Part shown: piece after piece, positions 1 to 64,000 of the stretch
Position numbering within the stretch: position 1 is the first letter of the stretch
Layout: each line of letters starts with the position of its first letter
Assembly: GCA_965644265.1 (NCBI GenBank)
Contig: OZ286468.1
Location: 17,670,001-17,734,000 of the forward strand
Direction: 5' to 3'
DNA from: Glycera tridactyla
Lineage: Eukaryota
Length of the DNA stretch: 64,000 nt
Made by a program: the position numbers and the translations under genes
The notes under the pieces: model-generated
Told to the model about the DNA's origin: nothing
Seen by the model: the letters and a program-made list of their open reading frames with translations, nothing else
The model's database searches: none

Positions 1-3000
1 AACCTACAAATAACAATAGCAGAGACCCCAATTAGATGTAAATTCTTCGTTGTTGATAGATTACCTTTACCAATTATTTTGGGGGGCCATTCATGGCCAC
101 AAATAGAGTAAAATTGGACTACAGTATCGGTGCTTTAACTCTAGGAAATGGATGCCAAACAGTATTATGCCAACCAGTAACGAAAAACGAATCTGAAGCC
201 GAAGCAGCAGGCCGAGCTTTTGATATTTTTGATAGTTATGAACAATTAGACAAACGTCAGGCAAACAAACTTCCCGAAAACAAACAATACAAACAACATG
301 AACATGAAAAAAAAAACCTAACAAACCAAAAACCAACCAACACTTCAAAACCGAAACAAACCGCAAAACACGTAGGCGAACCTATTCAGATACGGTTCTC
401 AGAAGATGAGGACTCTACAATAGACCCATTAGAAGACTATGGCGAAGGCCGTGTCATACTTGACAAGAACTCACATGATAAAACCAGCGATCTACATGTA
501 AGAATTTCACAAGAGGCAACAAAAGACAGGATGAACAAAATTTTGCTTGAAATGGTTCAACATGCTGATGACATCAGACATCAAGCAGTTGAACAGGTCA
601 AGAAGGAGGAATGTCTGGATGTACTTGAAGACATCATTTCCAATCCCGACATTCTGACAAATGAACAGTCTACGGATAGAGACATGTACAAATTCAAGAA
701 ATACAAAGTATTGCCAAGTGAAATGATTGCAGCTAAGAGAATAATGGCTGAGCATGATAGGTTCTATTTAAATGACAAAGGCGTGCTATTCAAGAAATTC
801 CACCAACACCCTGATGACCGGCTGTATCATCAGCTGGTTGTCCCAGTCAAATATAGATTCAAAATAGCAGCACTATTTCATCACGGTGTCCATGGCTCAC
901 ACAGAGGTTTCAACAGCCTGCTGTATATTGTCCGCCAATGATCTTATTGGCCGGGCATGTACGAAGAACTGTTAAAGTATGTGTTGTCTTGTGACACATG
1001 TGGAGCAGTGAAAAGAGATTACTCTCATATCAAAGCCCCCCTACAGATCAGACCCCCCACTACTACATTTGAGACAGTACATATAGATGTACTTAAGGTC
1101 GCACCTACTCCCAAAGGAGACCTTAAGCTACTGGTCATCATAGACAGGTTCTCAAAGCATTTTGAAGCAGAACCTATACCGAACGAAACAGCAGAAACTA
1201 TTGCAAAGACATTTGTGAAGATTTGGATTGAAAGATTCGGACCTCCAAAACAAGTTATTTTGGACAGTGCAGGAGCACACACTTCAGACCTATTCAGAGA
1301 ACTTTCAAACACATTCAAAATGAAATTACAGTTTATTACAAGTTGGCACCCAGCTTCAAATGCTGCGGTGGAGAGAGTGAATTCCAATATACTGAATGCA
1401 CTACGTGCATATATGCAGGAATTTCCGGAAAGACCATGGCCTGAATTTATATCACACATCAGGTGGTCACATGACATATCTGTGCAAAACCACGGATATT
1501 CACCATATGAACTTATGTACGGTCTCAAACCAAACATGTCAGGCGATCTGTCAACAGAGCCCCCTCTGCTTGATGAAATTGCACCAGAAGACGTAATAGA
1601 CAAAATCTGGCCTGATTTGGCTATCATTCGCATGCTAGCCATGAAAAAAGCAAAGGAAAGTGCAGAGAACATGAAGAAGCGATTTGAGAAAAATCCGAAG
1701 GTAAAATTCAAGGAATTTTCACCGGGAGAATCAGTTTGGGTGAAAAATGTCAGACCAGACGTTTCACACCAATACAAAATTTCTGCCAAATTCATAGGAC
1801 CCTTCACTGTTCTAGCCATCCCAGACCAGGGTTTCACCTACTACATCTCCAGAACACCACTTTAGACAGACTAATTACAGATGAGCGATTAAAGAGGTAC
1901 ACGCCCACCTCAGAATCAGTGCTCCGTGCACAGGAGATAGAATTTCAGGAGCGCGTGGACCGCAATACCAGTAACTCACCACAAATTCGTTCTGATAAAA
2001 CAAACAAACCCAACGAGCCACCCAGACCCACAGTTAAAGTAACAGAGACACCCTTGCAAAATATAAACAAACAAACACCATTAAACAGTAGAAAAACAAA
2101 GAAACGCATCTTTTCCAGTAAAAGACCTGATAAAAGATTAGGTACAGCAGGGACTAGGCTGAGCCAAAAAGCTCCTGCGCGGAGACCAGTAAAACCTACG
2201 CGTATGGGCACTTCACCTAAAATTCAGGTTGCATCTAAGAGAGAAGGAGTACACTCACCCACTACTTCAGATGCTGACTCAGAAAGCTCTGATGTATCTG
2301 ATTCACCCACAATAGAACCACCCAAACCACCTCGACCAAATAGACATCGACCCAGAAATAGACAAACTTCTCAAAATGAACAGAATAGGCAAAATTTGGA
2401 AAACACTAGAAGCAGGCAAAATCAGGAAATATCTCCTAGTTCTAACCGAGTTAGAAGGCAAACAGATAAATTACCAACACAAACAAGGCGCGGCAGGGAT
2501 GCAGTTAGCTCGCCATCTGATAGTGATATACCCTCGGAGGCAACGAGCGGTAAATCACTCCCAGCTGTGGGGACCACTTCAGGGAAGGTTAGGCAGGAAC
2601 TTCATGGGGAGAAGCAACCCTCTGACCCAGGTGGAACAAGTCCTAACACCAGGCCGACCCATGGAAATGGACCCAAACCACAAATGATGGACAACCCTTG
2701 GTATAAGCCCAACAAGCTTGTACATTCAAAATTTGATTGGTCTCGACTACTCAGAATTTCAGCATACAGAACAATGGCACACAGAAATTCATTTTTATGT
2801 GATTGGATTGACAAGAACTCGTGCAGGGTGAGGGAGAAGGAAATTCCCCCACACTTCGTGCGTGATTATATGAAAAGATCGAAAATTTTTGTGGGCAGTC
2901 TCAATTGTGTTGACGCGGTCAATATAGACAGGCAGAGGCACAAAACAGTCCGCCCAATCATTCAAAAACAAAAACAGGCAAATAAAGTTTCTCTAAACAC

Positions 3001-3181
3001 GGAAGAGGAGTATGACCTCAAGGAAGATATCAGACAAGAATTCAAATTACTTTTTAGACAAGTCAGATGGCTTCTAATGCGAATTGAACTTATGATTTTG
3101 AGAGAACAATGGAATCAGTTGGAAAAATGGATCAGGGAAACATATTTCTCTCTGGAAATGAAGAAAATAAATAAGGAGTAA
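1..3181 (+). pseudogene. pol: pol-like: aspartic protease C-half, linker, integrase, basic Ser/Pro-rich extension
   Basis: Frame 1 reads LQITIAETPIRCKFFVVDRLPLPIILG, then frameshifts at the G-run (~80) into FMATNRVKLDY. HHCC zinc finger (FHHGVHGSH..RQ*SYWPGM..CDTC) carries an in-frame TGA at 939-941. DDE core (HIDVL, ILDSAG, AAVERVN) and GPY/F-like motif (KFIGPF). Frameshift near 1850 into the 1736-3181 frame (DERLKRY). Confidence 0.85.
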
Positions 3182-3312
3182 CTTAAATGATAAATTGAGT
3201 GTAAAATCAAAATTGCACTCCCAAAATTCACAGTTTGTACATGTGTGAACAGGTGACTAAAATGATAAACATAGTAACATGACAGTGCAATTGCGAATCG
3301 TTAAACTGGTAC

Positions 3313-3789
3313 TCACCGGCTACGGAGGTTCCCCGGACACCAGGGCGACCAGCCTTCTGGTGGCTGGCAACACTGGGCCATTCCATGGTGGCGAAAGGTC
3401 AAGGCTTGAAGATCTCGACCGCGACGGCATTGGCGTTGGGATCCTGGGAGGACTTGTTGGTGGGATATCAGCTCTAGGCGTTGCAGGTTGTCGACCGGCG
3501 GGATGGGGCGCAGTAAAGGCCATAGTGCCAGGTGCGTTCCTATCTTGCATGCGAAAGTCAGAAAGACGTAGGACCCCTGCAGATCCTGTCTATATTGTAG
3601 ACTATGCAAGGGCACCCGTTCCAAAAAGCAGCGAAGAGTGGGCAGGATGTCCCTTGCCCCCGGCTTGTCCATTTCAGTACCCACAGTGAGACGCAATGAC
3701 CGTTGGGCCACAAACAAGTCGTAAGCCAAGACCACGAGACCCTTCAGGCGGGTGACCATACCCAGAACGATATCGTAGGCGCTTGCCAT
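3313..3789 (-). CDS. Antisense 158-aa ORF of unknown function between pol and env
   Basis: Open GC-rich ORF with ACCATGG start context. The plus strand switches from A/C-rich to G/T-rich over ~3250-4700. No recognisable domain. Confidence 0.4.
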   Translation of the reverse strand: MASAYDIVLGMVTRLKGLVVLAYDLFVAQRSLRLTVGTEMDKPGARDILPTLRCFLERVPLHSLQYRQDLQGSYVFLTFACKIGTHLALWPLLRPIPPVDNLQRLELISHQQVLPGSQRQCRRGRDLQALTFRHHGMAQCCQPPEGWSPWCPGNLRSR

Positions 3790-4262
3790 GGTTATACATA
3801 GTAGCGATGTTGTTAGGAAGAAGTCTCAGATGAGAATAACGAAGATGACTCGATCGTGCGAGGAAAAGTGCTCGATGAGGACTGGAAAAGTCCGTGTTGA
3901 GGATCCAAGTATGAACATTTTGAAAAGCAGCGAAAGTTTCGATCAAACAAAAAAAAATAAGAAATAAGGGAAGGGAAGCTAGGTTAAGAGGATTTTGTGG
4001 GGATCACATTGCACCACACCACAGGAGTGCACAAAATGTATTACTAATAACCGTGATGCAACTTGTTGCACGTAGAGGTGATGGGATCCGCCGGCCAGAA
4101 GTTGGTGAATTCCATAGGGGTGTAGCGTGGTACCCCTGATCCTCGAAGCCAGGAAGGCGGGGCTTGCATATGATGCTAGTCCTAAATGAGGATCATAAAG
4201 CTAAGGGGCCAGCGCGTCCTGTGAGGCGACGCTGGATGATTGACAAGTGAAATTATGTATGA

Positions 4263-4680
4263 GAGGGGTAGTCTGCAAAACGTGGATGCTCCAAGGAGTT
4301 TGAATGATTGCCCAAAAGATGGCAATTATTCAAGATTGTTTATTGAGTTTTTTTTTGTGAAAAGTGATTATTTAGTTAGATTCAAATGGTTGCTAGGAAG
4401 ATAGCAATCATTCCAAGGTTGATTATTGAGTTTGAGTAAAATTTTGGATGATTGCTAAGAGATAGTAATTATTCTAGAATTAGTTATTGAGTTTGAAGTG
4501 AAGAGAAGGGGTTGTCTGCAGGGCTGTGGATGCTTCCAAGTCGGGAAAAACCCACAGAGCTGTGGATGCTCCAAAAGTAATTGAGTATTGAGTTTTGAGT
4601 TGAAGTGAAAGGGGTGATTTGCAGAACTGTGGATGCTCTCACAGACGGAGTACTTTGCAGAGCTGTAAGTGCTCCAGAGT
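4263..4680. repeat. Degenerate repeats upstream of env and the antisense ORF
   Basis: About 5 copies of CTGTGGATGCTCC-like core (4281, 4524, 4560, 4627, 4663), most preceded by GGGGT..TGCA. Three copies of a GAT(G/A)G(C/T)AAT(T/C)ATTC...TATTGAGTTT unit (~4318, 4397, 4458). Confidence 0.75.
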
Positions 4681-4912
4681 TTTGATGAGAATATTTAATT
4701 TTCCACTACGTCATACTGCAGCAAGGGCGAATACCCTCAGTAATATGTCATTCGGACAAGAGCTATCTATAACCTAAAACACACCTGTTTGAGCAAGATT
4801 GCACAGAAAATTGAAACACAATAGAACAATAAACTAGATGCTCGATCAATGGCCTGTACACCCATTGTTTGACCTATCTAGAAAGCTAGAAGACCATACT
4901 CTTTCTTAAAGA

Positions 4913-7900
4913 ATGGTAAACCTATTACTGAGACGGGTGTTCCATTTGTGTGTTGCAGTGTGGCGGATGCCCAGATCAGGTGTCAGAAAGTGGACATGGA
5001 TACTTTTAATCATGGGGATTACGACAGTGTATGGGCAGTCAGAACTGCTCATGCCAGCAAACTCTGAAGGTATGCCGACCTCTATTCCAGATTGAAGCAG
5101 ACCTGATGAGACAATGAATGCTATAGAACGATTAAATTACGGGGTGCATTTCTCACCTATTGAGTACAGAAAATTATAACTTGATCATAACTTTGCGCTT
5201 GCCAACTACACTCATGGAAGAACCAAAACCACTGGAATGCATTACAGAGGACGGAGAAAAATGCAAATACTCTGATCTTTGTGAGGTTATTTCAGGAATC
5301 GAAAGGAATGTCGAGGGACATGAAATTAGAAATGACACATGGCTGAACTAATCAAACAATTTGAAGCCACGAGACTAGCAATTTCAGTTAATTTAATGAG
5401 AAACATGGCTGCTCACTTACAACTAGGGCAGTACAGCCGTAGCAGACAGAAAAGAGATGCTGAATTTGAGCCAACAGAACCAGACAGAGCGTTACTTGAA
5501 CAAACTGTACAGGGTCTGAACGAAGTCATTTTGGCCTTCAACAGAGCACTGCACAAAAGTGACGCCTCCACTTTTCCAACCTTGGTTGAGAAAGGGATTG
5601 TGGACGCAGGAAAAGTTTTGACTGAAGCAACGAACATTTCAGTCATCAATAGAGATTTAAAAATAGTTAAAGCATCATCATCTAGCATGAACAATATGAC
5701 ATTAAATGATGCTGAGAGGCAACTACACAACGCCCGTGAGTTATACCATTACACATGTACCCCAGCTGACAACACTGGTGATGCTGAATGGCATGCCAGG
5801 AGTGATTTTGTTTGTCTTCATGTCAAAAAGCTCTTGAAAAGAGTATCTAAACTTGCAGCAACCATGACTGAACAGTGTGGTGCAGAAACAGGTAGACTTA
5901 TGGAATTGTTGCGTGAACCAATTGGCAGAAACAAACGTAGTGTTTTTCAAGAAAAGCACCGGATGGCCGTCCAAACATTGTACTCATTGATGAATGCGGT
6001 AACAGATTCTATAGACACAGTTCAATCCCAGGTTTCAGATTTAGGAACAGTTCTGTCAGCAGTAGCTGGCAATAAACATAAACCGGAAGTAAAGAGGCCA
6101 AAAAGAGGATTATTTGATTTTGGAGGAAAATTGATTGATGGCTTATTCGGAGTCATAACCGACGACGAGTTGGCTGGAATCAAGGATGCTCTAAAGACGC
6201 TTGAAACCAACCAGTTCAAACTTCAAGAAGGCATGGCCTTTACAAATGAACGGACTGTAGCAGCTGTGAAAGCTAACAACAAACACCTGCTACAACTAAA
6301 CCGCCTGATGGGCAGAGTTGAGGAAAAATTTGCGAATTTAGTTTCAAATTTCAATCAAGGGTTATACACCAGTGTACGGTACACTTCGTTTGCTGTATCA
6401 ATGGTGGTGACCTTATCACAAGATTTGGCACAAGTAGAAAGACAAATGTCCTGTTTCCTACGTGGACTCAGATACTTGTTGAGAGACAGGCTATCAGTTG
6501 ATCTGATTTCGGAAACTGATCTGACATCAGCATTGACTGAGCTTGAAAGACACATCAGACAAAAGTATCAGTCTTTCAAGGTAGCAGAGATGAGACCTGC
6601 ATATTACTATAAATATGCTAGGCCAGTTTACACATGGGATGGACACACAATCATAATTCATTTATCTGTCCAACTAAGCTCAACAGACGCCACGTTCAGG
6701 TTGTTTCATATCAACACATTTAGAGTGCCAGCAAGCTCAAATGACTCACTGGTGACTCGACCTGTGATCCGAAATGAAATCTTCAGAATATCCAGGGATC
6801 ATTCTCGTTTTCTCGAGATGAGCAGGCTGGATTTCATGCAATGTACAAAATCTGACACTATACGATGCAGGCAAGCTGCTATAATCCATGACACGTACCA
6901 TTACACATGTGCTCTTAGTTTATATCTAGGTGAAAAGGTCAAGATAGATAAATATTGCGCATATCGGTTGGAACTAGCCCATCAACCGCTTAATATCCAC
7001 CCCCTATCTCCTGGGCGAGTACTTGTGATGAACGCTGACAAGGTTTCGATAGGTTGCCCTTCTCGTGCTATGGTCACTCGTGAGGGATGCAAATTTTGTG
7101 TCCTGGAACGACCATGTGCATGCAGTATTACTGTGATAGATGACAAGGGCAAGTCATTGTCAATTTCACCAGCCCTGCATAATTGTTCACGAACCTCATG
7201 GACACGAGAAGCTCAATTCCCACTCATGTCTTTAATGCAGATTTCAATAGTGTCATAGCTAGGAATCCAATGTATGATGCATCTAGTATTTGGGAAGAGT
7301 ATCTATCACTACAGAAAAATGAATGGTATAAATGGATTGGTCTAATGTTTAACTTTACAGTGAGGTATATTTCAGACCAAACACCATGACAACAGTTGCC
7401 ATGGCAACCAGGCTACCTATAATTTAATGAAAAATCACACATTTTGACCTGGCGCCATGTCTCCTGCATAGAAACTCTCTAAATGAAAATTCTTTTCCAT
7501 AAACGAACATATTCCGTACAACATTAAAGATGTAACTTGTTCATTTTTTGATTTTTTCAATCAGGATTTGACTTTTAAGTCAGAAAGATCGCAAAAAATG
7601 CGATTTTTGGGATATTCGATCCCAAATATCGTCATGAAAATGATGGATCTCAAAAAGTTACATGTCTCCTATGATCATGGTCAACCCCTTCTACAAATTC
7701 AAAACTATATCATCCCTGTAAATATCCCCAAGACATGGCGCTAGGGACATCTATGAAATGATGAGATGAAATCCCAGGTTTCCATGGTTGCCATGGCAAC
7801 CATAGTGGTGGTGTTGATATCAAAATGCAAATCGAATTGAAGGTAAAGTTCTTTCCTCCATCTATGATAACATTTATTTTGGGTCGGTGGAATTTATCTT

Positions 7901-8621
7901 GTTCGAAAATTCGATATAGTCATAGGTGTTGGATTCACAATCAAACATACCAAGATCTGCATTAACGACATGAGCAGTAAACCTTGCAGCACTTTCCCGA
8001 ATAATGAACCCGGCAGAACTAATTAATTACACTGCCACAACATACGTAAATTCAGAAGCAAAAATCCCAGAACCACAGTTGACGGTCAATTCAGACCACA
8101 CAGACTTAAATTTTCATGAATTATACAAATTCGGTATGGATTTGGAGGATGCAGTAGAGCAGGTCAAGCTAGGCCAGCATATCAATCCGTTTGGTTTGAA
8201 ACACCTTGGCAATTCAACACCAGGTGTCTTTCAGACTAATTGGCCCTTGTTTGTCGGCATGTCTCTGGCAATCATCATCATGATTATGTTGATCGTTTGC
8301 TTGTGTCGATACAAATACACGCCTTGGATGAAGCGGTATGCAAGTGATCCCTTGCCAACTTTGCCGCCAGACCAATTAATCCATTATGATGCTGGGAAGC
8401 ATCATCATGAATGTTTGGGGAATGTATCACCAAAAGCATGTGTCTCACCCAGACCATCAACTTCATCACCAACCCATTTTAGAAAAGTAGATTCATAAAA
8501 ACAAATCCCACCCTATGCAAGAAGCTCTCAGTCAGCTTCACCCAAAAATTCCAAGAAAAGACCAACACCACTCCCAGCAAAACTAAAAGTAAGATTTGAC
8601 ATCGAAGAAGACCAGCTGTGA
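4913..8621 (+). pseudogene. env: env: class I fusion glycoprotein of errantivirus/baculovirus-F type, disrupted
   Basis: Signal peptide (WILLIMGITTVYG), RLNYGVHF motif, furin site RPKR followed by fusion peptide GLFDFGGKLIDGLFGV, heptad repeat, Cys-rich region, TM segment WPLFVGMSLAIIIMIMLIVCLC and cytoplasmic tail. Stops at 5093 and 8496, frameshifts near 5160 and 5339, MITE at 7223-7974. Confidence 0.85.
7223..7974. mobile_element. Non-autonomous DNA transposon (MITE), 752 bp
   Basis: 20-bp TIRs CTCATGTCTTTAATGCAGAT (7223-7242) and ATCTGCATTAACGACATGAG (7955-7974), 1 mismatch. CA is duplicated on both sides. Removal restores the env frame F-P-V-N-L-A-A-L. Confidence 0.9.
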
Positions 8622-10286
8622 AACAAGCAGGCAAAAGGAAATCTTTTAATCAAAAATCTAAATAACATCAAAATTTTCACAAAGTCAAAATTCGAACCGA
8701 GCACTAAGAAAAACATCACATCAAGCCACGCATGGAACCATATAACCTGCCCAAACAAAACATCTCACATATAGTGAAAATCAAAGAAACATCGAAATTA
8801 AGACAAGACACAGACAGGATTTGTTTATAATATAGCAGGGAAGTGATGACAACGGGTCACGCCAGGTGACCATCTCACACATGTGATAGTCATTACCAGT
8901 GTTTAAGTAGCATCTTCAGACACCATCAAGCCCATTCGATTTATATTTATGGAACCACTAAAAGAGATCAGATCTAAAGCAAATCTGGTCAACTCATTTT
9001 CAAAGACAAAGCAGAATTCAAAAGCATTGACCTCAAAGAAGGGTTCACGTTCACCATACAGACGCTGGATCCTACATTTTTCAGATGACAAATTGACAGA
9101 AGGAAAAGTCATCACATATAACCCCGAAACAGATGGACGAGCTAATAAGCATGCCAAGAAAGTCACCCATTCCAAATAGAACACAGAAAGAAATCTGACA
9201 TTTAGATTAGCGAATAACACCAAAACCACTTGTTTTAGATCAGGACATCGCACGACTTAGACATAGATATACCACCACATCAATGTCAAGTAGCAACAAA
9301 AATGGCCACCAAACATTTTGTCTGAGAACACTACATACATAAGTAAAATTAGTATTAAGCATTTAGGAAAATTACCAATATGAAAGAAATCCTTATTATT
9401 GTAAGTTTAGACACACACAAGACATTTTCTCACCAAAATGGAAAAATTGTGGCAAGTCACAAGAATTTCGAGATGGTGATGAACATAGGAAATTCCTTAA
9501 GAGCCCCGACTAGGTGTCGAGAGAGAGACAAGAAACAGACCTCGACCTTCACCTCGGAGGAAGGCAAATCACTTAACCGAATTACCATAAAACCAAACAA
9601 TGAGATCACTATGAGAAGAATTACGACCTGCAAGACAAGTCAGTGTCAAAGAGCGATTAGGCGTAACCAATATCATGTTGTAAATATGATTGTTTATTGG
9701 ACATTTGTTTGTTATCTCAGGATCTGAGCACGGACATGAGAAATAGGAAGTGTCGAATGAATGAAAACATATGTGCTTGAACGCCAAGGAGAATACAGTG
9801 TTCAGGAAAAATGAAGTGTGAAAATTGTACGAATGAGAGAAATTACTAACATGGATGAATGAATTGATTGAATGAGTAATGATAATGTTTAGGAACTAGA
9901 AATTGTGAAATGTGTATATAGATATAATTACAATTTAATGATTGAAGAACATATCAATTAATTGATTGTAGTATCAAAGATTCTGATAGAAAAAAAAACA
10001 AAAAAAACATAGAACATAAATAGTACAAAAATATAATAATAACAATAATCCAAGCATAGATGTATTCTAAGTAGGTATTTATTTGATTGATTGATTTATT
10101 GAGATGATGTAATATGATGTGCAGGTGTTAAAAGGAATGCTTTTTGTTGTAGTTAGTACCAAACCCTTTTGCTTAATAAGCAAGAGAACTGGAGTATGCA
10201 AATATGCTTAATATTGAATTATTTACAGGACAATTATGAGGACAGGTGCATGGACGCACTTGCCTTATGCTTATGGATTATTGTGT

Positions 10287-10690
10287 ATATATGTAAATAT
10301 AAGGCTAGGATACGGAGCCTCAACAAGCAGCATGAGTTACTTTGTGTATTTATAACACGATGCAGGAGGCATCAACGGACGATTGTATACTATACTTGTA
10401 CATATGTAAATAGAAGGCTAGGATACGGAGCCTTAACAGAACCACGAATTACCTTATATAATACACAATGCAGGAGGCATCATCTGACGTTTTGTATACT
10501 ATGCCAATGTGGCAGTCTCAAGCTATCCTGAAATATCAAGAAATCTGCGAACATCAGCAAAGTGAACAATTGGACGATTTGTATACTGTGCCGAATGGCG
10601 GCTACACATTTTTCCTGATACATCAAGAAACCAGCGAGACAAACCAATGGGCGATTTGTATACTATGCCGGAATGGCCGATACAAAACTT
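10287..10690. repeat. Degenerate tandem repeats in the 3' non-coding part of the LTR element
   Basis: Two ~110-bp units sharing ATATGTAAATA.AAGGCTAGGATACGGAGCCT...ATGCAGGAGGCATCA. Repeated GA(T/C)(G/T)TTTGTATACT(A/G)TGCC-like blocks follow. Confidence 0.7.
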
Positions 10691-12869
10691 TACCAGCACT
10701 TTGAGGTACTGCGTGATGCCTCATTTGAATCTTTTCTGAGTGGCAACACCAGAACCATATTTTGTATTGATGTAAAAATGTATGTATATATAATTTAGAA
10801 TATTTTAATTGGCCATGCCAATCATGTAACTGAAAATTGTATTTGTGTATTGAAATGATTCAGGACACTCCGTGTGGCAACACCGGAACTGTACTCGAAT
10901 TTTATAGTTGTGTAGATTTATGTATTCTAATGTTGTATAGAAATTAGCTAATGTTTTGTATTTTATGTATTCTAAGTATTATAGAAATTTGCTTATATTT
11001 TGTATTTGTATATTTATGTATTTTAAGAGTTTGATTATGTTTGATTTGTATATGTAGAATAGGTATTCAGCTTTGGGTGCGTCATACATTGCGTCATGGA
11101 CTGAATGGAGTTTTATGATAAAGTAGTCTATGATTACATTGTATAGAACCCAAAGAATACGTGGATGTAATATTTTATATAAGAGTTGCTCAAACGGCCT
11201 GCATGCCAACAGAGACAGCTGTTATACTGTACATAGATTAGTATGAAAATTGTATTCATGTATTTTAGAAAGATGCGTCATGCATCAGTGCGGGACAAAT
11301 GCATGATGTCTCCCAAAATTTCGAAATTGAAAATTCTGTGAGTCACATTAGTGGCAATATCAGCACTGTATATAGGGATAGGTGAAAATTGATTTGATGT
11401 AGTGTAGAATTGTTTGTAGACAGTGATGATTGAACATTCAATCATCTGACTGAATATTCAATTATCATTTAACGTAGTGTAGAGTTATTGAATTGATATA
11501 ATGTAGACTGTAATAATTGAACATTCAGTCATTCGACCGAATATTCAATTACAATGTTATGATGAAATCTGAATGGAAACTTCATATTAGGCTCTTTTGG
11601 CAACCATTTTCAGGCTTATATTTGGCATCATGGAAGTTTCCATTACCAATGTTGTTTTGACGATATTCCTAAGAGAATTTCAGACGGTAAACATTTGAAG
11701 AATGCTTTCAGGCGATTTTATGGTATCATTGGAATGTTTCGATCTTTTATGACTAACTATTTGGCCTTATCTGACTTTTAGAATGTGTTAATTGGAATTT
11801 ACATCACTGTATTTTTGAGTTGTTTATTGATGAAACCATTTGATCTTAAAAGGCGGAAGCATGCAGTCTCCGTATGAACTTTTACTATGTGTGAATTTGA
11901 TAATAAAATGGTTTGAGGAAGGGACACCATACGAAAGTGATGGCAGAACGAGTAACCCCCCCCCCCCCTTATCTACACCTTAGGAACATTAGTAACATGT
12001 GTATTTGTAACAAGATGACAGCTTTATGTCTTAGGGCACGAGGCGAACATCTGTTAGATGTCAGACGCTTGTTGAGTAGATCATCAAGACCAACACACAC
12101 CGCCCATCATGGGTGATTCAATTGTTTACACAAGAATATCTAACACAGACTTTCTTTTGCAATGCCGTTTTTGGCGGAGCAAAAACCTTGAAAGTTTGAG
12201 GAATATTTTATATAGCCATGTACCACGGCTATCAAACTGTTACCATAGCTACAATAACACTAATGATTATTTACACAGGCACGCGACCACCGACTGACCT
12301 TCGCACTGCGAGTATACAGGCAACTGACCATTTCATAATTCATTTACGCGCGGTTTACAGAGCAACAGGCACCGGCCTACACAACCTATCCAGCGCATAT
12401 TTGACCAACCGAATGCAGGGTAACTATAGAGGTCATGAACCCTCAACTCTTGATATATGGGCGACTTTGACATAATGTTTCACATATTTTCCGTCATATG
12501 GAGCCGTTACTGACCACAGCCTCATTATCACAACCCATTAACGGGAATAGGGTAACAGGGTGTTGTAGGATCAGGGTTCGGTGTACCAGGCACGGCCTGG
12601 CACGCCGAGGCGCAGATCTACTAATAATAGTAACATTTCTGTCAAAGTTACATAAATCACATAAATCGATACCGGCCGCAGGGGCACTTAAGGGATCCAC
12701 CCTAACCCCTGTTCGAGGCCAGGGATCCGATAAGATTCGAGAAACCGCGAGACTTGCCACTGATTGGTTCTTAATGACATCATGGACAGTCCGGCCAGTC
12801 AAACGGAAGTAATAATCCCATATATGATTTTGGGATTTCCAATGATGGTGCAATACCGCCGACATGCAC

Positions 12870-12876
12870 TATAAAA
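12870..12876 (+). promoter_or_regulatory. TATA box in putative LTR U3
   Basis: GCACTATAAAAGAGG in the expected position within the putative LTR. Confidence 0.45.
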
Positions 12877-13084
12877 GAGGTCGCAAATGCGAGCTCCACA
12901 AGATGTTTAAGCATAGAACATCTTGCGTATTCCAACCGCATTGAAGAGACGATCGACGCCACTCCTAGAACATCGAGGATTACCATCGAGCGCCTATCGA
13001 GATAGAAGACAAAGCCGCCACCAACTCTCCGCAGCATTTATTAGGATTTTACGGATTTTTGAATGCCTGGTGGACGCAAACACA

Positions 13085-13345
13085 GTCAGCGCAAGCACAA
13101 TCAGCGCAAGCACAGTCAGCAGCTGCCGTGTGCACGCACACACAACCCGCAGCCGATCAGCGAACCTACGCACGTTAACTGCACGTATCCGGAGTGTTTA
13201 CGAGCCAAGCGCGCGGACCTACCAGCCACGCACAACCAGCGCACGCAGGAGGGATGCACGCACAGTCAGAGCACGCACATCGGACGCACGCACAATCAGC
13301 GCACGCACATCGGACGCACGCACAATCAGCGCACGCACATCGGAT
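13085..13345. repeat. Minisatellite inside putative LTR
   Basis: CAGCGCAAGCACA(A/G)T units, then 30-bp units GCACGCACATCGGACGCACGCACAATCAGC. Confidence 0.85.
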
Positions 13346-14462
13346 ACACTTATTATCCACACACACACTTTGGAGTACCACATCAGAGAAACACACACAG
13401 TCAGTATACTTATCACCGCCAGACGCACAAACACACACTAGCTAGTGAAAAGCGACATGTAGTACATCAAACATTGCTGGGCCTCATTAAGCGGGTTACA
13501 CGCATCCATCAGCTTCTTGACACACATCTTAGATCAAATATTCGCTAGAGGGCACAGAAAGTCACTGTATCAAGTAGCTTCCGGTTGGGCTTAGTTGTAA
13601 TCAGCTTAGGACTTAGTTGATTGCTTGTGAGTTCGTTGGATTGGACTTGATCGGTACTTGGTGTCCATTGTTTAGGCAGAGTGAGCTCACTTCTTTGTGT
13701 TGTTGGGAGATTGTTAGAAGCATTATCCGTGGGTTCAACCTTCCCCTGCCTCACTTAGTTGGTGTTTCCGGACTCAACTAATTCTAAAGCTAGCCAAGCG
13801 AGTTTGTTTTATTCATACCCCAAAAGCATCTGTGATTGATTGATAGAGTCATTATAGTAATATCAACGGGATACTCTGGACTGGACGCAGACTAATTGAT
13901 GGACAGACGGACAGATAAAACTAGCCACAGGGAGCGACCAGCACTTACAGGTGGTTGCAAGGGTCCTCAACCTTCATCAACGTTCGTTGGTTGATTATAG
14001 GATCCTTAAACCAGAGCTGACTGCGTTCCCGAGTGAACACGCGGGGTGCAATATATGAACTCATTATAGTTGCTCAGAGGTTAGTAGAATAGGGAATTTT
14101 GACTTTTAGCTAGGCCGGAGGTCTTTGTTCTAACCGCTAACAAATCCTGAGACAACGGTGAGATCCAATCTTCTGATTGACGCCTAATCCAAAGGTGGCT
14201 TTTCCGAGACTGGACTTTCACTGAATTTTTGGGACAGAGAGGGTTATCCGTTGAGGTTATTCAAACACTATATCAATCAACACCGGTATCAAAAGAAACC
14301 CCCATTAGAAAAATTAATATTTAAATATCTCCCTGGTTATTAATCTAATTACCACACACATAAATAATCCATTCATTCGCCTACGGTATCAGCATAAGAA
14401 ACAGTTGTTGTTGTTGTACGGAAAGTGTAGTAGTGAATGAGATAGTGGTACAAGTGATTGGT

Positions 14463-14498
14463 GAAGTGGCAGTAGTGGTAGTAGTAGTAGTAGTGGTC

Positions 14499-14544
<46 letters not shown>

Positions 14545-14760
14545 TAGCAATGGTAGTCGTTGTAGTAATACTAGTAGTAGTAGTACTAGTAGTAGATTTG
14601 AGTGGTAGAAACAGAACCAGAAGCAACCACAGCAGCAAGAACAACAACAGCAGAATCAGCAGCAGCAGTAGTATTGACAGGGGTGGTGATAGTAGTGATA
14701 GTAGTTGTAGTAGTAGTGGTAGTAGTAGTGGTAGTAGTAGTGGTAGGAGTAGTAGTAGTA
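14463..14760. repeat. (GTA)n microsatellite tracts
   Basis: Imperfect GTA runs, which produce spurious poly-V, poly-T and poly-S ORFs. Confidence 0.95.
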
Positions 14761-15249
14761 GTGCCTCACCTAATGTATCAGAAGAAACTCGAGCTATTGA
14801 GTAGAATACCCGATGATGTTTTCACCGTATCTCAGTGTCTATCGCTGAAACAATTTTTCGTCTAGTACTACTGAATAATTGATTCACACGTATCAGTTTT
14901 TGCTTGTCATCTCCAAGTGTAGCTGACGGAGTATGGAGTCCACGATTTAGGGAATCCTTTGAGCACCTATTAGATAAATTATCCTCTAGCTAAAGCAGGA
15001 TGTGAACAAGACAGTTTCAACGATCACCTGTCAACTCCTACCAGCTCTTTGTGCAGTTATTACTATCGCTGACGCCACCATCACCACTACCACCATCACC
15101 ATGATCAATAATCAACAATACCATGATGAAGCTTATTTGCCTAGATCATTGGAGTCTTTATTACAACAGATGGTGTTGATAGTCTTCCTATTTCAACAGG
15201 CATAACATCCATTCCAATCCTTTCCACTGGACAGCGGGCCAAGTTAACA

Positions 15250-17303
15250 GAGACATTGTTGGTAACAAATAGTTGGTGCATCCTACGCAAGTCTGCCTTC
15301 AGTGCAAGTTTGATGTCACGGAAGAGCTCTTAAGTTACATTACCTTCCATGTTCCATGTATCTCCTATCCACTAGGTGTGAATTTACCATCTGGTCAAAT
15401 TCCCCATGGCTCTTGTCACGAGGAGGCATAATGTCTTCTCTGTCACATCAGCCGACATGAGGTGTCTTAGAATGTGCTTGAACTCTGCTGGGATGAGATA
15501 GATCTCCATTTCCCAAACGAGCTCTCGCTAATGTATTGTATGATTGTCACTATTGAAGAAAAGCGAATGAAGATCTGTGCTTCCATTCAAAAACATCGTC
15601 AGCAATGTTATTGCAATTTTAAATTGGTACCATTCTCTCCTTGAAATGTGTAAATCCGACCTGAGACGTGATGAAATGTACTTCCATATGCATTAGTGAT
15701 GATATGACTTCAATTTGTTATTCAATATATTCAACAACACAAGTTGTCTGTTCTTCATTGGGTCACAGACACGCATTATATTCTTTCACCAGGCTCGACC
15801 CTTCTTATGTCTGAGGAGGGAGGGTATTACAGCGTCTCAGACGATGACATCATTGTGCTGTCAAATTCTGGGCACACAATGATTACATGGAACTCACAAT
15901 TTTCTGATTATGCAAGGTTTGTATAGGCCCTAGAGATGACGAAATGCTGAGTGTCTGCATCTGCGTTGGAATGTCCATGCTCTTGAAATGCATCCAGAAA
16001 GACCATCGAATTTTGAACATTTTAACTGTCCTCTCACATTTGTCCAATGCACGTCTTGGTGCTCTGGTTACCGGTCAACCTTTCCAAATAATGCCGAAAA
16101 TGGCTTCTGTCATATGGCAAGTAGTATGATTGATTCAATTTTTGAGCATTAGATTAAGTTTGTTCAGGTTGATTGGGTAGAGGTGTGTCGCACCTGTCAG
16201 CTACTTCCTCTTGACAACGTTTCAGGTTCCCCATCAAACTGTGTTAAGGGTTCATGAGAGAGATGTCTGCAGGGGAAAGAATGTCTAGCTTTCATCAACC
16301 AGGAACACACAGCATACATAATCCCAGGGTTGAAACATGATGTTTAAACACCAGCCAAACAAACAATCATCAATATCGTCCCGGCGTCACCGTCATCATC
16401 GTCATCGCAATCAAATCCATCGTGGCTGTTGCTGTGATCACCGTCGTCATCGTCGTCATTAGCAATGCCATCATCAACGTCGCCATCATGTCATCATTCT
16501 CAACATCACATCTATTCATCTTGAACAATGGCCCATTCCTATGGGTAATATGTGGAGTCCATTTGCGCCACGAGGGAAGTGTTTGCCATATGCAAAAAAA
16601 TGAGATTGCCTAAATGGCTCTGTATAATTGAACCATTTACAACCAGACAATGCATACAAAATGAAGTCGGTGCCACCTAGTGTCGCAATGGGTTGCCTTC
16701 AGCATTGGTGTCACTGCATTCAGTGGCAAGATGATTCACCATCCCATGGTTCAAGGTCACCATTCGTAATTTTTGCAGGCTCTCGATCATCCACGTTTCT
16801 GAAGTTCTATATTATCACACCGTCACAGCTGAAGACATTTAGAATGATGCATTATCTCCTTCGAACAGTGAGAGTCAGGTTTGCAACTTTCTTGTACTCT
16901 TGCAGCATATCCATGTATGTATGACTTCTACATCGTTCGTGAAGTTACAGTAGGTCCATGGTTCATCAACTTTGCAAGCTATAGTATGTCAATTATCAGG
17001 TAACGAAATGGCAATCTCCGCCTGAACGTCTCAACAGGAGAGTTCACAAATACAGGTAAAGTCAAGGATCAATTATTGATTGACAGTTTCATGATTGTTG
17101 TGTAGAGAAGTATGAATCTGAATAATAGGATGTCCTTCCGAGACCAAACTCAAGGTGTTCAGGCAACCGATTAACTTTTTCAAGGTCCTGAAATTCAACG
17201 TTTTAACGAGTATAAATATATTGGTATTGTACCTAATGATACATTGACATTCGAAGCACACAGTGAATAACAATTGAAAAAAATCGTCACAAGACGTTCT
17301 GCG
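15250..17303 (-). pseudogene. Decayed LRR/TIR (Toll-like-receptor-like) pseudogene
   Basis: Minus-strand fragments in TLR order: FRTLKKLIGCLNTLSLVSEGHPIIQI, LQKLRMVTLNH and EGNPL (LRR-like); RRVEPGERI (cf. RDFxPG); ISSRL..REWYQFKIA (cf. SxWCxFE); ELFRDIKLALK (TIR end). Many stops and frameshifts. Confidence 0.5.
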
Positions 17304-17310
17304 ATCTTTT

Positions 17311-17800
17311 GGGAGTTGCCGGAGTGAATCCATGCGGGTGACACTCTGCTGCAGCGCCTGCAATTACTACATTGTTCAACATACACAGTGGGTTGCCGGA
17401 ATGAAATCATGCGGATGACATTCTGCTGCAGCTCTGCTCAAGTTCACTCTTTCTGCCGGATAATTGCATGGGAGTTGCCGGAGTGAATCCATGCGGGTGA
17501 CACTCTGCTGCAGCGCCTGCAATTACTACATTGTTCAACATACACAGTGGGTTGCCGGAATGAAATCATGCGGATGACATTCTGCTGCAGCTCAGCTTGG
17601 TAAATCTACGTTGTCAAGTTCACTTTTTCTTCGAGTGCCGGACAATTATATGGGAGCTGCCGGAGTAAATCCACGAGGGTGACACTCTGGTGCAGTGCCT
17701 ACCGTTACTACATTACTACATTGATCAGCATGCCGGAATGAAATTATACGCATATGCTGCCGGGTTGAAGTCATTCGGATGACAGCCTGCTGCAGCATCA
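17311..17800 (+). repeat. Tandem sub-repeats at the 5' end of the LINE
   Basis: 17311-17434 is identical to 17470-17593 (period 159). About 7 copies of TGCCGG..TGAA..CAT.CGG.TGACA..CTGCTGCAG. Confidence 0.9.
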
Positions 17801-18213
17801 GCAACCCCGACATCTCCAATCTCCAATTGCTGACCTTGAGGAAACCAAACGGAGGGACATCGATTGAGCTGTAATATGTTGATTGGCAACCATGCCTATA
17901 AAAAGGATACTTAATGTGATTCTATATTGTGAAGGATGAACTGATTAGCAGAGTTTATTCAACATGTTAGGAGCACACATTTGAGCCACGACTGATATTT
18001 ATGGACACATGGTGGTATGTTCTATCTTTCATGACTGTGAAGCATATACATATTTATCAAATCTCCAGAAGGCAGGCAATATTGTTGGATGGCTCATACA
18101 TAAATTTGCGAGGTACTCATTTCCTACCGCATCCATACAAATCCAAACTCATCTTTACTCTACATTGCAGCATCATTCTCATTTGTTCTTTCTTATATCA
18201 CTGATTTATACAT

Positions 18214-21200
18214 TTGATTTCATCACCAAACTCCACTCTGTTTAATAGTCTATCGGACATCCCAACCCCAATACTATTCCATCTTCCTATCAACATCATA
18301 ATCAATAACAATAGAAGGCGACCAACCCATGTTTTCCCCTCAGCCAATCCCTTGTCTGATTTTGAATATACTACTGCCTCTCTCTCAAACTTACCTGGTA
18401 TATCTTTTGGATCCCTAAATATCCAGAGCATAACACGGACAATTCATGATGTAAAGATATTTTTAGAAAAAAGTAAATTAGATTTTCTTGTTCTAACAGA
18501 ATCCTTTCTTAATGACAGCATTGGAGATGAAGAACTGGCTGTTCCTGGATATGAATTCTTAAGGTTTGATAGAACTGACTTGAGTGGTAAATCGGGTGGT
18601 GGTGGTCTACTGATCTATTATGCTTCTCAGTATTGTGTATCATCTCTACCTGATATATCTCATTGTTCTCAAGCAGTAGAGACTGGGTGGTGTAAGATCC
18701 AATTCAATAAATGTCGGCCACTAATATTGGGAGCACTCTACCGACCGCCAGATGGCCAAGCAAATGAGTTTATTACCCAGGTTACAGGAAATCTAGAAAA
18801 TCTCCGTGACAAATGGCCTGTCCATAGTGTGATATTGATGGGAGATATGAATTTAGACTTGAGCAAACAACGTGGTCCTGGAATAAAAGCATATCGTGAA
18901 TTCCTACGTGACCAGTCATTGTACCAACTCATCAATTCCCCAACTCGAATCACGCCGACCAGTAGTACAATAATTGACCATATATTAGTTTCGGATAAGA
19001 GTTATTTCAACCAATCTGGTGTGATTGACCCGGGCATGAGTGATCACGCTCTGATATTTATGAACAGGAAACGTCAGAAATTATCTAAAAAGAAATGCGA
19101 CTATCAGTTTAGGAGTTATAGGAATTTTAATGAGGTGGATTTCAAAAGAGATCTCAGTAATATTGATATTGGACATATTGTTGCAGAGAATGATCCCGAT
19201 GTATCCGCCGAATACCTGGCAAACGAGATAAATAAATGTCTGAATGTACATGCTCCTGTAAAGAAACGTAAATTTCGTGAATTTTCTCAGCCCTGGGTAA
19301 ATCATGAATACTTGAGCATGATTGATCTATGTGAATATCGTTCTCATCTATTTTATAAGTCACCAACTGAAATGAATTTGGCATTGAAAAAAGAAGCCCT
19401 GAGGCGTAAATATTTTTTGAAAAAAGAACTGATTAGTACGTATGTTGAGGACAATATAGAGCGGCATGAGCACAATCCTAAGAAAATGTGGAAGTCAATC
19501 AAAGAAATATGGCCACTGACAAAGAAAGGCACAGCCAAGCCAAAACTTGAATCTGAAGCCAATTTTGCTCAAGCTTGTGAGATAAATGATTTTTTCTGTG
19601 ACATTGGTTCAAAACTTGCAAATGAGATCCCTGATGTTGCCCACCCTCCGAGACCCACCTTACACTATCCGCCAGTATTTGAGCTACATCCGATCACGCA
19701 AGATGATCTATCAAAAGTTATTCACGAGCTAAATAAAACAACATCTGCTGGGAGGGATGGTATAACGAGCAACTTATGTCGCATGTTTCCAGGAAATATT
19801 CTTCATGCCATGACAGTCATATGTAATCAATCTTTTGCATCAAGTGTATTTCCCTCTGTCTGGAAGGATAGTATAGTAACTATCCTACACAAAGGAGGTA
19901 GTGACTTTAGTCTATCAAGTTTTCGTCCCATCTCTATCATACCAACTCTTGGCAAAATTATGGAGAAAATTGTTCATCGACAAGTGTATTCATATCTAAC
20001 AAAGTATGAAATCTTGTCGGATGCCCAATTTGGATTCAGGGAGGGGTATTCGACTGGGGCATGCCTGACCAGCTTTTTGGAGTCAATCTTCATGGGCGCT
20101 GATCGGTCATGTCCCACGGGAGTCCTCTTCCTGGATCTGAAGAAGGCATTCGATACAGTTGATCATACTCGTCTTCTTTCGAGGCTTCGCGAGGTGGGCT
20201 TTAGATATGGCACAGTTGAATGGTTTCGGTCGTACTTATCAAATCGCCAACAGTCAGTGAAATTCGATAATGCTATATCCTCAAATCGTACGATTACCTG
20301 TGGAGTGCCCCAAGGTTCCATCTTGGAGCCTCTTCTGTTTGTGATATATGTGAATGAGCTGCCAAATATTTTGCATGACTGTACCCCTTACTTATATGCC
20401 GATGATACTGCGGTGTGTGCCAGGGCATCAAGTGAAGCTGAATTGGTTGTAAAACTGGAGAGGGCTATTGCTTTATTGAGTGAGTGGTTCATGTACATGA
20501 AACTCTCACTGAATCTCGACAAATCCTCAATCATGATATTTGGTACCCGTCCTCAGACACAACGAATATCATTCACATCTCTCCTATATGGGGAACATAT
20601 TATTCAGCGTGTATCCACCTATAAGTATCTAGGTATTATGTTAGATAGCAATCTATCATTTGATGCACATGTCAGCTACTTATTAAGAAAGGTCAATATT
20701 CGTAAGTCAGCGCTGGCACACATCCGCCCGTACATCAGTGATCGTAGGGCTTTGTTTCTGTATCACTCTCTGATTCAGTCTCTCCTTAGCTACAATGGTC
20801 ACATTTATGGAAGTCTGAACCAGGAACAGGCGAATAGGCTACAAGTAGCACAGAATCGTTGTTTGAGAGTGGTGCGGAGTAATCCCAATTGCTACTCAGC
20901 CACCGAATGCCATAGAGCCTTGAAGGTACCTTTTTTGGACAGCTGCGGAATAGGCAGCTTATTCTTGAATGTTATAAGATGATTAATATGCCGTTGAATA
21001 ATACTCATGATCTTAGTCTAAGGACACGAGCAAGTGTGACTGGAAGGCTGACTCGTCAGTCTGCCAGACATGATCTCCAACTGCCCCGCCTCAGAACGCA
21101 ATTTGCAGCGAGAAGTGTGATTTTTAGAGGGATAAAACTTTGGAATTCTGTGCCAGTAGAACTTAGAGAAAGTGCTTCTTTGGCAATCCTAAAGAAAAAA

Positions 21201-21230
21201 TGTAAGTTGTATTATGAGCACTTCAAATAA
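18214..21230 (+). pseudogene. LINE ORF2 (APE endonuclease + RT)
   Basis: GSLNIQS, LTES, YRPP, GDMN, IDH and SDH endonuclease motifs. LDLKKAFDTV, QGSILEPLLF (G>E) and YADDT RT motifs. Frameshift near 20940 into the 20979-21230 frame (LWNSVP). Confidence 0.92.
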
Positions 21231-21872
21231 GAATATATGGGGTAATAGTATCCAGGATTGATCGGTGAATTGGCTATAGTGTTGCATTTATATATATGAG
21301 GTTTTTGAATAGGTGGGATTACATGGGTTGGAACGAGTTTGCTTCTGATATTTTTATATATATGTACTTTCTACTTTCTCCTACATATTACCATACCCCA
21401 TATTTCTGTGGATGCTCTGCCAATATTCCAATTCTCCTTGACATTTAATAGATATATTATCCAATATCAATTTTCCAATTTATCCAATTTCAATTATGAG
21501 TTTCCCCATCTGCCTCAAATAGATCTATCAGCCATCGATCAACTATCTGAAATTTGTAAATATTGTATATAATAACTCTGTGTTCTCCGAGCGCCACCGT
21601 ATTTATATGTGATTATATCAAATTTCTCTCGTACATATTTATTTGTATTGGTTCACCTGTTGCAATAGCGCGTTGTATCCCTGAACCTGTTTTGCTGTAT
21701 GCCCACAAAAGCTTGTAGTGCGACTTCGGTCAAAGCTATACTGTGAATAAAGTTTTTTTCAATTCAATTCAATCTCGCATATCAGACCATTTATCTCTAA
21801 AAAAGGAGCACTGTTATCTATCACCCGTTGTTACAAGATAATTTTGTACTCTGTGGAATGAGTGCCAGGGCG

Positions 21873-22118
21873 NNNNNNNNNNNNNNNNNNNNNNNNNNNN
21901 NNNNNNNNNNNNNNNNNNNNNNNNNNNNNNNNNNNNNNNNNNNNNNNNNNNNNNNNNNNNNNNNNNNNNNNNNNNNNNNNNNNNNNNNNNNNNNNNNNNN
22001 NNNNNNNNNNNNNNNNNNNNNNNNNNNNNNNNNNNNNNNNNNNNNNNNNNNNNNNNNNNNNNNNNNNNNNNNNNNNNNNNNNNNNNNNNNNNNNNNNNNN
22101 NNNNNNNNNNNNNNNNNN
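21873..22118. other. Assembly gap (N run)
   Basis: Run of N. Confidence 1.
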
Positions 22119-23609
22119 TCGCACAAGATATAAATACACACAAACTAGCATGAATAACCAAATAGAAATGGAGTGCTTCAATGAGTACGCTCTGCATCTT
22201 ACATTTAATGATGTTTTTGCTGACCCAGGAACTTCATAGTTCTTCATGGTTGGATGGGTGCAGTTTACTTTGTATCGCAGGTGACGTCATTGTTCGAATT
22301 AGTGCTGTGATGATTTACCTGATACAAATTAATGATTTATATTTCCATGTGATGACAATTCTCTGCTGACTATTTCGTTTGCATGGATTTCACACAGCTC
22401 CGTATTATTTCATTGAAGCTTATAGTGAATCATGTTGCAACTTGCCTATATTCCTTTTCAATGTCTTTTCTCTTTCCCGATTGGAAAATACAAATTCAAA
22501 GACTCACAGTTCGCCTCGAAGTACTTTCAATTTCTGAAGTTCCTTGCTGCTTGTCACCATCTCTCCTAACTTCTAGATGTTTTATGTTCTATATAATGTT
22601 CTCAAGTTGAATTTTGTACGCTCATAAATTATTTTATGATGTTTATGGCCCGCGCATAGTTCTACCAGATGCCTATCAGGATCCAGGAGATAACTGACTT
22701 CTCACCGAAGCGATGGATTCTGATTTCACTGTGACACTTCAGAGTTGCAGGCTTTTTTCCTGTCCTAATCAAATGCAAATTTAGATATCTACAGTTTGCC
22801 TACACTGGACTTCGATTTGAATTCCCTAACAGGCCTATTTATGTTTGAGTTTTCTTCATACTCCAAAACTCTTAGAAAGACAAAACAAAATTAAGTGGAA
22901 ACACTCAAACCATTACTGATCATAGCCATCTTTATTTGTGTGAAATAGAATATGGGATGACCGGAAGTGACAATAACTCACTGTTACCAATGTAAGACAC
23001 TCTTCATTTTGCATCATGCAAAATTCGGTAGCAGATATACTGCGTTGCGTAGGCACTTGTGACAAGCAGCATCTTAAGGGACGGATAGACTCTCATATAA
23101 AACACCCACCATGAAAGCGCTGACTACCAACCTTAACGCTTACTCAGGGGTCCCAACAGAAATCAGTAACTAGTATTATGTAGATCTACATAGGTGCAGA
23201 GTAATGTATCTACATGACCTTCTCTAGGGGACGCTATTCATATTTGCCATCCGAGTAACTGACCACAGACCCTCTCCACTATCTTACTTCTGACCACCTA
23301 CGTCTGTGTGTGAATCTGTGATTGCTGTGTGTTAGCGTACCCCTGGCCCCTTTATCCCATACCTTGTTCTGCCATTTCCTCTTACAAACTCTATGTGTGT
23401 ACTCATAACCCAGTATGAAATCGCAATAACTTTTTGACCTGATTTGGTTATCTCTTTGGGGTACTTACTGCTATGTTTGTGTTAGCACGTAGTATGACCC
23501 GGTTGGGTCCCGTGTAAATATCATGTATATGTATCTAACACAATAAAGAATTCTGTATTCTGTATTCTGTATACTTCATCTGGCGCTTGTAGGTTGCCGT
23601 TTATATATC

Positions 23610-23770
23610 GATGATGATAACGTTGGTTGCTGTGGTGGTGCTGGTGATGATAGTGATGATGATGATGGTGGTGGTGGTGATGGTGGAGAAGTTTTTGGCT
23701 TTGATGTTGGTTGTGGTTGCGACAGTAGTGGTGATCGTGATGGCAATCGGAACTAGTGATGATGGTGATG
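23610..23770. repeat. (TGA/TGG)n low-complexity tract
   Basis: Imperfect trinucleotide repeat. Confidence 0.85.
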
Positions 23771-24297
23771 AAAAGCATGGTGAGGGTGGAGCTGCTCTTG
23801 TTACTGCTACAGGTGATTGTGGTATTTTGTGATGATAATGCTGCGTTGGTTGAACTGTCTCTGTCACGATCATATCACATGAGACGGACTTCTATGCTTT
23901 GGATAATTCTTGAAAGTAATCAACCTTACCTTTCCCATTTGACAGTCATGAGAGTGGTCACTTTTAGATAGATTTGGATAGGTTTAATAGTACCAGGACA
24001 TTCATTTGAAGTCTGCTGCCTGTAAGAAGGAGGTGTGAAACAACAGTTGATATTTTCAAAATTTGATGATTTTTCGCTGGCATCTCACGTGCAGGGACAT
24101 TCTGAGGCAGATGCATCTGTGCAGAAAATCAACTGTCTAATCTGTACTCAGCATAGCGACATTTCTGGGGGCTATAGAAACCTGGCATAATTGTGCGTCC
24201 CAGGTGTTCCTGGAGATATCTAGGAGATCGTTTAATAATATGACCATTTATCAATATCCAAATGTTTGATAAATCTAACTGCTTCAGTGTCTACATA

Positions 24298-24388
24298 CAG
24301 TCGAAGAAGTACTGTGATAGTCGCACAGACTGGCCTTCATACAGGGATGGTCATTATGGAGAGGTGGTTTTCAGAGTAGGTTCCACTG
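24298..24388. mobile_element. Internally deleted Tc1/mariner-pogo-type MITE remnant
   Basis: TA-CAGTCGAA ... GGTTCCACTG-TA; homologous to 58396-58550. Confidence 0.45.
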
Positions 24389-24639
24389 TATTTGCATTTT
24401 CTTCATCCGTCTGTCCTTTCCCCCGCTTTTTCTGCCTTTCTGTCACCCTCTCACTTCTCTGAGGTCACCAATTGCTTGTGTGTCATGAATACCAGTTTGG
24501 AATTCAGCTCTTTGTGTCCTGCCGATGTCAATTATCTTGTGGATTTTCTGATGATTCATCATTCGTCAATCAACTTTTTGGTGACATTTATTTTATCTCA
24601 GCACAGAACGAGGACCCGTTGATAGTAAACAGGCCACAA

Positions 24640-25700
24640 TGAGTGATTTACATTACCTTGAATATCTGATGGTAAGAAATTCAGATTTCTTATCATAAGC
24701 ACATTCCCATGCAAACTCGATCAGAATCCTGATTACATAAATCAATAACCATTGTTTGATCGTCCACTTTCTTCCAATAGGCGTTTGTGACTCAGGCTTA
24801 TGTACAGTCGAGTTTCGATTTCAAAGGCCTTCCCAGTTATCAATGTTTTGAATGATGGTATCATGGTAGACTATGCAAATTATAGCTGATTATCTGGCAT
24901 TTCCTCAATATGACGAATTCTTTTCCTGCGTCCATGGTAGCACTCATGTCAGACTTGAATGGCAGCTGAGGGATGAAGCTAGATAACTCAGATACACTGC
25001 CATTCATTCATATACGAAGAAAATTGTCATCACGATTTCTGTATATCTTATCAGATATTCGAAATATTCATTTTCGTTTTTTGGCCATATTTGATGCGAA
25101 AATACTTGTGATCCGAACCTGAGTCATGACTGACCAATTATAAAGAGACCAATTGATTAGGTCAGGCTTAACTTATCTTCAATCACGACAAGGTCATTTC
25201 GGGCTGAACCAATGGCCAGACTTCTGTGCCCCCTATCAAGGAGTTAAAGAGGAATCACCCTGACATCAGGTTTATATGAAAATGAGAAAGCCTACTAATG
25301 AAATATTTATGTATCCAACTGACTGAAACGTACCATCGAAAGCCGATAATAATGCTTCTGATTTCAGGTGTGTCATTCTATCTGTATTGTGTTGAATCTC
25401 AGGCAACTAGTCAAATCATACCCTTTTATTTATCAGGTCATAATATCTGACATATTAAGACAACCCAATGCCTTGAGCATATTGGAGCGTCATATTGATC
25501 AACTTTATGAGACTGGATATTTGCGCTATGGGAGTGTTATATCATTTCGGCGATAATCAATGGCATTACGGTCACAGTGCACAACTATTGTGTTGGAGTG
25601 CCTCCTCAAGCAGCTTCATAGAGCGATTATCCAATTATTTACGATATTGGAAGCATATAGTCCCACAATCGAGCAAGCCAATTCGGTTTCCGCGGCATCT
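24640..25700 (-). pseudogene. Possible TIR/LRR remnant
   Basis: GKAFEIETRLYISLSHKRLL resembles the TIR segment GxxIxxxIxxxIxxSxKxI. It lies at the position paralogous to the TIR-like ORF at 58892-59260. Very degenerate. Confidence 0.25.
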
Positions 25701-25842
25701 GAATTCCTACACTGGCTATTTCACATACAATTCCAGACGAGACTTCCGTGTTTTTTTCTGATATCAATCATTTCCAAGTTCAAGCGACATTGAAGAGTGA
25801 TGATCAATAGTCTGCATACCGGAATACCTGCATGCCTGCCTG

Positions 25843-25844
<2 letters not shown>

Positions 25845-25922
<78 letters not shown>
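25845..25922. repeat. (CTGT)n microsatellite
   Basis: Near-perfect tetranucleotide repeat. Confidence 0.95.
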
Positions 25923-25925
<3 letters not shown>

Positions 25926-26829
25926 TTCCATCGGTCTGTCCATCCGTTTACCATTACCGCCCTCACCCCGGCCACCTGCCTACTTGCCCTCTCACCTGCC
26001 ACACTGATTGCCTGTCTGTCTATCTGTTCATCCATCCGTCCACCTCTCAGTTTGTCTGTCTGTCCGTCTATCTGTTTGCATGACTGTACGTCCTACCCAT
26101 TCATCCCAATCTCCTTCTGACCCCTTACCTTTTCTGCTTTCTTACCTATATCCCTTTATGTAGTTGATCATTTCTGCTCGGCCTGTTGCTTACCTGTCTT
26201 AGTTTTTTCTGCATGATATTCTGTCTAGCCATGCAGCATCTGAGTAATACGATCTCTCTCTGCACAGGCGAACAAACATAAGGTATTGTGCACCACATCG
26301 GCTGAGAAACAAGATCCCACTTCCAATTATTCTCAAAAAAAAAAAAAAATTGTTATAATCGATTCAATCAAAAATTCTGCATACTTTCGAGAAATAAGCT
26401 AGAACTATACAGCATTTCAATCTTGATTGCCTTGGAAAAATCATTGTCTTAATCCTTTTTCTTATGTATTCCATATCTGGAATCAAATCTAGTCCCACCA
26501 TGGCATGACAATCAGTAGGTGCCAATTAATGTTCTTTTCTTTTTGAATAACGTATTGGATTTTTGTGCAACTATTGAGTGTACACTAAAGAGTACTTCCA
26601 TGTGGTTGGGGTGTTCAATAGGTTGCTTCAGTTGAATGGCACATGACTGCCACATGAGCTTTTAAGCTCGTTACATTCAGTGTTCATGACTTTGGAGGAT
26701 GAAAGGTGACTGAAGCTTCAACGCTCAGATGTGTCCTCTAAATATGGAATATATGGTAAGGTGGGGAGAGGACAGGATGATGACGAGAAATATACGTACA
26801 CAAGGAACCCATTATTACTTTTGCGAGCT

Positions 26830-29800
26830 TTTCAAGGAAGCTGTCCATGTGTATTCTGAGAATGGAGTCCATATACCCTACAGGCAGGAGACAGGAGAAG
26901 GGGCCAAAATGAGAGATGTTTCTTGTGAATATGTAACAGTATAACCACTACTTCCAACGACAACGAAACATGATAAATGAAATGGTCATTTTTATGTGAA
27001 TGCGTCACCTTCGGTCTTAGACCTTCCGAATTAATCTTGCTGTCAAAGATGAGGCAGTGTGTGGAATGGAGGAGAACAGAAGGATAGGTAATACGGCTGG
27101 TCAGCTGGTTTGGGGGATGGTGTTCTTCATCGGGTAGCTTGAATATGTGCTCAGTGCTTGTGTGAGGGTAATAAAATAGTCCTGGGATCGTGATACACAA
27201 CCTCATCACTTGTTAGTATTTGAACACTCAGCTGTGATATGTGAACATGGGAGCAGCCAGCTGAAGGAGAGTATTGGCCGCATTCTCTGAGCTCTCTCTC
27301 TAGGAGCTCCAGTTTATGACTCAAGTAAGCCACAATTGCTCCTGCCATTAGGCTGCTCCTATTTGTGGTACATTGAGTGATTGCCAATCAGGCTCCCTTG
27401 CTCGATTATTGGATGCTGATTGCTGGCACTTCAAGGCGTTCAGTGCCCATCATGGCTTGAGAAATCATCCTTCTGTTAGCCCACATACTCTCATCAATAC
27501 CTTTTTCTTCCTATGTTCAATTTTTCCAAAATTCTCAACCTGATACCTGCCTTTTAAGACGTCTGAAGAGCGTTTGGCAAGCAAAATTCATTGGGCATGG
27601 ATGAAAAGGTGATACTCAGATTCATCGAATATAGCTAGTGACCACCTCCGCAAAGTACATAGAAATATGGTGGTAGTCTGTTTGTTCCATACTTCTCCAA
27701 ACTTCGGTAAACAATCAATGTACAGACTTAGTTGCAAATATATTGTGTTTCCTTACAAGGTTTCCCATGATTTGTTGAGTCTCAAGAAATCATTCAAAAG
27801 TAGGTTAATTTTCCCTTATCATGGTTCATGTTCCGATATGGACAACAACTTCCCCTTACTTCACTTCACGATCATCTCCTTAGCTAGCCGTACCGAGTTC
27901 GCGAAATCCTCGAAATGAGGTTCAACATGTCATTACCCACATGATCCAAGCATTATACAGCCGCTCTATAATTGTGAGCATGCATAACATGGAGGTGAAT
28001 GGATGAAAAATGGAGATTATACATTGTTACCTCAACACAGAAGTACCTCACATTTCGCATGATGTATGTCACATACTACATGGCCATCTTCATATTTTTA
28101 TGTCATGTTCCACATAATACGACCCCAGAGGCTTATCATTCAGTGAAGAAGTCACCTGCAACAGTTGGTCCTTCACACAAATGTTCCCCAAGCCAGTGGT
28201 GGGATGATAAAATTGTGATGAAGGTGATTGTATAATGTCCACCGCTACTGGTGGGTATAGATTGCACTACGGTCGCTTTGGTCTGTTGTGTAAAGTGTTC
28301 TACACGGCTATATCAGATCGCTGTGGTCCCAGATGTTGAATACATAGCTGTTGTGTTTCTGCGTGCATCGATACACCAGCACCATTGGGAGACATTGTTC
28401 CATAGATCTCTCTCAAATGGCAGCAATATGACCTCGGTCATTCTATTGGCATTTACCTACTATTCATCATAAATACAGCATTGGTGATGCATACCTCATG
28501 GACAGTCATCAAACATCTGGTATATGCTCTATAGCTTACTGTAATTGAAATCATATCACATAAGTATGATCTCAATTCTTTGCATGCAGAAAAATGAATA
28601 GGGGAAGACATGCAAAACCATCGTATGCATCTTCAGCATCGCCACCGCCAGCTTCAAATTTGGCATCATACTTACCACTACCGTGTTTTCATTTCCAACA
28701 TCCACTACATATGTGATACAAGGGGTTTTGGATCAACTTCTTAGATTATCGTAGTGATCACCAGATGAAGGTTGTCCAGGGAGTTTGTCCGGTTATGATA
28801 CACACATATCTATGTATATCATGGGGATACATAGGATGGGAGAGTGCAGTCAAGTAGAGTGCAGTGGTGTTCCCTAGATGACCATACGCTTCTTTCACGT
28901 CTTCCTACTGATAGACATATATAACACATCTAGAGAGGCTGCCGAGGGACAAATATCAGGAAACATGTATGTGTTTCAACCATGCTACCTGAGTATCATC
29001 ATAGGTAGTATTTGTAAGCCATACACCTGAAACAAGGAGAATGATGGCTAACGCCTTGGCTACATGCCATGGACAACCGAAGCATGATTCTTTTTTCGAA
29101 AGGGAATTTTGCATCATGTCAGCGGATTTGATTCAGTCTCAGAGTTGTATCAAATTTGTTGAAATCGCCGATTAGGATATTATTGAGATATGGCTTCTAT
29201 TCTACATTCTCTCTCTCCCTCTCGCTCCCAACCTCCACTCTCTATCTATCTTTTCATCTCTCCCTCTATTTCTATCATTCTTTTTTACTCTCACTCTCTC
29301 TTTAACCCAGTTCTTTTCTCTATTCACGAAGCACATCCTTTGTGTTTGAACTGTTCATCCAGTTGACTTGGCAGCAGGTGGCCTCCAAGTATGCGTGTAT
29401 GTGCATGCGTGTGTGTGTGTCACTTTGAGAGAAAATATATGTGGGAGAAAGGAAGGAGATAGGAGGACAGGCAAAGTGACAGAGCAACTCGAAGAGAAAG
29501 AAAAACAGGCAGACAGGTAGACCGGATGATACGTGGACAGGAAGACAGCTGACTGATCCCATGGATGTTTTAGTAGATTATAAGTAATCATGTAAAATTT
29601 CATCGAGGTATCCAATAGGACTACAGCCAAAGCCGGAGATAGTTCCACTAATGGACAAATATGTGGCACATCGTAGTTCATCATATTTACTGTGAACACA
29701 TCGAGTAAACACATAATGGAAAAGAGGAATGAATTATCAGGTCTGTGAATCTGCTGACCTCTATGTTAAAGATGTAAGACTAGTCTGTAAGGGATGGCAA

Positions 29801-31300
29801 GGTCTTCAATCACAGGTCAGGGCATGAAACATGCATAGACACTCCTCATTATTCATCAGAGAGAACTTTGTTGATGATGACAGCTACCCAAGTAGCCTTG
29901 GGTCATTAGTACGGCTTCATTAAATCCACCTCAGTTTGACATCATTCAGCTGTGAGTGGTTGCCAAAGCTCACGAGATCAGTCACCCTTCTGAAGCATAT
30001 ACCTTTTTCAGAAGCATGTATGTGTTCCAGGCCAATCACTCTGGTTTGATATTGAAAAAGTTACAGATGAAAAGTGAAATATGGATGATTGTTCCAATAG
30101 ATTAGCAAACTAGATGATAAACTCTATGTCACAACCAAAAATACATTGTACCTGTTGATGATGGCCGACGAAATTGGCCGAAACTGTCAATAGGTACGAT
30201 ATATTTTTGGTTGTGACCGAGAGTTTATGATCTAGATCGAACTTGCCAACCTGATGAATCTATTTCAAGATTAGCAAACTGTTGCAAAACTAAGTATGTG
30301 AATAAGCCACATTCATGAAAGCTATGTTGGAGAAGAGACAGGAATCCGAGGTAGGTTCCTGATTCGAAAAGTGATAGGAAAGTGACAGATGATCATTGAC
30401 TGTGACGAGGCAGGGATCCTCAGGTTATGCTCAGTCTCCCCACCCTAGGGTGGAGGATGCTAGGTTGGTTTTCTTTCAAATTTAAAACTCTCAAAACTGA
30501 ATACTCCATTGGTCCATGTTTATTTTCTCTACTCCAAGCAGTGCACAGGATTTTCAACCTGGAGATAATCCGCATGATCCACGCCAACAGGGCCATGCTG
30601 GCTGAATCAAATATATCCAATTTGTCTCAAAAAAATATATATATCATTTCAGGATGTATGTATTCATTGATGTTCACATCTGTCATTTCACTATGAAATG
30701 TTCCAACAAAAGCATAACATCCAGAGGAAGACTGGAATATGAAATATCGATCAGTCGTTGACATGATCTAGTTTAACCATAACAAGGAATTTTCACTGAA
30801 TCAATCAGAATATGGTCCTACTAAATGGTGGCGATATCTGATTTTATTCTCTTGGATACATCTTTTCAGTCTAATCACAGCGACAGAATTTCAAACGGAT
30901 TCTCTCTACATGGATGCCCCCCCCCCTCCTTGGTCTGCATACTTCTTCTGATGCATACAATTTCCCCAACCATACATGCAAAACACACCAACGCTCAGGC
31001 ACACATGCACACACACTCATACACTCACACACACACATACACACACCATTGCAAATTCGAACGAACTATCCATGGTGAGGACAATTCACAGACAATTTGA
31101 ATATAAAAAAGAGGGTATCTTTCCAGATCTCTTTCAAGTTCCATGAGAGACCAAGGCAAGTATGGTGATTGATACAGGGATGTAGGTTGCCACTTTCGAT
31201 TAATGAGAACTAGACCAGAGTGCAGTAAAAGTAATGAGGCTGAATTCAGCAGGAGGGTCAGGAGATTGTCTATTGAATGTATAGGGTCTCGACTGAGCAT
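26830..31300 (-). pseudogene. Decayed LRR(-TIR) pseudogene fragments
   Basis: YSVLRVLNLKENQPSIL (30420-30520) fits LxxLxLxxN. IHSIDNLLTLLLNSASL and LPWSLMELERDL (31025-31300). TIR-like AIVAYLSH and RTILLPS (27150-27390). Boundaries approximate. Confidence 0.45.
30112..30267 (+). mobile_element. 156-bp insertion with degenerate minimal type-I hammerhead motif (Penelope pLTR-like)
   Basis: 13-bp TSD AGATTAGCAAACT (30099-30111 and 30268-30280). 29-bp inverted arms (30115-30143 and 30202-30230). Core (T)TGATGA-T-GGCC..GGCC-GAAAC-T-GTC. Confidence 0.6.
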
Positions 31301-31559
31301 GCGACTTGGGTAGAATTAATAAGGATGTTGATGACCGGTGTTGACCCCTCACTATGTCCCTAATGTAGGCAAGCATTGACTCAGTCTATTGCTGCTGCAC
31401 TTCCTCACATTATGGTATAGCATTTGACAAATGTAACGAGGGAAATACAGAGATATGGCGACGGAAATGCATGAATGGCGAATATATAGAAAGACAAAAT
31501 ATAATCAATATAGGGGAAAATGACCCCAAGACAGAAACTTGAAAAAAATAGGCAGAGGG

Positions 31560-31760
31560 TGATAGACAGATAAACAGACAGACAGACAGACTGACAAACA
31601 GACACACGGACAGACACATAGCAGACAGACATACAGATAGACTGACAGACCTGCAGAAAGATAGACACACAGACAGACACACAGTCAGGGAAACATACAG
31701 ATTGATGGAAGATGGATGAACAGGCAGACAGGAGAGCAGATGGACAGCAGACAGTCAGAC
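31560..31760. repeat. (GACA)n-like tract
   Basis: Imperfect GACA/CAGA repeats. Confidence 0.85.
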
Positions 31761-32329
31761 AGACGTTAAAAAAAAGAGATAGAGGAAGTTTGACTGCAGG
31801 CTAGACTATTGGTTGGTCATCAAACATTGATGGAGAGTCCATGCCATTTATCAAAACAAACCTTGTAGAGGACAGCCTTCCATGTAGCCATGGATCATCG
31901 ACATATCTTCATTAGATTCACCTTTGGCCTGACATTAATCATTTGTGAACGATGGGCCGAGTTGATGATATCAGACATCTTCAAGCAGCTGCTATTCTTC
32001 TTAGCAGCATCCGGCTTGTGTCAGCCTACGAGCATCTCTTTTTCTCTCTATATATATGTATATAAATATATTTATATATATATATACATTTATACATTAT
32101 ATAAATATACATTGAAATATACATTACATGCAGCGACAATATTTCCTATTGAGAGTCGAATATTGCCATCCTTCAGGGTATACCAAAAAAAAAGAGCATA
32201 AATTAGCCTGGTATTCGATGTCACTGAAACATTCCTCTGAAAATATATAGATATAGTGCATGCAAATTTGATAGTATTCCATTAGAGATACAATTAAACA
32301 TCGCAGGTTTTATCTGAATTCCTACTACA

Positions 32330-33620
32330 TCATTATCCGTACCCCCAAAGCATCAAACAATCTGAGGTTGATATGAGAACCCAACTCAGGCAAAACAGGT
32401 CACAAGTGAGAGCCAAAATCAATTGGACATACATGAAAATGGGAATCGGTAGCCATAGTAGATATCTGATTATATTGAGTGAATTTGGCACAGAGGTGAC
32501 TGATACAGAAGCAGGGGTCATTTTCATGTGAGTTTATCACCTCTCATCTTCCCTAAGATATTCAAAGAAGGATATCCCACAGGATCGAAGGTTTAGATTA
32601 CTCCAGTATGTCCTGTTTAGTTGTGTGTGACCCGCCTGAGGATTGCTACTGAAAGGCCAATCTAGTCTGAGACAAGAGGCTGACAGACATGAATGTGACC
32701 CATCGGCGGAGAACACTCTATATTGAATCCACAGTGCATCTGTCAAATGTTCCCACAGTACAACTATTCCATGGTTATTGTTGAATGTGGGCAAGTGTAT
32801 GTGACAAGTGTGTATGTGTGTGGAGATGTGGTGCGAGATTTGGGATTGAAGGGCTTCTTGTATGATTGAGAGGCAAAAAATCAGCCAACCTATTGATAAT
32901 ATAAGAGGATTACCGTCTCGATGGGAAATGACAGGATCGATATGAGTTCACTCTCTGGGATAGAGGATTAGTACACGGGCCCATTTCAGGCAATGGCCAA
33001 CTTCATTTTAGACTGGAACAATTTGTTTCATCTGATCAATCATCTTTCTGTCTGCCAATCTCTTCTATATTCAACAGAACGGTCATGGCTGATTGGCTGA
33101 TGTAATGTTAAATATATATTCAGATTATGCTGAATTACTCCTTGCATGATGCTTCAAAAAACTTTTGGAAATACATTGAAGAAGGAGCAAGATATTAAAC
33201 CCTCAGTGCGGGTCATATAACACCATAAATGTAACAGTTAATGTGAATTAGGACCTCCCTCACGACATAAGAATTACATTAGAGGCATGGGCTGCCCGGT
33301 ATTCAGCTGCTTTCTAATGCAACTCATTTCTTGTCCTTGATTGTACACTGTGACCGACTGTCTGAAGCCACACAAATATACAATAAGTTTGTTTTGGACA
33401 AATATTTTCCAGTGTATGAAGCTTCACAACGGGATGGTCAATGTCTCTTGGCAAACGGTGTTTCATTTTCACTCCGAATGATGTAAGGGTTAATTGGTCT
33501 AATAAACATGAATATAGTGAACAGAAGATAAACAGGCGACACCCGCAGATGTAAAATCTTGGAGAATCAGCTTCAACAAAATCATTGAAAGGATGAATAG
33601 CAGAAATATTCACAAGATCA
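32330..33620 (-). pseudogene. Decayed LRR-CT/TM/TIR-like fragments
   Basis: DSPRFYICGCRLFIF (cf. NPFxCxCxLxxF), then PVVKLHTLENICP and a hydrophobic stretch. DALWIQ and CLRLDWPF downstream are weakly TIR-like. Confidence 0.35.
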
Positions 33621-34122
33621 CCAAAAAGACTAAACGAGTCTATTTACCAATTTTGAAAAAAAATAGCAATATTGAGAGAGATTTTGGTCATAATTGATTG
33701 GGTGAAACGACCACTTCGATATCTATTGAATTATCAAAAATATCTTGCAGATGTGGCACGAAATATTTCATATCAGGAGGATACTTCGTCTCACCCAATC
33801 ATGGAGTGACCACCAGTATTTGAATTTGTGTGATTGAAACATTCTTGCCCACGAAAAAGAGGATGAATTTGCCACCAGATTTTTTCAAACTGAGCTGGCG
33901 CAATCTAGGATATCACTGCCTAGCATTTTCCTGAAAAGCATCAGTGGCCATAGCTTTCTGACAAGATGGAGATGCGCTTTTGTTGAAGAGAATTTGAAGA
34001 GAAAGGAAGACGTCAGTGTTCAGTTCCCTGCACAGTGCCTGGTAAGCAAAGTTTCACCTGTTAATGTGTCCCGAAAGCAACTCACTTTTTTCTACTTTTG
34101 TGCCCATCGATAGAATTCTCTG

Positions 34123-34347
34123 TTGACAGATGTGATAGTAGTATGGCCGTCAGTTGTAGCTATGATGCTTGAGGTAGTAGCAGTAGTAGTAGTAGTAAAA
34201 GTAGTAGTAGTAACAGTAGTAGTAGTAGTGGAGTTATTGACAGTTGTTGTTGTAATACATGTGATTGTAGTGGTTTTGATGGTCGCAATAGTGAAGAGAT
34301 TTGTGATATAAGAAGTAGTAGCAGTAGTAGTAATAGTAGTAGTTGTA
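34123..34347. repeat. (GTA)n-rich tract
   Basis: Imperfect GTA repeats abutting a gap. Confidence 0.9.
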
Positions 34348-34980
34348 NNNNNNNNNNNNNNNNNNNNNNNNNNNNNNNNNNNNNNNNNNNNNNNNNNNNN
34401 NNNNNNNNNNNNNNNNNNNNNNNNNNNNNNNNNNNNNNNNNNNNNNNNNNNNNNNNNNNNNNNNNNNNNNNNNNNNNNNNNNNNNNNNNNNNNNNNNNNN
34501 NNNNNTCAGCATAAGAAACAGTTGTTGTTGTTGGTGTACGGAAAGTGTAGTAGTGAATGAGATAGTGGTACGAGNNNNNNNNNNNNNNNNNNNNNNNNNN
34601 NNNNNNNNNNNNNNNNNNNNNNNNNNNNNNNNNNNNNNNNNNNNNNNNNNNNNNNNNNNNNNNNNNNNNNNNNNNNNNNNNNNNNNNNNNNNNNNNNNNN
34701 NNNNNNNNNNNNGAGTGGTAGAAACAGAACTAGAAGCAACCACAGCAGCAAGAACAACAACAGCAGAATCAGCAGCAGCAGTAGTATTGACAGGGGTAGT
34801 AGTAGTGNNNNNNNNNNNNNNNNNNNNNNNNNNNNNNNNNNNNNNNNNNNNNNNNNNNNNNNNNNNNNNNNNNNNNNNNNNNNNNNNNNNNNNNNNNNNN
34901 NNNNNNNNNNNNNNNNNNNNNNNNNNNNNNNNNNNNNNNNNNNNNNNNNNNNNNNNNNNNNNNNNNNNNNNNNNNNNNNN
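34348..34980. other. Three assembly gaps (34348-34505, 34575-34712, 34808-34980)
   Basis: N runs; the second and third coincide with GTA tracts in copy A. Confidence 1.
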
Positions 34981-36956
34981 TCAGAAGAAACTCGAGCTAG
35001 TGAGTAGAATACCCGATGATGTTTTCACCGTATCTCAGTGTCTATCGCTGAAACAATCTTTTGTCTAGTACTACTGAATAATTGATTCACACGTATCAGC
35101 TTTTGCTTGTCATCTCCAAGTTTGGCTGACAGAGTATGGAGTCCACGATGTAGGGAATCCTTTGAGCACCTATTAGATAAATTATCCTCTAGCTTAAGCA
35201 GGATGTGAACAAGACAGTTTCAACGATCACCTGTCAACTCCTACCAGCTCTTTGTGAAAATTTACATAATCATCAAATTTCCAAAAGACTTGCTGTCTGC
35301 TTAGGTTTCGACAGCTTCTGGCAAAGTTTCCCTGCTCCAAGACCCCTGGAAATACCACAACAAGACAGTGTTTGCAATCGTTTATCGAATGAATGATATT
35401 TAGATGAAAATTCGAGTGAATGCAAAGCAAATTCATTGAATCCTATTTCGGAAGAATATTGACATGAAGCAGTTGTCACAATGCCCTTCAGGAAGGCTTC
35501 CTTGATCTTCATTGGTGTAGATGGAACATGGGGGGAGGGTTGAGGGATAGGCTTTTTCGAAAGTCATCTGGTGTACATTAGGGAGCCAGTGAAGTGTTTC
35601 TTTCAGGATAGAGGTGATACGCTGATCGTGGCTGCAGGACACTGTTAAAAGGGCAGCACAGTTCATTTCATGTTGAAGCTTTCTGATCTGAGACTTCGGG
35701 AGGCCAAAGAGTGCACTATTGCAATAGTCGAGTCTGAATGAGGTGAGAGGGTGTGTCAGGGTCTTTGTAGCTTCAGGTCTGATGCATTCATGGATGCGGT
35801 TTTGTGCAGTTATTACTATCGCTGACGCCACCATCACCCCTACCACCATCACCATGATCAATAATCAACAATACCATGATGAAGCTTATTTGCTTAGTTC
35901 ATTGGAGTCTTTATTACAACAGATGGTGTTGATAGTCTTTCTATTTCAACAGGCATAACGTCCATTCCAATCCTTTCCACTGGACAGCGGGCCAAGTTAA
36001 CAGAGACATTGTTGGTAACAAATAGTTGGTGCATCCTACGCAAGTCTGCCTTCAGTGCAAGTCTGATGTCACGGAAGAGCTCTTAAGATACATTACCTTC
36101 CATGTTCCATGTATCTCCTATCCACTAGGTGTGAATTTACCATCTGGTCAAATTCCCCATGGCTCTTGTCACAGGGAGGCATAATGTCTTCTCTGTCACA
36201 TCAGCCGACATGAGGTGTCTTAGAATGTGCTTGAACTCTGCTGGGATAGGATAGATCTCCATTTTCCAAACGAGCTCTCGCTAATGCATTGTATGATCGT
36301 CACTATTGCGAAAAGCGAATGAAGATCTGTGGTTCCATTCGAAAACATCATCACCAATGTTATTGCAATTTTAAATTGGTACCATTCTCTCCCTGAAAAG
36401 TGTAAATCCGACCTGAGACGTGATGAAATGTACTTCCATATGCATTAGTAATGATTTAACTTCAATTTGTGTAATCAATATATTCAACAACATGAGTTGT
36501 CTGTTTTTCATGGGTCACAGACACGCATTTTTTTCTTTCACCAGGCTCGACCTTTCTAATGTCTGAGGAGGGAGGGTATTACAGTGTCTCAGACGATGAC
36601 ATTATTGTGCTGTCAAATTCTGGGCACACAATGATTACATGGAGCACACCATTTTCTGATTATGCAAGGTTTGTATAGGCCCTAGAGATGACAAAATGCT
36701 GAGTGTCTGCATCTGCGTTGGAATGTCCATGCTTTTGAAATGCATCCGGAAAGACCATCGAATTTTGAACATTTTAACTGTCCTCTCACATTTGTCCAAT
36801 GCACGTCTTGGTGCTCTGGTTACCGGTCCACCTATTCAAATAATGCCGATAATGGCTTCTGTCATATGGCAAGTAGTATGATTGGAGTTGATGCTTTGTA
36901 ATCATTAGATTCAATTTTTGAGCATTAGATTAAGTTTGTTCAGGTTGATTGGGTAG
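34506..36956 (+). repeat. Recent duplication, copy B part 1 (includes the duplicate TIR-like remnant on the minus strand)
   Basis: Matches 14390-16180, except for the 544-bp insert. Confidence 0.92.
35257..35800 (-). mobile_element. 5'-truncated L2-type LINE fragment
   Basis: Absent in copy A. Flanked by a TTTGTG direct repeat (35251-35256 and 35801-35806). Encodes SFRLDYCNSALFGLP..LQ..N.AA..ITSIL..LHWLP, the L2 ORF2 C-terminus. Confidence 0.85.
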
Positions 36957-37268
36957 GCTTCATAAGGCTTCATAAATCTTTATTTGTCAGAAGTGTATCT
37001 TTGACACATCTCCCCTTCAAACATGAGGAGTACAGAAACAAATTCACATGCGACTTTCATTGACTCAGTCTAAATATAGTATCAAATGCATGAATACAGA
37101 GTACAATAATATAAGTGATTGGTGATGCTGTGGGAATAAGAGTATAGGCACAGGTATGTAGGCTTAGATGGGAAAAAGTTGATATTCACCGAACATCCTC
37201 ATTCCAATAGACAATTTTAAACATAGATATGACAGGACCAGACTCAGTGTTTGATGGCGACATTCTTA

Positions 37269-40146
37269 TCATAGGTTGAATTTAACTTTGTTTAATTGGC
37301 TCTTGAAGATATTTACACTCTCGGATTCTTTCATTTGGGATGACAGCCCATTGTATACCCTCGAGCCACGGACTGATAGTCTTCTGTCCGCAGTAACATT
37401 AAATGAGCGAGGGATTTCCAGGAAATTTCCCACTTGCCTCCTTGTGATGGGGCCTTTGTGCACTACTCTGCGGTTAAAGAGTGAGCAGAGATCTCCCGGG
37501 AGCTTGTCATGGATTCCCTGGTAGACCATGACACAAAGATGTTTGTGTCTTCTGGATTTCAATGTATCCAAATCTAAATCTTGGTGCATTTCACGCACAC
37601 TGCGGAGCTGATTCGCTTGTAAGACAATACGACAAGCCGCATTTTGTATACGTTGGAGTCTGTCAGTATCTCTGACTGAAATTACATCGTAGGCCACATC
37701 GCAATAGTCCAGCACCGGGAGGACAAGGGATTGGTAGACCATAAGCGCTGTGCTTTGATTCACATTTTTTCTTGCCCTGCCGATGATGGCCAATTTACGT
37801 GTACAATTTCCTACCAAGTAATCTGTATGGTGAGAAAAATTCAGATGGCTGTCCAACCAAACACCTAAGTATTTGAATTTGTCAACGCGTTCCAGAAGCG
37901 TGCCATTCATCACCATGGTCATCTATTGCATCTTCGTTAAATTTGGAGCCGTGCCAAAAAGCATCCATTTTGTTTTAGCAGTATTTACAGTCAACTTGTT
38001 TGTGTGAAACCAGCCTTTTGCCTCTATTATTCCGAGTTGTAAATTCAATTTGATATCATCACTGGTTTCACCACTGAAGTAAATTGCTGTGTCATCAGCG
38101 TACATTTTCACTTTGCAACTGGGAATGCTTTCCGGCAGATCATTAATAAATATTACGAAGAGAAGGGGTCCCAAAATGGGACCTTGTGGGACACCACATT
38201 TAATACTCATAGATGATGAGAGAACATCTTGGATGCGCGTTTGTTGTGTCGGGCTCTCAAAATAATTATGGAACCATCTTAAACTGTTTGCATCAGCTCC
38301 ATAAAGATCAAGTTTGTGAAGTAAGGTTGTATGGTCCACAGTATCAAAAGCCTTTTTCAGGTCCAGAAAGGCCACCCTATTAGCACCCCCCTCATTCACA
38401 CTGTTGTACATTTCCTCAAGAAAAGACATAAGGCAGGTGCTAGTGGAGTATCCCCTTCTGAAACCTGATTGTGCATCACACAAAAGTCCATTGATACTAA
38501 GGAAGGAGGATAATTGGCTATGTGCTGCACATTCGATCAACTTGCTCACCACAGTTAGGACACTGATAGGTCTGTAGTTGGACACGTCGTCTCGCTTACC
38601 ATTTTTGTAGATAGGGCACACAATGGCCTTTTTATGCTCGGATGGGATCACACTAGTTTCGAAGGTCAAATTTACAAGATGGGCAAGTGCAGACGCAATC
38701 TGGTGTTTGCATGCTTTTAGCAGGCGGGCAGGAATGTTGTCTATACCAGTGGCCTTACTTTCACCAATTTTGTTCAGTTGATTGATAATGAACTCGGCAT
38801 CAATTTTACAAGGCTAAAGCGTTCAGCACCTTCCGGAATCTTAGGTGGCAGATCTGTGAGTATGCCCTCTGGAAAATTCTTTGCAAGGTCTTGCCCAATA
38901 TTAGAGAAATATTCATTGACAATTTGGGCAATATCTTTCGCATCAGTAATGTCCCCGATCTTACTAAGGTCCTTAGTCAGTTTTGAATTGGGAAGCAGTC
39001 TTCGTAATGTAGCCCATAGTTTTCGGTAGTCATGTTTGTATTTAGTCAGAGCGGTATTGAAATAGTCACACCGTAAGTCTTGTTTCAGTATAGATGTCCT
39101 GTTGCGTGCAAGTCTGTAATTCTCCCAATTCTCGTCCGTTTTGTGCCTGTCGTATCGTCTTTTTAGGTTATTCTGCTCATCCATAAAACTATACATTTGA
39201 CCAGTTTTCCATGAAACAGCGTTAACATCCACCATTTTCTTCTTCAGAGGAACCATGCTGTCCATAACCTTGGTGAATTTCTCTTCAAATACACTCCAAC
39301 ATGCTTCACTGTCAGTTGAGTTTAGAACCTGCCTCCAGCCCTCTTCTGCCACTGCATCAGCGAACCTAGCGGCACTGAAACCACGATAGTTCCTCACCCA
39401 GATCTCTCGTTTCACCTTCTTGGTCTCACCCTTTTTCCTTATCCCCACGAGAATACTATGATCTGATGCCCCGTGTGAGCGGACTCTGTAGTGGCTGTGC
39501 ATGTCCTTGTTGTTCGTTACTAAATGGTCAATCGTCGATTCAGTGGTCTCTGAGATGCGTGTATGTTCGTCTATAAGTTGATCATAGTTGTGTTCTTGTA
39601 GCCAATCATGGTATTTCCGTCTATTGGGTGTCCTCCTGCTCCAGTCGATATTAATGTCTCCCATGATAACTAACTCTGTGTTAGGGATGAAAGTTGCAAT
39701 ATTACAGGCTTCATTTAGTAGTTCGAGTGCCTGATCGAGGTTACCATCAGGAGGGCGGTAGCAGCAGGCAAACACAATGGGACGGGTGAATTTCGAATCA
39801 ATACTAAGCCAGCAGGATTCAAGATCTGGGGAATATGTATCAAGTTCATGTAGGTGGGTGAAGGGAATATTGTCATTAATGTAAATAAGAGTTCCCCCGC
39901 CGCTTGATTTTCCTAGGGTGGGATCTCTGTCTGCTCGTATGATCGAGTATCCCTCGAAGGATATTTGGCTATTGCAGATCAAGTTATTTATCCAGGTTCA
40001 CTAAGCGAAAAAATGTCAGGTTTGCATTCAACAATAATTTTTTCCACCTCCTCCAGGTTTTTATAAAGGCTAAGGATATTCCAGTGGAGCAGGGAGACAC
40101 CCTTTTGGTTGCAGTGGCCCCTGAGGTCGTCGTCATGTTCCGTCAT
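37269..40146 (-). pseudogene. LINE ORF2 (APE endonuclease + RT)
   Basis: MTEH..LLHWNI, YRPP, GDIN, IDH, SDH; LDLKKAFDTVDH, QGPILGPLLF, YADDT, KYLG. Frameshifts near 40030, 40000 and 38808; in-frame TAG at 37923-37925. Confidence 0.92.
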
Positions 40147-40369
40147 TTCGAGTCATTGTGAGGATGTTTATCAACAGTTTATCCCATGTCTGGTTGCCTA
40201 ATTGTACCATACTTATTCACAACAGTATTTGAGAAATGATAAGATTGAACTTAAGAGGAAGATTTTTAGGAGTGAGCTTGGTGTACTGCTATATCGACGT
40301 ACAGGATATGTTGCATAATATTTATGAGTACTGATATACTTCGAATGAAGTTGTTAACTAAGATATTGT

Positions 40370-40821
40370 AGATGGTTGAAGTCAGACAACAGTTGGAGAC
40401 AGGCTCAACCGACACTGAATAGTCAGGCTTCCATCCCAGGTTGAGCAGTCAGTATAGCCTGCCTGCATCCATCATGGTGAAGTGGGAGGGTGGTAGGGTG
40501 AGTGAGGTGGTAGAATTTACATAATTACAGTTCTAGTGCTGAGGTAATTGAGATGCAATTTCAGTATAGCTGATGGTTGTGGTCCAGGCGATAGTCGGAG
40601 ACAGTTTCTTCAGACGCTGAATAGCCAGGCTTCCGTCCCAGGTTCAGGAGTCTGTAGATCCAGATCCAGACTGCTTATGCCAGAGTTCTGACCAGGGGGG
40701 GGGAGGCGTGTAGGGGCAGGATTTATGATTATATTATAGCTAGTGGTTTTATGTCCAGATGATAGTAGGAGACAATTTCTACTGACGCTGAATAGCCAGG
40801 CTTCCATCCCAGGTTCAGGAG
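40370..40821 (-). repeat. Three ~85-bp dispersed repeats ending in a hairpin-forming motif
   Basis: CTGAATAG(C/T)CAGGCTTCC(A/G)TCCCAGGTT(C/G)AG at 40415, 40617 and 40788, each preceded by a related ..GGAGACA..GAC block. Weaker copies near 41090 and 41190. Confidence 0.85.
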
Positions 40822-41369
40822 CCAGCAGATACAGTCTGCTTTTAACAGGGTTTTTGATGGGGGGGTGGGTGGGGAGGGGAGGATGGAGTGGTAGGAATGA
40901 AAAGAATTTTTTTAGTAGTTCGTTCCTTGGTTAACTGTATGATTCTCCTGCATGTAAATATATGGATTGTGGTATTACATATGCGAGATTAGTCAGGCAT
41001 GCATCCTATGTACATGTTCACACCCGGTAGTGAGAACAGATCAGGGGGTTTAACAGCAGCCATGATAGCTCGTTTGGCCTACTCGTATGAATAGCAGCCA
41101 GGCTTGCATCCTAGGTCCATGCATGTAGGTCAACGTCAGCTTAGTTGTCACTGCTGGTTCTACTGATTGATTTGTGCCAGTGAGTGGCCGGACGTACATC
41201 CCAGGTTCACTATCACATCAAACTTCGGTTATGTTCGGTAGTTTCGAAGCCTTTGTTATGTTAAAGAATGACAAGTAAAGAATAACAAGAATAACAAGTA
41301 GCTCAACACAACATGATGATATTAATGTTAGCTCTACGTTTATATGGGATAGAACAATAGATCTATCTG

Positions 41370-41552
41370 TACCATTTCTCCCTCAAATTCTGCATTCCCC
41401 AGGCCGAATGCCTACGTGCGAACATTATAACAATATAAAATTTATTCAGAGGATGGAACCCCCGGATGACCTCCATTAACACCAGGTGGATCTGTCAGAA
41501 TACACCACCAGAGGTCGCGCCGTTTCCACTGTTTACCTTTGTATTTTTCAAC
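41370..41552 (+). repeat. DIRS left inverted terminal repeat
   Basis: Reverse complement of 49462-49644, with 2 mismatches seen in 183 bp. Confidence 0.95.
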
Positions 41553-41929
41553 TTCGCGTCCTTAGAGACAGTTGAGGAATACCCGGGCTGTCGCGAAAAT
41601 TGGAATTTGCGATACCTACGGACTTTCCAGTGGAATCATTGCGTGTATATCATTAGGATATCATATTCATTGAATCGGAATATTCACAAAATATCCCTGG
41701 ATTGTTTTTGCGAACTTTAATCGCCCGTAATTGTTAGCGTGGTGTAGGATCACGGAGGGGCGCGCGCGGGGGCGTCCACCGCTCACGACGGTGAAGGGGC
41801 CTGTTATTAGAATCAAACGACAGTCTACAGTTCTAGAATGCTGTCGATGGGGTTGTATTCGATTATTTTGCACGTTGAGAATGGGGAATGATTTATGTAC
41901 CTGTATGCGACGTAGATAGTGTCCGGTCA

Positions 41930-42330
41930 TCGTGTCCGGTGTCCGGTGTCCGGTGACAAAATTGGCTATAATTTGACAGCGGCGGTAATAGGTCGCTGAC
42001 GAAATTCAGTCTGTCGGTTGCCGCCGAGTTCGCACGATGACAGTTTACAATTTCGTGGAATTAGGCCTCCAAAATGTTAATGTTCCTTATCATTAAGCAG
42101 TTCTGTGTGCGATCTTAGCGTCCGGTGTCCGGAATATCTTCAGGAGCGTCTAATTCTCGCGCGGCCGTGTCCGGTGAGTGTTTCGTTCACGGCCGTGTCC
42201 GGTAAAATTGACATCGGCGGTAATAGGTCGCTGACGAAATTGGGTTCGTTATTCGCCGATTTGTTTAATTCTCGCGCAGCCGTGTCCGGTGACGTATCCA
42301 GAGTAGTGTGGCGTCCACGGCCGTGTCCGG
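41930..42330 (+). repeat. GTGTCCGGT motif cluster and duplicated CGGCGGTAATAGGTCGCTGACGAAATT in the DIRS 5' region
   Basis: At least 8 (G)TGTCCGG(T) copies; the 27-bp block occurs twice (~41979 and ~42215). CpG-rich. Confidence 0.8.
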
Positions 42331-42681
42331 TGTCAGTTGAGCTTGATATTCAATTCAATTCAATTTTGTTGCTTGTGTATGGTGTTGAAATGACTCTTGC
42401 CTTGGCATTGAGTCTGTGAATTTCATATCATTGATTGTGGGTGGCAAAATTTTTATAATCAATTTTGCCACAGGTGAGCTGAAATGGCCTTCGGGTCTGT
42501 GACTTTCATAACCTTACCTTTCAGATGATGTCATGTCATGTTGATCCTTATATGTGAATTATAGAATTCCTAACACATATATCCCTGCAATCCCTTATCT
42601 CTCGTGGGTGGGCGTCTATATCGCGTACGCGTCTGTGATCCTACACAATCAAATATCAATTGCGAAATACACAAATTGATT

Positions 42682-45600
42682 ATGCCGTCGTCTCAAAAAC
42701 ACGGTTCATGTGGCCACTTTATGGCCATTTGGGACGACCATGACCTATGCCCTTCATGTAGGGCTTGTGGTAAATCTGAAGACTTGGCAAAGTTTGGACA
42801 AAAAGTGTGTGACATTTGTTCAGTGTGGACTTTAGAACGCTGGGCAGCGCATTATAGAAGGAGGAAATTTGCCTCTAAGAAGAAGTCCGCCGCTTCTAAG
42901 AGATCGTCTGAGAAATGTTCAGTCAATTCTGATGGTTCAGTAGACGGATCAGGGGTAAAAACATTGTCAGTTGTGGTCCCTTCATTATCCCGTCCAGATG
43001 ACTCAAAATCTATATCTTCCAGTTGGAACAGCCTAGCAGAGGATATGTCTATGCGCCCAAATCTCCTCTCTTCTATCAAAAGAAGGAAACAGCTGGCTAT
43101 ACAGAGGACCAATGGTGATGCCACAAAAGCTGTCTCAGAGGAGGTGGTAGAGAGACGGAGGTCGTCAGATTTGGACGGTGGTCTCTCTGATAGGGTGCAC
43201 GAACGAGTGGGTGAGGTTGGGAATAAAGCTTGTTATGAAGATGTGTCTGAGTTGGGAGAGCAAATAGAAGAACAAGTGATTGACCAACAGGTGATTCAAT
43301 CTGGTGAGGTTCCAAAAACTCAAGCTTTCATTCAGAACACAGATGAAAATTTTGATTTCCCTCTCACTCTACGTGGATTTCTGGCTGGTGTGCCAGAATA
43401 TCATATTCCACAGATTTCACCCAGCCATATGGGGGGCATGGTTAGAGCCCCGGCTTCGGGTATAATGACAGCACCGGACAGTATAGTGACACCAGTCACT
43501 ACATTACCAATGTCTGGTCCGTCAACTACTGTCACTTTACCGGACGGCCAGAGTGTGTTGGTTTCAGGACAGGTAACCCAGGTTACAGGGCCAGTGGTAG
43601 GTCCAGCAATATGTCCAGTTAATCAGCGAAGCTTAACCACTCAAATACCATGTCAGGTGACACAAGTATTAAGTCAACCGACTCTGTCGGTGATAAGCAA
43701 TACTGGTCCGGTGTCCGGTATAGCGGACTCAGGCAGCAATCATCCGGTAGGGGTGGGTACCACAGTACCAGATATGGGGAATAAAGACGCTGCGTCAAAA
43801 AGGACTAATTTGACAGGGGTCAATTTGCAGCTATTGTCTACTCCGGTGATAGGTAATCTGGTGTCACAAAAGGTAGTTCCCCAGTTGTCTGATCATTCAG
43901 TGCCAGCTCCGGTGAGCATCAGTTCGGTATCAGATAATGCAAACTCAGCAGTGGTCAGTACACAACCAGTGTCCACTCCGATGTCTGGCCGCATGATGCC
44001 TCCAAATGTCAATTCTCTTCCCACGCTACAGCTACAAGCACATGCCCAACTGTTAGCTCAGTTAAATGATGCGGAAGTAGATGATAGTTTACGACCTTCA
44101 GTTTTTGGTTCACCAGATTCTGTTAATGCAGAGGCAGATCGCAGATTGAAGGAACTTACTAGGAAGAGAATTCAGATGGAGGACAATTTGAGAGATTTGC
44201 AGAATATAATGATGAATACCAGGAATGTCATGTCACAACCATTATTTTCAGCTCCTATTCCCTCGGTTACACCATTATTGAAGAGGAAATCGGTGACGAT
44301 TAGTAACATTCCTAGTAAAGTGCCAAAACAGTCATTTGTCCCTGTTACTGCTCCTACTCATGTGCCTACGCCTACTCCCTTGCCAGTTCATATGCATATT
44401 CCTCAGAATATTCCTACTCCTACTATTGTTCCCAACACTGTTCAACAACATAGTATGATTCCAGTTCCTGCTATCCAAAATGATATGGATAGCCCCATTG
44501 ATGACAGGTCTAACAAGGAAAGAGAGAGAGATGCTCAGATGGAGGCCATGCAGTTGAGAATGAAGAAGGTGGAGAAGAAGTTGGGAGATAAAAAGGAATC
44601 TGAGTCACAAAATGATTCTGGCCCTGACTCTGATGAAGAGAAAGAGAAACCAGCTATGAAACGCCGCATGAAAAGTTTCAGACGGTTTGCCACCGACATC
44701 CTACCTGATTATATTCCCTACCCTGAGATTATAGATAGGAGGAAGACTGGGGCAGCTAGTAACGTTCTGAACACATCTTTTGAGGCAGAAAGAAGGAATA
44801 GAAATATTGAATTTCTTGCTGATTCAACGTTACCCTTGTCCCCCTTATTGATCACAAGCCAGGAGATGCTTGATAGATGTTTGCAAGGCTTGGAAGAGGA
44901 GGAAGAGGTTCAGGGCATTTCTACAGACTTTGAGTCTTTCAAAGTAGGCAGGAGTGGGTTGCATGAGGCTAAGGCCAAGTACTTTCGCTCTAATCAACCC
45001 AAAATCTATGGGTCCTCTAGTCGCTCTTATCGTATCAGAAGGACTGATGAGAAATCTCACAGATATATAGTTGAACCCCCATTGATTGATCGGAACTACA
45101 GTCGTTATGGTACTGCTTCAAAGTTAGACCTCAAACCCACTAACGATGAAACTACACTCAGAGAGTCTCTTAAGACGCTGAGTTATGCAGATTTCGCGTT
45201 GGCGGCGGGTTTATCAGCATCTGAACTGACAGATGCTGATATTCCAGATGTTAAGGCTAAATCAAAGGAGGCAATTAGAGTAGGACTCTCAGCAGTAGAA
45301 CATGCGACACAACTTGTACTTAAAGTTTCTGCTAATATGGAGTTAGCTAGAAGAACCTTAGCCCTCAAGTCTACAGACTTTGACGAGGATACTAAAGCAC
45401 AATTACGTGCTCTACCACTAGGACAGGAGGAATTGTTTGGTGGACGCCTAAAGGAAGCGTGCAAACAGACCTCAGAAGCAGGTAGACAGTCACGAGAAAT
45501 GTCATATGATGCTCGTGTAGGTAGACCAAATGAAGGGTTCTTCAGAGGAGGAAACAAGAGAGGTAGAGGGGGCTACCAGAATAGAGGATCCAGGGGCCGT

Positions 45601-45765
45601 TCAAAGAGAGGTAGAGGCCGTGGAAGAGGGGGAAATAACAACACCCATTATAAATCTGAGGATTCCTCCAATAATTATCAGGGACAGGGCCAGCAGAAGC
45701 CAAAACAAGAGGTGAAGGTTACCTTCTCTCGCCCTAGAGGCCGTGGCAAGAAACGTCAGCCCTAG
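42682..45765 (+). CDS. gag: DIRS ORF1 (gag-like), 1027 aa from the first ATG
   Basis: N-terminal Cys/His cluster (CGH..DDHDLCPSCRAC..CDIC..W), long Pro/Ser/Thr-rich middle and RGG-rich C-terminus. Confidence 0.85.
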   Translation: MPSSQKHGSCGHFMAIWDDHDLCPSCRACGKSEDLAKFGQKVCDICSVWTLERWAAHYRRRKFASKKKSAASKRSSEKCSVNSDGSVDGSGVKTLSVVVPSLSRPDDSKSISSSWNSLAEDMSMRPNLLSSIKRRKQLAIQRTNGDATKAVSEEVVERRRSSDLDGGLSDRVHERVGEVGNKACYEDVSELGEQIEEQVIDQQVIQSGEVPKTQAFIQNTDENFDFPLTLRGFLAGVPEYHIPQISPSHMGGMVRAPASGIMTAPDSIVTPVTTLPMSGPSTTVTLPDGQSVLVSGQVTQVTGPVVGPAICPVNQRSLTTQIPCQVTQVLSQPTLSVISNTGPVSGIADSGSNHPVGVGTTVPDMGNKDAASKRTNLTGVNLQLLSTPVIGNLVSQKVVPQLSDHSVPAPVSISSVSDNANSAVVSTQPVSTPMSGRMMPPNVNSLPTLQLQAHAQLLAQLNDAEVDDSLRPSVFGSPDSVNAEADRRLKELTRKRIQMEDNLRDLQNIMMNTRNVMSQPLFSAPIPSVTPLLKRKSVTISNIPSKVPKQSFVPVTAPTHVPTPTPLPVHMHIPQNIPTPTIVPNTVQQHSMIPVPAIQNDMDSPIDDRSNKERERDAQMEAMQLRMKKVEKKLGDKKESESQNDSGPDSDEEKEKPAMKRRMKSFRRFATDILPDYIPYPEIIDRRKTGAASNVLNTSFEAERRNRNIEFLADSTLPLSPLLITSQEMLDRCLQGLEEEEEVQGISTDFESFKVGRSGLHEAKAKYFRSNQPKIYGSSSRSYRIRRTDEKSHRYIVEPPLIDRNYSRYGTASKLDLKPTNDETTLRESLKTLSYADFALAAGLSASELTDADIPDVKAKSKEAIRVGLSAVEHATQLVLKVSANMELARRTLALKSTDFDEDTKAQLRALPLGQEELFGGRLKEACKQTSEAGRQSREMSYDARVGRPNEGFFRGGNKRGRGGYQNRGSRGRSKRGRGRGRGGNNNTHYKSEDSSNNYQGQGQQKPKQEVKVTFSRPRGRGKKRQP

Positions 45766-47872
45766 GGTAGTGAGCGCCACTCTCCCAGTTTCTCCGGAAG
45801 TGGGAGCGCGTCTTCTCAGTTTCTTAAACCCATGGAAGAATTTGACACAGAACAGGTTTATTTTGGACATCATCAGGGAAGGTCTGACTCTATCCTTTCA
45901 AAGTCAACCTCCACTTTCAATGAATTTCCTACCTTTCTCTCTTCCCAAGGGTCAGGAGAAGAGAGAAGCCCTTCTTTTCGAGATCAGGGGGATGTTGGAG
46001 AAGCGTGCCATTATACCGGTGCTCCAACATCCTGACCCAGGTCCGGGGTTTTATTGCAACCTCTTCCTGGTCTCGAAAACAACGGGGGGCTTCAGACCAA
46101 TCATAAATCTGAAACCACTAAACAGGTTCATCAGAAACCAGAAATTCAAAATGGAGACGGCTATGTCCGTAGTGAAAGCAGTGTGCATGAATGATTGGTC
46201 AGTGTCAATAGATCTGAAAGACGCATATTTCCACATACCCATAAGACAGGATTATCAGAAATATCTACGCTTTGCACTGTCAGACACGGAAGCATATCAA
46301 TTCCGAGCTCTTCCGTTCGGACTATCAACAGCACTCAGAATTTTCACGATGGTTCTGAGGGAGGTGGCGCACCATCTTCACAGTCGTGGTATCAAGATCC
46401 ACTTTTATTTAGACGATTGGCTGTTGAGGCACCAGGATCCAGTCACTCTCTCTCAACATTTGGATTATGTCCTGAAATTGGCAACCAGTCTGGGATGGAT
46501 AGTCAATCATCAGAAGTCAGATCTGATCCCCAGCCGTCAATTTACGTATCTGGGAATATTTTTCGACACCCATTCTGGACTGGTAATGCCAACAATGAAG
46601 AGAATAGAGAGGCTGGAGCTTTATGTAAGGCTATTCCTCAGAAGGCCTCGACAGCCAGTCCGATCCATCCTTCGCCTTCTCGGCCATATGTCAAGTATGG
46701 CCGACTACATACATCTGGGAAGACTCCACATGAGACAGCTTCAGATTTTCCTTCTATCTCTGTGGAGACCATTTTCAGACCCTCTCGAAATCATGATTTG
46801 TCTTCCACAGGAAGTGGTGACAAGCTTGAGATGGTGGATGGACAGAAAGAACACTCTGGGGGGAATTCCGCTAATAGAAGAACCTGTGACTGCCACCCTG
46901 ATGACAGACGCCTCCCTCAAGGGCTGGGGAGCATGTCTGATCATAGGCGAAGAGAGACAACAGACGGCAGCAGTATGGCCAGTCTCACGGATGGGCAGAT
47001 CTATCAATGCCCTGGAACTGGAAACAGTATTGCTTGCAATCATCCATTTTTCAGAGTCTCTCATGAATCAGATTGTCTTAATATTAACAGACAATACGAC
47101 AACAGTTTCTTATATAAAGAAGCAGGGGGGCACACATTCATCTCTGATGTGTGCACTCGCATGGAATATTTACACTCAGGCAGAGGAGATGTCAATGAAA
47201 ATAAGAGTGAGGCATATCCCGGGAAAGCGGAATGTATTAGCGGACGCCTTGTCCCGCTCAAGTCCAATACAGACAGAATGGACTCTGGATGCAACAGTCT
47301 TCAACGAGATCTTAGAAAAATTCAAGTTGTATCCAGTAATAGACCTGATGGCTACACCAATAAACACAAGACTTCCTGTGTTCATTTGTCCTTACCCAGA
47401 GCCTCGAGCATTAGCCACGGACGCTCTATCCATGAACTGGGAGGAATTCAGCGTAGCATATGTCTATCCCCCCACATCTCTCTTGAGAGATGTGATAAAT
47501 CGTCTGAGGGGTCTGGAGACCACACTGATATGTATCGCCCCTTGGTGGCCAAACCAGTCTTGGTTTCCAGACCTCTTGGAGATGTCAATAGATCAACCTC
47601 TGGAACTACCAATATCGGTAAATTTGATGACTCAAATAGTTGGCAACAAGAGAGTTTACCACTACTGCCCACAAATAATGAACCTGACCGCATGGTGCTT
47701 ATCAGGAGCACCCTCTCCAGAAGGGGTTATTCGGCAAAGGCTGCGGAGCGGATCACTCGTTCAGTCAGAGATTCATCAGCTAAGATCTATGACAGTAGGT
47801 GGAAGAAATGGGCCTTCTGGTGTGAGGACAGGGGAGTGGATTGTGCACACCCCTCTGCACCAGAGTTGGTAG
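45743..47872 (+). CDS. pol: DIRS RT - RNase H - N6-adenine methyltransferase-like ORF
   Basis: VGARL, GGFRPIINLK, IDLKDAYFHI, LPFGLSTA, YLDDWL; TDASLKGWG, INALELE, TDN, ADALSR; IDLMA..YVYPP..APWWP.QSWF. No in-frame ATG at the 5' end. Confidence 0.93.
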   Translation: MARNVSPRVVSATLPVSPEVGARLLSFLNPWKNLTQNRFILDIIREGLTLSFQSQPPLSMNFLPFSLPKGQEKREALLFEIRGMLEKRAIIPVLQHPDPGPGFYCNLFLVSKTTGGFRPIINLKPLNRFIRNQKFKMETAMSVVKAVCMNDWSVSIDLKDAYFHIPIRQDYQKYLRFALSDTEAYQFRALPFGLSTALRIFTMVLREVAHHLHSRGIKIHFYLDDWLLRHQDPVTLSQHLDYVLKLATSLGWIVNHQKSDLIPSRQFTYLGIFFDTHSGLVMPTMKRIERLELYVRLFLRRPRQPVRSILRLLGHMSSMADYIHLGRLHMRQLQIFLLSLWRPFSDPLEIMICLPQEVVTSLRWWMDRKNTLGGIPLIEEPVTATLMTDASLKGWGACLIIGEERQQTAAVWPVSRMGRSINALELETVLLAIIHFSESLMNQIVLILTDNTTTVSYIKKQGGTHSSLMCALAWNIYTQAEEMSMKIRVRHIPGKRNVLADALSRSSPIQTEWTLDATVFNEILEKFKLYPVIDLMATPINTRLPVFICPYPEPRALATDALSMNWEEFSVAYVYPPTSLLRDVINRLRGLETTLICIAPWWPNQSWFPDLLEMSIDQPLELPISVNLMTQIVGNKRVYHYCPQIMNLTAWCLSGAPSPEGVIRQRLRSGSLVQSEIHQLRSMTVGGRNGPSGVRTGEWIVHTPLHQSW

Positions 47873-48750
47873 ATTTCTTGATCGAACTTTTCGAGTCAGG
47901 ACTATCTCCATCTACTGTCAGAGGATACAGAAATGCTATTCAATCAGTCTTTGTCTATACGGGTTGTGATGTTCTTGCAGAACGAGATGTTAAATCTCTG
48001 CTGAATAATTTCTTTCTGGAGAGACCTGTGGTTCAGAAAATGATCCCACAATGGGATCTGTCTTTGGTTTTGAAGTTTCTACTTTCCAAGACGTTTGAAC
48101 CCCTTACTTCTTGCGGTTTCCTGAATATTACCAGGAAAGTGGTATTTCTGATTGCTCTTGCCTCAGGCCGAAGGAGGAGCGAAATACACGCTTTTTCAGG
48201 TTCCAAGGATGCAGTTAGATTTGCTGCAGATCTTTCGAGCGTTAGATTGTTTTCAGTTCCTGGGTTCTTGGCAAAGAATCAGAGTCCTTTGTCAAAACAA
48301 CCAGAGGTTGTTATTCCATCAATTCCTGTGAATAGTGGAATTCAGAGTTCCTTGTGTCCAGTTAGGGCACTACACACATATTTGGATGGGGTTTCACCCT
48401 TCAGAGGTAGAAGAATTAGACTTTTTATACCTCCCTGTAGGTCCTCACAGAGAGAGATCAGACTTGACAGGATCTCTACATGGATTCAGCAAGTTGTCAG
48501 AATGGCATATGAGGATGCTGATAAAACTGATGAACTACCAGGAAATGTTTCAGCTCATGAGACAAGAGCCATAGCAACCTCATGGAAGTCATTCAATCAG
48601 GCTTGCTCAGTGGATGAACTGATGAGGGCAGCTTTTTGGAAGTCTGGCTCCACATTTGCCACTTTCTATCTACGAGACATGTGTGGCCAGGCTCTCGATC
48701 TGTACTCGTTAGGTCCACTGGTGGTAGCTCAATCAATTATTAATCCTTAG
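46195..48750 (+). CDS. DIRS tyrosine recombinase ORF (5' part overlaps pol)
   Basis: LASGRRRSEIHA, FLAKN, LCPVRAL, HETRAIATSW, AAFWKS..TFATFYLRD: the catalytic R, HxxR, W and Y are present. Confidence 0.93.
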   Translation: MVSVNRSERRIFPHTHKTGLSEISTLCTVRHGSISIPSSSVRTINSTQNFHDGSEGGGAPSSQSWYQDPLLFRRLAVEAPGSSHSLSTFGLCPEIGNQSGMDSQSSEVRSDPQPSIYVSGNIFRHPFWTGNANNEENREAGALCKAIPQKASTASPIHPSPSRPYVKYGRLHTSGKTPHETASDFPSISVETIFRPSRNHDLSSTGSGDKLEMVDGQKEHSGGNSANRRTCDCHPDDRRLPQGLGSMSDHRRRETTDGSSMASLTDGQIYQCPGTGNSIACNHPFFRVSHESDCLNINRQYDNSFLYKEAGGHTFISDVCTRMEYLHSGRGDVNENKSEAYPGKAECISGRLVPLKSNTDRMDSGCNSLQRDLRKIQVVSSNRPDGYTNKHKTSCVHLSLPRASSISHGRSIHELGGIQRSICLSPHISLERCDKSSEGSGDHTDMYRPLVAKPVLVSRPLGDVNRSTSGTTNIGKFDDSNSWQQESLPLLPTNNEPDRMVLIRSTLSRRGYSAKAAERITRSVRDSSAKIYDSRWKKWAFWCEDRGVDCAHPSAPELVDFLIELFESGLSPSTVRGYRNAIQSVFVYTGCDVLAERDVKSLLNNFFLERPVVQKMIPQWDLSLVLKFLLSKTFEPLTSCGFLNITRKVVFLIALASGRRRSEIHAFSGSKDAVRFAADLSSVRLFSVPGFLAKNQSPLSKQPEVVIPSIPVNSGIQSSLCPVRALHTYLDGVSPFRGRRIRLFIPPCRSSQREIRLDRISTWIQQVVRMAYEDADKTDELPGNVSAHETRAIATSWKSFNQACSVDELMRAAFWKSGSTFATFYLRDMCGQALDLYSLGPLVVAQSIINP

Positions 48751-48784
48751 ATGTGTGTATCTATATTGTATATATTAATATAGA

Positions 48785-49294
48785 AATAAACGGGTTTGAT
48801 TCCATTACCAGCTGGTATATGAACTTCCTGTTAGACAAGGAGTTTCTACTCCGGGTCTTATTATTATTATCAAATAACTTGGTTTGATTCCATTACCATA
48901 TGGTATATGAACTTCCTAGTAGACATGGAGTTCCGCTCCGGGTCTTGTATTATATTGAATAACTGGGTTTGATTCCATTACCAGGAATGGTATATGAACT
49001 TCCTAGTAGACATGGAGTTATTCTCCGGGTCTTGTATTATACTAAATAACTGGGTTTGATTCTATTACCGGGTATGGTATATGAACTTCCTAGTAGACAT
49101 GGAGACTTTGCTCCGGGTCTTGTATTATATCTAATAACTAGGTTTGATTCCATTACCAGGAATGGTATATGAACTTCCTAGTAGACAAGGAGTGTATACT
49201 CTGGGTCTATATATATTTTTGAATAACCGGGTTTGATTCCATTACCAGGTTTGGTATATGAACTTCCCGGTAGACATGGAGTGATAGGGGCTCT
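48785..49294. repeat. Array of six ~86-bp double-hairpin repeats
   Basis: Consensus AATAACTGGGTTTGATTCCAT-TACCA(n)TGGTA-TATGAACTTCCTAGTAGACAT-GGAG(n)CTCC-GGGTCTTGTATTAT; units start near 48785, 48873, 48958, 49044, 49133 and 49221. Confidence 0.95.
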
Positions 49295-49319
49295 ACGCCC
49301 ACCATCCGTGTCATATTCA

Positions 49320-49412
49320 TGCAGAATTTGAGGGAGAAATGGTACAGATAGATCCCCCCCAGGTTTATTCATTTAACCTGGGGATCTATACTTACCATTT
49401 CTCCCTCAAATT
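49320..49412 (+). repeat. DIRS internal complementary region (ICR)
   Basis: 49320-49353 is complementary to the left end 41361-41394. 49354-49412 is complementary to the right end 49625-49683. Contains a CCCCAGGTT/AACCTGGGG hairpin. Confidence 0.95.
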
Positions 49413-49461
49413 GGATGGTCCCTCCCGTCCGTCCCCGCTGTAGAGCTCTTTTTTCGAGCTC

Positions 49462-49683
49462 GTTGAAAAATACAAAGGTAAACAGTGGAAACAGCGCGAC
49501 CTCTGGTGGTGTATTCTGACAGATCCACCTGGTGTTAATGGAGGTCATCCGGGGGTTCCATCCTCTAAATAAATTTTATATTGTTATAATGTTCGCACGT
49601 AGGCATTCGGCCTGGGGAATGCAGAATTTGAGGGAGAAATGGTAAGTATAGATCCCCAGGTTAAATGAATAAACCTGGGGGGG
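49462..49683 (-). repeat. DIRS right inverted terminal repeat plus right extension
   Basis: Inverse of the left ITR to 49644, then an extension ending in a G-run (49677-49689). Confidence 0.93.
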
Positions 49684-52461
49684 GGGGGGTCAGTCAGGGT
49701 TTGCCCATTTGCTAACTCACTCATTTGTTGGTCATTTTCTGGGATATGCCAATATTTCCCTCCAGATTGGGATAGGTGCGCCATCTGATTGAAGGTTTGG
49801 AGTGGGCATGTGGTCATACACCAGATGTCGCCATGCACTGGGGGGCATCAAATTGGTGGCACGGTTGACGAAAGTGAGCAGCTGTCGCAAACGGATTTGG
49901 GGCAGTTCCTGGCAAAGGATAGTTCCCGCACCCATGCACACCCATTCACACACAAGTATACATCCACACTCACTCATACAGGGTACTGGTGACCGATGGT
50001 AGGACACGCGTAAGGCCCTGAAGTTGCATTACTGGGTGCTCGCAAACACACTCACACTTTTTGCATTCACATTTACACGCACTTCCTCTCGAGCACTGGC
50101 ACACACGCAGTCTCACGTTCATCTCACTCCTGTGTACTGATGCAGTTTCAATTTTGAGCAAGTATAGGTGTATATACAATTAGTATCAGCAAATTGGTGC
50201 ATTTTGTGCCCGCAAGAACTGGCATACACACACATTCACCCACACAGTACCCGGGCGTATACACAAATACCAAGATGTAGCAACAATATAATGACCGACG
50301 GTACCTGGCACATGCGTATAGAAAAACAAGCAATCCAATTAGTGCATTATTGCCTCAGAGAAATCATTATCACACAAGCGCCCACACACGCACATACACT
50401 CAACATGCAGACATACGCACAAAAATCAAGATGTATCAACAATGTAGTGGGGATGGTGACTGCAAATATGTGTGGAATATCAATCCAATTTGTGCGATTT
50501 ACCTCAGAGAAGCAGTATCAGGAGGTAGGTGTATTCTGGCCCCACAACTGTCATAGGCACACTCCTACACCCGTGCACGTGCACACAACACAGTTGTGAG
50601 CACACGCTAACACATTCCAATGCTCACCTCACATGAATTGCACACACAGTCATGCATACTTCATTGGCGTATCATCCCTATATTCCACATGATGCCTCCG
50701 AGATCCTAGTACAAGCAATTTCCCTTGCCAACATCCACCCAGAAACATTATTAGTTAGTGTTTGAGAAGATCATGTTGTACAATGGTGACTATTCGCAAC
50801 CCACACACACTTGAGCACATTCATACACACACACCCTCACTCACCCACACACTAAGTTGTGTGCAAGTCATGCTCACACACACGCTCACGCGAGACCTCT
50901 AGGATCCAATACAAGCAATTTCCCGCATGCATGGCAGGTCATAAGATGTACTACCATATACATTCTCCTAGAAATATCATTTGCTCACAGGGGTATGTAC
51001 AAACGTTATTCCCAACACCACATTATGTGTCACGAGTATCAAGCAAACAGTGTATTTCAGCAATTGTCGGAGAGTTCAATATGATGATCTTGATTCACGT
51101 ACACACATACACACACACTCTCTCAATCACACACATGCTCAGCCTGGTTAATTTGACACTCCCGTCACATGCATTGTGATTGATATCAATGTTTTTTGAT
51201 ATGACATTCCCAGTTAACCAAACAGTAAATAGCAGTAGATGTCAATGGATTTGGTCGGATGCTCTCGATACACGCACGCTCATGAGTGCACACACACACA
51301 CACACGCTTTCACTTCCTCACACACTCAGGCTGGAGCAAATTATTTCATCACAAAACACAGACCGCAGCAGAGTGAGCAGATAAATCACAGCACCACATA
51401 TCACTTGATATGTCGGATAATAAGTTACAATTGATAACAATATATTTGGCATGACGCTCCCCATTCATGCTCACTTATGCATGCATGCTCCCAATTCATG
51501 CACACACATACACGCATACTCACAGTGTGTAATAATTGATATCATAGTTTCCGGATCGACACACACAATTGTCAGACTTAACATCGCGTGACAAGGAAAA
51601 CATTAGTATGTACAGACAATGTCCCCACACCACATGAAATAGGCAGGTGTTTACATTGTAGTGGTTGTAATGTGATTGACCTGTCTCACTGGCGGCAATG
51701 ACAAGTAGTTGGTTACAAATTTGACAGCAGGTCCGACTTAACATACTTACTCATTAACATTCTCTGGCTGTGCCAAACATACACACACACACATGCTTGC
51801 ACTCTCTCCCACTTCTGCACTCAAACAGCTTCACAACTGTCCTTAACCTGTCAGCAGGAACCAATTCACCTACAGTCACCCACCCATGTAGCTTATATAA
51901 CATATTCACACACGTCAGACTCATGTATGCTCGAATACACTAGCACATACCCTTCACCCTCTGAGCATGTAGCTTTTGTGTTTGGAAATCATAGCAAACA
52001 TGTAGCTATTTATGTTTGGGAATCATATTAGAGCATCTACCTCATTAATAGTGCATTGGAGTTTATGGTCATAATAGAGACAGATAGCATGGATTTCGGG
52101 GTCACTTACACTTACACATACATGCGCACTCAGATTCGTACATCTAACGCGCACCCAACATTTACATGTATGCTTGCACATGTGGTTGTCATTTATGCCG
52201 GTTTGGGTGCCGCATCGTACCTGTATGCTCCCTTGCACGTGCACCCTGTCGCAACACATAGTATTACATAGAATATGTTGAACTAGCACAACCATCATAT
52301 CAGTTTCATAATCTCTGAGTAAGAGAATGGAACTCATACCAGCTCACGGCACTCGATGTAATATTCAAACTGCTGTTCTCTTCTATGTCCAAACAAGGTT
52401 CCTACACTGGTGTCTCATGCTCAGATATGTCCATGACTTGGTGAGCGAGACGAGCTCAGAA

Positions 52462-53367
52462 TTATTTGGCCGCATATCGATGTGGTTCTGGTGTGGTCGA
52501 TGTTTGCTTCTTTTTTGGAGGTAGATAGTCGAGTCTCTTCAGGCAGGGTATATTCTTGCTGAACTCCTTCCACTTGTCTTTGTTGAACCTCACTCCAGCC
52601 TGCGTATGCATGGTGTCCAGGTACCTGCTCCATGCACTCAGAGTAATAGATCGACCCAACATGCGCTGAGATCTCGTTCCCAAATGGACCTGATCCAGTT
52701 TGTATAGATAAGTTCTTAATTTCGGTATGCTACTGATGATCGATTTATTTTGACCTATCGGGTTGTGGCGACGAAAATCGAATAGTTTCTGATTTAGGTC
52801 GAGAATATCAGCTCCAGTGAGTTTTCTCACACCAGCGTTGACGCGTCTCGCCAGTTCAGTAGTAGAGTGACTCCAGCGTTTTCTGGGGATGATGCTCACG
52901 AAAGTTACATCAGCATCCGGGTATCTTGTCCGGACTGTGTGGATAATTGAAGCAATACCATGTACAATGTCCACCGCTATGTGGGCAATGGTGCGGTTTA
53001 ACTCATTGAATTTGCCCAGGCCGAACAAGCGGTCAAGTCTGAGTCGACAGTTATCAACGTCATTGCTACCGATAGCAATGAATATGTAGTCAGGTTTACA
53101 CTTTAGTTTTTGGAGGCGGTGGAACTGATTTCCCAGTCGACATTGTTTGGGGGGCAAGTCAATACCTCGCAGCCTGTTCATTAAGTTGCCTGAAGTAGCA
53201 CCGCGGGAGTGGGCGAACCAAGTATTCCTGTTCAGCCACTTCTCAATAGGTGTGCAGTCACTAGATTCCTCCATCTTCTTCCATCTTCGATTCGCTTCAT
53301 TAAAAGTGAATTCCTGGTCTTTGTCAATTGAGTAAGCACTATCCATGTCTGGGCTGGGGGACGCCAT
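52462..53367 (-). CDS. SGNH/GDSL-type esterase ORF (301 aa from ATG 53367)
   Basis: WFAHS (block I Ser), RGATS (block II Gly), IAIGSND (block III) and DQVH (block V), plus VTFVSIIPR. CAACATGG start context. Confidence 0.8.
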   Translation of the reverse strand: MASPSPDMDSAYSIDKDQEFTFNEANRRWKKMEESSDCTPIEKWLNRNTWFAHSRGATSGNLMNRLRGIDLPPKQCRLGNQFHRLQKLKCKPDYIFIAIGSNDVDNCRLRLDRLFGLGKFNELNRTIAHIAVDIVHGIASIIHTVRTRYPDADVTFVSIIPRKRWSHSTTELARRVNAGVRKLTGADILDLNQKLFDFRRHNPIGQNKSIISSIPKLRTYLYKLDQVHLGTRSQRMLGRSITLSAWSRYLDTMHTQAGVRFNKDKWKEFSKNIPCLKRLDYLPPKKKQTSTTPEPHRYAAK

Positions 53368-53491
53368 GTTGAGTGTCAATGGAATGCCAGGTCAAGACAC
53401 ATGCAGCATTGCGAGGTAGCTATTTGGTACGAGTTGGATACACAGTAGTGTGTTGCGGGATCACATGATCACATATCGGCAATTTGGGTCA

Positions 53492-53773
53492 CTAAAGCAA
53501 GGCAGTGGTATTTCCTGTGTGATTGGAGTAAACTAGCGGTTGCTGGCTGACATCGGTCTGGCCCATCCAAGCAGCATATTTTGTTCCTTTTTGTTTGGCA
53601 GGATTGCATTTCGCCTGGTCAATGCCTTTCATTGCTTTGGACTTATTTTGTTGACGTGGGTTTTTGGGTGGGACATCCTTGAAACGCCTAAGACCAAGCA
53701 TGCCATCATCGGTGATACCAAACTTATCACTATTTCTGTATATTTGCGACAATTTTTTTTCGATTTCATCCAT
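53492..53773 (-). CDS. Small 93-aa ORF between ORF1 and the esterase
   Basis: GCTATGG start 15 nt after the ORF1 stop; charged N-terminus MDEIEKKLSQIY. No known domain. Confidence 0.4.
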   Translation of the reverse strand: MDEIEKKLSQIYRNSDKFGITDDGMLGLRRFKDVPPKNPRQQNKSKAMKGIDQAKCNPAKQKGTKYAAWMGQTDVSQQPLVYSNHTGNTTALL

Positions 53774-53787
53774 AGCTCCGTGTGCCG

Positions 53788-54186
53788 CTACGATTGCTTC
53801 ATCGGCAGTATCATCTCGATTTGGGGGTCACTTTGGTCGGGTTGGGCTGAATTGCCAGGCTTGGCCATTTGCGTTTGTGCACTTTCAGGATCAGAGCTGT
53901 CTTGCTCGCATGAATGCACAGTAGTAGCGTCAGTTTCCATGCAGTCACCTTGGGAGGTGTCCTCGCTTTGTTGATTGTTCAGGTCAGCCAGCGTCCGCAG
54001 GACATGGTTTGGGATCAGCTGTTTGCCATCCATTAACCTCATACCACGGTCACCCTCGTTTCGGGCAAACATCACTATACCATTGGTTGTCCAACAACTT
54101 TTGATCCAGCCATTTTTAACAGCCATCCTTGCCTGGTAGTGAAGCTGTGAGTCCCGTTCAGTCAGGTAGTCTCTGAGGTATACCAT
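53788..54186 (-). pseudogene. C-terminal part of a CR1/L2-type ORF1 (5'-truncated)
   Basis: VYLRDYLTERDSQLHYQARMAVKNGWIKSCWTTNGIVMF fits the ORF1 C-terminal motif xINExLT...AR..K...WT.NG.I. Confidence 0.75.
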
Positions 54187-54233
54187 CGTAGAGCTGTGAG
54201 TCCCGTTCAGTCAGGTAGTCTCTGAGGTATACC
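54143..54233. repeat. 42-bp direct duplication at the LINE 5' junction
   Basis: 54143-54184 equals 54192-54233, separated by ATCGTAG. Confidence 0.95.
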
Positions 54234-54240
54234 TTTGTGG

Positions 54241-55466
54241 AGGTGTGTCACACCTGTCAGCTACTTCCTCTTGACAACGTTTCAGGTTCCCCATCGAACT
54301 GTGTTAAGGGTTCATGAGAGAGATGTCTGCAGGGGAGAGAATGTCCAGCTTTCATCAACCAGGAACACACAGCATACATAATCCTAGGGTTGAAACATGA
54401 TGTTTGAACGCCAGCCAAACAAACAATCATCAATATCGTCCCGGCGTCACCGTCATCATCGTCATCACAATCAAATCCATCGTGGCTGTTGCTGTGATCA
54501 CCGTCGTCATCGTCGTCATTGGCAATGCCATCATCAACGTCACCATCACGTCATCATTCTCAACATCACATCTATTCATCTTGAACAATGGCCCATTTCT
54601 ATGGGTAATATGTGGAGTCCATTTGCGCCACGAGGGAAGTGTTTGCCATATGCAAAAAGAGAATGAGATTGCCTAGTGGCTCTGTATAATTGAACCATTT
54701 ACAACCAGACAATGCATACTAAATGAAGTCGGTGCCACCTTGTGTCGCAATAGGTTGCCTTCAGCATTGGTGTCACTGCATTCAGTGGCAAGATGATTCA
54801 CCATCCCATGGTTCAAGGTCACCATTCGTAATTTTTGCAGGTTCTCGATCATCCACGTTTCTGAAGTTCTATATTATCACACCGTCACAGCTGAAGACAT
54901 TTAGAATGATGCATTATCTCCTTCGAACAGTAAGAGTCAGGTTTGCAACTTTCTTGTACACTTGCAGCATATCCATGTATGTATGACTTCTACATCATTC
55001 GTGAAGCCACAGTAGGTCCATGGTTCATCAACTTTGCTAGCTATAGTATGTCAATTATCAGGTAACGAAATGGCAATCTCCCTCTGAACGTCTCAACAGG
55101 AGAGTTCACAAATACAGGTTAAGTCAAGGATCGATTATTGATCGATAGTTTCATGATTGTTGTGTAGCGAAGTATGAATCTGAATAATAGGATGTCCTTC
55201 CGAGCCCAAACTCAAGGTGTTCAGGCAACCGATTAACTTTTTCAAGGTACTAAAATTCAACGTTTTAACGAGTATAAATATATTGGTATTGTACCTGATG
55301 AGACATTGACATTCAAAGCACACACTGAATAACAATTGAAAAAAAATCGTTACAAGACGTTCTGCGCTCTCGCATATCAGACCATTTATCTCTGAAAAGA
55401 GAGCACTATTATCTATCACCCGTTGTTACAAGATAATTTTGTACTCTGTGGAATGAGTGCCAGGGC
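54241..55466 (+). repeat. Recent duplication, copy B part 2
   Basis: Matches 16181-17303 joined directly to 21772-21871. Confidence 0.92.
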
Positions 55467-55510
55467 ATCCACGAGACCCCAAATATGTCAGAATAACTGC
55501 CTAAGAATCG

Positions 55511-55852
55511 TTGTACGGCCTCGCACGTCAGTCTTTTTCGGCCAGTGACTGTCATAAGACCCTTGATTCCCCTTATTCACAAATACTGACAAGTAGTCAG
55601 CTGGCTACTGAAATGTTCAAAATTGTCAAACGCAAGGGAAATCGGCAGTTACATGAAACTATCAGTACGAGGGCAGATATATCAAGCTGTCTGACTAGAC
55701 AGTCTATGTCAAGTGATGTTGAAAACAGACGATGTCGTACTCAGTTCGCCAATACTGGAATGATTCCACGGGGTACAATATTATGGAACTCTATTCCTAA
55801 TGATAGTATCCAAACATCCAACCAAAAAGTGAAACTCCTTTTCAAGTGCTGA
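55511..55852 (+). mobile_element. 5'-truncated CR1-like LINE fragment (ORF2 C-terminus)
   Basis: TRA..LTRQS..D..R.RTQFA..RG..LWNSIP, similar to 20979-21230. Confidence 0.65.
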
Positions 55853-57709
55853 TTATGAATTCAATTGTCGTGCTGTACATAGCCATGTATGACTTGGCAA
55901 AAGCCGGGACAGGTTCGACGTATAAGTTGTTCAAATACTTTTTAGTTCACTGTGTCATCGTCATTATATGAATGTTCGATTGATGTATGCTAGTGGCCTT
56001 TTACCTTCTGTTAGTTCATCCCAATCACCAGTTACCTCGCCCATACTACAATATATACCGCTATATCCGTTCCTATTCCCCGACATAAGTGCATACCCTC
56101 AATCTACGTGTGATATCTCATCTATCTCCTTCATTGTTATAATATGATTGCATTATGTGTTGTGAATACGTCATATACCGTTGCTGTCCATTGAGCATGT
56201 AATATGAATGTATTCACGCTCCATGAATGAAGCTCTCTTCTTCTCCTTCTTCTTCGTCTTCTTCTTATATGATATTCAACTTTGCTCATGTCTTTTTCTG
56301 AATCAAAAATCTCAATCTCTTCATTGTGACAAGAACCGAGAAGGAGACATTGCAATCAGCTGTGATGCTAGGATGATTCGAGTGGTCGAAAAAAATGACG
56401 ATCACACCAACTATCCTACCTAACAAGCATGTTATCATTTTACATTGATTATCAAACATATCACACATTTCGATGATTGCCATCTATTCGCTAATAGAGT
56501 GGTTTATGAGGATGAATGAATGAATAGATTACAGTTCGAATATACTGTCTGATCGATAGGTGGAATCTGTTTTCTCGAATGGCCAATCTTTCACTTGAAA
56601 AACCGATGGCATTGGTCAAAAGAGATGTCTTTTTTCGTGAACAGCTCAGATTCTTCGCTAAAATACTTGTTGGGTCATACACACTCTTGCAGCACTGAAG
56701 CCTCCTATTTTGGGCCATGTCACAACATATCAGGTACATTGCTGCTGTAAGGTGGAGCCAGAACTGACTACCTATACATATGACTGCATCCTATGGTATT
56801 GTCATGGTAGGCTATATGAAAAATGAATGTTCCTATTTGAAGTATCCTTTATCCCGTTCGTGGTATACTTATTTTATCGTTCACGACATAGGAAGAACTA
56901 GGAGGAAAAAAATGACAATAATTCTGATCCACGACCAATATATGTTGAGGTCAATCAATAGACAATGCAATGCTCATCACAGAAGTGTTGTACATATATT
57001 CGATCTGATTTGGTATCACCTAACCACACATTCCCGCGTTCATCGATTGGATCACACATGACTCCTTCCCCCGCACACCGATTTTGGAAAGATGTGAAAG
57101 ATATTTCCGAATTTCATCTGATTTGAGATCGTATGCGGACGGGCTGCTCCATTCGCAATTTTTAGTTGATGCCATGATATCTCGTAGTCTGGAAGTCTTA
57201 CTAGTCTGGTGAATAGGTATGAAATAAGACAATATAGTACATACCTTAGCTATCGTTTTTAAGAAAAGATCTGGTCGGGTGTACTAGGGTATCTCGTGCC
57301 TGATCACTCAATGTACTTTGCCATTTCAGATGAGAATACAAGGTGCCCCTTCATTCGCATCTCCCTGTTCTCTCGATCATATTTCGCCTTCACGTAGAAC
57401 CCATATTTAGAGACAGGTTTCAATTTGACATGGGCTTCTATTCTCATGTCAATGTGATTTGCTTCAGCGCTGAATTCAGACGAAGCACTGGTTTACAGAA
57501 CTCTAGCTTCTTTATTCAGAGATGTTTGGCATTATGGCTCATGTCCTCCTCCCTTGCGTATCGGGGTCATGCAAATACTCACAAAATAGCATGATTAACC
57601 AAGTGGAGATCGAGTGCTCCAATATATGAGCTCTGCAGCTTACGATAAATCATGTTGCAGCTGACCCAGGGACCGCATACTACTTCATGGTCGGAAAGCC
57701 TCAGTATGC

Positions 57710-58740
57710 TTTGTGATGCAGGTGACGTCATTGTTCCAATTAGTGCTACGATTTTTCACCTGACACATATCGATGATTTATAATCTGATGTGATGACAAT
57801 TCCATGCTGACTATTTCTTTTGCATGGCATTCCTATAGTTCTGTATTCAATCAATCTTAGAGAGATAAAAAAAATTGCATTAATTCATTCATAGATATCA
57901 CTATGACATAACTGCTCATAACCATCTACCCATCTATATTTGGGTAGAATGTAGTATCGGTTGACCAAAGGTGACTCACTGTCATCTACACAAGATACTC
58001 TCCATTTCGCGTCATGCAAGCTTTAGTAGCAGACATACTGGGTTGCGTAGGCACTGGTGACAAGCAGCTTCTTGTATGACACTCTAGGGACAGATAGACT
58101 CTCATAAAAAACACCCACCATGAAAGCACTGACTACCAACCTATATTTTATCTGACACAAGCCTGCATCAAAAAAAGGGTTAGTTTATCTGGGCTGCTAT
58201 GTGACTTTTATCAACAAAGACATAAAAATGAAATGATATATTTGACGACGTGCTTTGGTGCTAGTCGTGATGGTGGTTGTGGCTGTGGTAGTGTGATGCT
58301 GTGGTTGTTGTCTTGGCGATGATCGTAATGGCAATGGTGATTGTTGTGCTATCCGAATGTTTGAAGAATGCCTATATTCCACCACATTATTTATTCAGTC
58401 GAGCCTGTCTATTAAGACAGTCTTTGGTCGCATACAACAATGGCCTCCAAAGATAGGTGGTCTTCATAAAGATGAAATTCACAGTTGAAAGTACTAACAC
58501 CATCGTGGGTGGTCTCTTCATAGTGGTTGTTTTCAGAGCAGGTTCGAATGTATTTACATATTTTTTTTCGAACCTCTCCCGGTCCACTACTTGGCTTTCT
58601 CTTCCTGTGATCCTCTCACTTCTCTGCTAATATGTCATAATCACTAACTTGGAACCTAGCTCTTTGTGTGCTGCCGATCTTGATATTCTAGTGGATTTTC
58701 TGATGATTGAATGTTCGTCAATCAACTCATTGGTGACCTA
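57710..58740 (+). repeat. Older duplicated blocks, paralogous to 22260-24590
   Basis: Same shared blocks in the same order. Confidence 0.85.
58396..58550. mobile_element. Tc1/mariner-pogo-type MITE, degenerate
   Basis: Imperfect TIRs CAGTCGAGCCTG / CAGGTTCGAATG, followed by TA; internal GGTGGTC repeats. Confidence 0.55.
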
Positions 58741-58889
58741 CTTTGTGGCCCTCTTCTTTTTCTGGATTTCTTCTAGAGTCATTCCCGATGATTTTTCCCG
58801 TGGATTATGAATAGAATACCCTGGACGCACCTGATTCGTCTCTCTATTTTCAATTAGCACACTTTCTTGCTCTGTCCGTACATCTTGTT

Positions 58890-60770
58890 GTCTACTTCTT
58901 GTGGTCATATCCTCTTAGATTCGCCTCTGAATAGAAGCGCTGGCTCTGTGTCAATCGATTACGTATCTGTTTTCGATGATTGTTCCAGTATTCACAGATA
59001 GACAAAAAATGCCTTCCCTGAAAATCTTTAGATCTTGGGGCTATTTCCTTCAATGAATTTCCATTGGCGTGGATGAATGATGATATGTAATGTGAGATTT
59101 CTGTGACAACTGCTCTATAGTGATGATTCTCATTACTACCATTTAGGATCAAGAAGTGATGGAGTATAGCTGTGCTGATGCCTGTGACGCTGGCATCTCC
59201 CATTACACCCAAGGGACCGATATGCCCGATATAAAGTGCCTGCCATAATATCACAACCATCTAGTGATAGTATGTTATCCGAGAATGACGTCATAAACCG
59301 GCAACATCACCTCAGCTATCGCTCATCTATCACTCTCTGTATATATTCACCCAAAACCGACATCAAATGCGATCCAGTGAATTGTCTCTTTTCTAGAAAT
59401 GAATGGTTTGAGGTAATACATTCTTGGGGTAGTGATAAGTGAACGAGAATGTGCTCCATATGGTATTCCACAATAATATTGATTCACAGAATCTGGTCAT
59501 CTGCTCTGGCCAAGTGGAGGCCCAGTGGACTGATCCAATGTTCACTGCGTAGCACAGTGGCCAAGAATAACTGACCTAGTGGAAGCCATCTGAATCAATT
59601 CCATGTTCACAGGGTAACACCATGGTCAACATTTCTACAAATTATCGCCTTCTGTTGGGGATCCAGAAGGAGGAGTTGTGAATGATCCCACCCATGCCCA
59701 TTGCATTGGCGTCACAATATAGCACAATTTGAGCTGACGTGACGTTAAACCTCAACCAACCAAGCAACCAACCATCTGGTCATCTGGTCCATCAGCTTCC
59801 ACCGATATCATGAATGATGGTCAGCAAGAAATGGTAATAATGTATCAACGAAGAAATCCACTATCCTATACATGCACACAAACCAATCGCACCCCGTATC
59901 CTATCAAGCATACATACTACATGTAATTCAGCTCTCATGAACTCAATACTGCATGGATTACCCCGTACATACAAATTCTGACGCATGCACACGTGGGTTA
60001 AAAAAGTTTGACATTCCATGGAGAGATTACATGCTCGTCTTATGGAAACCGAGACAAAGAATAGCATGGACACCTTCTCCAAAGATTCAAGAGACCCAAA
60101 AGAAGGATTCATGAATGTTCGTACACTTTCCAAGTCAGCTTGCCAAGACAAAAAAGCCAACCATGGAAATCACGTCTCATAGCCCATATATCTTTTTATT
60201 CCATACCAAATCACAACATTCATCATCAAATAAAGAGAAAGAATGGTAATACAGGTTGAGGCAGGATTTGTAGTGACCCGATAGATAATGGAGTTGAAAC
60301 CGGAATTGAGGCCTCACTTAGAGGGTCCCACCTTATCTGGTGGCTATCAGTCCAAGTTTGAATAGATCATGACGTTAGAACACACATTAACCATTAGAAC
60401 CAGACGTTGGCAACACCTCCACCAGTGGATTCACCTATATGGAACGATGTCAGTGGACACATATCCGTGTGATGATAGCTCTGGGCAGTGTTCCACATTT
60501 GATCTGAAATCGCTTCTCATATATCTTCTCCAGATTACGCCTACCTATTGACATTATCCTCCATGTAGGATATGTCCTGTTTGATGTATTGAATGATGTA
60601 TTGCTTATGGCAAAGATATCTTTTGTGCAGCAGACAATGGTTCTACGAGTAATATGTGTGTGTTTGTGTGTGTGTATGTGTGTGAACATCATATCATATA
60701 TTGGCACCCAGAATGAAGTGGTGGGTGGATGGCTATGTGAGAAGAAGCAATTACTTAGAGCTGCCAAGTT
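58890..60770 (-). pseudogene. Decayed LRR/TM/TIR (TLR-like) pseudogene
   Basis: In the correct order: ISNTSF..SIGRRNLEKIYEKRF and SFGSLESLEKV (LRR); QNLYVRGNPCS (LRR-CT entry); FLLTIIH(fs)YRWKL (TM exit); HYRAVVT..KDFQG..WNNHRKQI (TIR). Confidence 0.55.
59710..59773 (+). mobile_element. Probable SINE 3'-end fragment
   Basis: ..GTGACGTTAAAC followed by a (CAAC)n tail; interrupts the TLR-like remnant just after YRWKL. Confidence 0.35.
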
Positions 60771-61430
60771 ATGTCTGATTCACTCGATTGTCGTAGGAGC
60801 CTGCATGATGGATAATCGATTACTTGTTCATCTCGCTAACAACATGAAGATTGGATCTCACCACTTCTAAGTTCGCAAACATCACTATGCCGGGAGATAA
60901 GGCCATCAAATGAGAGAGTTGCCATTCGTTGGCAAGTCGGCAGTGAAGCAATCTCTATTCTCCCGGCTCTCATGGAATGAGATATGGAATATTGACCAAA
61001 TACATAAATGATATTTGGGATTTGTGAGTTTGAATATGGAACCGTTCAGACGATGTATGATAGAGTTGTGATTTATTCATGAAGAAAACGAATCAATGAT
61101 CAGTTCAAAAACCTTTGGAAGTATGATAGTACCCATAGCGTCGCTTTCTATCATCTATCCATCCTCGTACTCACGTACATCATCACCTCATCTCATGACT
61201 CTCATTTACTCATGATATATCCATCAACGCATGTATTGTTCAATACCACATGTATATTTCCATCATCCATACATCTTGTTCTCCATAGTTGAATGTTGAA
61301 AGCATGTTTGCTGCCAACCCAGAGACTGAATGAATGAATGAATCATGATTCAAGTGTTTCAATATGAGTGAAGGAAAATCGATGTCCATCACTTTTCCAG
61401 ACATGTCAGCCTAAAAAAAGCTCCAATCTT

Positions 61431-61807
61431 NNNNNNNNNNNNNNNNNNNNNNNNNNNNNNNNNNNNNNNNNNNNNNNNNNNNNNNNNNNNNNNNNNNNNN
61501 NNNNNNNNNNNNNNNNNNNNNNNNNNNNNNNNNNNNNNNNNNNNNNNNNNNNNNNNNNNNNNNNNNNNNNNNNNNNNNNNNNNNNNNNNNNNNNNNNNNN
61601 NNNNNNNNNNNNNNNNNNNNNNNNNNNNNNNNNNNNNNNNNNNNNNNNNNNNNNNNNNNNNNNNNNNNNNNNNNNNNNNNNNNNNNNNNNNNNNNNNNNN
61701 NNNNNNNNNNNNNNNNNNNNNNNNNNNNNNNNNNNNNNNNNNNNNNNNNNNNNNNNNNNNNNNNNNNNNNNNNNNNNNNNNNNNNNNNNNNNNNNNNNNN
61801 NNNNNNN
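61431..61807. other. Assembly gap (N run)
   Basis: Run of N. Confidence 1.
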
Positions 61808-62899
61808 AATGGGCAGTTGCATAAAGTCCGTAGGATCTATGACGTACGCTCCTTCTCTCTGGCTAGATCAGATTAATGTTTCCCATTTCAGATGAGGCGA
61901 TGTGGCTGATATGAGTAAAGCTCTGTTAAAAAGAAACGTGATAGCTACAGTGAGTAACTTGTCAATGTTTCATTCTTTGAAATACCACAGTCCATCGTTC
62001 ACACACTCTTGATTACATGGCTTTTTCGAGATGATGTATCGGCCAAAGCTCAGTGACAGCCTGGAAGTCTTGATACTGAACAGAAACAAAACACTTCATT
62101 TGATTTTTTTCATAGCTCTGCAAGGCACATGGTAATCCATCCGTGCTCATATGCTCCGACGTTTCCTACATAATATACGTCATTAGCAGAGGAATACACA
62201 TCATGCCAATTCAAGTTGATGAACGTGTTCACAGCTGCTGCTGCTCACAAAACATTCATCTAAAAGTGTCATCAGATTGATTCTTTGCCATATTGATACA
62301 TAGTGACCTTGGTAAGCAATTGTTACAAAGTCCAAGCTGATGGAGAAAGCAAGGCATTCGGTTCACATATCGTTGTTCGTCGAAGCGATTCCTGCGACAA
62401 ATAGTAATTGCATTGGAAGAATGAAGAAGTGAAGAGAAAAGAAAATGCTGGAAAGAGGTACGGAAAAATAGACAAAATAGAAGAAGAGATGAAAACAGAG
62501 GGGGAAGGCAGACAGTCAGATGGCATGACATGATGAAGGTAGGGTGGTATCGAATAGCGGTTGCAAACGGGAGGCATATAATACTTAATTTCGATCAAGT
62601 GAATGGTACTTCATATATTGCAATGCTTGTAGGCTATGGCATTCCAAATGAAATCAGATTTTCAGCTCACATCAAGGGAGGCATATAGATAGAATGCTAT
62701 ATATATATATACATATTTGAATATATGAAAAGCTTTGTATAAGTTGGAATGAAGACATGACGGTTGCCATGTTTGACCATGGAAGCAGCACATTTCCACA
62801 TGGATCCAGATATTTGGATCTTACATCACCCCCCCCCCTATTTGCTAGGCATACCGCTGTACTGGCAAGGGGCTTAACAAGTGAATTGTTGTGAAAGTT

Positions 62900-63950
62900 T
62901 GAGTCATAGTTCATTCATGAAGAAATCCCACTCTCCATTGTGGGAATTAGCATAGTTTTTATACATCATTGGGATCTGATCTGCAATACGTCGAATGGAA
63001 CATCTCAGACCGAAATTCGGTATTATACGGCTGAATGAATGGTGCCAGTGCCAAACGTGCCCTATCTGATTTATGTCTCTTCTGCCGCCATAGCAATCAT
63101 GACCTTGCTTTGAAGGAAGAAGTTTCACACGAGATTCAATGAATTACAAAATGAGAGTAATTCTGAACAGTTTCATTTGGTCTACAGGTGATGAATGTGT
63201 GCTGAAATGAACTGAATAGGGTAATGGCACATCAACAGATTAAGTTTATTATTAAGCTATCGGCCTGATGGGTCACTAGTGTCTTTATCACATTAGAATC
63301 AATCAAGTTTACAAGCAAGCCTGAAAGACATTGGCTCACTGTAATCAGTTTATGTCTGATGTGGATTGGCCGAGGGAGTATCTGATAACAGACGGATGTA
63401 TGGATGTGTGCCTGTTGGTTGGAACAATAGACACACTCACATTGAATGTTGCCAGTCTTCAGACACACACAGACACACACACACACACACACCAAGTGGA
63501 AGTTTATTGAAGTTATCAGATGATTCTGAAAAATATTAGATGTTCTATATGTTCTGGGTGATGATTGGGTTCCATGGGTTCAACGTTGTGTTGGGATGGC
63601 ATCTCGATATGACCAACAGCCTGAGATTCACTATGTGGATATTTCATATGTGTCATGTTGAACAGTTCGGGCATAAGCTATGGTGAGAAGTGCAAAGATC
63701 TTCAGTCAATCCAGCAACAACACAATATGAATTTCTGGTTGACTTTATTCCACCAGACTGGTAGAAATACAGGATGATGGTCCCTGAGTGGCCATATGAA
63801 GAGAGTACAAAACCAACAACCAAGACACAAACTCTCCATCCTGCCATCTGCTGAAACGCAGCCTGAATACCAATATATGGAAATGTTGGTCAGTGGAACA
63901 TCACCGGATTCTTGAAGTGGGCAGCTGTCTATTGGTATCATGAGGAATGC
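62900..63950 (-). pseudogene. Possible further TM/TIR remnant
   Basis: Hydrophobic VCVLVVGFVLSS..IILYFY (63650-63850), then KLL..DCYGG..INQI..NYANS..WDFF, weakly TIR-like (62904-63128). Confidence 0.3.
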
Positions 63951-64000
63951 GTCCCAACATGATTGACATAAGGAGACCAGTCCCTTCTTCCAGCATTATT

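Follow-up and report, generated by a model that had tools for sequence, protein, structure and literature searches.

A family of env-bearing LTR elements in the genome of Glycera tridactyla, classed as Ty3/Gypsy on its sequence features, occurs in two forms, one of which lacks the reverse transcriptase (RT) and RNase H (RH) portion of pol. This RT-less morph makes up about one third of the sampled copies and probably spreads through packaging together with RT-bearing genomes from its own family; it represents a deletion variant within an autonomous family, not a new RT-less architecture. The stretch of DNA analysed, referred to here as the window, comprises 64,000 nt of contig OZ286468.1 (positions 17,670,001–17,734,000), and its first base falls inside pol of an LTR element, which a preliminary description had taken for a possible member of an RT-less family.

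The window element is an old, decayed copy of the RT-less morph, and the following features, the insertion in env apart, lie on its plus strand. As initially described, the window opens with the C-terminal half of an aspartic protease (PR; 1–165), for which DTG lies just 5′ of the window start, gag with two zinc knuckles precedes the protease, and Pfam Asp_protease exceeds its cut-off when scored in an unbroken copy. It is followed by the deletion junction (172–195; joint at 181/182 with 1-nt ambiguity), by the spacer between RH and integrase (IN; 182–640) and by the integrase itself (640–1817), which comprises an H2C2 zinc finger (~840–1013), the rve core (1071–1352) and an SH3-like end (1725–1817). 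The low-complexity pol tail (1820–3181), which may resemble a chromodomain, includes a short block (~2740–2880) conserved in a sister family; neither the putative chromodomain nor a putative dUTPase gave a Pfam hit. Env and an LTR lie downstream, in agreement with the earlier reading: an F-type env (Baculo_F; 4853–8621), which is a 994-aa ORF in unbroken copies and broken here, with a ~750-bp insertion (7223–7974) not present in 5 of 5 other regions compared; a purine-rich tract adjoining the 3′ LTR (12190–12203), likely the polypurine tract (PPT), which has an identical 25-mer in 39 of the 42 copies where it was found; and a 2.17-kb 3′ LTR truncated at its 3′ end (12206–14378). LTR comparison placed the 5′ LTR upstream of the window, at about −5858 to −3691, and the two LTRs differ by 4.0%, among the highest divergences of the copies compared. 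The pol of this copy is not open (frame-1 stop at 109–111, breaks near 86 and near 1820, integrase stop at 939–941). An antisense ORF of 120–200 codons is present between pol and env (window 3313–3825, minus strand) in 4 of 4 copies.

RT-less elements measure ~19.4 kb and RT-bearing (RT+) copies ~21.5 kb, both with gag, pol and env. The order in RT-less elements is a 2.2-kb LTR, primer-binding site (PBS), gag, pol, a ~1.6-kb gap, env, ~3.4 kb, the purine tract and the 3′ LTR; gag has an open stretch of ~1000–1090 codons, pol ~1231 aa and env 994 aa, and one RT+ copy has a continuous pol of 1940 aa. In all 27 motif-matched copies gag and pol share a frame and are separated by TGA (L013:9487–9498), pointing to likely readthrough; one in-frame stop likewise separates gag and pol in sister families. 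Pfam matches in gag were weak and below cut-off (Retrotrans_gag E 0.006, Ty3_capsid E 0.009), and those of H2C2, rve and Baculo_F were above it (the last with E 1.7e-8 and 34 bits vs a cut-off of 24.1); a GPF motif was read by eye in the integrase, and env had no sequence match in PDB. Eleven nt of the PBS are complementary to the 3′ terminus, CCA added, of a tRNA-Ala(AGC) encoded in the genome. LTRs end in TTTTATA..TATAAAA beside the target-site duplications (TSDs; window 12206; L013:4145), not in TG..CA, the usual ends of Ty3/Gypsy LTRs, to which exceptions exist. TSDs are 4 bp long, and insertion sites are often simple repeats, (TAG)n and (CA)n among them, those of sister family B sitting in (TA)n. 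Ty3/Gypsy pol genes have the order PR-RT-RH-IN; this order in RT+ copies, together with the gag and IN motifs and the LTR, PBS, PPT and 4-bp TSD, assigns the family to env-bearing Ty3/Gypsy elements as far as sequence features can. Copies also occur in tandem with a shared LTR (19.35-kb period, contig C3) and in clustered or nested arrangements (L060–L062; L015–L018; L022–L024). Separately, contig C40 holds a tandem array of tRNA genes at ~79.6–80.0 Mb, with a 3.44-kb unit of 8 tRNA genes and about 80 units matched.

The reported lack of RT was borne out, as YxDD occurs in no ORF of at least 110 aa in the whole RT-less elements scanned (4/4, the window element included), and a search upstream, on the minus strand and after IN found no RT in the element, gag directly adjoining PR. 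Window positions 1–900 were matched end to end by all 40 scored matches, drawn from 1315 candidates (94–95% identity; the window itself 100%), which makes the PR–IN junction multi-copy. Two of 4 public runs have contigs with the joint as well, and an assembly artefact is therefore excluded. Four RT+ copies fetched (4/4) have 93–95% nucleotide identity, the same LTR and the same tRNA-Ala PBS, and are collinear with the RT-less form save for one block between PR and spacer. Of the 22 copies in which this block was measured, 19 have a length of 2112 bp and the other three are 1–3 bp shorter (lengths include one shared base; two further RT+ copies were not measurable). The block contains the PR–RT spacer, RVT_1 and RT_RNaseH, both domains scoring above the Pfam cut-off. 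On these alignments the RT-less form is a single in-frame 2112-bp deletion at 181/182, a plain deletion scar, with gag and env, PR and IN, the native spacer and the LTRs, PBS and PPT all retained. The 'linker' between PR and IN, previously thought to be an evolved spacer, is collinear with RT+ copies and alignable to RT+ sister families, family C among them, and is therefore the native RH–IN spacer; it can also be aligned to P0005, an outside relative. Splicing was rejected as the origin of the junction, because GT is missing from the start of the excised segment in both registers.

The first 100 of 601 IN matches (contigs C1–C10) comprised 60 RT+ copies, 36 deleted copies and 4 others. Coordinates alone assigned an intact junction to 53 of these matches and a deleted junction to 9, and the remaining 38, once fetched, yielded 27 deleted copies with the same breakpoints, 7 RT+ copies and 4 fragments or other deletions. 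The same junction is present in all 36 deleted copies (27 by alignment, 9 by exact junction pattern), which contradicts a one-off deletion in the window copy, an option left open at the outset: most copies of the family do carry RT-RH between PR and IN, but the deletion is not private. Exact patterns matched 69 deleted and 442 intact junctions genome-wide (0 for controls); the first junction pattern, the source of the 69 matches, undercounts, having missed 27 of the 36 deleted census copies. If the census proportions (36 and 60 per 100) hold for all 601 exact matches, the genome would contain about 200 deleted and ~350 complete copies. Copies sampled from the exact-pattern lists were hand-picked, with a bias to young RT+ copies, and a sub-lineage of the junction was initially missed.

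Deleted copies have inserted independently, and have done so from long ago until the very recent past. Among 20 deleted copies picked across the 69 exact-pattern matches, nine have a 4-bp TSD of their own, the LTR pairs of the 16 that could be compared are 0.00–5.24% apart, and in 7 of the 20 the two LTRs are 0–0.1% apart. The own TSDs and near-identical LTR pairs indicate that RT-less copies therefore still retrotranspose and, as these copies have no RT, we infer that RT is supplied in trans; the suggestion that it is borrowed from a helper is thus most likely correct. Median LTR divergence was 0.25% for deleted and 0.12% for RT+ copies (16 vs 18 copies, P=0.19). All of gag, pol and env are long-open in 6 of the 20 deleted copies. 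The supposed single open frame from PR to IN, disrupted by stops and breaks in the window copy, is a property of other copies: PR to IN core lies in one frame in 13 of the 20 deleted copies, the same count as among 20 RT+ copies, and in 24 of the 27 deleted copies of a second set.

We favour the explanation that RT would be delivered in trans within mixed particles, where RT+ and RT-less RNAs packaged together would exchange sequence by template switching, renewing all but the junction; recombination with RT+ genomes could by itself keep the remaining ORFs open. A compatible but tentative proposal adds to trans-supplied RT a cis selection on the RT-less genome for open Gag-PR-IN (and Env), which would make this genome a working partner and not a pure parasite. 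Consistent with it, the reading frame is maintained across the deletion and neither PR nor IN is lost, although a deletion falls in frame with a chance of 1 in 3. Eleven frameshifts were found in deleted copies, none of them shared, and no stop is common to three or more copies, although about two disruptive shared changes were expected by a rough estimate and the zero found is not significant. Variants of PR and IN that are confined to deleted copies and shared by at least three of them were nonsynonymous to synonymous as 5:12, vs 114:72 among singletons (P=0.018; IN alone, P=0.064), but such variants may derive by recombination from RT+ alleles that are old or lie outside the sample, and changes at the junction are nonsynonymous as often as synonymous. 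Purifying selection on shared variants is strong throughout the family, omega being 0.07 for IN, 0.10 for gag, 0.11 for env, 0.17 for PR and 0.40 for the spacer; it was 0.12, 0.36, 0.27, 0.31 and 0.51, respectively, for those found in deleted copies only, values in keeping with cis selection, but the figures for variants confined to RT+ copies (0.00, 0.27, 0.13, 0.00 and 0.51) are equal or lower in every gene. In sister family B a PR–IN deletion was present in 1 of 19 copies examined (L209:2585); it is out of frame and single-copy, only itself spanning its junction among 40 scored matches, a contrast that is suggestive only, being a single case.

Spread of the deleted form by DNA-level events, that is segmental duplication, unequal exchange or gene conversion with no need of RT, seems very unlikely. 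The family does make tandem and nested arrays, and conversion could mix flanks, but 12 of 25 deleted copies, spread over many contigs, have different 4-bp TSDs and flanks, and these distinct sites together with the closely matching LTR pairs point to fresh retrotransposition. Mixing of the sequences flanking the deletion is most simply explained by template switching in co-packaged pairs, and ectopic gene conversion could also produce it.

The sequence around the junction bears on whether the deletion arose once. A site 26 nt before the junction has one allele in 24 of 25 deleted copies vs 1 of 24 RT+ copies, and in 11 of 12 vs 0 of 22 when young copies are considered; the single RT+ exception is the longest RT+ branch in the PR and spacer–IN trees. 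Allele frequencies of the two morphs differ on average by 0.28 and 0.27 in the pair of 100-nt bins adjoining the junction and by 0.01–0.11 beyond 300 nt from it (52 vs 30 copies), so that a haplotype of ~200–300 nt accompanies the junction, with no linkage to the deletion in the LTR; nested changes exclusive to deleted copies are also located at the junction. In trees of five segments (FastTree on short, similar sequences, with 6 of 49 rows omitted for PR, 2 for spacer–IN, 6 for env, 0 for gag and 7 for LTR), deleted copies form no clade. Changes of label between the morphs numbered 5 vs a shuffled mean of 14.6 for PR, 6 vs 15.8 for spacer–IN, 10 vs 14.5 for env, 14 vs 16.6 for gag and 14 vs 14.4 for LTR, with values as low in 0, 0, 7, 60 and 247 of 500 shuffles, respectively. 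This pattern fits one old deletion allele whose flanks have been exchanged with RT+ genomes over many cycles. Recurrence of an identical deletion at a hotspot, through a template jump or splicing, with each deleted copy a dead end, is highly improbable: the absence of a clade in any segment would agree with it, as would a short near-repeat, with one unit at the 5′ breakpoint and the other 18 nt ahead of the 3′ breakpoint, but it is largely refuted by the linked sites, namely the allele retained by young deleted copies and the nested private changes, and the deletion ends share only 1 nt, in addition to the missing GT.

The helper thus appears to be the RT+ majority of the same family. A genome search with P0005, an outside match with no RT in Pfam, led to RT-bearing, env-bearing sister families, and a search with the RT DNA of one sister returned a large group at 73% identity, of which the copies fetched belonged to the family of the window element (4/4). 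A genome search with Pfam RT_RNaseH covered 150 of 15583 candidates, and the helper was identified by the other searches. Sister families B, C and D were rejected as helpers, their IN being just 66–72% identical in nucleotides and their LTRs different; they are also not needed. P0005 was considered as an ancient RT-less relative and rejected, since it is a fragment beginning at the RNase H end and aligning across the 'linker'. A separate RT-less family with an evolved PR–IN spacer and an unrelated helper is refuted here: an open PR–IN frame is indeed common to many copies, and many copies without RT but with IN and env are still inserting, as had been proposed, but RT+ copies are the majority of the very same family, the spacer is native, and the closest outside relatives carry RT-RH (RH in 3 of 3 scanned, RT in 2 of 3). 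At least three further sister families with RT and env share the tRNA-Ala PBS (L031–L050, L063–L068); their LTRs measure 0.6, 2.2–2.6 and 2.5 kb and their pol 1809–1993 aa, and one sister-family copy has a duplicated RT, with two YMDD motifs in 2277 aa.

Helper-dependent deletion morphs are known in mammalian endogenous retroviruses and plant LTR elements. Mouse IAP 1delta1 has a shared internal in-frame deletion of 1.9 kb of gag and pol, creating a fused ORF, and is amplified in trans by full-length members; most IAPs are without env, and a cis role of the fusion protein is reported (PMC6466679). The present morph resembles it in having one shared in-frame internal deletion and a fused ORF, trans amplification being inferred here, and differs in that the cut lies wholly in pol, PR and IN are spared, gag and env are kept, and the host element is Ty3/Gypsy and not a retrovirus. 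In bovine ERVK[2-1-LTR], defective D-types exist beside a competent morph, with trans-complementation and pervasive recombination via co-packaging, and MusD/ETn, KoRV/RecKoRV and HERV-K type 1 are named as comparable; the D-types are described as having no functional genes, and in the C/D, MusD/ETn and KoRV pairs a central segment is replaced by old retroelement DNA (PMC10924933). In line with a trans-complemented morph of the IAP 1delta1 or D-type kind, one deletion is found in many independent insertions beside a competent partner that has the same cis signals and recombines with it; unlike the bovine case, we see a clean deletion in a Ty3/Gypsy host, with gag, pol and env left long-open in the six copies mentioned above.

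Among env-bearing relatives, 'ancient errantiviruses' are described as env-bearing Ty3/Gypsy elements with an F-type or gB-type env (PMC13524379). The family shares with them the gag-pol-env order, the F-type env, the tRNA PBS and the many young copies, and is set apart from them by its ~21.5-kb length and TT..AA LTR ends; its PBS motif was not found in 7 supplementary files of the survey. The survey demanded full-length RT and discarded truncated elements, 'non-autonomous' occurring 0 times in its text, and its filter therefore excludes an RT-less morph by design (PMC13524379): the deleted morph has no RT, whereas the 1940-aa pol of the RT+ copy holds RT and IN, both full-length, in an uninterrupted ORF. 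RT-anchored surveys thus overlook a large mobile fraction of such families. Gmr1-like Gypsy elements have the order PR-IN-RT-RH; the deleted form has PR followed by IN as they do, but no RT-RH after IN, and the RT+ copies have PR-RT-RH-IN. Troyka elements have CG..CG ends, 3-bp TSDs, LTRs of 100–400 bp and no env (PMC12440569), and on those features the likeness is limited to LTR ends other than TG..CA, with ends, TSD, LTR length and env all differing; membership in the Troyka and Gmr1-like groups was rejected. A search of titles and abstract beginnings, without Repbase and subscription journals, found no env-bearing invertebrate Gypsy element that had lost only RT-RH with gag, PR, IN and env open. 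As a natural experiment, the family could show which of the retroelement's proteins work in cis and how frequently genomes packaged together recombine.

Copies of the family have an unusual U5 end. Across 34 aligned copies, the 50 nt directly preceding the PBS contain 3% G and are identical between pairs at a median of 0.48, and identity is 0.92–1.00 in 12 other intervals from −550 to +100 and 0.76 in the first interval, at the alignment edge. This U5 tip lies at L013:6280–6328, the end of the 5′ LTR (~3.7 kb upstream of the window), and at ~14330–14378 in the window. It agrees between the two LTRs of one copy in 26 of 30 cases (0.87–1.0) and is discordant (about 0.5) in the other four, three of which have a duplication of the U5 end. 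Such a duplicate end was found in 9 of 43 copies and is preceded by an 18–19-nt stretch complementary to tRNA-Ala (for example L028 ~6235–6300), which suggests a misplaced plus-strand jump. Four copies of sister family B showed no such variability, folding gave no support for a hairpin around the tip (z 0.34–1.13 in 4/4 folds), and a literature search on U5-tip variability returned only a review; our guess is that it arises through errors or mis-jumps as reverse transcription begins. A broader and rather doubtful picture would combine these observations into a stable two-morph element in which RT is a shared good, the RT-less genome (about one third of copies, through the whole visible history) is cis-selected for Gag-PR-IN and Env, and the 50-nt U5 tip, hypermutated and G-free in either morph, results from an unusual step in the initiation of reverse transcription.

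Beyond the element, the window contains dispersed repeats with 94–98% identity (14778–16914 vs 34981–36956 and 54237–54976), likely other mobile elements, as well as an inverted pair of 193 nt separated by 7.9 kb (41360–41552 vs 49462–49654) that likely belongs to a mobile element as well.

What the first reader, a model, noticed from the sequence alone, without database searches (positions are those of the whole stretch)
48785..49294. Six-unit array of double hairpins with conserved stems and hypervariable loops in the DIRS 3' region
Seen: hairpin 1 TACCA-[GC, TA, GGAA, GGTA, GGAA, GGTT]-TGGTA, where unit 4 has A>G giving G.U. Hairpin 2 AGAC-nn-GGAG-[TTTCTA, TTCCG, TTATT, ACTTTG, TGTATA, TGATAGGGG]-CTC(C/T)-GG-GTCT, where units 5-6 have C>T giving G.U (unit 6 lacks the final GG-GTCT). 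Variation in sequence and length concentrates in the loops and the AT-rich linkers, and stem changes preserve pairing. TACCA/TGGTA also occurs at the ITR and ICR ends. Inference: selection on single-stranded structure, i.e. an array of an unrecognised RNA or ssDNA motif (packaging, processing or self-cleavage, RT pausing before the ICR, or YR/Gag binding). It does not match hammerhead, HDV, twister or pistol cores by eye.
Basis: partly seen in the sequence, partly recalled or inferred. Interest (0 to 1): 0.8.

Follow-up and report, generated by a model that had tools for sequence, protein, structure and literature searches.

The report
Hairpin-pair repeat in DIRS retrotransposon tail
An intact DIRS-type jumping gene carries, between its last gene and its end-repair sequence, six tandem copies of an 88-base unit that folds into two small stem-loops; the pattern of changes suggests the fold is under selection, but only this one locus could be studied.

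Summary
Positions 48784-49286 hold an 88-bp tandem array of 5.8 copies. It lies between the stop codon of the tyrosine-recombinase gene (48750) and the internal complementary region (ICR, 49319-49412) of a complete DIRS1-like element (41360-49683).

Each unit folds on the sense strand into two stem-loops:
- Hairpin A has three helices.
- Hairpin B is a two-helix stem-loop.

Variable columns are 14 of 14 in the apical loops, 15 of 19 in the linkers, 6 of 12 in P1 and 4 of 50 in the rest of the unit.

Hairpin B is a shortened paralogue of a single-copy stem-loop that lies just before the ICR in related elements (L001, L002). The closing helix of that stem-loop shows an A-U to U-A flip between the window and the relatives.

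None of 13 relatives' loci has a tandem array there. The two 3' intervals tested for folding, L001 and L002, are hairpin-rich.

There is no Rfam match, no tRNA, and no paper describing such an array.

Best reading: a lineage-specific amplification of a structured 3'-UTR module, probably a multivalent protein-binding site on the genomic RNA. The function is inferred, not shown.

The evidence is limited to six units at one locus, with no RNA data. The scan noted a similar six-copy array elsewhere in this genome (s1-333414).

The parts
41360..41552 (+). Left inverted terminal repeat of the DIRS1-like element
   Evidence: 193 nt, 97% complementary to 49462-49654. Its first 36 nt are 100% complementary to 49319-49354.
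47692..48750 (+). Tyrosine-recombinase ORF (352 aa), the last gene of the element. Its stop lies 34 nt before the array.
   Evidence: Translation. 422 homologues at E<=1e-10, the best at 56% identity, some with precomputed Pfam PF00589 or PF13495. The neighbouring ORF 45743-47872 hits RVT_1.
48785..48872 (+). Unit 1. P1 variant AACGGG/CCUGUU, loop 1 GC, loop 2 UUUCUA.
   Evidence: CM score 97.9 bits.
48873..48959 (+). Unit 2. P1 ACUUGG/CCUAGU with one U-U mismatch (G in X1 contigs), loop 1 UA, loop 2 UUCCG.
48960..49046 (+). Unit 3, the reference unit. P1 48962-67/49002-07. P2 48971 and 48973-75 with 48996-99. P3 48979-83/48988-92. P4 49008-11/49029-32. P5 49014-17/49023-26.
49047..49134 (+). 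Unit 4. G.U in P3, loop 1 GGUA, loop 2 ACUUUG.
49135..49223 (+). Unit 5. P1 ACUAGG/CCUAGU with all Watson-Crick pairs, G.U in P5, loop 2 UGUAUA.
49224..49272 (+). Unit 6, hairpin A. P1 ACCGGG/CCCGGU, a compensated C-G pair plus G-C.
   Evidence: -16.1 kcal/mol.
49273..49312 (+). Terminal pre-ICR stem-loop. The hairpin-B 5' arm of unit 6 (GACAUGGA) pairs with the conserved block UCCGUGUC. This is the counterpart of the single-copy stem-loop of relatives.
   Evidence: -19.4 kcal/mol, z -3.4. Homology with L001 and L002.
49319..49412 (+). Internal complementary region (ICR)
   Evidence: 49319-49354 is complementary to the left-ITR start and 49354-49412 to the right-ITR end, both 100%.
49462..49683 (+). 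Right inverted terminal repeat
   Evidence: pairs I1 and I2.

Best explanation
The array is a lineage-specific six-fold tandem amplification of a two-stem-loop module in the 3' untranslated tail of an intact DIRS1-like retrotransposon.

The module consists of:
- Hairpin A, about 46 nt: P1, an internal loop, P2, an internal loop, P3.
- Hairpin B, about 26 nt: P4, an internal loop, P5.
- An A/U-rich linker of about 14 nt.

Hairpin B is a shortened copy of a stem-loop that related elements carry once, immediately before the ICR. The last unit still uses that original 3' arm.

I read the module as a structure of the sense-strand genomic RNA held by purifying selection on its core (stems and internal loops). 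The apical loops and linkers are free to drift, and the basal helix changes only by compensated substitutions.

The most likely working mode is a multivalent binding platform for an element-encoded protein (the Gag-like ORF1 product or RT). It would mark the full-length RNA for packaging or reverse transcription next to the ICR.

Shown: the anatomy, the variation pattern, the paralogy and the strand preference. Inferred: selection, the RNA level of action, and the protein-binding function.
For: - Array and element anatomy.
- The same fold comes from MFE, per-unit folds and RNAalifold.
- 97.8% of 138 pair cells are paired, against 32-45% when the partners are slid. Two pairs carry double changes, and 6 of 500 shuffles reach the covariation score.
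- Variable columns are 14/14 apical, 15/19 linker, 6/12 P1 and 4/50 core. Pairwise diversity is 0.56-0.67 in the loops and 0-0.08 in the core.
- The sense consensus fold is -22.65 kcal/mol and the antisense -16.73. All six G.U cells become A.C on the other strand.
- Contigs of run X1 that differ from the window at about 1% show no change in any apical loop. Two of their differences restore the consensus or a base pair (48880, 49063). The loops are therefore not mutation hot spots on that time scale.
- The pre-ICR stem-loop is conserved in L001 and L002, whose YR proteins are 52-56% identical to the window's. z is -3.4 to -4.05, with GACAU/GUGUC in the window against GUCAU/GUGAC in the relatives.
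- The same interval is hairpin-rich in relatives: L001 z -6.7, L002 z -3.6, against z -2.1 for a coding control in the window's own YR ORF.
- L001 and L028 repeat a UAGGUA-loop-UACCUA hairpin with differing loops.
Against: - There are only six paralogous units from one locus.
- The two compensated pairs may be one or two events, and units 1 and 6 share one of them.
- The single hairpins are weak to moderate (A: -7 to -16 kcal/mol, z -0.4 to -2; B: about -10, z -2.6 to -3). The array-wide z of -4.1 is equal on both strands and inflated by repetition.
- Unpaired core bases are as conserved as paired ones. This fits sequence-specific recognition at the DNA level as well.
- None of 13 relatives' loci, and none of the sister DIRS families in run X1, shows the array. 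Multiplicity is therefore not required by DIRS elements in general.
- No RNA run holds the stretch, so transcription through the array is only assumed from the DIRS model.
Confidence: 0.45

Rival explanations
1. The array is a neutral 3'-UTR minisatellite. Replication or RT slippage duplicated a stretch that happened to contain the functional pre-ICR stem-loop and a neighbouring hairpin. The extra copies do nothing. Their similarity reflects recency or homogenisation, and intra-hairpin template switching makes the arms co-vary without selection.
For: - The array is absent from all 13 relatives' loci and from sister families in the same genome.
- Short tandem arrays in retrotransposon UTRs are common and often neutral (Ogre 3' UTR, PMC7004042).
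- Template switching can create and keep hairpin complementarity (PMC8794818). P1 of unit 6 is a perfect palindrome, as one switch event would give.
- The terminal units are the most divergent, as in arrays homogenised by unequal exchange.
Against: - A young or homogenised array should have near-identical loops. Instead all 14 apical-loop columns vary, while flanks of 30 nt are identical.
- The loops are not hypermutable between copies or haplotypes: there are 0 loop differences in the X1 contigs.
- Unit 1 keeps a G.U beside two compensated pairs, which a simple arm-copying event would have erased.
Confidence: 0.3
2. The hairpins act in the single-stranded cDNA intermediate rather than in RNA. 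Local hairpins next to the ICR would keep it free for annealing with the ITR ends, or would offer a fold-back primer for second-strand synthesis.
For: - DIRS-1 makes mostly linear single-stranded cDNA. The ICR is needed after first-strand synthesis, and the primer is unknown (PMC7192593).
- The antisense strand folds with an equal z-score. L001 antisense has z -7.8.
Against: - On the antisense strand six pair cells become A.C mismatches and P1 loses a pair. The consensus energy is -16.7 against -22.7 kcal/mol.
- DNA hairpins of 4-6 bp are weaker still.
Confidence: 0.1
3. The array is a set of double-stranded DNA binding sites. These could be accessory sites for the element's tyrosine recombinase, or for a host factor in enhancer- or insulator-like fashion. 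The palindromes would then be dimer sites.
For: - Core sequence, unpaired positions included, is invariant.
- AATGGTA and TTACCA words recur in the ICR and ITR ends.
- Arrays of factor sites with AT-rich spacers are known in retroelement UTRs (gypsy Su(Hw) sites; from my own knowledge).
Against: - The spacer between the TACCA and TGGTA half-sites varies from 2 to 4 bp, which is unusual for a recombinase core or dimer site.
- The compensated P1 changes and the G.U pattern have no meaning for duplex DNA.
- The shared words are only 5-7 nt long.
Confidence: 0.1
4. The units are self-cleaving ribozymes or small-RNA precursors that process the transcript into unit-length pieces.
For: Tandem small ribozymes exist in other retroelements (Penelope-like elements, retrozymes; from my own knowledge). 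The internal-loop bases are invariant.
Against: - No hammerhead, HDV, twister, pistol, hatchet or hairpin-ribozyme match, even at E up to 10.
- The unit has two independent hairpins with no multi-helix junction.
- The hairpins are too short for animal miRNA precursors.
- Cleavage upstream of the ICR would sever the sequence the element needs (PMC7192593).
Confidence: 0.03

Closest known systems
Tandem repeats in the 3' UTR of LTR retrotransposons (for example Ogre/Tat elements, a source of satellites; PMC7004042)
   Same: A short, lineage-specific tandem array inside the non-coding tail of an autonomous retroelement, between the last ORF and the terminal repeat.
   Different: Those arrays are described as hypervariable, with no conserved fold. 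Here each unit is a conserved two-hairpin structure with compensated stem changes, the host is a tyrosine-recombinase (DIRS) element, and there is no sign of satellite amplification (depth in X1 is like the flanks).
Cis-acting 3' RNA elements of retroelements: the MPMV constitutive transport element, the RSV direct repeats, the 3' stem-loop of stringent LINEs (UnaL2) bound by their RT, and the R2 3' UTR (from my own knowledge)
   Same: Position just downstream of the last gene. Stem-loops with conserved internal loops and free apical loops. Repetition of the motif in some cases.
   Different: No sequence or covariance-model similarity. The function here is untested. No such element has been defined for DIRS or other YR retroelements.
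The DIRS-1 3'-terminal hairpin proposed as a self-primer (Poulter and Goodwin, cited in PMC7192593)
   Same: A hairpin near the 3' end of a DIRS transcript, suggested to serve reverse transcription.
   Different: That hairpin lies in the right terminal repeat at the RNA's very end and is single. The array here lies upstream of the ICR, 400-900 nt from the element's end.
Hairpins made and kept by template switching (PMC8794818)
   Same: Short inverted repeats whose arms change together.
   Different: That is a mutational process, not a functional class. It does not by itself explain an invariant core beside fully variable apical loops.

Membership tests
DIRS1-like retrotransposon (the host element) | Inverted terminal repeats | tested here: met
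   41360-41552 against 49462-49654, 193 nt, 97% complementary.
DIRS1-like retrotransposon (the host element) | An internal complementary region matching the outer ends of both terminal repeats, placed side by side | tested here: met
   49319-49354 matches the left-ITR start and 49354-49412 the right-ITR end, both 100% complementary.
DIRS1-like retrotransposon (the host element) | RT and tyrosine recombinase genes, no DDE integrase | tested here: met
   RVT_1 at E 3e-22. The YR ORF has 422 homologues, several with PF00589 or PF13495. No integrase hit.
Any Rfam family, including hammerhead, HDV, twister, pistol, hatchet and hairpin ribozymes, and tRNA-like elements | Score against the family covariance model at or near the gathering threshold | tested here: not met
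   cmscan of 42000-50500 at E up to 10 gave no match inside 48784-49312. ARAGORN found no tRNA.
Retrotransposon 3'-UTR minisatellite | Head-to-tail repeats in the non-coding tail of the element, variable among related elements | tested here: met
   TRF. Absent from 13 relatives' loci and skipped by sister families in X1.
Structured cis-acting RNA element | Base pairs kept by compensatory change in independent lineages | tested here: inconclusive
   Two pairs with double changes among six units (6 of 500 shuffles). One A-U/U-A flip in the pre-ICR stem between the window and L001/L002. Too few sequences for a formal test.
Structured cis-acting RNA element | Present in the transcript and folded in vitro or in vivo | not testable with these tools
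   No RNA run holds the stretch. There are no probing data.

The most novel reading that the evidence does not exclude
The two-hairpin module, and its single-copy ancestor the pre-ICR stem-loop, would be the first defined cis-acting RNA signal of tyrosine-recombinase retrotransposons. It would be the site where the element's Gag-like protein or RT picks out the genomic RNA. In this lineage it is amplified six-fold to raise avidity.
Probability: 0.25. Interest if true: 0.7.

Novelty: new variant of a known kind. Interest (0 to 1): 0.45.

Why it matters
How DIRS elements choose and prime their RNA template is unknown. The only experimental work states that no primer or initiation signal has been determined (PMC7192593).

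A conserved stem-loop abutting the ICR, multiplied here into an array with unit-specific loops, gives a concrete and testable candidate for such a signal. It also gives a natural series of six variants that shows which positions tolerate change.

If the array is instead neutral, it is a clean example of how a functional hairpin seeds a minisatellite inside a retroelement.

Tried and rejected
- **More copies of the unit.** Exact-pattern scans of JGI metagenome contigs found nothing with hairpin A. The hairpin-B pattern gave 15 single matches in contigs with no other link to the element, which I take for chance. The prokaryotic genome scan gave one chance match, in Psychroflexus.
- **Viral contigs.** A search with the YR protein found no relatives.
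- **Covariance model.** Model R1, built from the six units, found only those units in the window and in 8 relatives' loci.
- **Reads.** Only Logan contigs of 4 runs were available and none is on record as RNA. The array is present only in organism A (X1).
- **MAFFT/RNAalifold on the three pre-ICR stem-loops.** The window's 3' arm was misaligned, so that comparison rests on direct reading and single folds.
- **Hairpin-1-like string in the YR ORF (48129-48144).** Its local alignment score is within the shuffle range, so I rejected it as evidence of origin.
- **B-box or tRNA-like reading of GGTTTGATTCC.** No tRNA and no Rfam hit.
- **k-turn or hammerhead-like reading of the internal loops.** The geometry does not fit (my own inspection) and there is no model hit.
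- **Complementarity between GACAUGG and the 5'-UTR CCGTGTC repeats.** Only 7 nt, and broken in units 1 and 5. Left as a side note.

Full report
**1. What is there**

Tandem Repeats Finder reports 48784-49286 as an 88-bp repeat, 5.8 copies, 85% matches. The unit's conserved 16- and 17-mers occur six times and nowhere else in the 64-kb window, against fewer than one expected by chance.

The array lies inside a complete DIRS1-like retrotransposon:
- Inverted terminal repeats are at 41360-41552 and 49462-49654 (97% complementary).
- The ICR at 49319-49412 has two halves. They are 100% complementary to the first 36 nt of the left repeat and to the last 59 nt of the right repeat (49625-49683).
- An ORF with an RVT_1 domain is present.
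- The last ORF (47692-48750) is a tyrosine recombinase with hundreds of homologues.

The array therefore fills almost all of the 568 nt between the recombinase stop and the ICR.

**2. The fold**

Minimum-energy folding of the sense strand, folding of each unit alone and RNAalifold on the six aligned units all give the same picture.

- Hairpin A has three helices: P1 (ACUGGG/CCUAGU, 6 bp), P2 (G-C plus UUC/GAA) and P3 (UACCA/UGGUA). They are separated by small internal loops.
- Hairpin B has two helices: P4 (AGAC/GUCU) and P5 (GGAG/CUCC).

Stabilities are modest:
- Hairpin A: -7 to -16 kcal/mol (z -0.4 to -2.0).
- Hairpin B: about -10 kcal/mol (z -2.6 to -3.0).
- Whole array: z -4.1 on both strands. 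This is inflated by repetition, since a coding control gives z -2.1.

Thermodynamics alone would not carry the claim.

**3. The pattern of variation**

On the named structure, 97.8% of 138 pair cells are standard pairs, against 32-45% when the partners are slid by 1-3 columns. Two P1 pairs carry changes on both sides: C-G to A-U in unit 1, and U-A to C-G in units 1 and 6. Six of 500 column shuffles reach the covariation score.

Of nine substitutions in P1, eight keep or improve pairing. The ninth (U-U in unit 2) is absent from the contigs of run X1, which read G at 48880.

| Column class | Variable columns |
|---|---|
| Apical loops | 14 of 14 |
| Linkers | 15 of 19 |
| P1 | 6 of 12 |
| Remaining core | 4 of 50 |

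The contrast between apical loops and core gives Fisher p about 6e-11. Pairwise diversity is 0.56-0.67 in the loops and 0-0.08 in the core.

One correction matters. Inside the core, unpaired bases are as invariant as paired ones (2/16 against 2/34 variable). What is conserved is a core of stems plus internal loops, not stems as such.

**4. Strand**

All six G.U cells lie on the sense strand and would be A.C on the other. The consensus fold is -22.65 kcal/mol for the sense strand and -16.73 for the antisense. This modestly favours the RNA, or plus-strand, reading.

**5. Are the loops mutation hot spots?**

Contigs of run X1 cover most of the array. Two of them (records 1 and 6) differ from the window at about 1% overall. 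No listed difference lies in an apical loop. Two of the three listed differences in the array restore the unit consensus (48880, 49063), and the third is in a linker (49042).

Loop 1 also keeps a weak odd/even-unit signal: GGAA in units 3 and 5; UA, GGUA and GGUU in units 2, 4 and 6.

The loops thus look old and stable rather than hypermutable. This favours an old array with a constrained core over a young array with hot loops.

Caveat: X1 may be the sample the assembly came from, in which case only the differing contigs are informative.

**6. Relatives**

The closest recombinases in the protein collection are only 52-56% identical. I fetched 13 loci. Several are filed under bacterial symbiont MAGs but are evidently host DNA.

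- None has a tandem array after the recombinase gene.
- The covariance model built from the six units finds nothing in the eight of them I searched.
- Sister DIRS families in run X1 match up to the end of the recombinase gene. Two of them resume at 49289-49291 and a third at 49183. All skip most or all of the array (joints).

The array is therefore lineage-specific.

The same interval is nevertheless hairpin-rich in relatives: L001 z -6.7, L002 z -3.6. L001 and L028 carry three and two copies of a UAGGUA-loop-UACCUA hairpin with different loops.

**7. Hairpin B has a single-copy counterpart**

The stretch from unit 6's hairpin-B 5' arm to the ICR aligns with L001 and L002. In all three elements a 40-48-nt stem-loop closes a few bases before the ICR:

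| Element | Energy (kcal/mol) | z |
|---|---|---|
| Window 49273-49312 | -19.4 | -3.4 |
| L001 | -14.1 | -3.8 |
| L002 | -22.7 | -4.05 |

The closing helix reads GACAU/GUGUC in the window and GUCAU/GUGAC in both relatives, which is an A-U to U-A flip.

The 3' arm of the repeated hairpin B (CUCCGGGUCU) resembles the conserved block (AUCCGUGUCA). Hairpin B is therefore a shortened paralogue of this pre-ICR stem-loop. The array arose by tandem duplication of "hairpin A plus pre-ICR stem-loop", and the last unit still uses the original 3' arm.

This comparison rests on three sequences and on direct reading. MAFFT misaligned the trimmed hairpins.

**8. Known families and literature**

cmscan against all of Rfam at E up to 10 gives nothing in the array. 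The only nearby hits are weak miRNA-model matches to the long ICR palindrome. ARAGORN finds no tRNA.

Full-text searches found no description of hairpin arrays or 3'-UTR structures in DIRS elements.

The experimental paper on DIRS-1 states that the ICR is needed after first-strand synthesis and that the primer and start signal of reverse transcription are unknown (PMC7192593).

**9. Interpretation**

I commit to this reading: a structured 3'-UTR module of the genomic RNA, amplified six-fold in this lineage and held by selection on its core. It most likely serves as a multivalent binding platform for an element-encoded protein near the ICR.

- Anatomy and paralogy: confidence about 0.85.
- Selection on structure: about 0.55.
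- The stated function: about 0.3.
- Overall: 0.45.

The main rival is a neutral minisatellite seeded by a functional hairpin, with template switching (PMC8794818) accounting for the co-varying arms (0.3). Roles in the single-stranded cDNA (0.1) or as duplex-DNA protein sites (0.1) remain open. Self-cleavage or small-RNA production is unlikely (0.03).

**10. Limits**

- One locus, six paralogous units and three sequences for the pre-ICR comparison.
- No RNA reads and no other copy of the family could be fetched.
- A note from this scan (s1-333414) reports a six-copy three-stem hairpin array before a DIRS ICR on another piece of the same genome. I could not read that sequence, so it is a lead and not support.

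Noticed in passing
window 41917-42335: The 5' UTR of the same DIRS element carries at least ten copies of GTGTCCGG(T), four of them as GGCCGTGTCCGGT (families D2 and D4). The word CCGTGTC also forms the 3' arm of the pre-ICR stem-loop and is complementary to GACAUGG of hairpin B. This could be a 5'-3' pairing or a shared protein site, or it could be chance.
   Followed up: partly
window 48764-48771; also L001, L002, L008, L029 just after the YR stop: A UGUAUAUA word (Pumilio-type motif) recurs in the AT-rich stretch right after the recombinase stop codon in the window and in several relatives.
   Followed up: no
window 48129-48144: TACCAGGAAAGTGGTA inside the recombinase ORF closely resembles hairpin 1 of the array. 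The local alignment score (27) is within the range of shuffled units (mean 22.3, maximum 32), so it is not significant.
   Followed up: yes
window 49299-49307 and 49420-49440; same places in L001, L002, L003, L025-L027: C-rich blocks flank the ICR on both sides and are kept across distant relatives (CCCACCATCC before it, CCCTCCCGTCCGTCCCCG after it).
   Followed up: no
L003-L006, L025, L026 (records of Candidatus Thiodiazotropha and Sedimenticola MAGs): DIRS elements with RT and YR genes sit on contigs filed as bacterial symbiont genomes. These are almost certainly host (marine invertebrate) DNA binned by mistake.
   Followed up: no
The ITRs, ICR, RT and YR show that 41360-49683 is a DIRS1-like element.
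   Followed up: partly
window 42604-45765: ORF1 of the element is unusually long for a DIRS gag (1053 aa counted from the first alternative start) and has no Pfam hit.
   Followed up: no
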